Positions 1 to 64,000 of a DNA stretch of 64,000 bases are shown here, one piece after another (the first letter of the stretch is position 1; every line of letters begins with the position of its first letter). Below the pieces are notes generated by a model. The model was not told the DNA's origin and searched no databases. It saw only the letters and a program-made list of their open reading frames with translations. A program made the position numbers and the translations under genes. The stretch covers positions 672,001-736,000 of the forward strand of contig CM000435.1 in NCBI GenBank assembly GCA_000165345.1, written 5' to 3'.

Positions 1-712
1 ATTCTTTCCATTCTTTTTGATCTGATATTATTTTTCCATATTTATTATTCCTAACTAATTTCCAGCTGAGCTTATTCGGATTCGAGTAAATATTTATCGA
101 GTCAAAAATAAACTCAGAATCCTCAAACCATACCTTTAATACTCGCGAATTATTTTCACAAAGTTGTTGAACAAACTTTCTAACAAACAGTTTTCTTCCT
201 CTTCTAAACCACTTTTCTTTCCATCTTCTGTTTTTTTTATAATCTACACCAATTAATTGGCCGAGTGATGCTCTATTGCAATTTTCAAACTTTTCACATA
301 GAGACAAACTCTGTTCATTACTATTTTCTCTTAATTCATTTTTTAAACACTGAAAATTAATATTATTTGGTGATTCGTCTTCGCTATAAGGCATTTGGGA
401 AATATTTGAATCTTTAGGAATATTTCTCTGTTCAATCCATTCTTCTTTCCAACTTTTGTCCCTTGCTTCTTTTTTCCCCCATAAAAGACCTTCATCGTTT
501 CCTTCCCAAGTTTCAATGTACTCATCATTTTCGAGAGTTTTTTTTTCTCTGGAATTGAGTGACAGGTTTAATTCATCTTTCAATTCATCGTCATAGTTTG
601 AAAAGTATAAACGGTCACCAAATGTTGATCTAATATTGTCATTAAATAATTGTTGTTCATTTTCAGCCGTCGAAATCGAGCTACGAAGGCTTTGAAATTT
701 TGAAAATTGCAT
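1..712 (-). CDS. Hypothetical protein, partial; the 3' end runs off the window. Translation begins MQFSKFQSLRSSISTAENEQQLFNDNIRSTFGDRLYFSNYDDELKDELN...
   Basis: Hand translation of the minus strand finds an ATG (reverse complement of 710-712) and an open frame to position 1. The track omits it, presumably because it is truncated at the window edge. The overlapping track ORF 343..528 lies in another frame. Confidence 0.4.
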   Translation of the reverse strand, partial: MQFSKFQSLRSSISTAENEQQLFNDNIRSTFGDRLYFSNYDDELKDELNLSLNSREKKTLENDEYIETWEGNDEGLLWGKKEARDKSWKEEWIEQRNIPKDSNISQMPYSEDESPNNINFQCLKNELRENSNEQSLSLCEKFENCNRASLGQLIGVDYKKNRRWKEKWFRRGRKLFVRKFVQQLCENNSRVLKVWFEDSEFIFDSINIYSNPNKLSWKLVRNNKYGKIISDQKEWKE

Positions 713-774
713 TAATATTTTAGAAAAATTTTAATAATATTAAATATAATTTAACATGTAAATCTGCTATTTCT

Positions 775-795
775 AAAAAAAAAAAAAAAAAAAAA
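775..795. repeat. Poly(A) homopolymer run (about 21 nt) in an intergenic spacer
   Basis: Direct reading of the sequence. Confidence 0.85.
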
Positions 796-877
796 TATAA
801 AAAAGAGCGATATAGACAATTCGAGCTTCAAGTAAAAGATTAATTTAGATACGAAGTAATAATTACCAAATAAATTC

Positions 878-3271
878 TTATTCGAAATTAAACTTCTTGG
901 AGTGGTTAGTTGAACCGAATATACTACTTTCATCAATTTTCGATAGTGCTTTGTCAAAATAACTAATTCTAGCAGCATAATCATTGGATTTATCAAGCAG
1001 AAAAAAATTATCACTTTTAGAATTAGGAATTTTTAAGTGAATAGATGGCTCAAAATCTTTACCAGTGCTTATTATATAAAATATACGTTGGTGTTCTCTT
1101 GAAATAAATTTCATTGAATTTACAAGATAGTAAATTGAGAGCCAAAATAATTTTGGTACGCTTTGTCTTACAAATTCTCTTTCAGCAATAATCAAAGCAA
1201 TTGTTTCTGAGCTAATTCCCTTACAACTGAACAAACAGCCGTTCATTGGCAATTCTCCTAATAATAAAGACAAATATTTATCAAGTTTTGAAACTAATAC
1301 TTGCATGTCTTGGGCTTTACCCGTCTGACAATTGATTTTTGTTTTCAAAAAATTATTTAAAATAATTTTTCTCTCAATTCCATGAATAATTGGGAAAATA
1401 AGATCAATTAACTTGGTTTTTCTTATAAAAAATTTAGATTCGAAATATTCTTTCTCATCTTCAAAATTTGAAACAAAATCTTTTAAACTATAGATTTCTC
1501 CTTGACTCATTCTTTTTGTGATGAAATATTCAAACTCTGTGAGCAAAGAAGGCAGCCCGGCCATTGTAATTTTAATTAAATTGCAAATATCTTGACTAAA
1601 ATTTAATTTTTTGATTAGAATTAAATCCAAACATTTGTTTTTTTTTTCGAAGTTACAAAAATCAATCATACAATAAACATTCTTGTTAATAATAATATTA
1701 AGATCAACAGCTGTCTTAACCTTATGAAATAACTCTTGGAATTTACCTGAAGCAAAGAGAATATATTTATCATCTATTTGCGAAATATTGATATTAGTTG
1801 TCATATTTACTTTATTTTCGCATTGAAATTTCCTAGAAATGGGTAAAGGTATAATTGGATTACGATTAATTATCACTAGATTAAACAAATTTCTTTTCAG
1901 AGTTGTAGAAACGCAGCCACTTTCAGGCGATCGCTTGGTTTCATTTATTTGTTTAATAAAGTCATTTCTTGGAATACCTTTATTGCAATTTCTACTTTTC
2001 ATTTTGGATAAGTTTATGATAATAGCAGCTGAGGGTATATCATTGATTCCCAATAAAATACTACCAAAATTTAAAGAATGATATACTTCTTGTAATAGCT
2101 TAAAACTATTCCTTCCGACAGGAGATGTCAGAGGAAATAACTTAATAGCAGTTGGACTCCAGTGAGAAGGCACAAAACCTATAATTTTCATAGAAATGTT
2201 ATCAACTAACCTATCCCATCCTTTTTTTTGAAACTCATTTTCCATAATTGCGATAATATTCTCCTGTTCTACCACCTCTCCTTCCTCTGAGTCAGATAAA
2301 TCTGTCGGGTCAATCTTTCTATCGATATACTCGTTGTAAGCATTTTTGTCCACATATTTCAATAAATAATTGTTTTTTTCTGCAAATAGTGTTAATATAG
2401 TATTTCCACCGAAGAATAGGTTTGAAAAATCTAACCTTAAAGTTAATAAGTTCAGCGAATTTGCAATTATTACATCAGAATAGCTCAGTAAACATCTTGA
2501 ATCTACACAAGATATTTTAATTTGATGATTACTTTGATTCGTAATAATAGTTGGTCTTTTATCACTACTTATAGAAAGAAGTACTTTAGAATATTTAATT
2601 ATTAAAATCAAATTGATTTTTATATTTCTTAGGTTGAAAAATTCTCTCTGTAAGTCATTAAAGCAAATGCTCAGTAACCCTTCAATAATTTTAATTGGCA
2701 TTGCATCATCTTCAGTTGATTCAAAAGATGAGTTAAATTCCATATTATTTTCCGGAATTATACTCCAAATAGTAATATTTTTATTTTCGTCACCGCATTT
2801 CTTTATGATGTTTCGTAAAATACTTACAAAGTTGACATTCAGTTGGCTATTAAATATTTGTTCAGTGTTTTGATGGGATTTTTTTTTTATTTCATTTTTA
2901 GTCATATTGGAAGAAATTTTTTCGAATTCCTTATCCGACTTTAACCATATATCAATTATAGACTGGTAAATTTGTCTGGAACTTAAGCATTCATCAATTT
3001 TATACAATTTTTCGTTTAATCTACTGGAGACAAAAAAGCCAAGCTTTCGCAAAAAAGTGTTAATTTGAAATTCATTGGAAATTATTCGAGAGAATACTCT
3101 AGATAAACTATCAATTGTTCTGTCATTGCAAGAAACAAATGGATATATAAGGTTATGCGAGTATCTTTCGAGGGTTTGATTATTGATTCTTCCTGAGATT
3201 AAATCGCTTTTAAGAAGTACCCAGTTTATTGGGGGGTGGTATTGTACAATGTGGACTTCATTCCCTATCAT
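878..3271 (-). CDS. Large hypothetical protein (797 aa)
   Basis: Long ORF with an ATG start verified at 3269-3271. Composition is coding-like. I recognise no family. Confidence 0.6.
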   Translation of the reverse strand: MIGNEVHIVQYHPPINWVLLKSDLISGRINNQTLERYSHNLIYPFVSCNDRTIDSLSRVFSRIISNEFQINTFLRKLGFFVSSRLNEKLYKIDECLSSRQIYQSIIDIWLKSDKEFEKISSNMTKNEIKKKSHQNTEQIFNSQLNVNFVSILRNIIKKCGDENKNITIWSIIPENNMEFNSSFESTEDDAMPIKIIEGLLSICFNDLQREFFNLRNIKINLILIIKYSKVLLSISSDKRPTIITNQSNHQIKISCVDSRCLLSYSDVIIANSLNLLTLRLDFSNLFFGGNTILTLFAEKNNYLLKYVDKNAYNEYIDRKIDPTDLSDSEEGEVVEQENIIAIMENEFQKKGWDRLVDNISMKIIGFVPSHWSPTAIKLFPLTSPVGRNSFKLLQEVYHSLNFGSILLGINDIPSAAIIINLSKMKSRNCNKGIPRNDFIKQINETKRSPESGCVSTTLKRNLFNLVIINRNPIIPLPISRKFQCENKVNMTTNINISQIDDKYILFASGKFQELFHKVKTAVDLNIIINKNVYCMIDFCNFEKKNKCLDLILIKKLNFSQDICNLIKITMAGLPSLLTEFEYFITKRMSQGEIYSLKDFVSNFEDEKEYFESKFFIRKTKLIDLIFPIIHGIERKIILNNFLKTKINCQTGKAQDMQVLVSKLDKYLSLLLGELPMNGCLFSCKGISSETIALIIAEREFVRQSVPKLFWLSIYYLVNSMKFISREHQRIFYIISTGKDFEPSIHLKIPNSKSDNFFLLDKSNDYAARISYFDKALSKIDESSIFGSTNHSKKFNFE

Positions 3272-3390
3272 TATTTATCAATTATCCCATCATGAAAAAA
3301 AAATTAAAGATACAATTAGAAAAATCGATTTAACATTAGGACTAAAAAAATTTTAACCGGATTTTTTTTTCAAAAATAGCGGGTATACTA

Positions 3391-3921
3391 TTAATCAGAA
3401 GGCCTATTTTGCAAAGCTTGCTGTTTAATTCTTCTATTATATTCTGCTCTATTATTTGAGTAAAGCTGATACGACTCAGCTTGAGCTGGGGATTTAATAT
3501 TTGGGTTATCTAAAAGATCTTGGATACCTAGCAAAATCTGTTTCATGGTAATTGAGGGTTTCCAATCTTCATCTTCATTTAGAATAGAAAGGCAAACCGT
3601 ACCTGAAGGATATATGTTAGGGTGAAACAGTGGTGGTTGAAAAATACACTTAGGAGGTTTTGCAGGGTAATCTTCAGGGAATGTTACATTTAGCGTATAT
3701 TCACCATTTTCCCAGAGAGTCTAGCATTATAGAAGTAAGAATGATTTTAATTAACAAATTAATTAACTTACCCCACTTTTACCCGGAATCTTGCATATCC
3801 ATTTCATCATATCTTGGCCTTCTCCATCCTCAGATGGAGCATATTTTGCAGAGAATCCAACTGGATGGTCCTTTCGCCATTCTGCTCTTTCTTGAGCAAT
3901 TCTCTTCCTCGAAAAACTCAT
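3391..3921 (-). CDS. UBC9: SUMO-conjugating enzyme E2 (UBC9), two exons: join(3391..3720, 3772..3921), with a 51-nt intron at 3721..3771
   Basis: Exon 1 reads [50 protein letters not shown]. The intron is GTAAGTTAATT...ATGCTAG, phase 0. Exon 2 reads [124 protein letters not shown] carries the E2 active-site Cys. The 159-aa product is collinear with UBC9 (RLAQERKAWRKDHPFGF...[16 protein letters not shown]...LLGIQELLNEPN). The gene is not in the ORF track. Confidence 0.8.
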
Positions 3922-4087
3922 TCTAGTAATTATCTTCGAAATAAATACAATTCATTAATTTAATTCTTACATATGTTTGTTTTCCCGGAATTTATTGGGC
4001 GATACGTATAGTTATTTTTATATTGGACAAAAAAAAAAGAAAAATCGAACAGAAATTAATGATTCAAAAACTAGACTAATAATGCCG

Positions 4088-6109
4088 CTAATACACTAAT
4101 AATAAGATATTAATTATAAGGCATATTCCATAATATGTTTTTTTCAAAAAAATATTGTATTCAGTAGATTTTTTTTGCGGTTTATTTATTTCTCCTGGAC
4201 CAGTAAGTAACAATTTATTTCCTGTGCATTTATCAGGCAAAGATTCTGATGAAACTTGACGGATAATACCAGGGTACCAAAACATGTCACACGAATCTGC
4301 TGAAACATTCATAAAACCACCAATTCCCCATGACACTCCCCAACTATTTTGTATTACATAATATTTATCGCCATTGTCATTTATTCCATACCCGATCATA
4401 ATTACTGCATGGTTCAGTTCAGAGTGAGTTGTGCATTTTGGTGCCTTATAAATTCCATCTGAATAGCTGCTAAAACCGGGTAAATTAGAATTAATACTTA
4501 ATGAAATTGACCCAACTTTCGGAAGTATTGTTGTCACAAAATCCCAGCCATCATCACCATTTAATGCAAGGCCAGTAAAAACATTATATTTGCTAATAGT
4601 TAAACAACCATTGCAAGCACTCGCCTTGCAACTACTAATTGAGTCGATATAAGGGTATTCATTCCAAGAACAAATGTAATTTCTCGGGACGTTTTGTTCA
4701 AGCAAGTAACTCCAACCATTCGAATAAAATCCGCCATCGCATCCTAAATTCCCAAAACTCATGCTGCAATCAATTATTTGTTGAGGAGATAGCGGCGCAG
4801 GCAGTACCAACTTTTGTATACAATTTGAAATACTTATTGATGCACTAACAACAAATGCATAGCATCCACCGCATTTACCCTGATCAAAAGGTATATATAC
4901 ACAGGAACCTCCATTTACATCGCGCGAATCAAAATATATATTTTTATTTGTTATCTCGCCAGTTTCATTAACTCCGTTACCAGCGTTCGAATTTTCTGTA
5001 TTCAACTCCTTTAAGATTTCATTTCCACTGCTGTGCGTGGGCTCAAGCTTTTGTACAGATCTACCTAACAGATTTTCAGATTGTATCTCTTTTCCTTCCG
5101 CAATAGATTCTTTCCAGCTATATCCGGTTACTTTATCCCCTAAATTCTTTGGAATAATTAATTTGGAAGGGGGGCGATCAAGCGATAATTGAGTCAATTC
5201 AAATCTTGCTTCTGGATTTGACTTGATTGCTGAAATAATCTCCTGAATTTTTATATTACAAATTTCTAAGGAAGATCTGTTCAGTCCTAAATTTGATTGA
5301 ACTTCAGAAACAAATATGCAGATACAATCTATAATTGATTGACTATTATCTTGATTATTTGTCAAATTTAATAGATTCATGGGACTTGAATTAATATTTG
5401 GAGTATCCAACAATCTGTCCATCCACGTGGTATTTGTTCTATAAATAGAGTTAAAAAACACCTCAGGTTGAATAATTATATCAAGGTGATTGTCCATTTT
5501 TCCAGAATTAGTTGCAATATTGATTTTAATTGTAGTATTTACAACTCTCTCATTCTCAGCTTTCAAGATGCTAGTAGAATTGTTATTTAAACCCTCATTT
5601 TCAAGCTCACGAGTCTTATTAAATAAGTAAAAAATCAAAGAGATCTTTTGAAGATATTTGTTCAGCTTCTCGTATTTACTTATACATTGATGAACATCAA
5701 TGGAAAAATTGAATACAAATGGATCGAAAAACTTAGAAGTCAAATTATCTTCTTCAACTAAACTATTATTTTTCTGGAAATCTTTTTCTATGAAATTTTC
5801 AGTGCGATGATCTACTAGTTTAGTGGAGCTTTGACTAGAATAGTTATTTGGAGAAAATATTTCAGTATTTGTTTCGTTTTTTTTTCCAATTAGTATGGAG
5901 TGGTCATCTTTTTCTTGCTTCAACGTACGACTCACACCGGATTCATTACCGTTCATGGAGTGGTTTCCATTATGTAATAAGTTACCATTTATTTTTGTGA
6001 TAATTGAGAGAAAACTAATAAAATTGATAAATACAATGAACTTATTCCATTTTCTTCCACATGACTTATTTGGAATTTGCAGGTCTTTCTCTGTGAACCC
6101 AATTTGCAT
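4088..6109 (-). CDS. Papain-family (C1) cysteine protease with an N-terminal signal-anchor (type II membrane) and a long pro-region; cathepsin-like
   Basis: The C-terminal catalytic domain has QGKCGGCYAF (active Cys), HAVIMIGYG (His) and NSWGVSWG (Asn). The hydrophobic N-terminal stretch is FIVFINFISFLSIITKI. The track start at 6145 is TTG, so I take the first ATG at 6107-6109 (MQIGFTEKD). Confidence 0.75.
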   Translation of the reverse strand: MQIGFTEKDLQIPNKSCGRKWNKFIVFINFISFLSIITKINGNLLHNGNHSMNGNESGVSRTLKQEKDDHSILIGKKNETNTEIFSPNNYSSQSSTKLVDHRTENFIEKDFQKNNSLVEEDNLTSKFFDPFVFNFSIDVHQCISKYEKLNKYLQKISLIFYLFNKTRELENEGLNNNSTSILKAENERVVNTTIKINIATNSGKMDNHLDIIIQPEVFFNSIYRTNTTWMDRLLDTPNINSSPMNLLNLTNNQDNSQSIIDCICIFVSEVQSNLGLNRSSLEICNIKIQEIISAIKSNPEARFELTQLSLDRPPSKLIIPKNLGDKVTGYSWKESIAEGKEIQSENLLGRSVQKLEPTHSSGNEILKELNTENSNAGNGVNETGEITNKNIYFDSRDVNGGSCVYIPFDQGKCGGCYAFVVSASISISNCIQKLVLPAPLSPQQIIDCSMSFGNLGCDGGFYSNGWSYLLEQNVPRNYICSWNEYPYIDSISSCKASACNGCLTISKYNVFTGLALNGDDGWDFVTTILPKVGSISLSINSNLPGFSSYSDGIYKAPKCTTHSELNHAVIMIGYGINDNGDKYYVIQNSWGVSWGIGGFMNVSADSCDMFWYPGIIRQVSSESLPDKCTGNKLLLTGPGEINKPQKKSTEYNIFLKKTYYGICLIINILLLVY

Positions 6110-6302
6110 TCTAATAAATTTCTGTTCGGGAGGAGAGCAATACAAATTAAATATTTAAGTTATTTCGCCTTAATGGCAACTAAGAAACAATATTATTAAT
6201 TTCATGAAACATTTTAGCCCCACGCAATTAGCGTGTGCATAGATGATGCCGCCAGAAAAAAAATGGTTAGGTCTGCAGAAAAATTCAGGAAAAAAAAACT
6301 AT

Positions 6303-8780
6303 TCAAATAATTGAATGAACAAGGGTATAAATTAAAGGCTCAGTCTGACTATTCTTTCTTAGGTGTGAGAAAATTTCCATAAATTGGTTGTTAACAGGAT
6401 TGCCTTTTACAGTGGAAAAATAGTCGACAATGTTATTGTCGGCAGTGCCATCTTCATCTATGAAGAAATCAGTGAGGACTATATTTGAAGAAATTGAGGA
6501 ATTTGAAATGATTGCTTCTATTTTCAGAATTATAATTAAGTGAAAGTTTGGGGATTCTTTGGATAAGCTGAGCAGTTCTTCCTTAAGGCGATAAGCGTTG
6601 ATTGAGCTCAAAAAATTTGGAGATAAAGTCTCTATTTCTTTGTATATTTGAGATATAAATTCTTCGGAACTTTTATATTCACAGTTGCTTATGGTTTTTG
6701 ACTTGCCAATAGCTGTATTACGAAAATTAAGTCCTGAAAGAATATTATTACAGTTGGATTTTGAATGATTATTAACAAGAGCAAAATTTTCAAGACTTAA
6801 GTTTTGTTCTGTAGAAATATAGCCTGATAACCCTCCGTCAAAATTTAATAGTTTCTCGCAATTAAATGATTGTTGTGTTCCGAAATCTACCTGATTAGAC
6901 TTATTTTCAATATCCTCATGAATATTAGTTGATTTTTGTATTAATACGTCCGCACTCAACTTCCAATTAAATAATGAGGAATGATTAATGTTTTGAAATA
7001 TTTGATATATTACTGAGTGCAGGATTCCCGGAATTTTCTTATTACGGTCTTTAATTCCTTGTCTATCATTATATTCGCTGATTCCATCGCAGATTGAGAC
7101 TATCCTGGCATCATTTGTGCCCCAGAAAGTTTGTCTTGAAGCTGCGGAATTTGATCCAACATTAGTAATAAAAATAGAGGAAATTTCAGAAATAGGGCTA
7201 TTATTGCTTTTTGATTTATCATGCAAATCACTCTTCTCACTAAAAACTAGTTTAATATTATTGAATAAATCATTAATTAAAAGCAAAATGTCCATTTCAA
7301 CTTCCTTTTGTTCGTTAATATCAACCAAGTAATACTTACTTTTCTCAACACAATTATTTAACGAGCTCATCTCAAATGGATTTTTTTCTGTTTCGGAGTC
7401 AATTTTTGAATATATTAATGATTGCCTTCTAATAATATTGTTTTTATAATGAATTTTTGGTTGGTAGCATGTACTCGACTGCGGCTCGTCGATTTTATCA
7501 ATAATATTTGAAATTTGTTTATCAATTATAGATAGATCAGTCAATAATAATGTTGAAGGCCTCTTGGTATCATCAAACTCGATTATCTTATCAAATCTAA
7601 TAGTTTCCTTGCCAATACTAAACTGAAACTTTTTAATATCAATTTTTAGTTTTACTTCATTTCCCACAAATCGATTTTTTTGAGAAATTGACTGATGGAT
7701 ATCCTTATTCTCAGTTTTATCTACAGCTATAGTTTTTTTTCCGCATGAAGGAATAGAAATATGAACTTTTGACAACTGTGGTATTTCAGATGAATATGTT
7801 CTACAAATAAACTTTGGATTTTTTGTAAGCTTATGCAGCCTAAATTGGAGTTGATTGATCAGTAATTTGTCATTTTGCAATAGTTTTTCTAAATTTAAAG
7901 AGTATTCAATAGATTTGTTGAATGGAACTTTTAAGTTTTGAAATATTAACTCTCCGTCATCCTTCTCTAACTCGTAAAATTCAATTGACTTTTCGCATTC
8001 CAAAATTTCTTTAGATATTAATTTAATTGTTTGTTCAATATCAACATTTTGTAGTTTAAAATCATCAATCGAACTTTTAATATAGTCCAAATCTTTCAAG
8101 TTATATAAATTACATTCCATTTTACTAATTTGGTTTTCCAGATTTATTATTTCGCATTTTAATGTTTTCTCAAACTCCTGTATTAGCTCAATTTCTTTAA
8201 AATATATAGAGTTGTTCTCATCGAGGTATTCCAGCTGGAGTTTAAGCTCAGATTCAATTAACTCGCTAAGTAGCAATTCTTGGCTAAGCTTGTTTTCTGC
8301 GGATTCTAATTTCAACTTGGTTTTTTCAAGTCTCAACTCTCTTTCTTTTATCAAACTTTGTTGTCTAATACTTAAACATTTACTTACATTATCTCTTTCG
8401 CTTTTAATATTTTGATTCGAAAGACTTGAGTTTTGAATTAAAGTATTTTTAGATATATTTTTAAGGTTAACTTGGCTACTTGATGATACTTTTTTTGTAA
8501 CAGTCTTTGAAGATTGCTTGATTTCTGTTTTAGTATTTTTACTTTGAACCTTATCTGATAAATATGCAACTCTTGGTACTCTGAAATTCATAGAACTTTG
8601 AGAATTAGCTTTACTTCTCAAAAGATTGTTCTCTTTGTTCTCATTCTTTAAAGATTTTGCTGGATTTAGTTTTTGCTTACTATCACTCAAATTATTTATG
8701 TCTGTTTTTATTTGGCTAGAAATTGTAGATGGTTTTTTCAAATTTGTAGGCCGAATCAAACACGGGATTTTAGATGACAT
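6303..8780 (-). CDS. Hypothetical coiled-coil protein (825 aa) with a Ser/Asn/Lys-rich N-terminus
   Basis: Long ORF with a verified ATG. The central region is heptad-rich (LQLEYLDENNSIYFKEIELIQEFEKTLK...). Confidence 0.55.
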   Translation of the reverse strand: MSSKIPCLIRPTNLKKPSTISSQIKTDINNLSDSKQKLNPAKSLKNENKENNLLRSKANSQSSMNFRVPRVAYLSDKVQSKNTKTEIKQSSKTVTKKVSSSSQVNLKNISKNTLIQNSSLSNQNIKSERDNVSKCLSIRQQSLIKERELRLEKTKLKLESAENKLSQELLLSELIESELKLQLEYLDENNSIYFKEIELIQEFEKTLKCEIINLENQISKMECNLYNLKDLDYIKSSIDDFKLQNVDIEQTIKLISKEILECEKSIEFYELEKDDGELIFQNLKVPFNKSIEYSLNLEKLLQNDKLLINQLQFRLHKLTKNPKFICRTYSSEIPQLSKVHISIPSCGKKTIAVDKTENKDIHQSISQKNRFVGNEVKLKIDIKKFQFSIGKETIRFDKIIEFDDTKRPSTLLLTDLSIIDKQISNIIDKIDEPQSSTCYQPKIHYKNNIIRRQSLIYSKIDSETEKNPFEMSSLNNCVEKSKYYLVDINEQKEVEMDILLLINDLFNNIKLVFSEKSDLHDKSKSNNSPISEISSIFITNVGSNSAASRQTFWGTNDARIVSICDGISEYNDRQGIKDRNKKIPGILHSVIYQIFQNINHSSLFNWKLSADVLIQKSTNIHEDIENKSNQVDFGTQQSFNCEKLLNFDGGLSGYISTEQNLSLENFALVNNHSKSNCNNILSGLNFRNTAIGKSKTISNCEYKSSEEFISQIYKEIETLSPNFLSSINAYRLKEELLSLSKESPNFHLIIILKIEAIISNSSISSNIVLTDFFIDEDGTADNNIVDYFSTVKGNPVNNQFMEIFSHLRKNSQTEPLIYTLVHSII

Positions 8781-9096
8781 TCTTCAGAAAATAATTATTA
8801 AGAGTTTGATTGAATATAGGTAAATATTCTATTAAAAAACATAATTTCATTTAACTTATCAAATCTAAATTTTACTCATCAAAGGGGGGGACAAAATTTT
8901 CATTTTTTTCCGGCATAATCTTTTAATAACCATGTCTAAAATAAATTCATTTCATTAATTGATACAATAAATTGGCTTAATATAATTAGAGGGATAATTA
9001 GAATTTAGGCAAACGAATTATGCGTAAAATGAGTACAGTAATCAAAAATTACTCTTGATCAATCTAACGAGCTTTAAAGCTAGTAAATAAAGCTTA

Positions 9097-9130
<34 letters not shown>

Positions 9131-9593
9131 CAGTTTAATACATCCGAAGAGCATTTATAATATAAACATTTTTTATCTGCCCATTAATCTCACACTTAAG
9201 AAGACTAGACATAAATTTATTTCACCCTTTTTTTATTTATTAAACCCAAGTCATAATTGATTAAATTGTTTTGCTATGTATAAATCATTCTTTCTTTGAA
9301 CATAAGTTTTGTTTTTGATAAAGTACTTTATTTGTTTTCGATTTTTTCCATATTTTATTAAATTTAAATAATAATTTTCATAGTTGATTAATCTACTTTT
9401 TTTGTATTGAAATATACATAGCGTTCATTATTGTTCACACATCGATTCCTCGAGAGAAAAATATTATGTCATAAATGGATGCTTATATCTAGAGTAGTAT
9501 TCATACATTAAATTCACTTAAACGTATAAATGGATCAAATGACCCATATTAAAGACTTACGGATCTTGGTGTTTTTTTAATTTAGAACAAAAA

Positions 9594-12500
9594 ATGAGAG
9601 AAATTGCCTTAAATAATATTGAATTAGAAAGACGGCCAAATTGGTGGAGAGGAAGTGAATCTGAAAATATTTTGGACCCATACTTTAAGAAGCCAATTTA
9701 CTCGGGCAAATCTAAGTTTAATTTTTTCCCAAAATTTTTAAAAGACAATATGAAATGGTTTAAAAATAGAATTCCATCAAATAATACTAATGACGATTAT
9801 TCTCAACTTAATGAGTATGATAAGAAGGCTATAATAGAATTTAGCAAACAGCAAAAAATAACTCAGGGACAAGAATCTTCACGATATAAATATATTTCGC
9901 CGTATTCTGAATATCTTTTGGAAAGATTAAAATGGAAGATTGCACTTCGAATTTACTACACACTAGATCCTAATGACAAAGGATATATAGAATTAGAACA
10001 TTCCAAGAAATTATTATTTGAAATGCTGAAGGTCGACACGGAAAAGGCACAAACACTCCTTTTGTTACTTGAAACTATTAAACCTTTCTATGCAAAGGAT
10101 GGATGCGTTGAAAAAAATGATATAATTATTTACTTGGCGAGGGAAATTTTCGATGACACAAGAGGGTATGGGCTTTTTTCAAAACTGAACAACATATTTA
10201 AAAATCCAATTAGTAGATCAAAAAAGCGGAATAATGATTGCTTTATCAATGGTTTTCAAGATGTTTATATGCCAAATAAAAAGCAAATATGTTTTTCTTC
10301 TGATCCAAACGCGATAAAGTTAAATGAAACAAATGTTAAGCAAAGTAATTCAAAAGACACAAATTATAATTGTACTTATTGTCAAAACAAAAATAAAGCT
10401 TGTATAACGTGCAAAATGAAAAAAAATTGCACTGGAAAATTAAGAGATCACATAAAGATCAGTGAAGATAGAAAAAGAAAGTTGATTGAGCGAATTAAAG
10501 AAGAAAAAAAAGAAATTAATGACAAAAATATGCTAGAATGCACATTTAAACCAGAAATTTTATGGCCAATTGGGAAATTTATAAATAAAAATAACAAAAG
10601 TTGGTTAAAGAACAAGAAGAATTTGAAAGGATCAAAGCTACCTCAAGAAAAAAAAAATGAAATATGCGGATATGAAATAATTAATGAGCAGAATATAGAA
10701 GATAAAAATATTCAAGTTTTTTTAAATCAAGGTTACTATTTTGATTCACTTAATAATTGGAATGGATATATACATGATAGTATTACAAATCAAGTTTATG
10801 TTATACATAAGGGATATTTTATGGATGATCACAATGTAGACAAAAATGAAATTTTCTATAGAAAAACAGACAAGGAGGAACAGAAGGAAATTCGGAATAA
10901 AATGCTGGATTCAATCATGAGGAAAATAAATATCGAGTTTCAAACTCTAGAAAATAATGAAAATGGCAATGAGAAAAAAAAATCATTAAATTTTGGAACA
11001 AAGAAATTAGTAGATAAACTTAGAGCTGAAAGAGAAACTGGAACTAATGACCCAAGATTAAATACACCAGAATTTACAATAGAAGTTAATCATCCTGAGT
11101 TCGTTGAGAAAATTGTTGATTTTAGTGAAATTAAGCCTTACAAAAATGTAACAAATCATGAAGATTCTGAAATCAAGAGAGAATATTCAACAAGCCCTTG
11201 TTATTATTATCTTCCAAGAGGATACGAAAGAATAGGTAATTGTTTTAATGAAATCCGGTTTAGGAGAAAACTTGATTTTTTAAAAGATAGTGTACGAGAT
11301 AACCGAAACATTGATACAAATAATAGTTCAAATCTGAAGGTGAAATCAAATTCATTTATAAACAAAGAATTTAATACGAAGAACAGTTCTTTATGTTTAG
11401 ATGAAAAGCCAGCTGGCTTAATCGAAGATACAAAAATGTCGAAAATTTTTAATAAATCAGCAAAAATTGATCCATCATCTCTAAAAGATTTAAATAAAAT
11501 TGTTGGTGCTGGCCAAAGTAAAAATGTTCAAGTTGAAAGTTTAGGAGGGTTAAAAAAAAATAATGGTTTAGATCAACACTTGCTCCTTAAAAGCCCATCA
11601 AAAAATGAGACGAACATAATTGGTTCTCATGTAAATGATGAAAGCGATTTTCAAAAAGGAAGTATTTTAGCTACCAAATTTAAGAAAGAATTAGAAGCTT
11701 CAATTAAAACAAAGAATAGTTTAAAAGTTTCATCAAAGATTGATTCCTCAATACATCTAATAAAAAAAGAAGCTGATACTTCAATTCAAACAAAGAGTAA
11801 CCTTAAAATTCCTCCAATAAAGAAAGAAGCTGATACTTCAATTCAAACAAAGAGCAAACTTAAAATTCCTCCAAAGAAAGATTTGTCAACACCTCCAGTA
11901 AAGAAAGAAGCTGATACTTCAATTCAAACAAAGAGCAACCTTAAAATTCCTCCAAAGAAAGATTTTTCAACACCTCCAATAAAGAAAGAAGCTGATACTT
12001 CAATTCAAACAAAGAGTAACATAAGAATTCCTCCAAAGAAAGATTTTTCAACACCTCCAATAAAGAAAGAAGCTGATACTTCAATTCAAACAAAGAGTAA
12101 CCTTAAAATTCCTCCAGTAAAGAAAGAAGCTGATACTTCAATTCAAACAAAGAGCAACCTTAAAGTTCCTCCAAAGAAAGATTTTTCAACACCTCCAATA
12201 AAGAAAGAAGCTGATACTTTAATTCAAACAAAGAAAAGCCTTGTTATTCCACCAAAGAAAGATTCCTCAGTACCTGTAATGAGCAAAGAAGCTGATACTC
12301 CAATCCCAATAAAGAATAATTTAAAAATTCCATCAAAAATAAATCCTTCGATGCCTCCAATAAAGAGAGTAGTTGTTACTTCGACTCAAGCAATGAACTG
12401 CCTTAAAATTCCACAAATGGAAGCAGCATCAGTACCTCCAATTAAGAAAGAAGTTGATACTTCAATTCAAACAAAAAAAAGCCTTATTATTCCACCAAAG

Positions 12501-13421
12501 AAAGATGCCTCAGTACCTGTAATGAACAAAGAAGCTGATACTTCAATTCAAACAAAGAGCAACCTTAAAATTCCTCCAAAGAAAGATTTGTCAACACCTC
12601 CAGTAAAGAAGGAAGCTGATACTTCAATTCAAACAAAGAGTAACCTTAAAATTCCTCCAAAGAAAGATTTTTCAACACCTCCAGTAAAGAAGGAAACTGA
12701 TACTTCAATTCAAACAAAGAGCAACCTTAAAATTCCTCCAAAGAAAGATTTTTCAACACCTCCAGTAAAGAAGGAAGCTGATACTTCAATTCAAACAAAG
12801 AGCAACCTTAAAATTCCTCCAAAGAAAGATTTTTCAACACCTCCAGTAAAGAAGGAAGCTGATACTTCAATTCAAACAAAGAGCAACCTTAAAATTCCTC
12901 CAAAGAAAGATTTTTCAACACCTCCAGTAAAGAAGGAAGCTGATACTTCAATTCAAACTAAGAGTAACCTTAAAATTCCTCCAAAGAAAGATTTTTCAAC
13001 ACCTCCAATAAAGAAAGAAGCTGATACTTCAATTCAAACAAAGAGCAACCTTAAAATTCCTCCAAAGAAAGATTTTTCAACACCTCCAGTAAATAAGGAA
13101 GCTGATACTTCAATTCAAACAAAGAGTAACCTTAAAATTCCACCAAAGAAAGATTTTTCAACACCTCCAATAAAGAAAGAAGCTGATACTTCAATTCAAA
13201 CAAAGAGTAACCTTAAAATTCCTCCAAAGAAAGATTTTTCAACACCTCCAGTAAAGAAAGAAGCTGATACTTCGATTCAAACAAAGAGTAACATAAGAAT
13301 TCCTCCAAAGAAAGATTTTTCAACACCTCCAATAAAGAAAGAAGCTGATACTTCAATTCAAACAAAGAGTAACCTTAAAATTCCACCAAAGAAAAATGGT
13401 TTAGTAACATCATTAAATTAG
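9594..13421 (+). CDS. Large Lys/Pro/Thr-rich tandem-repeat protein (1275 aa); unique N-terminal approx 700 aa, then about 22 copies of a 27-aa unit
   Basis: ATG verified at 9594. The C-terminal half is built of KKEADTSIQTKSNLKIPPKKDFSTPPV units (81 nt). There is no N-terminal signal peptide. Confidence 0.65.
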   Translation: MREIALNNIELERRPNWWRGSESENILDPYFKKPIYSGKSKFNFFPKFLKDNMKWFKNRIPSNNTNDDYSQLNEYDKKAIIEFSKQQKITQGQESSRYKYISPYSEYLLERLKWKIALRIYYTLDPNDKGYIELEHSKKLLFEMLKVDTEKAQTLLLLLETIKPFYAKDGCVEKNDIIIYLAREIFDDTRGYGLFSKLNNIFKNPISRSKKRNNDCFINGFQDVYMPNKKQICFSSDPNAIKLNETNVKQSNSKDTNYNCTYCQNKNKACITCKMKKNCTGKLRDHIKISEDRKRKLIERIKEEKKEINDKNMLECTFKPEILWPIGKFINKNNKSWLKNKKNLKGSKLPQEKKNEICGYEIINEQNIEDKNIQVFLNQGYYFDSLNNWNGYIHDSITNQVYVIHKGYFMDDHNVDKNEIFYRKTDKEEQKEIRNKMLDSIMRKINIEFQTLENNENGNEKKKSLNFGTKKLVDKLRAERETGTNDPRLNTPEFTIEVNHPEFVEKIVDFSEIKPYKNVTNHEDSEIKREYSTSPCYYYLPRGYERIGNCFNEIRFRRKLDFLKDSVRDNRNIDTNNSSNLKVKSNSFINKEFNTKNSSLCLDEKPAGLIEDTKMSKIFNKSAKIDPSSLKDLNKIVGAGQSKNVQVESLGGLKKNNGLDQHLLLKSPSKNETNIIGSHVNDESDFQKGSILATKFKKELEASIKTKNSLKVSSKIDSSIHLIKKEADTSIQTKSNLKIPPIKKEADTSIQTKSKLKIPPKKDLSTPPVKKEADTSIQTKSNLKIPPKKDFSTPPIKKEADTSIQTKSNIRIPPKKDFSTPPIKKEADTSIQTKSNLKIPPVKKEADTSIQTKSNLKVPPKKDFSTPPIKKEADTLIQTKKSLVIPPKKDSSVPVMSKEADTPIPIKNNLKIPSKINPSMPPIKRVVVTSTQAMNCLKIPQMEAASVPPIKKEVDTSIQTKKSLIIPPKKDASVPVMNKEADTSIQTKSNLKIPPKKDLSTPPVKKEADTSIQTKSNLKIPPKKDFSTPPVKKETDTSIQTKSNLKIPPKKDFSTPPVKKEADTSIQTKSNLKIPPKKDFSTPPVKKEADTSIQTKSNLKIPPKKDFSTPPVKKEADTSIQTKSNLKIPPKKDFSTPPIKKEADTSIQTKSNLKIPPKKDFSTPPVNKEADTSIQTKSNLKIPPKKDFSTPPIKKEADTSIQTKSNLKIPPKKDFSTPPVKKEADTSIQTKSNIRIPPKKDFSTPPIKKEADTSIQTKSNLKIPPKKNGLVTSLN
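11683..13400 (+). repeat. In-frame tandem array of 81-nt units (about 22 copies, some 54-nt short variants). The 3' copies are nearly identical and the central copies are degenerate.
   Basis: Repeats are directly visible in the nucleotide sequence (AAAGAAGCTGATACTTCAATTCAAACAAAGAG(C/T)AACCTTAAAATTCCTCCAAAGAAAGATTTTTCAACACCTCCA...) and in the protein (KKEADTSIQTKSNLKIPPKKDFSTPPV). Confidence 0.85.
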
Positions 13422-14314
13422 GAGGCTAGTAGTCAATTCCCAGGCAGAAATAACATAAAAGTTCACAATAAATTAGCTCAATAATAGATTAAGATAGGAC
13501 ATTAATTACCAATTAAACAATTTTAGACATAAAAACTATTTCTTGAAAATAATTTGGATAATATTTATTGGAATTAGCTTGAATAAAAGTTCGAAAAAAA
13601 TTCAAATATTAATTTCAGAGTAATAACTAGTTAACAATGACTAAAAATAAAGAATTTATTTTTGGGTTTAAAATAATAAATTTATTACCTTTTAGCTTTC
13701 TCGAGGAATGATAATATGTCTTGAAGATCATTACATTAATTCTAAGACGATTATTTCAAACTCAAGAATATTAAGCAAAGGAGACAATGACCACTTTAAT
13801 TGAAAGAATAAAACATATTCAATAGGTAGTTTAATAATTTCCTTTATAGTTAAATCGTAAAAAAATCAATATAATAACGGCCAACTTACAGCGTATTAGA
13901 AATAATCATCTTGGTCTAAATCTAAGATTAAGAAAAGAAGTTGCATTAGAGAATGAATAATTGCTTAAATCATGGAGATAGGAAATAAGGATAAATTCCA
14001 TTTGAAATTGAAGAGAGCTTTTACGAGAAATCGAATTGATGCCATCATATTATTAATAAATTAAGAAATTGTAAGTAAATTTCTTGATTTTATATAAGTT
14101 TATTAAACATGTGAATAAATATGAAAATGCTATGTATTTGAATTCATTTATTTTGCCCGGGGTGATAATTAGTTTTAATAAAAATGTAAAATAAAAAAAT
14201 TTGAAAAGAACAAAAAGGAATTTTTTGCATTCTTTTATTCTTGTTCAACCTATTTAAATATTTATAATTATAGTTATTGATAAGTTCTTATTTATATTTC
14301 CAAGTTTATTAGAA

Positions 14315-14761
14315 ATGCAGGATGAATTTGTTGATCACAAGTTGGAGACGGAATTATTTTCTATTCTATCTCCTGAACTATTAAATGAAATAATGATTGA
14401 GGAATTCCCTCACATAAGACTAGGACCTTCTGTTTCACAGGTTTTAACGACTTTGACAAACGGATTTATTCAAGACGTTGTTAAGAACTCATACATAATT
14501 TCTAAACACAAAAATCACTCCGAAGTCCAAGCTGATGATATACTAGTTTATTTAAGAATGAAATACCCTGATACTAAGCTAGAAGAGTTTTGTGAAACTA
14601 TTTCACAAAGGAAAGAAGGAAGGAGCGGAGCTGGCACTTTAGAAAGTGAGGAGGGCAATGCTGTAAGTAATAGTGGATTACTATCGATTAAATTATTTAA
14701 TACAGAGAGATTTAAAAGTAATTCAAAAATAATCAACAATTTGCGGAATAGTTCAATTTAA
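14315..14761 (+). CDS. Small histone-fold protein, TAF13-like (TFIID subunit 13 / SPT3-N-like)
   Basis: SQVLTTLTNGFIQDVVKNSYIISKHKNHSEVQADDILVYLRMKYPDTKL aligns with TAF13 ...ILEDLVIEFITEMTHKAMSIGRQGRVQVEDIVFLIRKDPRKF, giving a helix-loop-helix-loop-helix histone fold. ATG verified. Confidence 0.5.
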   Translation: MQDEFVDHKLETELFSILSPELLNEIMIEEFPHIRLGPSVSQVLTTLTNGFIQDVVKNSYIISKHKNHSEVQADDILVYLRMKYPDTKLEEFCETISQRKEGRSGAGTLESEEGNAVSNSGLLSIKLFNTERFKSNSKIINNLRNSSI

Positions 14762-14843
14762 GCCTGAAGGCAGATATAAGTTTTAACATTAAAGATAAGC
14801 GGCTCTTTTTATAATAATTACACGAAGTTTAGGAATTTTCAAA

Positions 14844-15860
14844 TTGTTATCAAAAATAGAAGAAAGAAGGATCAGCCAAAGGCTGAAGCAGATCAACATA
14901 GCAAAGAATAGCGTTGGATATCAAAGGTACACAACTGCGGTGAGAAAAAATGAAAGGAAGAGAGAGTTAAGTTTTACTTGGCATCCTTCTACCCCAGATC
15001 CATACTCAAATACAAGTAAATCATGCTTTTCAGGTAGATTAAAAGAATGGAAATTGAGATTACATCTTTGGGGAAATCTTGATGATCTAGAATATAGTAA
15101 TCTAATTCAAAACAACTTAAAATTCCCACCTGGAGCAAATTCAAACCCTTTTAGTAAAGTCAATTATTTTGAAAATATTTTAGATAATGGTAATGACAAT
15201 ACGAATGAGTCATCACTTAAGTTTATTAGGTTCTCTGAACTCAGAATCTCTCCAATTAGTTTTTCCGGACAAAATTCGTTAATCAAAACTAACAGAGGCG
15301 AACGAATTAGCAAATCAGATTCTCTAGTAAATTCGATCAAGTTGTCTAGAAAAATCTTGTTGCCAAAAGTAATGGATTGTGAGAAAAGCCATGATATTAT
15401 GAAATATATCACTCTTTTCATTCCAGATAATTACAAAGGCATGCTGATATGGAAATCAACTAATTTTATACGTCATTGTGATATTATCCTTACAGCACAC
15501 AAACACCGTCTGAAAATCTTAAAGCATGGTTTATCTCTATTCGAATTTAACAAGAGGTATAATATCGATGTTTCTGGGCTAGCACACAACTCAAACAATT
15601 TTCTGAAGGATATTCAAATTAGTATATCCGGTATTGATAGCAACTCTAATAAATTATGCAAATTAAGTGATAAGCCATATAAAAACATCTGTACTCTAAT
15701 AAGTCACCAAAAAATGATTAGTCATTTTTCAAAAAAAGTAGTTTTGACTCAAAACAAGTTATTTGGTTTCAGAGAGCAAGACGTATTCAAGCTGTCTTTT
15801 GCCTATCACCCTTCCTCTATCATTTACTACAAGATCCTAGAAAAGCTACATAAGAGTTAA
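14844..15860 (+). CDS. SLBP: Histone mRNA stem-loop binding protein (SLBP)-like RNA-binding domain protein. The 5' end is unresolved: the open frame has no ATG before the RBD.
   Basis: RLKQINIAKNSVGYQRYTTAVRKNERKRELSFTWHPSTPDPYSNTSKSCFSGRLKEWKLRLHLWGN matches the SLBP RBD ([22 protein letters not shown]...[31 protein letters not shown]). The track start at 14844 is TTG, the frame opens at 14799 after TAA, and the first in-frame ATG is about 175 codons downstream, after the RBD. Confidence 0.6.
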   Translation: MLSKIEERRISQRLKQINIAKNSVGYQRYTTAVRKNERKRELSFTWHPSTPDPYSNTSKSCFSGRLKEWKLRLHLWGNLDDLEYSNLIQNNLKFPPGANSNPFSKVNYFENILDNGNDNTNESSLKFIRFSELRISPISFSGQNSLIKTNRGERISKSDSLVNSIKLSRKILLPKVMDCEKSHDIMKYITLFIPDNYKGMLIWKSTNFIRHCDIILTAHKHRLKILKHGLSLFEFNKRYNIDVSGLAHNSNNFLKDIQISISGIDSNSNKLCKLSDKPYKNICTLISHQKMISHFSKKVVLTQNKLFGFREQDVFKLSFAYHPSSIIYYKILEKLHKS

Positions 15861-16086
15861 TTACACCAGCACCAATTTCTGTGATAGAATATGAATAATC
15901 CTATGCTCAACGTTTCTAATAAAAAGTCATTTGCGGGAATATTTTACGAATATCACAATATGAGGAAACTAATTTACTGGGTGGGGGGACTGAGGGGATC
16001 TTCCAAAACTTCCGGAACTAAGAGTTTTATATTTTTTACACAATTTTTTGAAAATATTTCTGTTTCAATTCTCGGGGTGTTTAATA

Positions 16087-17028
16087 ATGTGTCTAAGCGG
16101 AGAACATTCAGGTGCTGCATTGTACAAAGTAAATTCCAGTTTAAGTAATCGAAAAAACATTATTATTCACCCAATTGTGCTTTTATCAATTGTAGATCAT
16201 TATAATAGGATTGCAAAGGGTACTTCAAAAAGGGTAGTTGGCACATTGCTAGGAGAACTTCATGATGAAGATGGAATTCACGTTACAAATAGTTACGCTT
16301 TACCTTTTGAGGAGGATTCAAGGGACCCAATGGTTTGGTATCTAGATCACAATTATCATGAACAAATGTATTTAATGTTTAAAAAGATCAATACAAAAGA
16401 GAAAATCATTGGTTGGTACAGCACTGGCCCCAAAACCAAGGTTGTTGATATCGATATACATGAGTTATTTAGAAAATATTGCCCTGACCCATTATATTTA
16501 ATTGCTGATGTAACTGCGGATGATTTTGAATATTTGTCAAGTCCAATTAGCGCTTATTTTTCAATGGACGAACCCAATAGTGTCTTAAAGAAAAAGTTTG
16601 CGCATGTTCCATGTACGATTGGCGCATTCGAAGCAGAGGAAGTTGGTGTGGAACACCTATTGAGAGACCTTAAAAATACGTCAACCTCTACTCTTATTAC
16701 GCAAATTTCAGATACAATTAACTCTTGTAAAATACTTGTCTCTAAATTAAAAGAATCCAAAAACTATTTGAATGATATAGTTGAAGGTAGGATACCTCCA
16801 AATCACAGCATTATTTCTGTCCTTCAAGATATTTTTAACTTGCTTCCAGACTTGAGAGAGCCAGAAGCGATTTATGCATTTTCAAATAGGTATGCGGATA
16901 TGATTCTAACAATATATGGGATGAGTTGCTTACGTTCTGTGCTTTCTATGAATGACCTAGTCAATAATGTTTCCGAGAATAGGACAGCCTTTGAAGCGAG
17001 TATGAAAACTTGTAACTCTGATTTATAG
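16087..17028 (+). CDS. RPN8: 26S proteasome regulatory subunit Rpn8 (PSMD7), MPN domain
   Basis: [32 protein letters not shown]...[20 protein letters not shown] is nearly identical in pattern to human PSMD7 ([20 protein letters not shown]...[20 protein letters not shown]). The track start at 16048 is TTG, and the first ATG is 16087. Confidence 0.8.
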   Translation: [313 protein letters not shown]

Positions 17029-17160
17029 TTGATTATTAGAATATTAAGTATATTTCATTAATGCCTTTTTAACATTTAAATCTTCCTTTTACGCATATTG
17101 GCGCTAATTAACGTGCCACTGTAAAAAGAAATAAATAAGAATAAATGAGTCAAATAGTAA

Positions 17161-19164
17161 ATGTCTAGAGAAACGAGTAAGATCAGGTTTTTATCGCTCT
17201 CAAGGAGGTCATGTTTGAATGATGTAGTAAAAAATTTCATCATTCAATGCAGTAGCCATAGTGACCACGAGATAATTGCAAAGTTTGGAGAAATAAAGGG
17301 GTATTATTCCAGAATGAGCATAAATTTACCAGTTGCATGTGACTGTATTCTTGAACATGGCTCAAGCGATTACAAATTTGAAGAAAAAATTGGAAGAAAA
17401 CAGCAAAGCTATTTGATTGAAAGAATTATCCGAGCAAACAGAGAATCATGGCTGGTTGCAGAAAAAGTAGGCATTGATTTATTCTTCGAGGAAAAATATT
17501 CTAATGGAACAGTTTCAATTGATAACAATGGAGATAAGTCTTCATTTTGTGAACTGAACCTTGGCGAAGTCGTCGTTTATAAACCAAAATCTAAAGTTCA
17601 TTTTACTATTACTGGTATTTCAAGGTCAACGATTGATCAACCTAAATCAGATATTCCATTATCTAGATATAAAAAAAGCGTCATTAGCTGGAACTTTCAA
17701 AGAAAGTCTGGCAGTGCATATCCTTTTTGGGATTTAAAGATAATTAACGTAATAAGCTCCTCTGAAAGAAAGCGCAGAAGGGAAGAGCATTATGATATGC
17801 GCAATGACTTGACTGAAGGAAGTTCGCCAGATAGTTATTCGAAGGATGAAAATGACGACGAGGACGAGTATTGGATGGTTGTATTTTCAGGTAATAAGCA
17901 ACTGATATCCAAACATGTTGATTTATATAATAAAGGACAAATAAATGGACTAGATAGAATTACAAATGAGCTTATATATAATTCATCGCTCATAGCAAAA
18001 TATTTGGATGAAGCAATTTCTAGTAATTCTTGTAATATTTATCCCATAAGCTACTATTACCCAAATTTTTTTGGTGATATTACTACTTCAATTAGAGCAC
18101 ACTACAATATGAAAAAAATACAAAATGCTGATTATTCAATCATAGGGGGTTTGAGAAAGTATAATAATGAGGTAAAAAGAGCATTAATAGATCAATATTT
18201 TGAGAGACAATTGAAATATAGACAAAATAGGCATTTAAGCGTATTAGATTTAGCATGTGGGCATGGGCAAGACATACTTAAATTTAAAGGGAAGAAAATA
18301 AGTCGTCTTATCGGGATAGATATTTCTGCAGAAGAAATTTCTGAAGCAAGGCACCGTTTAAAGAGATACGAAAATTCTTTAAACTTCTCCGTTGAGTATC
18401 ATGTTGGGAATCTGCTTTCGAGAACAACATATTCAAAAATTTTGAAAAACTATACATTCGAAATTATTTCGATACAACTATCAATGCATTATATGCTTAT
18501 CAATGAGGAAACATCACTAGAATTTTTGAGGAACATATCAAACTATCTAAAACCTGGTGGGTTTTTTATTGGTTCTACAATTTCATGCGACCATATATTT
18601 TATTCTATGAAACAAAACTCAGTTAAGATAAACCTTAATGAAAACACCGAAGATGCTAACGATTCAAATGGAAACTTAAATAACACAAAATATGTGAGTG
18701 GAAACTCAATTTATAAAATTTCATTTAGTTGTGATGATTGGGATAAATATTTTTCAGACAATATTGATTTGGAGAGAGGAATCAAACTTTTCAGAACTGA
18801 GTGGGGTATTAAGTACGACTTCTGGTTAATTGAGCATATCAATCAATACGAATATGTTGTGCCTTGGGAGTCATTTTGCGGCCTTGCAAGCAAAGTTGGC
18901 CTAGAGCTTGTCCAGTATTCAGATTTTCCAAGTTTCACTGAATTTACACAAAAAAACTTTCCAAATATTAGATTCTCTAACTGGTTAAATAACCCCAAGA
19001 ATTCTGGGTTAATTACCCAACCTGAAAACGAAGTATTTGGTCTTTATTGTGTGTTCGCATTCAAGAAAATTGAAAATAGTAATATTAATTTAGATGAGCA
19101 AGGGATTACATGTGACTTTCAGTTATCTAAAAATTTGACATCCGGCTTTAAAATTAAGAGATAG
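17161..19164 (+). CDS. mRNA cap guanine-N7 methyltransferase (C-terminal half) with an approx 330-aa N-terminal extension
   Basis: AdoMet motif I is VLDLACGHGQDILKF (compare RNMT VLDLGCGKGGDLLKW), and the C-terminal GLYCVFAFKK matches RNMT GIYLVFAFEK. ATG verified. Confidence 0.75.
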   Translation: MSRETSKIRFLSLSRRSCLNDVVKNFIIQCSSHSDHEIIAKFGEIKGYYSRMSINLPVACDCILEHGSSDYKFEEKIGRKQQSYLIERIIRANRESWLVAEKVGIDLFFEEKYSNGTVSIDNNGDKSSFCELNLGEVVVYKPKSKVHFTITGISRSTIDQPKSDIPLSRYKKSVISWNFQRKSGSAYPFWDLKIINVISSSERKRRREEHYDMRNDLTEGSSPDSYSKDENDDEDEYWMVVFSGNKQLISKHVDLYNKGQINGLDRITNELIYNSSLIAKYLDEAISSNSCNIYPISYYYPNFFGDITTSIRAHYNMKKIQNADYSIIGGLRKYNNEVKRALIDQYFERQLKYRQNRHLSVLDLACGHGQDILKFKGKKISRLIGIDISAEEISEARHRLKRYENSLNFSVEYHVGNLLSRTTYSKILKNYTFEIISIQLSMHYMLINEETSLEFLRNISNYLKPGGFFIGSTISCDHIFYSMKQNSVKINLNENTEDANDSNGNLNNTKYVSGNSIYKISFSCDDWDKYFSDNIDLERGIKLFRTEWGIKYDFWLIEHINQYEYVVPWESFCGLASKVGLELVQYSDFPSFTEFTQKNFPNIRFSNWLNNPKNSGLITQPENEVFGLYCVFAFKKIENSNINLDEQGITCDFQLSKNLTSGFKIKR

Positions 19165-19210
19165 CCCTATATTTTCGGTTATTCGCAAAGCTATAATTAG
19201 CGCAATTGAT

Positions 19211-19223
19211 GCGGTACCGCCAT
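19211..19223. promoter_or_regulatory. GC box GCGGTACCGCCAT upstream of MCM5
   Basis: Direct reading. It is nearly identical to GCCGCTACCGCCAT at 33001-33014, upstream of the Cys-rich gene. Confidence 0.35.
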
Positions 19224-19315
19224 CCCCACATTTTTTTGAAATTATATTTCTGAATAATGCTGCAATATAAGCAAATTAATTAATAAATTTCGTGTGACTA
19301 TATAACCCTTTTATT

Positions 19316-21691
19316 ATGCAAAATTCAATAGGAACGATTTATTATAGCCATCCTACTCGAGATTTAGAAAAGGGCGATTGGAATAATGATACAGTAAATA
19401 GTTCAGTAGGTCTACTCTCATTAGAAGAATGTAGAAGTAAATTTAGCAATTTCATCAAAAACTTTAATCAAGGTGGAGAATATATTTACAGAGAGATGCT
19501 AATAAACAATATTTCTATTGGCGAATATACACTTAGACTCGAACTTCACCATTTGAGTATTGATGAGGTTTCTTGCTCAGAAATGGGAGAAAACACTGAG
19601 AATGCAAGTTATGATGGGAACCTTATAGATGGGCAAGAAAATGACTCTGATAATTTTGTTAATGGCGTAAGGACGAGCAATGAATTATGTTGTTTAATTC
19701 AATGTTTCAAGAATGCACCACTAAAATATATTCCAATTTGTGAAGGCGTATTAAAAGAAGTATATTTAGAACTTGTGGGAAAACATAAAAAAGAAATATC
19801 TGAGGAAGAGATTAACGAGATTGTTCCAGATATACAGTTACAAATTGTCTCAAATCAAGAGCCAACCTTAATTAGGGATCTCAGAAGTAATGTTATGGAA
19901 AAACTGGTCACCGTTCCTGGAATAGTTATCCAATCTTCAAAGCCTCAAAAGAAAGCCTCTAAGCTTAAAATTTTATGTCGCCAATGTAAGGGTACCAGAA
20001 ATATAAATATCCCAATTTGGCGTCAAGGTACAATGCTTCCAAGAGTTTGCAATACAACTCCAATAGGAGATGCACCAAAGTGCCCATTGGATCCATATTT
20101 TACTCTTTGCGATGAGTCTGAATACATTGATATACAAAGCATGAAATTCCAGGAACTTCCAGAACACGTTCCTACTGGAGACATTCCTCGTAATATTTCA
20201 CTACATATGACACGCGGACTTATAGACAAAGTGATTCCAGGAAATAGGCTCTATGTTGTAGGTGTGCTTTCTTCCACAGATAAGGAATCATCGAAGGCTC
20301 ATTCTAGCAGTAGAAATGGCTCTCTCAGAACATCCTATTTGTACGTTATTGGCGTAATGAACTATGGGAGTAGTTGGTCAAATAAAAATACAAATACTTT
20401 GATAAAGAACTCATCAATTAGCAACCAATACAATGAAATAGAAGAATTTCGTCGTATTTCATCTTTACCAAATATTCATGAGCTAATTGTTAACAGTATC
20501 GCCCCTGCAATTTATGGGAATGAAACAATTAAACAAGCAATAGCATGCTTACTTTTTAGCGGGAGTTCAAAGTGTCTACCTGATGGTAATAGAATTAGAG
20601 GTGATTTAAATGTTTTGTTGTTAGGAGACCCTTCAACAGCCAAATCTCAACTTTTGAAGTTTGTAGAACAGGTTGCCCCAATATGCATTTATACGTCAGG
20701 TAAAGGAAGTAGCGCCGCTGGTCTTACTGCTGCAATAGTTAAGGATCATGCGAATGGTGTGTATGCACTGGAGGGTGGAGCTATGGTACTTGCAGACGGA
20801 GGGGTCGTATGCATTGATGAGTTTGATAAAATGCGTGATGATGATCGTGTAGCTATTCATGAAGCTATGGAACAACAAACAATAAGTATTGCAAAAGCAG
20901 GAATTACGACTATTTTAAAAGCAAGGTGTTCTATATTGGCCGCTGCAAACCCCACTTTTGGTTCTTATGATGATAGCAAGGACTTAACACAACAACATGA
21001 TTTTGAATCTACGATTCTATCAAGATTTGACCTTATATTTTTATTAAAAGATGAAAAAAATGTTGAAAGAGATAAGCTAATAGCCTCGCATATTGTGGAG
21101 CTGCATTCTGGTATTAAAGGCAAGATTAACGGCGACTGCTCAGAATCTACTAACTCTCTCCAGTTCGAGCAACTGCAAAAGTACATTAATTACTGCAGAG
21201 AGTTTATCCATCCACGTTTATCTCTGGATGCTGCTGCGATACTAGAAAATTTTTATGTCAAAATAAGAGAAGATAACCGTGAAGATACGAACAAAGCAAG
21301 CAAAGATAGAATACCAATAACAGTTAGACAGTTAGAGGCAATCACAAGAATTGCAGAGAGCTTTGCAAAAATGGAAATGCAGAATATCGCAAGCGAGAAA
21401 CATGTCGAGATGGCTATCAAATTATTCAAAAATGCAACAATAGAAGCAATTAAATCAAATATTCTATTACTTGACAATCTATCGCCAGCAGAGCAATCTG
21501 CTATTATCGATGCAGAGGTTGCTATAAAAAATAGGATTCCAATAAAAGCAAGGGCAGGAAAAGCGACAATAGTCAAGGATTTGGCGTTAATTGGATATGA
21601 CCCATATTATTTAACAAAAGCCATGAAGATCCTTATCCAAAAGGGTGACCTGATCGAAAGATCAGATTTTTCTATATTCAGGGTTAAGTAA
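19316..21691 (+). CDS. MCM5: DNA replication licensing factor MCM5
   Basis: Walker A is [16 protein letters not shown], Walker B is [43 protein letters not shown], the arginine finger is ILSRFDLIF, and the C4 zinc finger is CRQCKG...[13 protein letters not shown]. The closest pattern is MCM5 ([48 protein letters not shown]). Confidence 0.85.
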   Translation: [791 protein letters not shown]

Positions 21692-21717
21692 TTTGTCAAT
21701 ACATACCTTTCGGTTTT

Positions 21718-22669
21718 TTATTGTTCATCGTCTGAAGATCGAAATTCAAATTTGTAAGAAACGCCTTGAAAAGGACTAATTGCTGTGCTTTCAGATGAAG
21801 AAACTGTTACATTAGGATAATAATTAGCATCTTGAAAGCTTCCAAGTGAATATAGAGGAAGATTTGAGCTATCTTCCATTATATGAAATGATCCAATGCC
21901 ATTTAATTCTTCTATCTGTATTCTTCTTGCAAGCTCTTCATCCGAGATTTCTGTGCGTAGAATGTTTGACTCACGATTTTCAATCTGCGATATACTTCCA
22001 TGGCATTCAGTATTAGCAGTCTCCATATTAACCGTAGTATCTATGTTTCTTGGTCGCTGGCGCCTGCCTTGGCAATTTTGTCTAGACGAATGGGCAATTA
22101 ATGAATGAGTCCACGACTTGAATGAGCTAATTATCCCTGAACTCTGATTTGAAGTGCTCTTCTTTGGATTCCTTGATCTGTTCATCTTGATTTTGTTTGC
22201 CAAGGAGCCATTCGCATTCTGCGCAGTGTGGTCCGACGAGGAGTTTTCTATAGATGCATTAGTTTTTTCACGAGCTTCCCCTCTTTGTAATGCTAGTTGA
22301 TTAAGGTCTGTATCTAATTCAAAAGATTCAGCTAAATTGCTATTAAATTCATTATCATATCCTGGATACCGGCTATTCATCTCGTGATTCGACCTTTGCG
22401 CTTCCGAAGATGAAGTGGGGCGATTTACTATAAAGTTATTTGAACAATTAACTCTACTAGCGCCTAAGCTTGCATCCTCCTGATTTGATCTAGCCGAAAG
22501 GGACACCGACCCATCCGTAAGGACCCCCTTTTGATTAAGATATTTTTTCCTTTGTTTATCTCTATATTCGGCTATTTCCGATTCAATATCATAGCTTTGT
22601 TGTAATTCTATAAGCTCGATTCAAGTCGAAAGTTGTAAAAAGTAGCAACTTACTTTGGCCATTATGCAT
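21718..22669 (-). CDS. Ser/Asn-rich hypothetical protein; proposed join(21718..22607, 22654..22669) with a 16-nt first coding exon and a 46-nt intron
   Basis: The track start at 22504-22506 is GTG, and the frame stays open upstream to 22620 with no ATG. An upstream ATGCATAATGGCCAAA is followed by GTAAGTTGC...GCTTATAG and, in phase 1, joins exactly into the ORF frame (MHNGQK|LQQSYDIESEIAEYRDKQRKKYLNQKGVLTDGSVSLSARSNQ...). Confidence 0.45.
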
Positions 22670-22861
22670 ATTTGAATAGCGCGAGGGAGCTATAAATTTA
22701 AGAACTACACGTCGGTATAAGCTAAATATCAAATAAAAAATGAAAAATGATCCGAGTATTTTGCAATATCACGAACTTCCACTTAACAATGTCTTTTCGG
22801 CGGCAATTAATTAGAATCACTGAATTAGAAATGAAGAGAATATTAGTTAAAAACTAGGTTA

Positions 22862-24469
22862 TTATTGGTTAATAGCTATATTATATTTAGTGATACAGCG
22901 CTTTGGGTTTACATAATTTTTGTCCTTCATTATTCTTACTTTACAAACAGATATTGACGTGGATGCACATAGATCTATAGGTAAAAAGTTAGATTGGTTA
23001 GTACTAAATTCAAGTACAGCCGTTTCTGAAGGAGATAGTTGAGGAATGTCCCAAGAATAACTGTTTTTATTTGATTCGAATGCGCCGAGATTTGTGTTAT
23101 ATGTAGATACAAATGTCAAGGGAATATTTAATTTAAAATTAGTTATTGATTGGGAGGGTTCGATTTCGATAGTAACATTTGTATACCCATTTCCTGCGTC
23201 GAGAGGCCAGTAGGAAAAAGAAAATGGAAGCTCAATTTGATTATTCTGGAAGTGGGATGATGGTCTCCATTTAACAAGTGGCATCAGAGTGTTTACTGGC
23301 AGCGTGCAATTTATGCCATCCTTTAATTCCAAGATACCGCAATCTTGGAATTTTTCCTTATTAAGGTTTGGGTGAGTCTTAAATTGAAATCTGGGGTCTT
23401 CAGTTATTGAATACTCAGGAAAGGCTTCTGAAGGCAAAGCAACTTGAAAAGTTCCTTGAATTTCAACTTTAGATTGAATCTTTCCATCAACACTGAGTGA
23501 AAATTCGATCTTCTCCTCAATCAATGAGCAATCATCTTCAGTATACTTAATATCCAGGGTGTTGCATATATTTTCTTTTAATTTAAAATCTGAATGATTA
23601 TCCATAACTTTTGATGGAAGACTAATATTTGGTTTCGATTCTGTGATTGGTTTCTTTTTCCCAATAAGCATCCCTTTTCCTGGAGCGTTCATGGATTGAA
23701 TAGCTGTTGATTCGTTTACAAACATCCCAAAGTTTCGGCTATCTCCCGCTGGATCTGAATTGTTAACTAGATTATTATCGTTCCTCGAAATATTTTTTAT
23801 TGGGCCAATTCCTACAGACTGAGCTATCTTACCGACTCCAACAGATTCTGCGAACGCTGCAATCCCAGATAATGAGGACTTTACAATATTGTTATTTGAA
23901 TTTGTAGATGCATAGTTCGATTGGTTAAATGCCTCATTTGTTACCCTCTCTTTATCGAGCCTATTTGCGATATGCCTTCTGCGTTCTTTTTCTTCATTTT
24001 CCTTGTTCTGCCTTATCAACTTATGCAGCTTTTCTTCTTGAGATTCCATTTCAAGGCACGTTTTTATTTGACTCAAATTTATTGATTCTCTATACCCAAA
24101 AGAAACAATTTCATCAAAGGCGAAAATGACATCAAAGCAATTATTTGCAATTAAATCTTCCGTTATTGGAGGGGGGTTATTACAACAATCGTATAGTACT
24201 TGACAAAATAATTGCAATGTGTCCATATCTTCAATTATATTAGAATTAATGGGTGTCATCAAGATAAGATAAATATTATCGATTGCTTGATATATAAACC
24301 TAATGTTATCGATCTCCATATAGGTATATTCACTGCTTAAGCAAAATTGCTCAATTTTTTTAATAAATCTATTCAAGTAAGCTTCAACATCGCCTCTTGT
24401 CATTTCAACAAATTGTCTTGATAAGAGAATTTTTCTATTACTAACAATTGATGCAGAAAAAACCACCAT
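22862..24469 (-). CDS. COPD: Coatomer subunit delta (COPD/ARCN1): longin-like N-terminus plus mu-homology domain
   Basis: [35 protein letters not shown]...[33 protein letters not shown] matches ARCN1 [36 protein letters not shown]...[33 protein letters not shown]. The track start is TTG, so I use the ATG at 24467-24469. Confidence 0.8.
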   Translation of the reverse strand: [535 protein letters not shown]

Positions 24470-24849
24470 TGTGTACAATGGATACCTTACTATTGTCAAG
24501 CTTACAATATTCTGGTGTCTTTTCTTTGATACCTTACTATTAGATAATATTCTGGAGATATCTTAGCAATTCTACTTTTATAATTTTTGATGTGAGGGTA
24601 AAAAGCCGCATGGCGTAAAGAACGCGCAAATCCACTTGAATGTTTAAATAAATTCAATCTAAAGAATTCTTAAATAGCTTAATTTCGAAGTTTCTGCTCA
24701 AATGCTACAAAAAAATCATGGGTTCGGACTGATTATATTTGATTAAAATAGTATCTTTGATTATTGTTTTTATTTTTCATGGAGTCTTACGCTATACGAC
24801 TTTCTTTCACAGTAAGGTATTTATTTCTCCATAATTAAAACTCATCAAT

Positions 24850-26052
24850 ATGAATACCAAAAACTCGAATAACTCAAGAATCTTTGTTGACGGTGTATTT
24901 GACCTAATGCATGCTGGCCACTTTAATGCGTTAAGGAAAGCAAAGCAATTCGGAAATGAATTGGTAGTTGGTATAAATTCTGATCTTGATTGCTTCAATT
25001 TAAAGGGATGTTATCCTATTTATAACCAGGATGAACGTGGAGAGCTTATGAAAGGCTGCAAATGGGCTGATGAAATTGTTATCGGAACTCCGTACATAGT
25101 TGAGGGGAGCTTACTAAATCAATTAAACTGCGAATTTGTTGCGCATGGCGATGACCTTGTATTATGTTCAGATGGGACTGATCCATATAATGAGCCAAGA
25201 ATATTGGGTAGGTTAAAAATATTTCAAAGAACTGAAGGTGTAAGCACAACTTCAGTTATGACTCGTATTTTTCGTGTTTTGGGCCTAGAACTTGAAGATA
25301 TTCTGCCGTTGAATAAATTTGATAATTCTGGTATGAATGGAAAAGAAAACTTTATTGCATCAAAAATTGACAAATTCCTTGATGGAGATTATTCTCCTTG
25401 CCAAAGTTTGATCTCTGCAAGTAGAGTTTTAAGTTTTGCCTGTGGAATAGCATCTGCAAAGCAAGTATATAACTCAAATCCCAATGTTACGTATATTGAT
25501 GGAAGCTTCGATATCTTTCATATCGGTCATTTGAGATTTCTTGAAAGAGTGAAAAAAATTTTTGGTGGAGTCTTAATAATTGGAATTTATGATGACTCAA
25601 CAGCTCAATTGATTTATGGAGATGGGTTTCCAATACTTAAAATGATGGAAAGAGCACTAACACTATTATCTATGCGTGTTGTGGATGATGTAATATTTGG
25701 AGCTCCAATAAAGATTACAAAAAAACTTATAGAAACTTACAAAATTAATAATGTTGTCTCTTGCAAGATTATAGAAAACTATGTCAGTTCTGAACATCTA
25801 AAAAAAAACAATTTTGATTCAGAAAATTCAGCAGAATACGCATCAAAGCTGGAGGAATTTTGCTATGAAATTCCAAAAAAGATGGGAATATTTTGCAATA
25901 CTACTATTCTTAAAAAAGAAGAAATTTGTACTAACCGTGATATATTTTCACGCATCATGAATAGAAGAGACTCTATCTTGTATGTTATCAAAAAAAGGTG
26001 GGCAAAGGAACTAAGTTTTTATGAAAACGAGGTAAATACTAAGCTACATTGA
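24850..26052 (+). CDS. Ethanolamine-phosphate cytidylyltransferase (ECT/PCYT2-like), tandem cytidylyltransferase domains
   Basis: Two HxGH-type nucleotidyltransferase motifs (DGVFDLMHAGHFNALRKA and DGSFDIFHIGHLRFLER) plus RTEGVSTTSVMTRI; collinear with PCYT2. Confidence 0.8.
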   Translation: MNTKNSNNSRIFVDGVFDLMHAGHFNALRKAKQFGNELVVGINSDLDCFNLKGCYPIYNQDERGELMKGCKWADEIVIGTPYIVEGSLLNQLNCEFVAHGDDLVLCSDGTDPYNEPRILGRLKIFQRTEGVSTTSVMTRIFRVLGLELEDILPLNKFDNSGMNGKENFIASKIDKFLDGDYSPCQSLISASRVLSFACGIASAKQVYNSNPNVTYIDGSFDIFHIGHLRFLERVKKIFGGVLIIGIYDDSTAQLIYGDGFPILKMMERALTLLSMRVVDDVIFGAPIKITKKLIETYKINNVVSCKIIENYVSSEHLKKNNFDSENSAEYASKLEEFCYEIPKKMGIFCNTTILKKEEICTNRDIFSRIMNRRDSILYVIKKRWAKELSFYENEVNTKLH

Positions 26053-26071
26053 CTAGCTGAAATTTTTAAAA

Positions 26072-27112
26072 CTAGTGAATGCCCTCTATAAAGCTACATA
26101 AATGGCATTTATCACCATCTATACAAGCATAATCAATCAATATATCATAATTCGAATAACTGCTTTGATAGCAGCAATCAGGTTCAGTTATTATTGGAAT
26201 TACTAAAGGTGTTTCCCAGCCAAAATAAACATTCAAGTCTTTGAATAAATATCTTTCAACTTCTTGGCGGTAAGAGTTGTTCTCAGAGCGAGAAATCGCA
26301 TTTATTTCAGTATTTTTATCATCAACACCGAGATCTTCAATCGCAACTACCTGCTGTGTAGTTCTCTTCTCTTCTCTATTATGATATTTACTGTTCAAGA
26401 TATCCAGTATCTCTTTATTCAGATAAGGCTTACTTTCCCTGCAATTGTTATTCTCTCCGCTATTGTTTCTTTTATAAGGTTGAAGCTTAGTTTTTTTTTT
26501 GCCTTCAACCGCATTTTCTATTCTTTTTTTAATCGGTATCCCTTGCTCCTGTGAGATGTTCTCTTTACGTGAAGTATCAGAGCAATTATAATCGGTATTT
26601 TGATTGTAATCCTGGATATTTGAACGATTATATGTCGAACTTTGAGTATCGCTGGAATGATTGCTTTTATATTTAGAACTTAAAATTGTGCTCGAATCGC
26701 TAAACAAGCTGGTTGATGAATTATCTGAAAATGTTTCATTCAATGAAGGGCTAGAATTGGAATTGATAGCTGTTTTATTCTCAATCTTCGTTGTAGATTT
26801 GCTAAGTTTGTACTCGAACTTTGATCCTTGTCTTTCTTGACTATTACAATTATTTGAGTCATGGCTCATGTTGTCCGGCGAAGAACTCATGCAATTAGAA
26901 GAAATATGTTCGTTACTTGAATTTACAATTGAATCCAAGTAAGTATTTTCGAAAGAAACATTTATCCCTTTAATTTTCTCATTTTCACATTTCTTTGAGC
27001 CGGCTTTCTTTCGACTAAAAATCCTATGTTTGGCATTGTTCATTGAGAATACTTTGTATTTGCCTTTAAGATTAGAAAAAAAAGAATTGTGTTTCTTGTC
27101 CATATTCATCAT
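26072..27112 (-). CDS. Hypothetical Ser/Asn-rich low-complexity protein (346 aa)
   Basis: ORF with a verified ATG. The Cys-containing C-terminal segment reads DCCYQSSYSNYDILIDYACIDGDKCHLCSF. No family recognised. Confidence 0.45.
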   Translation of the reverse strand: MMNMDKKHNSFFSNLKGKYKVFSMNNAKHRIFSRKKAGSKKCENEKIKGINVSFENTYLDSIVNSSNEHISSNCMSSSPDNMSHDSNNCNSQERQGSKFEYKLSKSTTKIENKTAINSNSSPSLNETFSDNSSTSLFSDSSTILSSKYKSNHSSDTQSSTYNRSNIQDYNQNTDYNCSDTSRKENISQEQGIPIKKRIENAVEGKKKTKLQPYKRNNSGENNNCRESKPYLNKEILDILNSKYHNREEKRTTQQVVAIEDLGVDDKNTEINAISRSENNSYRQEVERYLFKDLNVYFGWETPLVIPIITEPDCCYQSSYSNYDILIDYACIDGDKCHLCSFIEGIH

Positions 27113-27217
27113 TAATCTTGGGACTAGAGCTCAATATCATCAACAAAATAATATGGGTTTAACCCCATGAAAAGTTAAGGCAATCAAGCTGTTAAACTTT
27201 ATTTTTTAAATTATATT

Positions 27218-27718
27218 TTACCTTTTCTTTTCCATTGAACTTCCACGCAGAATATTGTTCAGAAAATTTACTTGTTCGCACAAATGTTTATTTGGAGAGG
27301 AGTTAATAGGTGCATATAATAAAGAATCGCCAACCTGTGAAACGCACATATCATTACAAATCTCCAAATTCGGGGGAAGGCTTGACTTTAATGAAATTAT
27401 ACAATTGTTACCTATTTTTACGTTCTTATTTACTCTGGATCCCACTTCAAAACTATTATTATCGCCTATAGATAAGGCACTGTCAACTTCACATCTTACA
27501 TGGAACCAGTTGTTATTACCAATTGGCATTTTGTTAATAGTCTTGTTAACAATTTTAACAGATTCTTCTATTATATTATTCTTTCCTATTATAATTCCGC
27601 CAACTCCACCATCGATTAACGCAGAAGGGTGGACTATACATCCTTCATCTAACTCAACGTTTCCAGAAATATTCGATTCCTGACAAATAAGTGAAGCTAG
27701 ATTCTTATTTTCTTGCAT
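27218..27718 (-). CDS. Hexapeptide-repeat (left-handed beta-helix) protein, dynactin subunit p27 (DCTN6)-like
   Basis: IVHPSALIDGGVGGIIIGKNNIIEESVKI and IGDNNSFEVGSRVNKNVKIGNNCII resemble DCTN6 ([42 protein letters not shown]). Confidence 0.55.
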   Translation of the reverse strand: MQENKNLASLICQESNISGNVELDEGCIVHPSALIDGGVGGIIIGKNNIIEESVKIVNKTINKMPIGNNNWFHVRCEVDSALSIGDNNSFEVGSRVNKNVKIGNNCIISLKSSLPPNLEICNDMCVSQVGDSLLYAPINSSPNKHLCEQVNFLNNILRGSSMEKKR

Positions 27719-27830
27719 GAATCAACTATAATTTAGGAAAATTATATCTTCTCAAAACTGCATATTTACCTGAGTTGAAAAAGCAATGCTTGGTATATCC
27801 GCTATTGGAAACGAATTCGCTACCGAGATC

Positions 27831-27845
27831 AAAGGCGCGCGATTT
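27831..27845. promoter_or_regulatory. GC-rich palindromic box AAAGGCGCGCGATTT (E2F-like GGCGC core) in a divergent promoter
   Basis: An isolated GC-rich element in 70% AT intergenic DNA. Similar GGCGCC / GCGCGCCAT boxes recur upstream of most genes here. Confidence 0.35.
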
Positions 27846-28263
27846 GTGGGGTATATTTATTTATTCTGTATTTTGTAGTGAAAGAATTGCAAATACTCCC
27901 TGATCAATTTAACTGAACAACTGTATTCGTTGATTATCTTTAGTTTTGATATTCTAATTTGAGCTTTTATTTTTGAAAACTTATTCGATTTTTTATTAGA
28001 TCTCGATGTGGAATATTTAAGCCTATTCTAAACGTGATTAATGTCTCGCGCAATGAAAAGTGACTGAAAAAGGAGTAAGCGATAAATTATTAAATTGAAG
28101 GGCAATTTATGACAGGTTAACTTCATTTATATTGCTTATATTAACTATTGTATTAATCTTGGAGAATAGTTTGTAAATATGTAATGTTATTTAGGGAATT
28201 ACATCAAATATTAACTTCATATGAAGAGGCTCATGTTCTTTATTTTTGAACGATCACGTATCT

Positions 28264-29595
28264 ATGGAAGAATTAATTAATGATATTGAAAACATTTCAA
28301 TAAATAGTAATAATGTTGATGAATCGAATACTAAGGATCCCGAAAAAAATGATAATTTTTTTGATTATGAAATTTTATTACCAACTAGGAACCAATTAGA
28401 AGATGATTCTATTCTTTCATTAACGCCAGTTAAGGACAATGATAAGGAACTATTTAAAAATTGTATTCTTTGTAGAGATTATTCAAGCCCAATTTGTAAA
28501 GAATGTTCAAAACATAATTCAAAAACTTCAAGGAAAAGCAAACTCAAAAAAAATAAAATTATCCCAGATGGTAAAGTTAAAGCACTCGCAATGCAATTTG
28601 AAAATATTCTGCCAGAAGTAACAAATAGTAGTCCGAGCTTTTCTATTGTAAATGATAATTTCATGTTAGAGAAGAGCGAGCCTGCGCATTTTCAAGCTGA
28701 TATTTCAATAAATTCAATAATTGAGCATACAAATGTAGATAATAGAGATTATTTGAACACTAGTTTACTTGGGGACCAAACTAATATTCTTAGTATAGAT
28801 TCCGAAAACGACAATGCAAAGTCTAAAATGGCAAAAAATCAATTGACTCCAATTATAGACCCAAATTTGTGCGAAAAAATTGACCCAATAAAAGCAATTA
28901 TTACATCTTCAAACAGTTATATCAATATCGTTGGAAATACAGAAATTGGAAATTGTGCATCTGCTGATACCAAAGTTAGATCAATTGCGACAGAAATTAA
29001 CCATTTATTTGAATGTGGTTTTCCAGAAAACGATTTAATATTTGATCAATTTGAATCATTGAATCCACTAGAGCAGAGGGCTCTACTGCTGAAATGGATT
29101 ACCGAAATTCTGAAAACATCGGAAGCAAGCTCCAAATTATCAAATAATGAATTCAAAGAGATAATAAAAATTTTAAAAAGTATTGTGGATGAGTTAGAAC
29201 GCAATGAAACGTATAAAATATCCAAAAGTTCCCCAAATAACAACTCAACAGAGTATCAGTCAATTCTCAGCCATGTTTTTGATGAAAAGGATGAAAGATT
29301 AATCATTAAAAGAAATGGCATACAAATCCCTAATACTAAGAACTCAATAAAACTGGTGAATTCCAAGTTACAAATAAATATTAGTATTCCTGAAGACGAA
29401 GAGATAGAAGAGGAACGCATCAATGAACTAATATTAAATAAGTATATTTACTCAAGTAGCAACTTCGAATCAAATTCAATAATTATTGACGAAAATAGCC
29501 TGAGCCCAAAATCTGAAATAGTTTTAGATGATGAGGAAATAGTTGGAAACTCAATCAAAGAAATTGGGAATAACTTTTTTGGGTTTTTCAAATAA
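28264..29595 (+). CDS. Hypothetical protein (443 aa)
   Basis: ORF. The track start at 28246 is TTG, and the first ATG is 28264. No family recognised. Confidence 0.45.
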   Translation: MEELINDIENISINSNNVDESNTKDPEKNDNFFDYEILLPTRNQLEDDSILSLTPVKDNDKELFKNCILCRDYSSPICKECSKHNSKTSRKSKLKKNKIIPDGKVKALAMQFENILPEVTNSSPSFSIVNDNFMLEKSEPAHFQADISINSIIEHTNVDNRDYLNTSLLGDQTNILSIDSENDNAKSKMAKNQLTPIIDPNLCEKIDPIKAIITSSNSYINIVGNTEIGNCASADTKVRSIATEINHLFECGFPENDLIFDQFESLNPLEQRALLLKWITEILKTSEASSKLSNNEFKEIIKILKSIVDELERNETYKISKSSPNNNSTEYQSILSHVFDEKDERLIIKRNGIQIPNTKNSIKLVNSKLQINISIPEDEEIEEERINELILNKYIYSSSNFESNSIIIDENSLSPKSEIVLDDEEIVGNSIKEIGNNFFGFFK

Positions 29596-30425
29596 TATGG
29601 TAATAAATGTTGTATTTAATCAATTTTCTTTCTTGGAATAACTTCGTAAATCCAACTCAATTTTTTAAGTATTCTTTAGACAAAGTTGTTGCCTTATATT
29701 CAAACACTTGTTTAAAGTTAACTTAATATTTTCTCGTAATTATTTTTTCATCTATTCTCATCAAACTGCATTGACAATTTAAACATTTTTTGAACCTCTG
29801 GTTTATTATTTGAATTTTTTTTCTCTAGCAATGTTGAATGAACAATAATATTAAGTTTAATCTTATATTTTAATATTAAGCAAATTGCATATCTTTTCGA
29901 ATGAAAAGTGCGAAAAAATAAATAAGCTGGGAATATTTTGTGTAAATAATATCTAGGAATAATAATTATAAATTTATAAGTCTATCGGCTTTATTACAAC
30001 TATATTGAATCCATTAAAACTGATTATTTGGATAACTGAAATATTAGTTAAAAAAACATGTATTATCATTCCTAAATATTAATAAATTTTCATTTAAAAA
30101 GCTTGCTCATGTTAAATTGAACTAAATCCAAAATTGTTGATATTTAACCAAAGTTGAAGAAATATTATTGTTTGGGGCAACAAATTCTAGATATTGAAAA
30201 GAAGCTACAAAAAGAATGGAAATAATTAAAATGGTTGATCAATTCAAACGACACTATTTAATAAATTGTAGAAAAATTCAAGAGGTCAATCTAAATAAAT
30301 ATTTTACGTAAACCATTAAATTTAATTGGCATTAAATCAATAATTTTCAAAACAATGCCAATTCTATTAAGAAAAAAATATTTATTTTCTTTTCAATGAT
30401 TAATTTAAGAATAATTTGATTAACG

Positions 30426-31572
30426 TCAATAGCTCGTTTTAATTTCAATATTTTCAATTGACTTTAAAATGCTATCTAAACCTTTTATTAACCCTATAAA
30501 TAATTAATGAAAAATAATATAAAATAAATAACATACCTTCATTCATCAAAAAATCTTCTTCGTTCTTTCTGTTTTGTTTCAATGCATGCGTGAAATCCAA
30601 CCATCTAATGTCGCATTTTTCAACGTTTAACCTGAATTTATAATTAGACAATCAAATATTCCTCGACTTACAACATAGAACTAGTTTTTTTTGTAATATA
30701 TTTTCTTACCTATCGAAAGCTAATACAATTGAGGTTGCAATAAATCTATAACTTTTTTGCCTTTCCAACCAGAATTTCAGCAGCTCAACTTTTTTTCTTG
30801 TTAATCTAATCAAGTTCGGCGAAAGTTTTAGAAATTCAGACAAAAGTTTCATTGTTTCATTAGAAGTTAATTCTTTACCTCTTTGTCTCGAAATTGTAAT
30901 TTTATCACTAATTAGTCCTTGTATTCTAATTCCAATTTCATATTGGCATGAGTTGTTAATTATCATATACTGTTTAATAGATTTACGTAAAGACTTTAAT
31001 TTATAAAGCATGCCATTCATGAATTCAGTTTTTTCCGGGATACGTTCAATCTTACAAAAAATATCGTTGAACTCTTGTACTAGATCTTCATCTGGGAATG
31101 TTTTAGTAAAAACTTCTCTTAAGTTATAAATAGAATCATTCTTAGATTCTCCTATCCAAGATGTTCCCAATTTCAAATCAATAATGTTAATATTCGAATA
31201 TCCGCTCAAAAAATTTTTCATTTCGATTGCAGATTCAATTTTGAAGTGTTGTAAATTGTGCATTTTTTTATTTAATATTGAATTAATAAAAGATTTCCTT
31301 AAATATATTTTTTTTGATTTCTTTCCAACTTCAATAATAAGCACAAATCTGATAAACTTAGGAATAATATCATGACGTTTGAGGAGATGTTGTTTGTTAA
31401 TGGAACTATAAAAATCCAACTCATTGCAATTATCATTCTTTAATATCTTATAAATATACTTGTTATCTTTAGTAGTTAATAATAGAGTTGATCCCATAAA
31501 TCTTTCATTCTTTTCAGTGGAAAGAACCTGAAAAGGAAAGAGCTCAAAACTATTTATGCTTGAACAAAACAT
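30426..31572 (-). CDS. Inositol polyphosphate kinase (IPK family; IPMK/IP6K-like), three exons: join(30426..30493, 30537..30631, 30710..31572)
   Basis: Exon 1 carries the IPK inositol-binding motif NIIDLKLGTS (PxxxDxKxG) and the SSLLF-type motif SIVLAFD. The track ORF stops there at an AG|GTAAGA. Downstream exons restore the conserved C-terminus: RWLDFTHAL is the IDFAH catalytic motif and NEG|GLIKGLDSILKSIENI is the GYLxGLxNLI motif. The introns are 78 nt (GTAAGA...TTCAG) and 43 nt (GTATGT...TTTATAG), with consistent phases. Confidence 0.7.
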
Positions 31573-32241
31573 AAGTTATTGAATTTATTTGTGCAGATTG
31601 AATATACTAATATATTATATTTCTAATCGACAGCAACTAAAACTTTTTATGCGTATTTTAATTCTTACATTCGATGCTCGAAATTATGTGACATCTTTTT
31701 TAAAATATTTTTTTAATTTATATAGTTGTGACCAACATTAATGAAGTTTATAAATTTACATTTAGATTATTTTGAACTTCATTTTGTGAATAAAATGTAA
31801 TTAGTACAGACAAATATTATTCTCACTATTCTTTAATCAAATCGAAATAACCAACCTACACAACTAAATCCAATACGAAAATAAATTTTGATAATCTTTG
31901 ATGGCACTGCGCTAATTATGTTCTCAAAATATTAATAGTCAAAATTAAAATTTTCAATCAATTATTGCAACCTATGATGATTTCCTTTGCAATTAAATAT
32001 TCGAATATATATATATATTTACATTTTTTCGCAGTAATCTAGAACGAAATATTTTTCAATTCAATAATTGGAGCAAAGATGGAAAGTAATAAGAGATCGA
32101 GTAAAAATAAATTTAATGGTAATTTAATAATTGATAATAAGTATATGAATATGTATTTATATAAATTAAAATAGCTAAAGATACCACACAAAAATGAATG
32201 GTTATGCGTGGTGAAATATTTCAAAATTCAAACAAAAATGT

Positions 32242-32898
32242 TTATTCAGATCCAATTTCATTGTCATCGATACTTTCTTCTGAACTGTCTAAACCGTTAT
32301 CTGTGAAACCAATGTTCAATTTAGATTTTGTAGTGCAAGCGAAAAATAAGATCTTTTGGGACTTAGTGTCATAAAAAAAGTAATCAAATGAAAACAAAGA
32401 CCCATCATCCAAAAATGGACTTAGTTCGTCATTCCCCATTAATCTATACGAGTATATTTCCGTATATTTAATTTCGACGGCATCTCTAATGTTTTCCCAC
32501 AACTCTAAAAGAAAACTAGGATAAATTCTTTCTACAATACTTGAAAGGTGATAGTTAATATTATTGTATACAATAGAAAAGCTCTTCTCTTTGAATAAAT
32601 TATCTGGTTTTATTAAGCTAAATTCATAATCTGGAAAACATTGATTCATTGTACTGATCAAGTTCACCAGTAACTCACGAACATCTTGACGTTGGACAGG
32701 CCCAATAGGAGAGTTTGAAATCCATTGAGGTGATACACACACTTCTCGATCAACTCTTTCACTTAAATCACACTCTTCAACAACTTTTTCAGAGCAAGTG
32801 AATAACTCAATCCTTCCATTCAAAATTCGATCACCTACATCTAAGTTACTTAATAGTACTGACAATCGGTTTAATCCTGAATGCTCTAAGAAACGCAT
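32242..32898 (-). CDS. MAF1: Maf1, repressor of RNA polymerase III transcription
   Basis: MRFLEHSGLNRLSVLLSNLDVGDRILNGRIELFTC...IYSYRLMGNDELSPFLDDGSLFSFDYFFYDTKSQKILFFACTTKS matches Maf1 boxes (MKLLENSSFEAINS...IGRIESYSCK; CDIYSY...[27 protein letters not shown]). Confidence 0.8.
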   Translation of the reverse strand: MRFLEHSGLNRLSVLLSNLDVGDRILNGRIELFTCSEKVVEECDLSERVDREVCVSPQWISNSPIGPVQRQDVRELLVNLISTMNQCFPDYEFSLIKPDNLFKEKSFSIVYNNINYHLSSIVERIYPSFLLELWENIRDAVEIKYTEIYSYRLMGNDELSPFLDDGSLFSFDYFFYDTKSQKILFFACTTKSKLNIGFTDNGLDSSEESIDDNEIGSE

Positions 32899-33000
32899 TC
32901 TAGCCTTATTTTTCCAAGTATTTGTTCATAGTTATGTGTATTTGTTTCTTTGAAATAAATACCTTTACTTTAGACTTTATGATCTCAAATATAATTGTAT

Positions 33001-33014
33001 GCCGCTACCGCCAT
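33001..33014. promoter_or_regulatory. GC box GCCGCTACCGCCAT in the Maf1 / Cys-rich-gene divergent promoter
   Basis: Direct reading. It parallels the box at 19211. Confidence 0.35.
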
Positions 33015-33112
33015 AATTAGAATGCTTAATTAAATATCGTTATTTTACTAAAATTTTTTCTGTAATTTGCTAACAGTTTGAAACCTGAATATTAATTTTT
33101 TGGCGAACTGAT

Positions 33113-33133
33113 TTTTTTTTTTTTTTTTTTTTT
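33113..33133. repeat. Poly(T) homopolymer run (about 21 nt) in the Maf1 / Cys-rich-gene divergent promoter
   Basis: Direct reading of the sequence. Confidence 0.85.
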
Positions 33134-33285
33134 AAATAAAAATGAACCCGCATTTTATCCCTCCATTTTTAAGCGGACTATATGCAACCAGTAAAGAGTA
33201 AACATTTTTAGTTGTAAATTTTTAATACGAAATTTAAAGTATTTGCTCAAATTCAGAAAGTGTTAGTTAAAGTCGTTTAATAATC

Positions 33286-33900
33286 ATGCCTTCAAATAAT
33301 ATTTGCTCCCCGATAACAAATTCAAATGATGAAAATTCAAATGCGTTAATCTCATCTGGGTGTAAGTCAACTGATTGTCATTGCGAAGGTAATGGGGTCG
33401 TAACCACTCATACTACATCACCAAACGTCACCCAGAAATGCTACATTACTAATTCAGGCTGTCATGAAGCAATTGTAACAACAACAACACAAGAAGTAAA
33501 AAGGCACAAATGTCCACCAAAAATCCAAAAGATTCACGAACATATTAGCCAACCTATAAACTATAATTGTTCGTCTCAATTAGGAAACGTGCCATGCAAT
33601 ATAATGATGAACCCATGCGCGTGTAGTGTTTCAAGAAGCTCATGCCACAGGACTAATCATTGTAACTGTAGTAATGGAAGTGTTCAGTTTATGTGCTGTA
33701 ATAAGTACGCAAATAGTGGATGTGGATGTTCATGTTGTTGCTGTTCTACATCGAGCGTTCAGACTACGTTATATCCTGTATATATGTCGTTCCCATATAA
33801 TCAGGGCAGAAATATCAATGTTCCCTACACAGTTTATTCAACGCCATTAAGCCATACATACAATCCACTCACAGATAATCAATACTCTTATCAATATTAA
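33286..33900 (+). CDS. Small Cys-rich protein (204 aa; Cys clusters CSCCCC, CxC, then a Tyr/Pro-rich tail)
   Basis: ORF with a verified ATG. It has about 30 Cys, including GCGCSCCCCSTSS and CHCEGNG; the C-terminus reads YPVYMSFPYNQ...YSYQY. Confidence 0.5.
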   Translation: MPSNNICSPITNSNDENSNALISSGCKSTDCHCEGNGVVTTHTTSPNVTQKCYITNSGCHEAIVTTTTQEVKRHKCPPKIQKIHEHISQPINYNCSSQLGNVPCNIMMNPCACSVSRSSCHRTNHCNCSNGSVQFMCCNKYANSGCGCSCCCCSTSSVQTTLYPVYMSFPYNQGRNINVPYTVYSTPLSHTYNPLTDNQYSYQY

Positions 33901-34023
33901 TGCGTAGACTTAATTAAGATATCAAGTAGACTAATTTTAATTCGATCCTAATAGCCCTATGTTTTCTAGTTTTTCTACTTGTGTTTTATTAGAGCCTTAG
34001 AAAAGCATATATGTATTGTAGGG

Positions 34024-35418
34024 TTATCCACATCTTCTAATCCATGTTGGGGAACTCGAGCACCAGAATACGCCTTCGGGCGAATCGCAGCAACTGCATT
34101 TTTGTATGCCTGAGAATGAGAGATGGCCTAAAACCAAATTGAACTTAGTGTACAATGGCTTATATAACAAAAACAAAAACCCAATAGTTAGTAACGATAA
34201 TAATAACAGTAAAGAGATAACCCTGACAGTTTGAACACCGCCGCTGCATGCGCAATTTGCTGGGATAAAGCGTCCTTTAACATATTCATTTTTAGCTTCG
34301 TTATCAGAAATAGAATCTACTATTGAAGTTTCTTCAAACTGGCTTTTGGAATGACCGACTTCAACATCAGTTGGCTTAATTTGAAGTGAAAGCTGAACAT
34401 TATCTTGACTTGGCAATTGAATCGTATTTTTTCCTGAAGATTTTATTGATTTACGTAAAGCTTTGGATTTTCTTGAAAATGACTCCATGCTTGCAAAGGA
34501 CCATAATAATCCTGCAACAAATCCACCGATATGGGCCCAATTATCTGTGTTTGACATGAAACTTAAGGAAATCCCTATTAAAGAGGCAATAATAACTAAT
34601 AGAACGTATAAAAATTGCCACCGAGAATTTCTCCAATTTTCTAATAGTAATACAATAATCCCTGCCAAAAGCGCAAAGAAGCAAGCTGATGAGCCGGCAG
34701 AGATTGTGCACGGATCCAAGACTGCAGAGGCTAAATTACCAGAAATACCACCCAATAAGTAAAGTATCGCATATCTCCATATAACCCAGCGAGTCTCTAG
34801 AATAATGCCAAGTATTATTTGACATGAAAGATTAATGAAGAGATGGATAAATCCAGTGTGAAGCCAAAATGACCAAAAGAGTCGAGCCAACTGCCCATTT
34901 CTAACGAGATTCGTATCTAATGCTCCCATATCAAAAACTACCTGAGGAGGAGGTCCAAACAAATATCCATCAGGTATTTTTATAATAGAATAACCGTTCG
35001 TAAGCTGGCTAATTACTAGCTCTTGTATAAAAACAAAAATAATACTAGATGCAAAAAAGGTTGTAGCCAAATATGAAACCTTAAGCCTTGCTACACTTGA
35101 GTCACCGCCAATACAACAAAACATCGTTAGAAAGAGTGAATTCCTAGGTGTGTGTTTGCCACGTTTAATTTCAATCGTTCTTCCATTTTTTAGTGAACTT
35201 TTACCTTCAATATTTTCTTCTGATTTTGGTTGTACAACATGATTTTTGGAACTATCACTTTCATCAAATTTAAATGATTCTGTGGTTATATCCAACTCCT
35301 TACTATTACCTTCTTTAGATAGCACTACCGAACTATCTTCACTTAAGGGCATCTGTTGATTCATTAACTCTGTATGACTATTTAAAGACTGAATATCAAA
35401 AATCTTTCTGTCAGACAT
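34024..35418 (-). CDS. ROM: Rhomboid-family intramembrane serine protease (7 TM) with an approx 120-aa cytosolic N-terminus
   Basis: Multiple TM helices. TM4 is ISAGSSACFFALLAG (GxSx catalytic Ser; compare GlpG GLSGVVYAL) and TM6 is WAHIGGFVAGLL (catalytic His; compare AHIAGLAVGL). Confidence 0.75.
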   Translation of the reverse strand: MSDRKIFDIQSLNSHTELMNQQMPLSEDSSVVLSKEGNSKELDITTESFKFDESDSSKNHVVQPKSEENIEGKSSLKNGRTIEIKRGKHTPRNSLFLTMFCCIGGDSSVARLKVSYLATTFFASSIIFVFIQELVISQLTNGYSIIKIPDGYLFGPPPQVVFDMGALDTNLVRNGQLARLFWSFWLHTGFIHLFINLSCQIILGIILETRWVIWRYAILYLLGGISGNLASAVLDPCTISAGSSACFFALLAGIIVLLLENWRNSRWQFLYVLLVIIASLIGISLSFMSNTDNWAHIGGFVAGLLWSFASMESFSRKSKALRKSIKSSGKNTIQLPSQDNVQLSLQIKPTDVEVGHSKSQFEETSIVDSISDNEAKNEYVKGRFIPANCACSGGVQTVRVISLLLLLSLLTIGFLFLLYKPLYTKFNLVLGHLSFSGIQKCSCCDSPEGVFWCSSSPTWIRRCG

Positions 35419-35532
35419 GAATACATCAAATAAATTAAATTAGTGGCAACTCCTTAGCACACGCACAAAAGGCATAGTACTTGAATAGATATTAATTTTA
35501 CTAACCAGTTACTTGACGGAACGTAGAACAGT

Positions 35533-35547
35533 GTCGCGCGCCATATT
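35533..35547. promoter_or_regulatory. GC box GTCGCGCGCCATATT about 115 nt upstream of the rhomboid gene
   Basis: Direct reading. It shares GCGCCATAT with the box at 57976. Confidence 0.35.
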
Positions 35548-35824
35548 ACGTAAATGCTAAAGGCTAGATATTCATTAATCTAATACCGAAATTGTTTAAC
35601 ATGTGCATAAAGATGTACAATATGTTTTGTCATTTTACATTGTAGTCAGTTTCCAAGAAATCATTTGAATTGAACAGACCCAGTAAAAGCAAGTATTTAG
35701 AAGAAAATATTAACTTTTATAGAAAAAATTGATAGTTTAGAATATTTATTTACGATAAATTATTAATATTAGGTTTAGTTTGAGTTTTTAATTGAACTCA
35801 TAGTTTGCGTATCTTATTGTTTCC

Positions 35825-38473
35825 TTACATATTACAGAGCTTCCTTACCCACTTTATATTACTAATAATATCTGGGTCCCTAGAAGTCTCGCCAACTGTA
35901 CAAATGTTTTCGAGAATAGATCTTTTGTCCTTGGAAAGTAAATATTGAATAAGCTGCCCATTAAACGCAGTTATCAAATCGCCGACTAGCGCTGTGGCGT
36001 TCTTCAAGTTTGAATCATTAGGAAATTCGCCGCTATAATCGTTGACGATATTATCAATAAACTGAATAATGCTGGGAACATAGGGCCCTAATATTTCTAG
36101 TCTTTTTGCATCCTTCATTCCATATACAATCCCAGTATATCCTTGTAAAACAGCTTCTCTAAGTTCGCCTAAATACTCTATCCAGTCTTCACTATTAACT
36201 GGGCCGTCATTGTACTGCGTAATTGAAGCTTGTTGAAATAATTGCAATACTGATATTGCGTATGGAATAAAGTCCTCCCCCAAATTCATTGAAATATCTC
36301 CGAGTGCAATTATTGCTAATGGCTTAACTTTCCTATCTACATCGTTTTTAGCCAACAAAGCGCACAAAGTCTTGATAATAATTTCCAAAGATGGATTAAT
36401 TCCTTTTCCAACTGATCTAACCAAATCGCCAACAAGTTCTATAGAATATTTGCACGTATCGAGCTCATCATAGCCTTGAATTAGAGGGATTATTATAGAT
36501 ATGCACTCGTTTACATATGGAGAGAAGTCATGGGACATTGCTACAATAAGAGAAGTCAAAGAAAGAATAGATTCTTCGGACGAACCACCCTGTCGTAAAA
36601 GCTCGAAGTACAATCGAAGTAGTATTTGCGAATACTGAAGTGTTAGTCTTTTCCCAAGCTTTGTAGTTAATGCATATAGTGCCCCACAAATTAGTTGTAT
36701 ATTTAGAACTGCTGCATCAGATCTTGGAATAGGATTTTTTTCCATTAACTTTTGTAGACCAATATCTTCGCCAATAATTAGTTCATGCGCTAAATTCACC
36801 AAATTCATATCATTGTCTGCCCCAGAATTAGCCACAACCATTGATAAAGCATTAAAACATGCTTGTTTCATATTGTTTTCATCAGAGTTTTCCCTTTTAA
36901 ATGCTTGTAATAAACTTTGAACAATATAAGGAAACCAAATATCTAAAACCTTTTGTCCGCCTTCTACATACTGAGAAGATTCCGCAATTTGATGTATTAT
37001 CCAACAAATATTTGTACAGACACGAGGCTCATCTGCCAATAGTCTCTGCAATAATAATGACAATAAACCGTTAGAATGCTCAACAGATTGTTGAGGAGGA
37101 AGGCCTAGCAATGGAAAAATAATAGTTGGGTGAAACGTAACAATTCTTCCAATCGTCCATGCGCAAGTATCTCTTACAGCTACAACATTGTCATTTAAAG
37201 CCTGACATAAATTTGTTACCGATGTTTCAACAATAGGTTGCATTTTTTGAATACTGGGGCCTTCAAGAATGCTTCCATAAGCCAAAACAGCAGCCTCTCT
37301 ATTATGCCAATTTGAATGAGAAAAGTTAGAATGAATAAACCCGAGCGTGGGTTCTAAGATATTATCACCAAGAAGTTGAGAGCAAAGCGTTAAACAAGCT
37401 CCGGCTGCTTTAGAAACCGTCCAACTTTCCAGGTCATCATCATCATTCTGTCTTAATAACGTCTCCAGCATCACAGGTATTAACGCCGCCTGGACTTGGG
37501 AAATGTAGTGCATACAACTTGTACTTGGCGATGTATTATTGTGCTCATCCTCGAGCGACAATTCGATCTCTAAATCTGCAATAGTGTTCCAAAATTCAAT
37601 ACAGCAAATAGAAACTGGTTCATATACCCCTTTAATCCCCTTTATGGTCATTGGAGTCAATACTGATAAGTATGAACCCAAGTAATCATAATATTCAGTA
37701 GCTATAGAGACTAAGCATTCGTAAGCCGCAGTTTGAAGAAGCTCTCTTTTATTTCCTTCTGTCCCACATAAAGTGCACAAAACTTGAAAAATTAAATTTC
37801 TTTCCATCTCATTTGAAAAGTTACTCCTTGCAAAATACAATGCATAGTAAAATGATTTGGTTGCTGCCAAGGCAGTTTCTGAGTCAGGGTCATTCATACC
37901 TTGAACAATTGCAGTTAAAATTTGGTTGCTAATATCTTCTGTAATTATTAGGGACGAAACCTCATTTTCTAGTATTTTTGAATCTTCGCACAAATATCCC
38001 AAAGCCGTTAATGAGGAGCGTTTATATATAATTGACATTTTGTTGTCAGAGTTATTTTGAACAAGTCTGATTAAATATGGAAGAAGTTCGGGCCATCTTT
38101 TACATGGAAGTTCTACACGCCCAAGCTTTGCAATTACTTGGCAAGACGCGCCTCTAACACTTGCAACTGGACTCAAAATAGACTCTAATACTAACGCCTT
38201 AATTTTTGATGTAACATTTTGTGGGAGAGATATCCACATTCCTCTTCTTTCAATATCTATTCTGGGTTCAATCCCTGAAACTGCATTCTTTAATAGTAAT
38301 CCGGCCAATTGGCGAGACAACTCTGGCTTACTCTCATTAAACAGCTCCTCAGCTAAAAGTGTCAAATATTCTCCTATATTTTGCTCTTGGGCAGCTTGAA
38401 GCTGCTGCTCAGCATTTTTTCTAATTGACTCTACTGAATTGTGGCAGTTTAACAGTACTTGGGTTAGATCCAT
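35825..38473 (-). CDS. KPNB1: Importin subunit beta-1 (karyopherin beta)
   Basis: MDLTQVLLNCHNSVESIRKNAEQQLQAAQEQNIGEYLTLLAEELFNESKPELSRQLAGLLLKNAV parallels the importin-beta N-terminus ([29 protein letters not shown]...AGLQIKNSL). It has HEAT-repeat character and, at 882 aa, is importin-beta length. Confidence 0.85.
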   Translation of the reverse strand: MDLTQVLLNCHNSVESIRKNAEQQLQAAQEQNIGEYLTLLAEELFNESKPELSRQLAGLLLKNAVSGIEPRIDIERRGMWISLPQNVTSKIKALVLESILSPVASVRGASCQVIAKLGRVELPCKRWPELLPYLIRLVQNNSDNKMSIIYKRSSLTALGYLCEDSKILENEVSSLIITEDISNQILTAIVQGMNDPDSETALAATKSFYYALYFARSNFSNEMERNLIFQVLCTLCGTEGNKRELLQTAAYECLVSIATEYYDYLGSYLSVLTPMTIKGIKGVYEPVSICCIEFWNTIADLEIELSLEDEHNNTSPSTSCMHYISQVQAALIPVMLETLLRQNDDDDLESWTVSKAAGACLTLCSQLLGDNILEPTLGFIHSNFSHSNWHNREAAVLAYGSILEGPSIQKMQPIVETSVTNLCQALNDNVVAVRDTCAWTIGRIVTFHPTIIFPLLGLPPQQSVEHSNGLLSLLLQRLLADEPRVCTNICWIIHQIAESSQYVEGGQKVLDIWFPYIVQSLLQAFKRENSDENNMKQACFNALSMVVANSGADNDMNLVNLAHELIIGEDIGLQKLMEKNPIPRSDAAVLNIQLICGALYALTTKLGKRLTLQYSQILLRLYFELLRQGGSSEESILSLTSLIVAMSHDFSPYVNECISIIIPLIQGYDELDTCKYSIELVGDLVRSVGKGINPSLEIIIKTLCALLAKNDVDRKVKPLAIIALGDISMNLGEDFIPYAISVLQLFQQASITQYNDGPVNSEDWIEYLGELREAVLQGYTGIVYGMKDAKRLEILGPYVPSIIQFIDNIVNDYSGEFPNDSNLKNATALVGDLITAFNGQLIQYLLSKDKRSILENICTVGETSRDPDIISNIKWVRKLCNM

Positions 38474-38523
38474 TTATCTGCTTCACAATCTGAGAAATTA
38501 AAACAATATTGAAATTTTTTGCC

Positions 38524-38546
38524 TATATATATATATATATATATAT
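38524..38546. repeat. (TA)n microsatellite upstream of the importin-beta gene
   Basis: Direct reading of the sequence. Confidence 0.9.
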
Positions 38547-39116
38547 TATATTGCACCTATTTAGTTTTAATATAAGTGGATGTTAAACCTTTAAATTAAT
38601 AATTGTTAAATAATTTATTCAATTAATCCGCTTTTACGCCAGATATGGGGTAATAAGAGGGGGAAACTAATAAATAAATTTCTTTTGAACCAAATAAAGT
38701 TTTTTTAAAACATTAACTATCAAAGAAAGATTAAAATGATTATTTCTTGTAATTATTTCTAAAATAACTAATTTATTATCAACATTTGTCCGAACAGAAT
38801 ATTCTAAACTTCTAATAGCATTCAAAAATTTTATTTTTCAAAATATAATCAATTTCTATCAAATTTTATCAATATTTTATTCTTTGAAACGAATGATTAT
38901 TATATGCTGAAACATCATTAATGTTTTAGTTTTTATTTGAATTTAGATGATCTTTGAATCAACAATATAACGTTACCGCCAGCTTAGCCATAGTAGATAG
39001 ATTTGCGTATTGGTTATTATATTGCATGTAGAAATTTCTCTTATTGGATTAATCAAAAAATAATTATCATAATGGATTAATTTATAAATTCTTGGCTAAT
39101 TTATTTGTGGTTTCAA

Positions 39117-42100
39117 ATGATAAACCCGATAACGCTACTAAATGCAAACATAAAAACTCCAAAGATTTTTAATAAGAAAAAAAAAGATAATGAGAATCAA
39201 GATAATGATGATGCTGAAGTAATTGTCAAAAAGACTCCAGATGATACCGATGAGGTAAGTATATAATTAATATTGTTTTCCATTATTATTCTTTTAGAAT
39301 GCAGTAGAGCTTGAAAGACCTCAATTTATCGATGAACTAGCAAATGTTCCAGTATTGAGTATGGACGATTTTATAAGCAAATATGTTGAAGAAGATGAAG
39401 CTATTGATAATGAATATGAATCTGTTGACGAACTTGATGCGATAAATTTTGAAGAAAATAATTCTGGTACTAATGGTAAGCTTCCAAGAATTTATATTAT
39501 TAGAACTCATTAAGTATTTAGACAAGTCATATATGCTTCAAAGGAGATGGAAAGTCGTAATATGGGACTTAAGCATTGAAAACTTATGTGATGAAGAGGC
39601 CAGCGTATTTATAGAAATAGATTTTGGAACATCGAGAGAGGAATTTCGCGTGCAACTTGAGTCAAAAGAATATATCTTGTCAAATGGAGAACTCAAACAT
39701 CGCCTGAGAACACCAATTGTGCATAGCCTCCTTAAAGATAAGCCTCAAAAAATAAAGTTTCATCCTTCTTTTGAATATAGAGGCTCTTATTATGATATTG
39801 AAAAAGAAAAACTCAAGCTTTCTGCCTGGAAATATCATAATTTTAGACTTAATACATTAGACGCGATGTTTGAAATCAAATTAAATACATGCGCAAATTC
39901 TGATCTTCAGCATCAGTGCTACTTGATGAGATTAGGTGATGGTCATACATTGGAAAAGGTTTATAGGATTTGTTTCAATCTATACTTCCAGGAAATTTAT
40001 GATTTTCAGCTTTCACTTGATCGATTTGAAATAAAGGAACTATTAACTCATGATAATATTATGGACAGAGTTAGTTCTCTAAAAAAAAAGGCCGTTGAAA
40101 AAGTTCCTTTTAATAATAATTCTTTCTTTGAAATAGATACTGAAATTAATTCAAATGAATTCTTGTCAGAATTTACCATTATTGAAAATACTGAATTTGA
40201 AAGTATCAATAAAAGTAGATATCGAAATTTATTGGGAAATAACAATAGGATAGGTAATGATCCAATTAAAAAAATATTTCAATATATTTCCTTTAATTAT
40301 AGTGAAAATGAAATGGGGAATGTATTAACCGAAAAATCTAAAGCTAATAGTAAAACATTGAATTTAGAAAGTTCGATAAATGAACAAGAGAATAAAGGGA
40401 AAATCGAATCCAATATAGTTGATCAAAGAAAAGGAATCTGGGATACTTTCTTGGGGTTTATTGGCCTGCTAAAGGAAGATCAAAAAGATAATATTCAAAA
40501 ACTTGATAGTTTATTAATAGAAGCAGAACTAGACCAAGCAAAACTCCATCCTGCTAATTGTAGCCCAAGATTAAAAATTAACATAACCTGGCCTACAACG
40601 TTGAAAAATTATACTATGTATAGCAACATACAAAAAGGTACCAATTGGCCTGTATGGGAAAACCTAGGATCAATTTATTTGCGAGGAACAATAGCAGATT
40701 TGGAAAATTGTTTTATTGATATAGATGTCATTGATAATAATAAAGACAAAACAATAAACTCACAGGCAAGAACTCATATCCCACTAAAAGGATTGATCGA
40801 GACTAATACAGTTATTGAATCAAATCTATCTGAACCTCTGTGGTTAGCAGAAAAAGTAAAAAAAACTGAAGAGCGTAGAATACTTGCTACTTGGGAATTT
40901 GGGATGATTACAGGAAATATTTCATTCAAGAATTATCCTTCACAACGGCAGAAAGGGAATTTTATTCATTTTGTAAAAGATAGATTATATTTAATGATTA
41001 AAATAATCAAAGTTGACAATATTATAACTTTTGAGAATTTAGAAAATACTCTAGTTAACATTTCAATCACTCATCAAGGGTTAACCTCAAAGTCTAATTC
41101 CAATATTTGTAGCAGTTTAAAAGACAGACCAATAGATGATTACATTATTTTACCATTGCAGTTACCACCAATATCAGAACTTTACTTTTTTCACTTAGAG
41201 AGTTTGGGAGAGATTTATATAGACTTATGGGTTACTTCAGATAATCAAAGCGGTTCTAAAATGCAACATGCAGGATTTACTTCGTTCACAATTTGGGACA
41301 CAATATTTTCTATCAAAGGCGCAAAAAGACCAACATCAGAAAGATATTATAGTTCTTATACATCTGGCTCAAATGAAAAGTTAAAGGTAAGAGTATTGGA
41401 ACAAGAAGTCCCGTTAAAATTCCTTTTCCCAACAGATAGAGTTGCTAATATTTCCTTTGAAGCATTTATTACTCCAGATATATTATCTATAAAACCAAAG
41501 GGTAATCAAGCAATTTGTTCAAAAGATACTGGAATATCTGAAAAAATTGACATTTTTTTAAGAAGTCGAGTAGAACTTTCACCGAGTCAAGCACCAAAAG
41601 TATATCAAAACGAAAAAGCTTCTATTGAGGTAACATTAATTAGTAAACTAGGCACAGGAATAATTGGGAGATTCTTTATATTTTCTTCTTTTAATCATAG
41701 AGGAAATGAGCTTATGCTTACACAATTCGTTAGACCAATTCCTGCGCCAAGTGGTATTATTACTCCAAGAGCAATATTTCATTTTGTAAGATGCATCCCC
41801 TTCATTAATACAAGTTTTAGAGAACCTCCAAAAAGAACAAGAGACAAGTTTAACAATGAAACGTCTAAAAATGATTCTTTAAAAAGGGGTAGTCAAGAAT
41901 CCAAAAGCGCATATTCGTTTGATAAGTCACATTATTGGTTCACCCCAGACTTTACACTACTGAGTAATGGGGGTGGAGTTATTGACCATTGCCTTTTGCA
42001 TGTTTCCTTATTGTTAAAGCAAAAAATTCAAGCTTTCGTATGTATTGGCACAGTTGCTGGGGGGCATTTTCATTCTTGGGTAATGTCATGGCACTTCAGC

Positions 42101-44437
42101 GAAGTAGATAATAGCACATATATCAAATTCTGGGAAGTAACAACAGGACAAATCTATATACTAAAAAATAGGTTTATTTCCCAACAAAGAGCTCGCGAGG
42201 TCACTTTGAGATTTAGGAAGAGGGAACGCCTTTTATCTGCCGGAGTTGAGCCACAAAGTAATAGTGCACATATAAAGACGATAAAACTACCATATAGAAG
42301 TATTGACACTATTTTTAATGAAATAAATATTTGGTATAATGTTCAAGAAAATATAAATCCGGGGTCAATATTTTTTGATCTATGGAATGGTTCATTATTT
42401 ATTTCGTGTACGAATACGCCTTTAGTTCATAATCCTGGGTTCCGAAGCCAGCCATATTCATCAATATTAAACAAATCAACCATTAAAAATATGAAGAATC
42501 TATTAAAAAATATACTACATTATGAGATTCAATCTCGTAGGAGTGCACAGAATCTCGGAACAAGATGGAATATGGACCCAACGTTAAATCTTTTTTTGGA
42601 AAAAGGTCTGGAAATCATAGAGCTTTCCGAAATATCGAGCGAAGAAGAATATCCTGACGTTATGACAAAATTTAGTGACTGGAAGTTTGCCATGGAATCA
42701 AAAGTTCCATTAATGCATAGAGTGTTGGGATTTCCACTCTCATTTAATCATGCAAACCCAAAAATAATTGCGGAAACAGTTTTAGGGAAACTTGAAATTT
42801 TATTTACAAGAGATAAATCAGCAACTTTGACTATTGCAGTTTTAATTAATGGCTATCCAAATCATGTTTTGTGTTGTAGAATATTCATTTTGGTTATTCA
42901 AAAAGTTAGCGAAAGAGAAAGGAAAAAAATTTTGGAAAGGCAAGAGAAAAAAAAATTGAAACAGGAGAAATCATTTAAAAACGAGAAATCAAATTCATTA
43001 AAGTTAGATTTAAAAAGTTCTAAATTTGAAGAAAATAATGATATTAGCCAGGCTAACATTAATTATCAAGATGGATTTAACATAGAAAATAATAATCAAA
43101 TTATTAGCGAAGACACAAAAAAAGATGTACATAGTAGTGTTCCATTGGTGACTGCTGACTTCATAGGTATATTAGACAAAGAAAATAAGATGATACGGAA
43201 AAGAAGAGTAGCCTTACCTGAAGGTAGCATTTCTGGAAATCTTTGGATTTCAAAAAAAATTAAGGATGATGGAAATTTTCGGTACTATATTGAAGGAATT
43301 GAAAATTCTGTCAGTGAAAGTTTAAATATATCAAAAAATAGAGTATGTGCAACTGAGTTGAATTATGAAGGTCAAAGAGTGGGGTTTGCCATTTTACCTG
43401 GTCTAAATGATGATGAAATGAGTCCTTTAGACTTGATGTATGAAATGGCTTTAAAGGTGGACGAATTATTGAAATCAGACAAAAACTTTATCGAATTTAC
43501 CGGGGGGGATGCTGTACTGGAATGGGATTATGAACAAATGGAAAGTGGAGGAGAGGATGAGGAAGCGATCCAATACATAGAAAATGAAGATAATTCTGAT
43601 GTCCAATCAGAAATAAGCGAATTTGAAGAAGACTTGAGCGAAGAAGAGCTTGATGAAACACTTGAAAGTGAATCAGAAGAAAACACAGAAAATATTGAGT
43701 CAGAAAATGAAGACGATATAAATTGTTTAAGTTCTAATAGTTCTAGCTCAATATCGAATACATTTTCGAGCTTGGTCGAAGAAAATGAACAAAATACAAC
43801 TTCAAGACATCTATTGAAAAGAGAATCAAATGAAGATTTCAATTCCGATATTTCAAATGGATTTTCTGATACTTCAGTAAAAAATGGAATAAAAACAGTA
43901 AGGTTTGAAGTAAAGGAGAATTCTGATAATTTAAATAGTTCAAAAAATAACCTCAAAACCAAAATAAGTTCAAGTGTTTCTGAAAAAAAGAATCTGAAAA
44001 GGTTTACAAAAACGGGGAAATATATAATTTATAGACGCCCAGAATATGAACAATCAAAAATAGTTAGCAAAGAGCTCATAAATTCCGATACAATTACTAG
44101 CGACTTATCAGTATTTCCGGCTGCAACATTAGCAATTAGCTTAGCAAGAGGCCATTCTGAGATAAGAGAAAGCGGATTGTTAAGTGCAAACAAGGAGACA
44201 TATTACAACATAGAAAAAAGTAGGTACATCAAAAAAACAGATAACTCTGGAAATAAAATGCTTACTCATTCGAGTTCAAACGACTTACTTTCTAATATGT
44301 TTTATAAAGGAAACTATAATGCATTTGCGCAAACATTAAATAAAAAAAATTCAACAAATAATGAAATGATTAACTCAATAAAGGCTAACAAACGTTCAAT
44401 ACCTAGAGCAAACTCTATTACCTTTAGAAGAAACTAA
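39117..44437 (+). CDS. Large hypothetical protein (about 1750 aa) with C2-like beta-sandwich region(s) and an acidic Glu/Ser-rich C-terminal segment; proposed join(39117..39254, 39298..39475, 39504..44437)
   Basis: The track ORF 39449..44437 starts at an ATG inside proposed exon 2 but in a different frame from that exon (through intron 2, its frame is the same as exon 3's). Upstream lie two in-phase exons: MINPITLLNANIKTPKIFNKKKKDNENQDNDDAEVIVKKTPDDTDE | GTAAGTAT..CTTTTAG (43 nt) | NAVELERPQFIDELANVPVLSMDDFISKYVEEDEAIDNEYESVDELDAINFEENNSGTN(G) | GTAAGCTT..ATTATTAG (28 nt) | ELIKYLDKSYMLQRRWKVVIWDLSIENL... C2-like segments include RWKVVIWDLSIENLCDEEASVFIEIDFG. Confidence 0.5.
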
Positions 44438-44533
44438 AAAATTCCGAATTTATGTATTATTTATAATTTCAATTTGTTGCCGCATTATCAATTTGTAAAA
44501 AAGACTAAATTTTCCCTCGATACTGAAAACAAA

Positions 44534-46489
44534 ATGAATAATGAACTTAATACTACCATAAAAAATATTTTAAAAATAAATGAAATTCAAAATGACGATC
44601 TTGCTTTGATGTTATCAAGATATATTCAGAAAAACTTTTTAATAAATACAAATAATGATTTTTTTGCAGACGGGGAATATATTCATGAAGAAATAATTAA
44701 GGTATCTATTGCAATTGTGGCAAATTGCAATTTAATTTCCAGCACAAATATTAAAGGGAGAGACAATATTTTAATTAACAGTGAGAGAGTTCCTATTTAT
44801 ACAAATTATATTGAATTTGAGAATTTTAAAGATTTAAATAATTGGATGATTAATCTATATGATCGAATACTTTTCTCGAAAAAAGATTCTTTTCAAACTG
44901 AAAATATGGTTGAAGAAAAGATGCAAAAATTGATAAATGAATTGAATAATTGTGAAATAATCCCATTTGAACTGCCAATAGACTTTATTACGTCAATTTA
45001 TAATTCAGGGACAATATCGTCAGGTAAAATAGTTGATTATTTAAGATCAATGTATTTATTATTTAATGCAGATGACGGAAATATTTTAAAGCATGAACCT
45101 GAAGTTAAAGATAATATTTTTCACGAAGATATTTACATATATAACGACGAGTTAACTGAATATCTTTCTGATGATCAAGAATTAAAAATAAATAATATTG
45201 GAAATCAAGGATCTTTCTCAAAAACAGTTGAAACCGAACTTTGCGAGCCTAGTATTAACTTAAATCTTAGGGTTAACTTTTCTATTGGCAAATTTTTTGA
45301 AAAAATGGAAACTGATTTAAAAACTTTAGAAGACATCGCTTTAATATTTTTTGGAACAATAAGTTCGACTTCTGAACATATGAATAATCTAGATAAAAAA
45401 GATATACTTTTAAATGTTTTTTATAAAAACCAATTAATTCACTTAATAAAACAAAATATTAATAGTATTAATATTTCAAATCGATTTTTACTCATTAAAG
45501 TTTTACATAGAGGAAATTTTGGCCAAGTTTATGTTGGGCTTGACTTGCTATCATTTAAGTTAGTTTGTTTAAAAAGGCTTATGGGAAGCTTGTCGGATGA
45601 TCAGTATTTAAGAAACTCTATAATTGAAGCAAATTATCTTAACATTCTGAGTAAATCTTCAGTTTCAAAGTTTGTGCCCCATTTTATTGATGTTGTAGTG
45701 AATTATAATGATATATTTATTGTTTCAGAGCTTCAAGGTAAAAATTTACTGTCTTTTATAGAAGATGATTCAGCAAAAATGTATTTAACTTTAGGCAGAA
45801 TTCAGAGGATTATTAATCAATTATTAGTTTGCATTAAACACCTTCATGAATCACTTAAATTAATTCATTGCGATATTAAACCAGAAAATATAGTTATTGC
45901 AGGTATTGATACACAAGACATTTTTGGATATTTAAACAATACAAACTTTGACAAAAAAGACGAGATAAATATTAAATTGATTGATTGGGGAAGCTGTTTA
46001 AGCATTTACCAAGCGTCAAATACTAGAAATTCTTATATCCAGAGCAGGTATTATCGATCTCCCGAAATCTGTTTAGGACTAGCCTACAACGAGAAAATTG
46101 ATATTTGGAGTGTTGGATGTGTAATGGCAGAATTAGTGCTTAGAAAGCCACTTTTTGACCATAATAGTTCAACTCAACAATTGCTAGCAAACATCATTAC
46201 AACGATAGGTAAAAAAATACCAATACGGATGATAAATAATTCTTCAATAATAAATCACTTTATTACTCATGACGGACATTTATTCGATAAAAACTTAAAC
46301 AAAATTAGACTTTTTACTACATTAAAGGAAAATTCCATACATAAGAACAGAATAAATGAGTTGTTTTCGAACAATGATCCTTTATTTGTAGATTTATTAA
46401 ATAAGCTTCTCTGCATTGACCCCGATGAAAGACTTTCTGCATCACAAGCATTGAGCCATCCTTGGTTCAGTTATAATTATCACAATTAA
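44534..46489 (+). CDS. CMGC-group protein kinase, DYRK-like, with an approx 330-aa unique N-terminal region
   Basis: Catalytic motifs are HRGNFGQVYVG..VCLKRL, HCDIKPENIV, LIDWGSC, YIQSRYYRSPE (DYRK-type activation loop) and DIWSVGCVMAEL. The track start at 44474 is TTG, and the first ATG is 44534. Confidence 0.75.
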   Translation: MNNELNTTIKNILKINEIQNDDLALMLSRYIQKNFLINTNNDFFADGEYIHEEIIKVSIAIVANCNLISSTNIKGRDNILINSERVPIYTNYIEFENFKDLNNWMINLYDRILFSKKDSFQTENMVEEKMQKLINELNNCEIIPFELPIDFITSIYNSGTISSGKIVDYLRSMYLLFNADDGNILKHEPEVKDNIFHEDIYIYNDELTEYLSDDQELKINNIGNQGSFSKTVETELCEPSINLNLRVNFSIGKFFEKMETDLKTLEDIALIFFGTISSTSEHMNNLDKKDILLNVFYKNQLIHLIKQNINSINISNRFLLIKVLHRGNFGQVYVGLDLLSFKLVCLKRLMGSLSDDQYLRNSIIEANYLNILSKSSVSKFVPHFIDVVVNYNDIFIVSELQGKNLLSFIEDDSAKMYLTLGRIQRIINQLLVCIKHLHESLKLIHCDIKPENIVIAGIDTQDIFGYLNNTNFDKKDEINIKLIDWGSCLSIYQASNTRNSYIQSRYYRSPEICLGLAYNEKIDIWSVGCVMAELVLRKPLFDHNSSTQQLLANIITTIGKKIPIRMINNSSIINHFITHDGHLFDKNLNKIRLFTTLKENSIHKNRINELFSNNDPLFVDLLNKLLCIDPDERLSASQALSHPWFSYNYHN

Positions 46490-46754
46490 TCTAGATAAAA
46501 TTTTTATTAGTTCTTTCTGGCGATGTATAAAATCGCGAATAATAACTTTACCAATTATTTGGATTCACTATTTTGCATATTTATGGAGGGGTTAGATTTG
46601 ATTTTTTTTGAGGGGAGCTGGTTTATTTTTTAAATAATTCTTCTACTAAGAAGAATAATGTAATTAATAAGATATCATACTATTTCCAAGTTAATTGATT
46701 GGAAAATACTATATTTTACCCATAAATATTACTCAAAACTTTGATCGGTTAGTT

Positions 46755-49700
46755 ATGAATGTATCTTTCCCGACCATTTCAAAGATAGTAAAACAAGAAG
46801 AAAATAATTATGTATTTTTTGGTGAAAAGGTAAGCTAATCATATTTTAATTTTATAGCCAGTACATTCAATCATTTTAGATAAGTATTCGTGCCTGCAGC
46901 CAAAGCTGTGAATATCTAACGGTTTTTCAAGATAATGAATTTTGTGGGGAAAACTACAAACTGGGACTTTCAAACTTGGGCAGTTTTGAACATTTTGATT
47001 CAATATATAAAAGAAGTGGTTTTGGAGAAAAGTTCAAATTTTACCGAAATTTATTTTTAAATTCAGAATTTTATTTATTAAAATTAGATCATTTGTTAAT
47101 TAATTCTTGTAATGAAAAAGAGCATATTCAATATGGTGATCAATTCTATATATCATCTTTTATTCATGACGAAGTGTTTATAGTTGGATTTGAACAAACT
47201 TCTGGTAAATTTATCTTATCTAAATTTGAAGAAATTTCTAAATCTCTGAATAATAATAACGGATCAAATGATTTCCTCATAAAGAAATATCAGTGGTCAC
47301 TAGAAAAAATAGCAATTACAAAAGATGAGTCAATCCTAGGAGGGATTAGTAATTCCTCCATTCCAAACGCGCATTCGGTGAAATATAATGAAATATTCAC
47401 AATTAAATTCAATGGTGAGCACATTGTTTCTACTAACGCAATTAATACTAACTTAAAAATGCAATTCAGCCAATTGTCTATTGGTAATACTTCTATCTCT
47501 GGAAGAGGTAGCTATTGGACAATCATTCCATTAAAAATTGAAGGAACGGTATATCCAAACTGGTTTTTGATGAAGGAAATTCTGAAAAATAAGAAAAATA
47601 ACACTCTGAAATTTTTGGATAGCAAAATAATTGAAAAGCTGATTTATAATCAGTCTAATTGCTCTAAAGTAAAAATAGAACCAATTCAATTGGAAACTTT
47701 CGAATTAGTTCTGAATCGCCCAATTGGTTGGGATAAACCTAGTATTAATTTTTCTGAAAATAAATTGACTTTAAATACTTCAAATAAATTTCTATCAAAA
47801 TCTGTAATTTCGCTTCCTAGTATTACTGGTTTTGTATTTGACCATATGGAGATTGGCATAAATAACACTATAAAGCATAATATAATTCCGAATAATCTCA
47901 GTAGTTTTTCAGTAAAAATACAGGAACAATTAATACTTGAAGATATTTTGAACTGTTTAATATGTAATAATGGTAATTACATCAAAGTTACTGAACAAAT
48001 AATTGAATTTTTTCACAACTGTGAGCATCTAGATTTTGTCTCAGAAGATTTATATATATTTGAAATCAATTCAACTTGTAATGAAAAATATCTGAATCTG
48101 CATTTTATTTCTGGAAGAGAAGGGATATCAGCATTTTCCCACCAAATTTTTGATGATCCCAGTAATTTACAATATATATATAAAGATATGATTAACAATA
48201 AAATTCTTGAAGAATCAAAGCCTGAAAATACTTTGGATGATTTACTTGAAATAAAGAACATTTTGCCTGCGAATATTATCAAAAAAAATCCTTCTCTTTA
48301 TCCGCTTTCGTACAAAACTTTAGAACTATCTTCTTTGCATAGAAGAATAAGGAAGTTTTTAAAGGTTCACGAGAGTGGCAATTCTCAATTTGGAATTATT
48401 TCAAACACATTATGTGATTCTTTCCGCGAACTTTTGAAGCATTTTATGATTAAAATTACAAAGTTTGAATCATACCTAAGAAAAGGGCAGCTCACAGTTC
48501 AAAATATATGTACATACTCTCAACAGGCGTTAATTACTTTAAAAGCTTTGGATTTAATCTCAGCTCAAGTCTTACATAAAAAAGGGTGTGAAATTATTGA
48601 CCAAGTATATAAAATTGCAAATAACGAATTTAAAGGCGAAGAATCATCTCAGAAAATTGCAAATTTTGTTTTCAATCAAGTTTTTCTTTCTTGGTTTAAA
48701 CACTTTTTAACGCCCTGGTTAAAATTTGGAACTGTTTTTGATCATTTTTCAGAATTTATTGATTACAATTTAAGTACTAAAAAAAAAAAGTTTAATAAAG
48801 AAAATATTCACTCGAAAAATTTTTACAGAGAAAAAGAAAGAAAAATATATTTTATACTTCCTTCATTTATGCATGAATTAGTTGAGAAAGTCAATTATAT
48901 TGGCTTAGTTAGTCATTTTGTTTCTCATATCAACCATTTGCATAGTCAAAATCTGTCTTTTGACACAGTGAGGGAAAATAGAGTGTTAAATTGTAAAAAA
49001 TTAGAAAATACATTGGAACAAATGTTACACTCTCTGAGCAATAAATCTGATTTAATAAGAAATGAAGAAGTTAAATTATATATCAACGCAATGTTTTTTG
49101 AATCACAACTATTAATTTACAGTGTTTGCAACTCAATTACCGATGTCAGTTATTGCATTAATAAATTCTATGAAATATTTTTTTGTGCAAATGATTCTCT
49201 CATTCAAGAATTCATCGAACACATTCACAAGTTAGGGTTTAGAGGGGAAAGAGCTGACTGTAATTCGTCTAGTAATATCACACGTAAATGGAGTGAACTT
49301 ATGGTTAAATATTATGGAGTATTAAATGATTCAGATAAATCTGATCGATTTGTTTGTAAAGTTGAGAAAAATTTGATTACAGAATCGGTAACAGAGGAGT
49401 TATTTAATCCTGTAAAGTGGGAAATAAAATCAGTTTTATTTGAAGAAGATTTTAAGTTTATACAAAAAGATAAACAAAATATCTCATGTTCGGATGCATT
49501 CAAATATTTAACAATTGAATTTCATGAAATAAAGACATTCGGTTTGATTTGGCCTAGAGAATTGCTGTGTAAATACGAGTTAATTTTTAGATTAGTTTTC
49601 CATTTAAAATATATTAATTATTTGCTTAACAATATTTGGATACTACATCAAACTTCAAATAATTTGGACTGTGAAATGAGCAAAAAAAAGCCTAATGTTT

Positions 49701-50410
49701 CAATTAGTGGGTTAATATATAAGTCTTACTTTTTAAGACAAAAAATGCTTTTGTTAACAACAGGAATTTTAGAATACATCTATCAAGATATAATTATACC
49801 TAAATGGGGCAAAATGATGCAAAATATAAAAAATATTTCAACTTTGGAAGAACTAAATTCGTATCAAGACCGTTTACTCAATGAAATACTAACACTATGT
49901 TTCTTCTCAGAGGGAGAACTATTACATTCACTATATATGATTTTGTCGCTTTGTTACCTATTTGCTAGCCACTCCAACCTACTGAATATTTATGGGTTTT
50001 GCGAATTAGAAAAAAAGATTTCACACAAAATAACAGGAACAAAAAACGAAAAATATGAGGAGAATGCGCATATTTCAACATATGGCAGAAATCTTTGTAA
50101 AAAAGGCGAATTTGAGAGGTCAAACGACATATTTTGCACCAACACGCATATCAAGGGTTTACTAATCGATACTACATATATTAATTTGGTAGAAAAATTT
50201 AGTTCAAAATTTGAATCGCTTCTTTCCAGATTTTTCAACAATATATCCAACTGCAAGAGCAAAAACATTAATCTAATAAATAAATTATTGTTAAAGTTGA
50301 ACTTTAACAGCTTCTACATAGGAAAAATTCCTGCCAGCGTTGAAACTTGGGGGGAATACACACTGAATGAAAATTCCTCATGCGATGAATTAATTGACGA
50401 AAGCGGATAG
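46755..50410 (+). CDS. Gamma-tubulin complex component (Spc97/Spc98 GCP family)-like protein; proposed join(46755..46829, 46880..50410)
   Basis: A GRIP1-like motif, FNQVFLSWFKHFLTPWLKFGTVFDHFSEFI, matches the GCP signature P-[YW]-L-x-x-W-[IL]-x-x-G-x-[LI]-x-D-x-[YF]-x-EFF. The track start at 46976 is TTG and there is no ATG for about 160 codons. Upstream exon MNVSFPTISKIVKQEENNYVFFGEK, then GTAAGCTAATC...CATTTTAG (50 nt, phase 0), joins exactly at the first codon after the in-frame TAG. Confidence 0.55.
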
Positions 50411-50697
50411 ATTTCCAATCAAACGAGTTTCACCATAGTTAGAAATTTATTAACTAACACACTACGATATTATGAATTCTTGTTTGTTGAAATACTTGTG
50501 GGTAGATGATCTTGTAGCGCTGGCAGATTGGCGCATATTTAAGATATTATGACGTCTCAATAGAGTTTATTAATGCGATTGTTAGTTTCCAAATAAGGTT
50601 CAAGTGGATGCTTTAGGCAATAATATTATATCGTATATTTTTCAATTGAGAAATTGGTATTTTTTATTATTACAATTATCTGTTGGAAGCTGTGAGC

Positions 50698-51477
50698 ATG
50701 CTTAATACAAATTCACTCTTTCTATTATGCTGTATAGCATTTATTTTATTAGGAGAACTTTATGCAGTTAACCTATCATGCGACGCTAGGCTAAGGGAAT
50801 GCGAAGTTGAAGTTAAATCTCTTCTCAAAAAAAATAGTGAATGCTCTTCTGATTTGGATTCATTAAAAGCGGAAGTCTCTCACCTTTCGGAAATCATCTC
50901 ACAGTACGAAAGAAATGTTAACTTTACTCAGGATTCTCACCACACAATATCATGGAGAGTAGCAGCCAACCAGTTGAAGAACTTTTCAATATTTTTCAAA
51001 GGTCTTATTACTGCATCATATAGCAATATTCCTAAGGAATTGGACTTGCAGATTAGATCTATTTACAGCAAAATTTTCGTTTATTTAGATCCTGCAATTG
51101 AAAAGTATTCTGAAGCGTATCCATTAGTTTGTCAGCATATAAAAAGTTATATGAATAGATATATCAATTTATTGAATCCCTACATTGATTATATGTTGGT
51201 TTATTCAGAGTTTATCAATGAAAAATTGGATGGATACGTTTCTAGAATTGAATCTTTTGAGCCAAATATCGTAGGAACTATCCCAAAGAGCCTCCATGAT
51301 AGAGTTTTTTACATATTATGCGCATTTTTGGCATTATATGTTGCTATGGAATCAATTTGTATCGCTTTAAGACTCTTATTTAGATGTTGCGGAATTAAAT
51401 GCGGCTCTTCTTGTACAAATAAGAAGAACATTAAATCGCCTACGTCGAAATCTACGCCTAGTAACAGAAGAAAATAA
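50698..51477 (+). CDS. Hypothetical secreted/membrane protein: N-terminal signal peptide, C-terminal TM helix and short Cys-rich tail
   Basis: MLNTNSLFLLCCIAFILLGELYA is signal-like, and VFYILCAFLALYVAMESICIAL looks like a TM helix, followed by RCCGIKCGSSC. The track start is TTG, and the first ATG is 50698. Confidence 0.45.
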   Translation: MLNTNSLFLLCCIAFILLGELYAVNLSCDARLRECEVEVKSLLKKNSECSSDLDSLKAEVSHLSEIISQYERNVNFTQDSHHTISWRVAANQLKNFSIFFKGLITASYSNIPKELDLQIRSIYSKIFVYLDPAIEKYSEAYPLVCQHIKSYMNRYINLLNPYIDYMLVYSEFINEKLDGYVSRIESFEPNIVGTIPKSLHDRVFYILCAFLALYVAMESICIALRLLFRCCGIKCGSSCTNKKNIKSPTSKSTPSNRRK

Positions 51478-51562
51478 TACCTTAAGTTTTTTTTGAGTGT
51501 GGCGATTATATTATTCTGCTAAATGAATTTTAGGTACTATCGATAAGTGTTTTTTTGTTAAT

Positions 51563-53560
51563 TTAAATCTGATTATTTAATTTATAGTTCTTATGCCCTA
51601 TAATATTTGCAAGTTCTATGCTTGCGTTGATCATTTCTGATGATCTCAGTTTATCTTGAATTATGGGGTGTCGTAGAATGTCATCGGTGTTTGGTCTATT
51701 TACTGGGTTTGGGTCCAACATTGACCTAATTAAGAACTTTATTTCATTAGTTCTGTTAGGAACATTTGGAAACTCTAGGCTATTCATTCCTTTAAAAATA
51801 GCCTTGATGCACTCCTCTGGGTCTTCCGGATCAAGCCCATTTCTTGTATCAACTCTGAATGGAACTTGATTATAGCACATTTTGTAAACTGTAATCCCCA
51901 ATGACCAAATATCGCTATAGATGTTATATTCTCCAATAAAGTTGCCGTTCTCATCTTTTGTGAGAAGTTCTGGAGCAGTATATTCCACTGTTCCTGTAAA
52001 ACCATGACGCTGATTTGACAAGATAGTGCATTCTTCCTGATCATCTGACAAAATATTTTGACCTTCAGGCATAATTGAATTAAAATCTGGAATAATTTCT
52101 GATGAAAATAACTTAAAATTTACATTTTTTAAAACTTGCGCAGTTCCAAAGTCTGAAAGTAACGCCTGACAAATAGGCTGTTCAAGAAATTTATCAAAAG
52201 TAATGTGAAGTAAGATATTAGACGGCTTTAGATCTCGATGTAATATTCCTCTATGGTGTAAATGCTGCAAACCAAAGATAATATCGAAAAAAATTTTCCA
52301 TATATGATTTTCATCCATGTATTTTTCTGAGAAATAATTATAATCAAAGTTTAATTCATCACCAATGTATTTTCCATTGCTTTTTGAAAAAGATAAAAGA
52401 TAATTAGCTCTATGTTCATGTTCTTCATAACTTTTTACGTTTCCGCTAAATGTTGGAGCAGAATAAATTAAGGTATCAAGCGACCCAGAGTTACAATATT
52501 CCATTAATTGAAAAAGCCAAGGTACCTTAGGACAAAACTCATTTGAACTGTACATTTCTAACCAGGAATGCCTATATTGCACGATGTTTGGGTGATGCAA
52601 TAATTCACGGATTTTTACTTCTCGCAATACTGCTGAAAGCCAATTTTTATCGTCTCCAACGGGAACTTTTTTTATGGCATATTTTGCTAATGTAATCCCA
52701 TCAAGTACATGGGCGCAAAGATATACTTGACCAAAACTACCACTTCCAAGCTTTCTAATCTCTACAAAGAATTTTTCATAATAGCCTGTCATTAACAAAT
52801 CAGAATTGAGGTTAATTAAGTTATTTATTTCCGCATCAATTCCTTTTGGAGGTTTTATTGTATTAAATTCTAGAATATCTCCTTCATTATTAGCTTCTTT
52901 TGAATCAAAGTTTTTTTCGACAAGGTTATTCATTACAGAATATTGAAGTCTACTTATGCCACTTCTAATATTGATTTGGCGATATAGTTCTTCTAAGAAA
53001 AAAAAGTAATTCTGGTTATCAACACTGTAATTTGCGTACCTTCCATTGAAACGTTTATTTAATTTATCACTAATATCAGAAACATTTCCAAATTCACTAT
53101 TATCTGAGTTATTAAGAAGTGTTTTTGATTTTTCTACTTGAGATTCATTCCCAATGTTAAAGCTGTCGTACCCACGGTTTCTTTGCTCTTGTAAGTTTTT
53201 CAGATTGAATAAATTATCTTCACTGGTTGATTGTTTAAAGCTATTAGAAAAAAATTTGTGTGGTATAATTCTACCACACATTGGGCAATGTAAATTAAAA
53301 TATCGTGATGCAATTGCGAGATTTTCTGGATTAGATCTCTGTATTATTTCATCATGAATTTTTTTATCTTCATTTGTAGAATCAAATAATCTGTTGTATG
53401 GAATTAATGAAGTTGTTAATGAGCTTTCATTATGAGTTATATTTATGTCAGATATAGAATTTTGCTGGCTCTCGAACATTCTGCTCACCATAGTTTGTGG
53501 TGAAATAAAATAAGACATATTGCTTGCATATTTTTTTATATCATTTGCACTTGAGTTCAT
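51563..53560 (-). CDS. Ser/Thr protein kinase with an N-terminal CxxC element and a large insert in the catalytic domain
   Basis: Catalytic motifs LGSGSFGQVY, AIKKV, HRDLKPSNILL, DFGTA, GTVEYTAPELL and DIWSLGITVY. The N-terminus reads LHCPMCGRIIPHKF. The track start at 53602 is TTG, and the first ATG is 53558-53560. Confidence 0.75.
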   Translation of the reverse strand: MNSSANDIKKYASNMSYFISPQTMVSRMFESQQNSISDINITHNESSLTTSLIPYNRLFDSTNEDKKIHDEIIQRSNPENLAIASRYFNLHCPMCGRIIPHKFFSNSFKQSTSEDNLFNLKNLQEQRNRGYDSFNIGNESQVEKSKTLLNNSDNSEFGNVSDISDKLNKRFNGRYANYSVDNQNYFFFLEELYRQINIRSGISRLQYSVMNNLVEKNFDSKEANNEGDILEFNTIKPPKGIDAEINNLINLNSDLLMTGYYEKFFVEIRKLGSGSFGQVYLCAHVLDGITLAKYAIKKVPVGDDKNWLSAVLREVKIRELLHHPNIVQYRHSWLEMYSSNEFCPKVPWLFQLMEYCNSGSLDTLIYSAPTFSGNVKSYEEHEHRANYLLSFSKSNGKYIGDELNFDYNYFSEKYMDENHIWKIFFDIIFGLQHLHHRGILHRDLKPSNILLHITFDKFLEQPICQALLSDFGTAQVLKNVNFKLFSSEIIPDFNSIMPEGQNILSDDQEECTILSNQRHGFTGTVEYTAPELLTKDENGNFIGEYNIYSDIWSLGITVYKMCYNQVPFRVDTRNGLDPEDPEECIKAIFKGMNSLEFPNVPNRTNEIKFLIRSMLDPNPVNRPNTDDILRHPIIQDKLRSSEMINASIELANIIGHKNYKLNNQI

Positions 53561-53855
53561 TATTAAATATATAGCAACGTAAAGATTATAATTAAAAACC
53601 AAAAGTATGTATTAATTAATGATCAATTATACATTTTTTTAAATGATTTCTCTATATCTATTAATTGTTCGATAGTTTAACTTATTCAACTTACATGCGG
53701 TATAAAAATATATTGCAGTTGTGTGGGGATCTTATCAAAGAAAAGTATTCGAAATTTTTTTTAATTAGTAAATAATAATCAAATAAAATAATAACACAGA
53801 AGTTTATGTTCGGCCATTAAAATATCTAACTTTAATTTTATTATCAGAATTTAAA

Positions 53856-55916
53856 ATGGAAATATGCGATGTAATTTGGCTATTATCAATTGGTTTTAAG
53901 TTCAAAGAAAAAATTTTGATTGGAAATTCAGACCTTGAAACTAAGACTATAATAGATAATATGTTTAGATACGAGAAAATCAATGATAATAAATTCTATA
54001 GAGAGATTTCTAGCTCTGAAATTAAAGTAATTCACAGTATTTTTGCACAAATTAATAAGCAATTCGAATTTTCGTTCAAAAGCTCTCCTCATGATTTCAA
54101 ATTGTTAATTTGTCACATAATAGATAAAATACTAATAAATTATAATATTTTAGCAGGAGATACCGATTGCCAATATTATTCAAATAATAATAACAAGTTA
54201 ATGAGACTAGATTTATTTCCAAATCCATACATTTATGGTAACAAATTATTTCTTTATCTGTATAGACTGAAAGTTATTTGCACAGAAAAGCTTGGTTATT
54301 ATGAATGGTCGAACCTACTATCAGAGTTAAATTTAATAATTGAAAAGTACGAAGCGATTAAAGAGATATCAAATCATGTATCTTTTTATGATTCGTTCAA
54401 TGATTTTCTCATTTCTGACTTGGAAAGAATTATTTTAGTTAATAAAAAATCATCTTTAACATTTAATATACTGCAAAATAGCCATGTATTTGGCAATTTA
54501 TCAAAGTTTTCCATATTTTTGAGAGGAATCAATCTCTTAAAAACACCAGAAATGAAAAAGCTAGGTCAACAATATTTATTAAAATCAATTTCAATACAAT
54601 CTTTATCAAAAGTAAATTTCGATAGTTTTAAGTTTTTGGTTGATAAAGCTAATATTTTTCAAAGCGACCAACTGTTTCAAATATATTGTACCATTTCAAT
54701 GTTCATGAATTCAAATGATTTTAGAAACTCTATAAAGTATATTATTCGTGCAGAAAGATTATTAAGAAATCTTTCAAAGTCAGCAAGTATTGGTGCCATT
54801 GTTTTGATAAAAATTTATGTATTAATTTCCAAGCTCTACTTATTAATGCGCAATATAAATGCTAAAGATGGAAGATTTTGTCTATATAATTCTAAGTTTA
54901 ATATATTTGATTGTTTGCCTTACATAATTATTTCTACGTTGGAATTAATTCATTCCGAGATATTGGAAAACTCGAAGTTTCTAACAAAAGAAGAACAGGA
55001 TAAAATTCTTGATCATTTATCTGAATATATTTGCCACTTACAATCAGATTATCCGTCATTATTAACTATGAAGTTTGTTGAAAGTTATCCCAGTGGAGAG
55101 CCTTCAAATAGCCGATATTTGTGTTTGAAAGTTGATAAAAATAAAAAAAAGAATTTAAATTCATTCTTTCCAATTTACAATATTTTTTCATATTTAAATA
55201 CTGCAGAAAATGATCAAGTAAATTATTTATTTGAAGTTAATTCTTTGATTTGCTGGAACAAATTAATTCCTAATTTTCTGCTTTGCTACTCGGAAGTTAA
55301 CTCGATATATAACGAAAATATATATAATAATATTTTTCTTTCACAGCTTGCAGATCAGTTATCATATTACATTCAGATTCTAAACACTTCTAACTCAGAA
55401 TATGCAAAAGCTTTTCCAAAAATTAAGATTGCGGAGTTATGCTTATTTATTAGCCTTTACTCATACTATGCTAAGGATGAAGTATCGAAAGTTTCTGAAT
55501 TTATACTACGAGGTTCAGAAATACTAGAATCTTGTAGTGAGTCATTCAATGTTTGCTCTATTAAGTGCATATTCGCCTATATTGATCTACTAATACATTT
55601 AAGAAGTTCAAATGATATATCAAATATCGAATCACAACTTGGAAGAATTATCAGAAATGGTAAAATGGCTTTTAAATTTATTTATTCAAATCAAACGATT
55701 CCAATGTACAAAAAAAGAGCAGTTAACTTAGCTTTTATTCAGGCATTAACACTATTAATTCTGATAAAGAACGACTTTAGCGCACTGGAAAGCGACGAGT
55801 TAAATATGCATTTACAGTTTGAAAGAAATGAAGTGGTTGAGGAATCCTATATAGATGGTAATATAATCATTTCTAAGTATATCTCTATTACTAGATCACT
55901 AAATAATTGTATTTAG
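53856..55916 (+). CDS. Hypothetical protein (686 aa)
   Basis: ORF with a verified ATG. Its composition suggests an alpha-helical repeat protein. No family recognised. Confidence 0.5.
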   Translation: MEICDVIWLLSIGFKFKEKILIGNSDLETKTIIDNMFRYEKINDNKFYREISSSEIKVIHSIFAQINKQFEFSFKSSPHDFKLLICHIIDKILINYNILAGDTDCQYYSNNNNKLMRLDLFPNPYIYGNKLFLYLYRLKVICTEKLGYYEWSNLLSELNLIIEKYEAIKEISNHVSFYDSFNDFLISDLERIILVNKKSSLTFNILQNSHVFGNLSKFSIFLRGINLLKTPEMKKLGQQYLLKSISIQSLSKVNFDSFKFLVDKANIFQSDQLFQIYCTISMFMNSNDFRNSIKYIIRAERLLRNLSKSASIGAIVLIKIYVLISKLYLLMRNINAKDGRFCLYNSKFNIFDCLPYIIISTLELIHSEILENSKFLTKEEQDKILDHLSEYICHLQSDYPSLLTMKFVESYPSGEPSNSRYLCLKVDKNKKKNLNSFFPIYNIFSYLNTAENDQVNYLFEVNSLICWNKLIPNFLLCYSEVNSIYNENIYNNIFLSQLADQLSYYIQILNTSNSEYAKAFPKIKIAELCLFISLYSYYAKDEVSKVSEFILRGSEILESCSESFNVCSIKCIFAYIDLLIHLRSSNDISNIESQLGRIIRNGKMAFKFIYSNQTIPMYKKRAVNLAFIQALTLLILIKNDFSALESDELNMHLQFERNEVVEESYIDGNIIISKYISITRSLNNCI

Positions 55917-55944
55917 AAAGATAAATTAACATATATACATTTAT

Positions 55945-57609
55945 TTAATAGTATGCTCCTCTACCTTGATAATTACAATAATGGTTGTAAACCTCTGAAT
56001 TGTTACTTGGAATATAGTATTGATTGTGCATCGAATAGTTGGACCATTTTCCTGTATTATAATCTGACATATAATATCCTGAGCTTTGAATATCTTCAGA
56101 TTCAGGAGCATAATAGTAAACAGTTTGTGTATTTGATACATCGTATGAAAATTCTGGGTATTGACTCCCGATCCTTTTACTTTCAACATAGTCGGGGCGG
56201 TGAGTATTAAGTGAGTAATATTCATCGTATGAAATTTGATTAACCGACATATCGTTGATAACTTCGTTTCTTAAACCATCTATAAACTGCGCTCCTTTAG
56301 ACTGCACAGAATTAACAATGCTAAGATCACGATGGGTTTGACTCAGTTGGTTGTCATAATGGCGTTGAAAGTGCCGATTAGAATGATCATAATGCACACC
56401 TTTTTGTGAATAATGGTAGTTGTCATTTTGGTATTCATTTGAATTATTTGCGACTTCATTAGTCCGAATATTATCAAACTTATCTAAACGATCTCCGCAC
56501 ATTTTTGAGTTATTGGAAATTGCTCTAGGCAAAAACTCCTTCGCATTAGGATTGAAAGAAAACTTTGACTTGCGGCTCTTAGATAGGGAATCTTTATTTG
56601 AAAGCTCCTCAGTAGCTTCTGAATGTTCATCATTTGTTTTAGGTTGATTGAGTTCATATACTGATTCATTTTGTAATTTGCTATTAACGCCTTTATTCGA
56701 ATTACTTTGCTCAGTAATGTCTCTATGCACAGAACTAAAATTCATTTCTTCATCATTTTCGAAATTGTTTACAGATGCATTTTTTTGTTCCATCTCGATT
56801 TCACTTGCAAGAATCTCTGCTTTTCTCTTTTCCTCTTCAGATATTTCATTATAATCCAGCGGTGTTGTATACAAATTCTCATCAAAAGTACCCTGAATTC
56901 CGAATTTATTGAGATTTTCTTCAAATTGATCCCAACGATCAATGGGTTCACTACCTAGAATATCCTCAATAATATCTGAACTATGATCCTCGGACATCCA
57001 TGGTTTCAATATGCGTTCGTGCACGTGCCTATCGTCATGACTTATCTCGTTATCAGTCCTAAATGCGTTAATTCCACATATTTTGTTCCCCTTTAATTCC
57101 CCAGAAACTGAATCAAATCTTGTAGGTATTCCATTTGTATTCGTTGTAGAAAGCCTATAAACTGAACCAAGTGGAAACATACAATAGTCCTCAATGGGTT
57201 TTGAAAGCTCATTACTGTATAATTCATGTATTCTTCTACAAAAACGAATACAAACAAACTGTTCGTTACTCCCCTCCTTTTTACTAATTGAGTGAAAAAT
57301 GCCATGATATACTCTGTTGTCAATAAGCTTCAATTCAACTTCACTACCAATCAAAACCAGTATGAATACAGCAAATTCTGTGGAATTACCATTTGTTACT
57401 TCTGCATTTGCAATTCTATCTGAAATTAAGCCACTTCTTGCTTGAATACTATTTGATTCATAGTTTCTTTGAAATGGTTTATTGTTCTTCTTTTTTATGT
57501 TGTATTGATTAAAGCTTTTGTTCATCATGCTTGAGCTTTTCCCATTACTAATTTTAGAGTTTTTTGATTGGTTTCTTAAAACTTTTATATTTGGCTCATT
57601 TGAGTCCAT
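55945..57609 (-). CDS. Ataxin-2 / Pbp1-like protein (Lsm plus LsmAD domains)
   Basis: Lsm-like segment FAVFILVLIGSEVELKLIDNRVYHGIFHSIS, then the LsmAD-like signature IDRWDQFEENLNKFGIQGTFDENLYTTPLD (compare ataxin-2 [26 protein letters not shown]). ATG verified. Confidence 0.6.
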   Translation of the reverse strand: MDSNEPNIKVLRNQSKNSKISNGKSSSMMNKSFNQYNIKKKNNKPFQRNYESNSIQARSGLISDRIANAEVTNGNSTEFAVFILVLIGSEVELKLIDNRVYHGIFHSISKKEGSNEQFVCIRFCRRIHELYSNELSKPIEDYCMFPLGSVYRLSTTNTNGIPTRFDSVSGELKGNKICGINAFRTDNEISHDDRHVHERILKPWMSEDHSSDIIEDILGSEPIDRWDQFEENLNKFGIQGTFDENLYTTPLDYNEISEEEKRKAEILASEIEMEQKNASVNNFENDEEMNFSSVHRDITEQSNSNKGVNSKLQNESVYELNQPKTNDEHSEATEELSNKDSLSKSRKSKFSFNPNAKEFLPRAISNNSKMCGDRLDKFDNIRTNEVANNSNEYQNDNYHYSQKGVHYDHSNRHFQRHYDNQLSQTHRDLSIVNSVQSKGAQFIDGLRNEVINDMSVNQISYDEYYSLNTHRPDYVESKRIGSQYPEFSYDVSNTQTVYYYAPESEDIQSSGYYMSDYNTGKWSNYSMHNQYYIPSNNSEVYNHYCNYQGRGAYY

Positions 57610-57975
57610 TATAATTAATTTAATATTGATAGCTCTGTATTGGCCAAAGTTAGTTACAAAAATATCCTTAATAATTCTTTTTTCACTCCGAAAGCTAATG
57701 TTTAAATAATTCAGTTAAACAACTGAATTAAATCATTAAATTCAGAATGAACCGTAAATTTGCTTTAAATCTATAATTTATAGTACAAATATAAATTTAT
57801 ATTGACCATTAATATGAAGTATAATCTACTAGAACTTGTGATTTCCAAACTAATCCAAGTTTAAATAACTGAAATAACGAGACAATTAAAGAGGCGCCAA
57901 CCCGACTCAAACATCGAGAAGTGTGTAATCTAAAAATTTTACTTGAATTACTGAAATATTTCTTCTTTAGGGCAA

Positions 57976-57998
57976 TGGCGCCATATAGTTTTCGCCCC
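57976..57998. promoter_or_regulatory. GC boxes TGGCGCCATATAG and TTTTCGCCCC in the ataxin-2-like / S1-nuclease divergent promoter
   Basis: Direct reading of the sequence. Confidence 0.35.
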
Positions 57999-58107
57999 TC
58001 CAAAACCCTTTTATTAAATTGGAACAGAATATTAGAATAAGGAAATTATAAACTGAAAAGAGAATAGAAATTATTATATATTTATGTCAAATTAATATAA
58101 ATTACAC

Positions 58108-59358
58108 ATGTTAGTCTTTCTTTCAATTAAATGCACGATTAAAGTATTATTGTTGTTGGGCCAGGTATTGGCATTTGATGCAGAAGGGCATAGTGCAATC
58201 GGAATGACCACTATATCTGGCCTTCAAAATAACTTTTCGCAAAAACTCAGAAGGTTGATGAATGGAAAAGATATTGTTGATATTTCTGGCTGGGGGGAAA
58301 GGGTCTCAAAAAAACACCCCTCAACTCTTCCTTTCCACTTTCAAGGACAAAGTAAAGGCGATTATTTTAAGAATGGAGAACTTGGAAACGATTTTAAAGA
58401 AAAGTTTATTTTGAAGTCAGATAGTAATTGTAAACATACTGGGCATTGCCTTGTACCAATGATTAAGCATTTATATTACCGATTAATCGGAGATAATTCA
58501 AAATTTAAAATAAATTATCCTGAAGGCATACAATTAACTGACTCGGACTCGATAAAATTTCTAATTAATTTAATTGGAGACCTTCATCAGCCCATGCATT
58601 TTGGGTTTATTGAAGATGGTCTTGGAAGGGAAATTAAGGGAATGATGAGTATTAATGGGACAAATGAACGATTATCATTATTTGAAATTTGGGAGAGTGG
58701 CATAGCACGAAAATTAAAAACTGAAAAACCTCAATTTTGGTTTGGCGGATGGACACATATTTTGGCAATAAGAGATATTTTTGACAAGGAATTACTCCTC
58801 TGGAAAGAGAGAGGTATAGAAATGATCAATGACTGGGCTAAAGAAAATTTTGAAATAGTTACTAATGAAATTTACTTTCATCCAATATCAAAGCAACCAA
58901 TCATTGATAATTTTAACGTTGACGTTACATTAGAATTTGCATGGCTTGAAATTTTTCGAAGTAGAATATTAATTGCAGGTGCTAGATTATCAATAATTTT
59001 GAATGATATTTTAAAGTTAAGAGAAGGTAAAGAAAAGCCGTTTCGAGTAACAAATTCATTATTATTATCGAGCGATGAAGATATTAGCCATAATATTTCT
59101 GACCCTATAATTGGTATTAACGTTAACAGGAAACAGACTCTTGAAATCAACGTATTTGGCAAAAAGATAGGTATTTCAGTTTGGATCAGAAATTTGATCA
59201 TAAATCTAATAATAATATTAATTTGTTTGGCAGTTCTTGCGTATATATCAATTTTCAGACTAAGAGACAATTACTCCATTTTAAACAATGCTCAGTTGCC
59301 AGTATCTGAAGTAAAAACAAAAAGTGTTCAGATGAAGCAAACATCAGCTATTGATTGA
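58108..59358 (+). CDS. S1/P1-family nuclease with an N-terminal signal peptide and a C-terminal TM anchor
   Basis: AFDAEGHSAIG (compare P1 WGALGHATVA) and FLINLIGDLHQPMHFGF (compare P1 FLVHFIGDMTQPLH). The signal-like N-terminus is MLVFLSIKCTIKVLLLLGQVLA and the C-terminal TM is LIINLIIILICLAVLAYISIF. Confidence 0.7.
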   Translation: MLVFLSIKCTIKVLLLLGQVLAFDAEGHSAIGMTTISGLQNNFSQKLRRLMNGKDIVDISGWGERVSKKHPSTLPFHFQGQSKGDYFKNGELGNDFKEKFILKSDSNCKHTGHCLVPMIKHLYYRLIGDNSKFKINYPEGIQLTDSDSIKFLINLIGDLHQPMHFGFIEDGLGREIKGMMSINGTNERLSLFEIWESGIARKLKTEKPQFWFGGWTHILAIRDIFDKELLLWKERGIEMINDWAKENFEIVTNEIYFHPISKQPIIDNFNVDVTLEFAWLEIFRSRILIAGARLSIILNDILKLREGKEKPFRVTNSLLLSSDEDISHNISDPIIGINVNRKQTLEINVFGKKIGISVWIRNLIINLIIILICLAVLAYISIFRLRDNYSILNNAQLPVSEVKTKSVQMKQTSAID

Positions 59359-59532
59359 TCTAATATTTTTTGGGCGTTATAGATATCAGGTAATATGAAG
59401 TTATTCATGAAATCTTATTTAGAATTGAAATTTCAAAGAAATATTCATAAAGTTCAGGTTTTATATTTTATCAAAAGTAATACATAAAAGCACAGTAATT
59501 TTAGATTTTTCAATTTAGTTTTAGGAATAAAT

Positions 59533-61263
59533 TTATTTTTTCTTATGCTCAATAATTTGACTGTTAGTTGCCATTTCCTTCCCCATTTCTTTGAGAATGA
59601 TATTACAATCCCATCTTTCGAAAACAACCTCAATTATACAAGCATTTTCAGGGTTTTCAAGAGCAAATTTCAAAGATTTATGGAATTCACCTTCAGTTTT
59701 GCAAATGAATGATGGTATATTTGGAAAACCAAAAGTTTTTGGCAATTTAGAGTATTTCCAATTTGCAATATTGTTATAAGTGTCATCGCAAATTACGCGT
59801 TCTATGGTGTATCCGTCGTTATTTATAATTACAATTATGGGGTTCAGGCAATTTCTAAAAATTGTTGATAAATCTTGAACAGTTACTTGTAGGCTCCCAT
59901 CTCCAATGAAAGAAAATACTCGTTTCTTGCTTGCTATGCATAACCCAAGAGTCGCCCCAACTGTATATCCTATAGATCCAAAGAAACTCTGACCAAAAAA
60001 TTGAGAATTCTTTGTTAGCATCAACTCCAATCCACTAAATAGAGAAATACCTGTTTCTGCAAGAACATTTACTGAATCAGGTAAGGAGGATGCTACTATG
60101 TCGAACATTCTATCAATACTAAGATTTCTTACTGGCTCCAAGCCTAGACCCTTATTTTTTCTATGAGTGAATAGATGCATTGCTTGTGGATAAGGCGGCG
60201 TAGAACCAGAAAAGTTGTACTGTTTAAGTTCTCCTGCTTTGTACAAATTTATCATTCTTTGAATAATGTCTTCAACATAAACTTCTTTAAATTCCTGTTC
60301 CCCAATTTTCGACTTCCCTAAATGATTATAAACCATACAATGTTTAGGCAATTTTTCTGAAAAGAAACCTGTATTGAAGTCCATCATTTTTTCTCCGAGC
60401 ACTATTAAACAATCACTTTCTTCAACGTATTGTTTTACATGTGGATTGCCCTTCTCACCCAAATATATACCCATATATTGAGGATGCTGTTCATCAATTG
60501 TTGTTTTCCCCATTATCATTGCTGAAAAAGGAATTTTTGATATTTCTAATAATTCATTCATTGACTCTGTAGTATGAACTCTTAATAATTCATATCCTAG
60601 TATGAATACGGGCTGCTTTGCGTTTTTAATCAATTGAACAGTTTTCTTCATAACTGCATCTAGTTCAGAAATATTGCTTCTCGAGATTGGTTTTTTCAGT
60701 GGACTTTCAGGTCTTTTAATATATTCATTGACTAAATCTGCGCATAAACATATATATACTGGCTTACTTAATGTAACACATTTAAGCAACGCATTATCAA
60801 TAATTTCAGCAGCTGTTTCTTTTTCTGCAACTTTCACGGCTGAAGCCGTCACTTGCTCGAACATCTTTAATGTCTTAGAATAATCAAATAGTGTGTGATG
60901 TAATAAAGTTCCATTTTTATGGTGCTTCGATATTGGTGCAGAACAAATATGAACTACTGGAACATCTTCTGCAAACGAACCTGCAGTAGCATTAATTGCG
61001 CTTAATTCTCCAACTACAAATGTTGTAGACAATGCTCCAATACCTTTAACTCTTGCATAAGCATCAGCAGCATAGCCTGCATTGAGCTCGTTACATGTTC
61101 CAATATATTTTATTTCGCTGTCCATTACAACATTTAGAAATGAAAGCGCATAGTCACCAGGCACTCCAAAGATGTGATCGCATCCTAACTCTCTTAATCG
61201 GATACACAAGTATTCAGCAACATTTACCATTTCATTACTTGAACTTTCTATAATTGAATTCAT
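59533..61263 (-). CDS. PDC: Pyruvate decarboxylase-like thiamine-diphosphate-dependent 2-oxoacid decarboxylase
   Basis: N-terminus [43 protein letters not shown] (compare yeast Pdc1 YLFERLKQVNVNTVFGLPGDFNLSLL..NELNAAYAADGYARIKG). The TPP motif is [38 protein letters not shown] (Pdc1 [38 protein letters not shown]). Confidence 0.85.
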   Translation of the reverse strand: [576 protein letters not shown]

Positions 61264-61475
61264 TTTAAAGTAAAAATATAATATATTTTGTATTTAATAA
61301 TTCGGAATAAGTTGTAGAATTATCCTTGTAAATAATTATGAAAATAATAAATTAAATTTAGCGCATGCAATACTTTCAATAAAAACCCCACTAAATAGCG
61401 CATGCAACGATACATTCACATGAAAATTAAAGTTCGATTAATATTTATATTTATTATTATTTTGAATTATCTGCG

Positions 61476-62669
61476 TTATTTTGAATAATTCATTTTATAA
61501 ATGTAATTTATGTACCTATTTATATTATTTTTGAAAAGCCATGCAACAAATGTGTCTAGCAACGACATTATTGAATAAATCCCTCCAACAATGGCACAAA
61601 AAGATGTAATTAAGTGAGATATTGGAACCCTCTTGTAAATCTTCTGCAATAAAAATGGTTGAAAATCGTAAACAATAAAAATTCCAGGAAGCCCTGACAA
61701 TTCACCATTTTGCACGTGAACATCTCTTTCTCTTTCTGTAAATGCATACTGATTCCCATAGAGATTAACTTCACCATTACCTGAAAAATATTGAGTTGGT
61801 ATTAGTTTTACATAGTAGTGAAACATCTTTGTACCTTTGTGTACAAATTTTTGAATATTTTCTAATGGGGAAAACAAAAAAGGTATTTTATCTGAGCCAA
61901 ATCTTAATTCATGAATTATATGGCTTGTGTTAAACCCTCTAGAAACATCATTCATATTGAATTCATGAACATGCTTTCCATTTTTTATAGTTGCAGTTCC
62001 TAGTGCGACATGAATATTTCCTGAAACCTTGTTTACCTGCATTCTTCCGTTGATTCTGCATCCTACTTTCTCAATACATTGGGGTGCCTTACTTACAATA
62101 TCTAAATACGACCATCCTTTGGATCGATATGCAGTTTTTAGAGAATCACAATCATTACAACATAAAAATTCATTAGTTTCTGCCCCATAGCAGCTCATGC
62201 ATTCAATCTTTAAATCATTTTGTTGGTTATATTTAATATTACGCACTTCTTGTCCATTCAAATCAATCGGAATTTTGACCATATATTCTTTCGAATCTAC
62301 TTGATTTTCGCCAACATAATCCACACTATCAACGGAAATTTCTTCGCATCTCAATCTTGGAAAGGTAATATCTAGCATAATGTCTAATTTGTTATTAATT
62401 GTATTATCCACTCCTATATTATCTATCATTTCACCTTTAAAATACTTGAAAATTTCATTTAATGTTAGAAAAAACACAATAATATATACGAGTAGAGAAA
62501 TAATGCTCCTACTTGTTGACTTAACACAATAATCTTCATGTATTTTTCCATATATATCTATTTTCTTAACTTTTGTTTGCAAAGCTTCATTAGTTTTCAC
62601 TATATTTCCTAAAACTATATCTCTTTTTCTCTGTCGTAGAGTAGAACTTTCACCATAGGTTGCTTCCAT
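61476..62669 (-). CDS. ERGIC/Erv41/Erv46-family ER-Golgi cargo receptor-like protein (two TM helices flanking a luminal domain)
   Basis: N-terminal KKIDIYGKI (compare ERGIC3 FDAYPKT) followed by a TM helix, a luminal Cys-containing domain (CMSCYGAE..CCNDCDS) and a C-terminal TM (ITSFCAIVGGIYSIMSLL). Confidence 0.55.
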   Translation of the reverse strand: MEATYGESSTLRQRKRDIVLGNIVKTNEALQTKVKKIDIYGKIHEDYCVKSTSRSIISLLVYIIVFFLTLNEIFKYFKGEMIDNIGVDNTINNKLDIMLDITFPRLRCEEISVDSVDYVGENQVDSKEYMVKIPIDLNGQEVRNIKYNQQNDLKIECMSCYGAETNEFLCCNDCDSLKTAYRSKGWSYLDIVSKAPQCIEKVGCRINGRMQVNKVSGNIHVALGTATIKNGKHVHEFNMNDVSRGFNTSHIIHELRFGSDKIPFLFSPLENIQKFVHKGTKMFHYYVKLIPTQYFSGNGEVNLYGNQYAFTERERDVHVQNGELSGLPGIFIVYDFQPFLLQKIYKRVPISHLITSFCAIVGGIYSIMSLLDTFVAWLFKNNINRYINYIYKMNYSK

Positions 62670-62953
62670 GATTTAAAGTGGCAATACAAAAATTCTTGTT
62701 TTTTAATGCAATCTTTAAATAGTAAAATCTATTCTTTTCCCGGTTAATCAATTTGCCTCTCAAAAACTGCTGCCACTCAACACACAACAAAGGCGCGTAA
62801 AAAAAGAATATACAAGATTAATATCAAAAATTTAATCAGTTTAAGTATTAGTTTTACCATTTTTCTTTAAAATAAAAATTGGAATTATATATTTTTACTC
62901 AAACTATGTTATTTCTGAAGTTCTAATTAAATAATATTTTTTTAAGGTGAAAA

Positions 62954-63517
62954 ATGAATGAGTTAGATCAAGAATATGTTCAGGAAAAGATCCATGAATT
63001 TTTGGATGACGAACGCCTGATCAAGAGTATTAAGAGTTATTTAAGGATTCATATTACAAAGGCTTTAAGGAAAAAAAGTAATATAAAATTTAATTTGCTT
63101 CAAGATGAAAAACTTGTGATTTTATTTAAACTTATTCATGAATTTTTAAATTTTTATGAAATAAATAATACTTGCAGGATGTTAGAAGAGGAATGTGCTG
63201 ACATTTTTCAAGTGAATATAGAAGCATTTGATGATAGGCTAGGCGAATTAGGAGCTTTAAATGGTGGCTCAGAATGCAACACAAAAATTGAAACTCTACT
63301 TGAAAATAAATTGTTTTGTAGAGAAAAATGCGAAATTGACGAAGTTACAAATACAGTGTTAATTGAGGCAAGTAATTGTATTGAGTCTTTACAAGATGAA
63401 ATTAAAACGTTACACAATGCTTACTTTGAGCAAGTAAATACAGCTAGAGAAATCATGGAAAAGAAAGTATCAAATATAGAGAAATTATATTTAGAATCCC
63501 TACTTAGAAATGATTAA
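62954..63517 (+). CDS. Hypothetical protein (187 aa), helical
   Basis: ORF with a verified ATG. No family recognised. Confidence 0.45.
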   Translation: MNELDQEYVQEKIHEFLDDERLIKSIKSYLRIHITKALRKKSNIKFNLLQDEKLVILFKLIHEFLNFYEINNTCRMLEEECADIFQVNIEAFDDRLGELGALNGGSECNTKIETLLENKLFCREKCEIDEVTNTVLIEASNCIESLQDEIKTLHNAYFEQVNTAREIMEKKVSNIEKLYLESLLRND

Positions 63518-63768
63518 ATAGCGATAATTGGTTATTCAATGTCTGAAAGTTATTTCTGTGATATGAAGATATTCGTTGAATGTTTATTGGCTGGTTTATT
63601 TATTAAAGAAAAGACTTAATTGGATACAAGTCTATTTTTTTTTTTTTTTTTCTTTACTAAAGTTTTATTTAGAAATTGCTATTAAACTATTAATAACAAT
63701 AACTTTCGTATTTATCTATTAATAAATTAGTTTATGCTGATAATTAAAATTTTAAAATTTACATGAAT

Positions 63769-64000
63769 TCATAATTGAACCATTTTTCTTCCACAATAGT
63801 TCAATTCCATCGTTTTCTTTATTTTTTGGATTTCAGATATTCTCTTTCCATTGGAAATTTTTTCGTTCTCGCTCAATTCATTTTCTAAATTAGATCCTAT
63901 TACGTAATCATCAAAAATGTAGTATTCAAAGAATACATAGTAAATTCCACTGTTCCTAATTAACTTTCCCTGTAAATCAAAAACATTAATAGCATAAACT
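63769..64000 (-). CDS. Partial ORF (C-terminal about 77 codons; the 5' end lies beyond the window end)
   Basis: Hand translation of the minus strand is open from the window end to TGA (reverse complement 63769-63771): ...FDLQGKLIRNSGIYYVFFEYYIFDDYVIGSNLENELSENEK... Confidence 0.3.
   Translation of the reverse strand, partial: VYAINVFDLQGKLIRNSGIYYVFFEYYIFDDYVIGSNLENELSENEKISNGKRISEIQKIKKTMELNYCGRKMVQL

Follow-up and report, generated by a model that had tools for sequence, protein, structure and literature searches.

The locus considered here lies in a 64,000-nucleotide stretch of Cryptosporidium parvum DNA (hereafter the window) that is about 30% G+C and in which long ORFs are tightly packed on both strands, and it raises the question of where its protein begins. 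A bacterial-style ORF finder reports an ORF of 1144 aa at 46976..50410 on the plus strand, with a TTG (46976..46978) as the start codon, and the next in-frame ATG is encountered 161 codons past this TTG, in agreement with an initial annotation that had pointed to about 160 codons without an ATG. We conclude with high confidence that the interval 46755-50410 on the plus strand is a two-exon C. parvum gene encoding a GCP2/Spc97 subunit of the gamma-tubulin small complex, and that the initiation codon is found on a short upstream exon.

The reading frame of the long ORF opens upstream of the TTG, at position 46880, directly after an in-frame TAG stop codon at 46877-46879. The same TAG constitutes the final three bases of a GT-AG spliceosomal intron of 50 nt (46830..46879, plus strand) that reads GTAAGC...TTTTAG at its ends (GTAAGCTAATC...CATTTTAG) and has a G+C content of 24%. 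Exon 1 (46755..46829, plus strand) is 75 nt long and ends in phase 0; it supplies the initiator ATG, read from the sequence at 46755-46757, and codons 1-25, encoding MNVSFPTISKIVKQEENNYVFFGEK, with QEENNYVFFGEK as its tryptic peptide. The frame of exon 1 is closed upstream by a TAA at 46692, and the ATG at 46755 is the sole in-frame ATG after that stop. Exon 2 (46880..50410, plus strand; 3531 nt) carries codons 26-1201 and the TAA stop codon at 50408-50410, and the joined product of the two exons is 1201 aa. The first in-frame ATG of exon 2, corresponding to Met219 (47459..47461, plus strand), lies 193 codons past 46880 and is the start of an older model of 983 aa, as (50407-47459+1)/3 = 983. 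The third codon of the intron is an in-frame TAA, such that reading through the intron gives ...GEKVS*. Because unspliced RNA would end after 27 codons (the 25 codons of exon 1 and two intron codons), production of the full-length protein requires splicing. The initial annotation had proposed this very arrangement, namely an ATG-initiated exon of 75 nt in phase 0, a canonical intron at 46830..46879, and a frame that opens at the TAG ending that intron; all of these elements were recovered, and an identical deposited product and gene range, along with an intron position conserved across the genus, identify the arrangement as the 5' structure of the gene.

The presence of GT/AG termini and an agreement of frames is, by itself, weak evidence for an intron, since about 80 other combinations of an ATG exon with a GT..AG pair nearby likewise keep the frame open. 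The proposed model stands out by its GTAAG donor, its T-rich acceptor ending in TAG and coding conservation that reaches up to 46880, in addition to the same intron position in 11 lineages and an exact match with deposited gene models. All of the alternative ATG/GT..AG models were rejected, as they remove conserved coding sequence, possess poor donors, or depend on an ATG exon that is not conserved. By its GT...AG ends and near-consensus 5' splice site the intron is of the U2 type; GTAAGT opens 84% of Cryptosporidium introns, and GTAAGC agrees with it at five of six positions (PMC2483917). Length and base composition are also typical for introns of the species, with a median length of 61 nt for Cryptosporidium introns (PMC2483917), and a mean length of 84-99 nt and mean G+C content of 22% genome-wide (PMC4637869). 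For the branch point of C. parvum, no clear consensus is known (PMC2483917). An exact search for the 36-mer of the spliced junction in JGI metagenome contigs, where C. parvum cDNA is not expected, gave no matches. Elsewhere in the window, a second ATG-less ORF (14799-15860), which is SLBP-like, was subjected to the same exon search and no candidate stood out.

For comparison with C. parvum, orthologous DNA was taken from seven annotated species, from the unannotated read assemblies L008 and L009, and from L010, a very divergent Cryptosporidium picked up by profile search. An intron is present at the identical phase-0 boundary, after G-x-K/R and before I/T/V-x-(I/F)-R, in all 11 lineages, eight of them annotated (C. 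parvum, C. hominis, C. meleagridis, chipmunk genotype I, C. ubiquitum, C. canis, C. felis and C. bovis), and the GT..AG termini are likewise kept in 11 of 11. Intron lengths are 50, 50, 50, 50, 57, 52, 52, 51, 52, 54 and 102 nt, and this picture of a coding sequence interrupted at a conserved position by an intron that drifts in sequence and length is that of a U2-type intron. It is possible that the annotations of the other species were propagated among themselves; the independent sources are L008, L009 and the raw DNA of the other species. The two read assemblies weigh most in this comparison, because no eukaryotic gene caller had placed an intron there. Exon 1 is 75 nt in ten of the lineages and 63 nt in C. 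bovis, and its peptide opens the orthologues of C. hominis, C. meleagridis, chipmunk genotype I, C. ubiquitum, C. canis and C. felis, with a shorter version beginning the C. bovis orthologue. Retention of the intron would create a stop codon or a frameshift in ten of 11 lineages, the lone exception being C. bovis. Here, the 51-nt intron has no in-frame stop and remains open, and the comparative argument is therefore one of homology rather than necessity. The order of genes around the locus (CEP76-like, kinase, GCP2, 258-aa ORF, minus-strand kinase) is kept in the annotated orthologous loci, and the flanking kinases alone are retained from this set at the divergent L010 locus.

The rates at which the parts of the locus diverge also fit their assignment as exon and intron. 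In four comparisons with C. parvum, the intron diverges faster than exon 1, as evidenced by identities for exon 1, the intron and the 75 nt upstream, respectively, of 0.95, 0.80 and 0.39 in chipmunk genotype I, 0.87, 0.65 and 0.32 in C. ubiquitum, 0.75, 0.60 and 0.33 in C. canis, and 0.61, 0.52 and 0.24 in C. felis. The differences within exon 1 fall mainly at third codon positions, for instance 5/1/13 by position in the comparison with C. canis. For codons 26-100, at the head of exon 2, the closest species with enough changes for a comparison by codon position is C. meleagridis, and the differences are distributed 2/3/8, with nine synonymous and three non-synonymous codons. The third-position and synonymous bias in these codons is weaker in more distant comparisons; the same stretch includes residues that are invariant genus-wide. 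More broadly, conservation of residues 26-218, the stretch without an in-frame ATG, can be followed in orthologues to identities as low as 33%.

The two-exon gene model is already public and is current in the records of C. parvum and C. hominis, and the locus offers nothing new as a gene structure. By exact-sequence look-up, the joined 1201-aa protein is an exact match to the C. parvum proteins QOY40624.1 (CPATCC_003505), WKS78993.1 and WRK33479.1. The gene in CP141124.1 and CP029786.1 spans window positions 46755-50410 (3656 nt, equal to 3606 coding plus 50), the deposited gene DNA is identical to the window over this range, and the entire fetched loci recur letter for letter in the window. 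The deposited C. parvum model has the same 75-nt exon, 50-nt intron and product, without any difference from the reconstruction described here, and the C. hominis counterparts, CUV07292.1 and OLQ17972.1, encode a product 96% identical to the C. parvum protein. All high-scoring matches in a homology search with the 1201-aa protein were from Cryptosporidium. Shortened models exist alongside these records: one of 983 aa for C. parvum Iowa II (XP_628473.1 / EAK90315.1 / Q5CYA7) and C. tyzzeri (TRY50363.1), and one of 761 aa for C. hominis (XP_665670.1 from TU502, and PPS93959.1). The XP_628473.1 model dates from 2004 and missed exon 1. The deposited two-exon models go back to re-annotations in which RNA-seq was used (PMC4637869; bioRxiv 10.1101/2021.01.29.428682); the 2015 re-annotation, based on RNA-seq, added 451 introns to C. 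parvum Iowa (PMC4637869), and that of IOWA-ATCC comprised over 1,500 changes grounded in evidence, among them new introns and corrections of N-termini (10.1101/2021.01.29.428682). From the comparative data and this RNA-seq-informed public annotation, we infer that the intron is spliced in vivo. A literature search on CPATCC_003505, XP_628473, Q5CYA7 and EAK90315 found no paper.

What, then, is the protein that begins on exon 1? The initial annotation had placed it in the GCP family on the strength of a GRIP1-like signature, TPWLKFGTVFDHFSEFI, and had named the Spc97_Spc98 profile (PF04130) as the check on the joined protein. This profile (now GCP_C_terminal) matches aa 880-1171, corresponding to the GRIP2 domain at 49442..50317 on the plus strand, with an E-value of 4.3e-26 and a score of 92.5 bits against a cut-off of 25.8. 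The GRIP1 domain (aa 495-713; 48287..48943, plus strand) contains the motif TPWLKFGTVFDHFSEFI, as had been supposed, and with a profile built from eight orthologues this stretch aligns to residues 250-464 of GCP2 (6tf9_RP1) with a domain i-E-value of 1.5e-12, the motif being aligned to GCP2 'LERWIYRGIINDPYSEFM' / ...RWIYRGIINDPYSEFM. For the GRIP2 stretch, the same profile places aa 914-1178 against residues 625-871 of GCP2, at a domain i-E-value of 1.1e-23. A Pfam scan of the C. parvum protein itself found no match to the GRIP1 family PF17681 at E<=1, and precomputed PF17681 matches exist for four orthologues (P0004, P0006, P0008 and P0022); membership of GRIP1 is evident at the level of profiles rather than in the single-sequence scan.

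To which of the GCP paralogues the gene corresponds was addressed with the eight-orthologue profile, searched in one direction against all PDB sequences. Solved GCP2 chains were matched with E-values of 1.3e-39 to 5.7e-34, followed by GCP3 (2.4e-12), GCP4 (2e-11), GCP6 (8e-6) and GCP5 (4e-5), making GCP2 the best paralogue by some 27 orders of magnitude in E-value in this one-directional test. As the profile matches GCP2 far above the other GCPs, and as GRIP1 and GRIP2 both align, the gene is assigned as the GCP2/Spc97 orthologue. In characterised GCPs, GRIP2 binds gamma-tubulin, and by homology the protein would be the partner of GCP3 in the gamma-tubulin small complex, a Y-shaped heterotetramer of GCP2, GCP3 and two gamma-tubulins that nucleates microtubules; functional data on the protein itself were not found in a literature search.

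The first 350 or so residues lie upstream of everything that aligns to other GCPs, and no Pfam family, MIR included, was matched at E<=1 anywhere in the N-terminal 870 residues. When a profile of aa 1-400 was searched against 1.84 billion representative proteins, only four proteins were matched, all from Cryptosporidium. Structure prediction suggests that the N-terminal 260 or so residues probably fold as a MIR-type beta-trefoil (about aa 17-262; 46803..47590, plus strand) that starts in exon 1 and is split by the intron. The model is of modest confidence: with AlphaFold2, aa 1-268 and 10 sequences gave a pLDDT of 54 with one of five models folded, whereas aa 1-400 and 8 sequences gave a pLDDT of 32. 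Foldseek agrees with the trefoil reading of the N-terminal model, which shares a sequence identity of 8-17% with MIR-type beta-trefoil domains, those compared being the MIR domains of Pmt1/2/4, the N-terminal domains of IP3R and RyR, and CFAP161/FAP161. In the sequence itself the fold has weak support, with neither a Pfam MIR match nor a detectable three-fold internal repeat found. With hhalign, the internal repeat reached E-values of 0.017 and 0.039 over 13 columns, a marginal similarity between 'NNYVFFGEKISI', which spans the exon junction, and 'EHIQYGDQFYI' and 'VKYNEIFTIK'. If the predicted fold is right, it begins in the mini-exon and is cut by a start at Met219, lending soft support to exon 1.

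Three other accounts of the 5' end have to be weighed against the spliced one, and two of them dispense with the upstream exon. In the first of the two, the gene has a single exon and no intron, translation starts at the ATG at 47459 to give 983 aa, and the 579 nt of open frame upstream are 5' UTR. In its favour, public records of both C. parvum Iowa II and C. tyzzeri contain the 983-aa model, and some 90% of the genes of C. parvum are intronless (PMC4637869). Against it, protein-level conservation extends over the 193 ATG-less codons throughout the genus, with many invariant residues and a frame that is open in every species, and the differences from C. meleagridis within them are mainly third-position and synonymous (2/3/8; nine versus three codons). 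A start at 47459 would, in addition, split what is modelled as a single beta-trefoil formed from exon 1 and the ATG-less region, and the 983-aa model has been replaced by the newer RNA-seq-informed annotations. A single-exon gene is very improbable. Yet more remote is a start within the long frame at a codon other than AUG, such as the TTG at 46976, which would likewise render the upstream exon unnecessary. All that speaks for such a start is the mechanical ORF call and the output of a prokaryote-style gene finder, which gave three identical calls of 1144 aa on read assemblies, and the TTG at 46976 is a by-product of the bacterial definition of an ORF, not a true start codon. The 32 codons that precede it (46880-46975) are conserved coding sequence and carry the invariant residues R29, C31, E36, Y37, T39, Y51 and N57, and in 11 lineages the point at which the frame closes is exactly where a conserved exon bearing an ATG and a consensus donor lies. 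We regard non-AUG initiation within the long frame as extremely improbable.

The third account accepts the intron and supposes that it is spliced facultatively, in which case retention would give, as a regulated isoform, either a peptide of 27 aa or a GCP2 that is re-initiated at Met219 and lacks most of the trefoil. For C. parvum as a whole, alternative splicing has been reported from expression data (10.1101/2021.01.29.428682), the donor in most lineages is GTAAGC and not the optimal GTAAGT, and retention in C. bovis would keep the frame. Efficient removal is, however, the norm for introns that are short and AT-rich and have a strong GTAAG donor, and Met219 is not conserved as a start context, as far as this can be tested. 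Regulated retention is unlikely, if less so than the two accounts without an upstream exon, and it would be compatible with the two-exon gene as a minor addition to it.

For the two-exon gene, transcription would begin within the 265-nt spacer downstream of the upstream kinase gene and produce a pre-mRNA interrupted once, after codon 25 and in phase 0, by the 50-nt GT-AG intron of the U2 type. Splicing would then join the ATG-bearing 75-nt mini-exon to the 3531-nt exon 2 for translation of the 1201-aa protein, and GRIP1 and GRIP2, in the C-terminal two thirds of this protein, would by homology pair with GCP3, hold gamma-tubulin and template microtubules. There are practical consequences of this structure. 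The shortened records persist in UniProt and RefSeq, and tagging, modelling or aligning from those records loses the N-terminal domain. Moreover, a rule that looks for a long ATG-less head on a conserved ORF, with GTAAG...TAG at the closure of the frame, works in this intron-poor genome.

The remaining biological interest of the locus is the beta-trefoil-like N-terminus on an otherwise canonical GCP2, which by sequence search is restricted to Cryptosporidium. One tentative scenario, which we consider possible but doubtful, is that the GCP2 of Cryptosporidium acquired an N-terminal MIR-type beta-trefoil, with the first strand and turn encoded by the mini-exon, as a lineage-specific module that might dock or regulate the gamma-tubulin small complex; no description of a MIR-type trefoil joined to a GCP protein was found. 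If this scenario holds, the module might act at acentriolar spindle poles or at apical microtubule-organising sites, it would replace the helical or MZT-type N-terminal recruitment interface of animals and fungi, and the N-terminus would represent a parasite-specific handle on an essential complex. CFAP161/FAP161 is a ciliary microtubule inner protein, and direct contact of the trefoil with tubulin or microtubules is conceivable by analogy, as in CFAP161 a domain of this fold is in contact with the tubulin lattice.

Compared with known systems, GRIP1 and GRIP2 of the Cryptosporidium protein align in order with those of GCP2 in vertebrate gamma-tubulin ring complexes (for example 6tf9 chain RP1, 7as4_A and 6v6b_C) and of Spc97 in the yeast gamma-TuSC (5flz_A). 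At 1201 aa, however, the protein exceeds vertebrate GCP2 (896-930 aa) by about 300 residues, and it differs from these GCP2 proteins by an insert of about 200 aa between GRIP1 and GRIP2. The N-terminal region of animal GCP2 is helical, in contrast to the beta-rich, trefoil-like N-terminus predicted for the Cryptosporidium protein, and a search with the N-terminal profile of Cryptosporidium GCP2 recovered no protein from Toxoplasma. Within the same phylum, GCP2 and GCP3 of Toxoplasma gondii are reported to be essential and to colocalise with gamma-tubulin (PMC12421850, citing Haase et al. 2024), and the Cryptosporidium protein would be expected to have the same role.

Shortened models of the GCP2 gene are still public, namely the C. 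parvum Iowa II record XP_628473.1 (UniProt Q5CYA7) and the C. tyzzeri orthologue TRY50363.1, both of 983 amino acids, and the C. hominis records XP_665670.1 and PPS93959.1, both of 761 amino acids. Naming is inconsistent across the public records of this locus, with the gene appearing as 'Spindle pole domain containing protein', 'hypothetical protein' or 'gamma-tubulin complex component 2'.

The orthologous intron of C. bovis (positions 3064-3114 of locus L006) is 51 nucleotides in length and lacks an in-frame stop codon, such that retention would add 17 residues instead of yielding a truncated protein; exon 1 of this species is four codons shorter. Within an intron that otherwise drifts fast, one block, CAGT(A/G)(A/C)ATT, is found at 46857-46868, 12-23 nucleotides 5' of the 3' splice site. 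The block is kept in the C. parvum, C. hominis, C. meleagridis, chipmunk and C. ubiquitum group, at the same place in four annotated orthologous loci (L001, L002, L003 and L007) and in the unannotated read assembly L008, and is not kept in the GCP2 introns of C. canis, C. felis and C. bovis. This block could mark the branch region of the intron; C. parvum has no known consensus for such regions (PMC2483917).

The forward-strand spacer separating the stop codon of the upstream kinase gene from the GCP2 ATG is only 265 nucleotides long (46490-46754), with a G+C content of 25%. By eye, it contains GGCG- and CGCG-bearing elements at ~46515-46550 (ttctGGCGatg... and atCGCGaa), which resemble the E2F-like motifs of Cryptosporidium cell-cycle genes. 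Such motifs have been reported upstream of cell-cycle genes in this genus.

A second ATG-less head is found in the open frame at 14799-15860 (+), which runs for 191 codons without an ATG. The RNA-binding domain of the histone-mRNA stem-loop-binding protein (SLBP; PF15247, E=8e-24) occupies codons 21-93, upstream of the first ATG of the frame. Only 38 nucleotides upstream ends a 167-codon ORF (14258-14761, +) with a sub-threshold match to the TFIID_20kDa/TAF12 histone fold. As with GCP2, the SLBP-like gene seems to be incomplete without an exon or intron further upstream; of the GT..AG models enumerated, none clearly stood out as best.

For the CEP76-like ORF (39446-44437, +), which matches PF24656 and PF24652, only ~1654 amino acids are counted from the first ATG; annotated orthologues range from 1635 to 1750 amino acids. 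Inspection by eye of the upstream region (39117-39520, +) revealed an ATG at 39117, a candidate textbook short intron of 43 nucleotides at 39255-39297 (GTAAGT...TCTTTTAG), and a further candidate donor, GTAAGC, near 39476, which suggests that the gene has at least two 5' introns. On the minus strand, 80 codons precede the first ATG of a 300-codon open frame (21718-22620) that had no match in a Pfam search, and this frame may belong to another gene whose 5' exon is missing, or may simply carry a long leader.

Outside Cryptosporidium, no sequence relative of the N-terminal ~260 amino acids of GCP2 (46755-47590, +) turned up among the 1.84 billion representatives searched. The predicted structure of this region, a model of modest confidence (me32cb146d872), is a MIR-type beta-trefoil, and the structural neighbours of the model include CFAP161, a protein of the interior of ciliary doublets, where it lies against the tubulin lattice.
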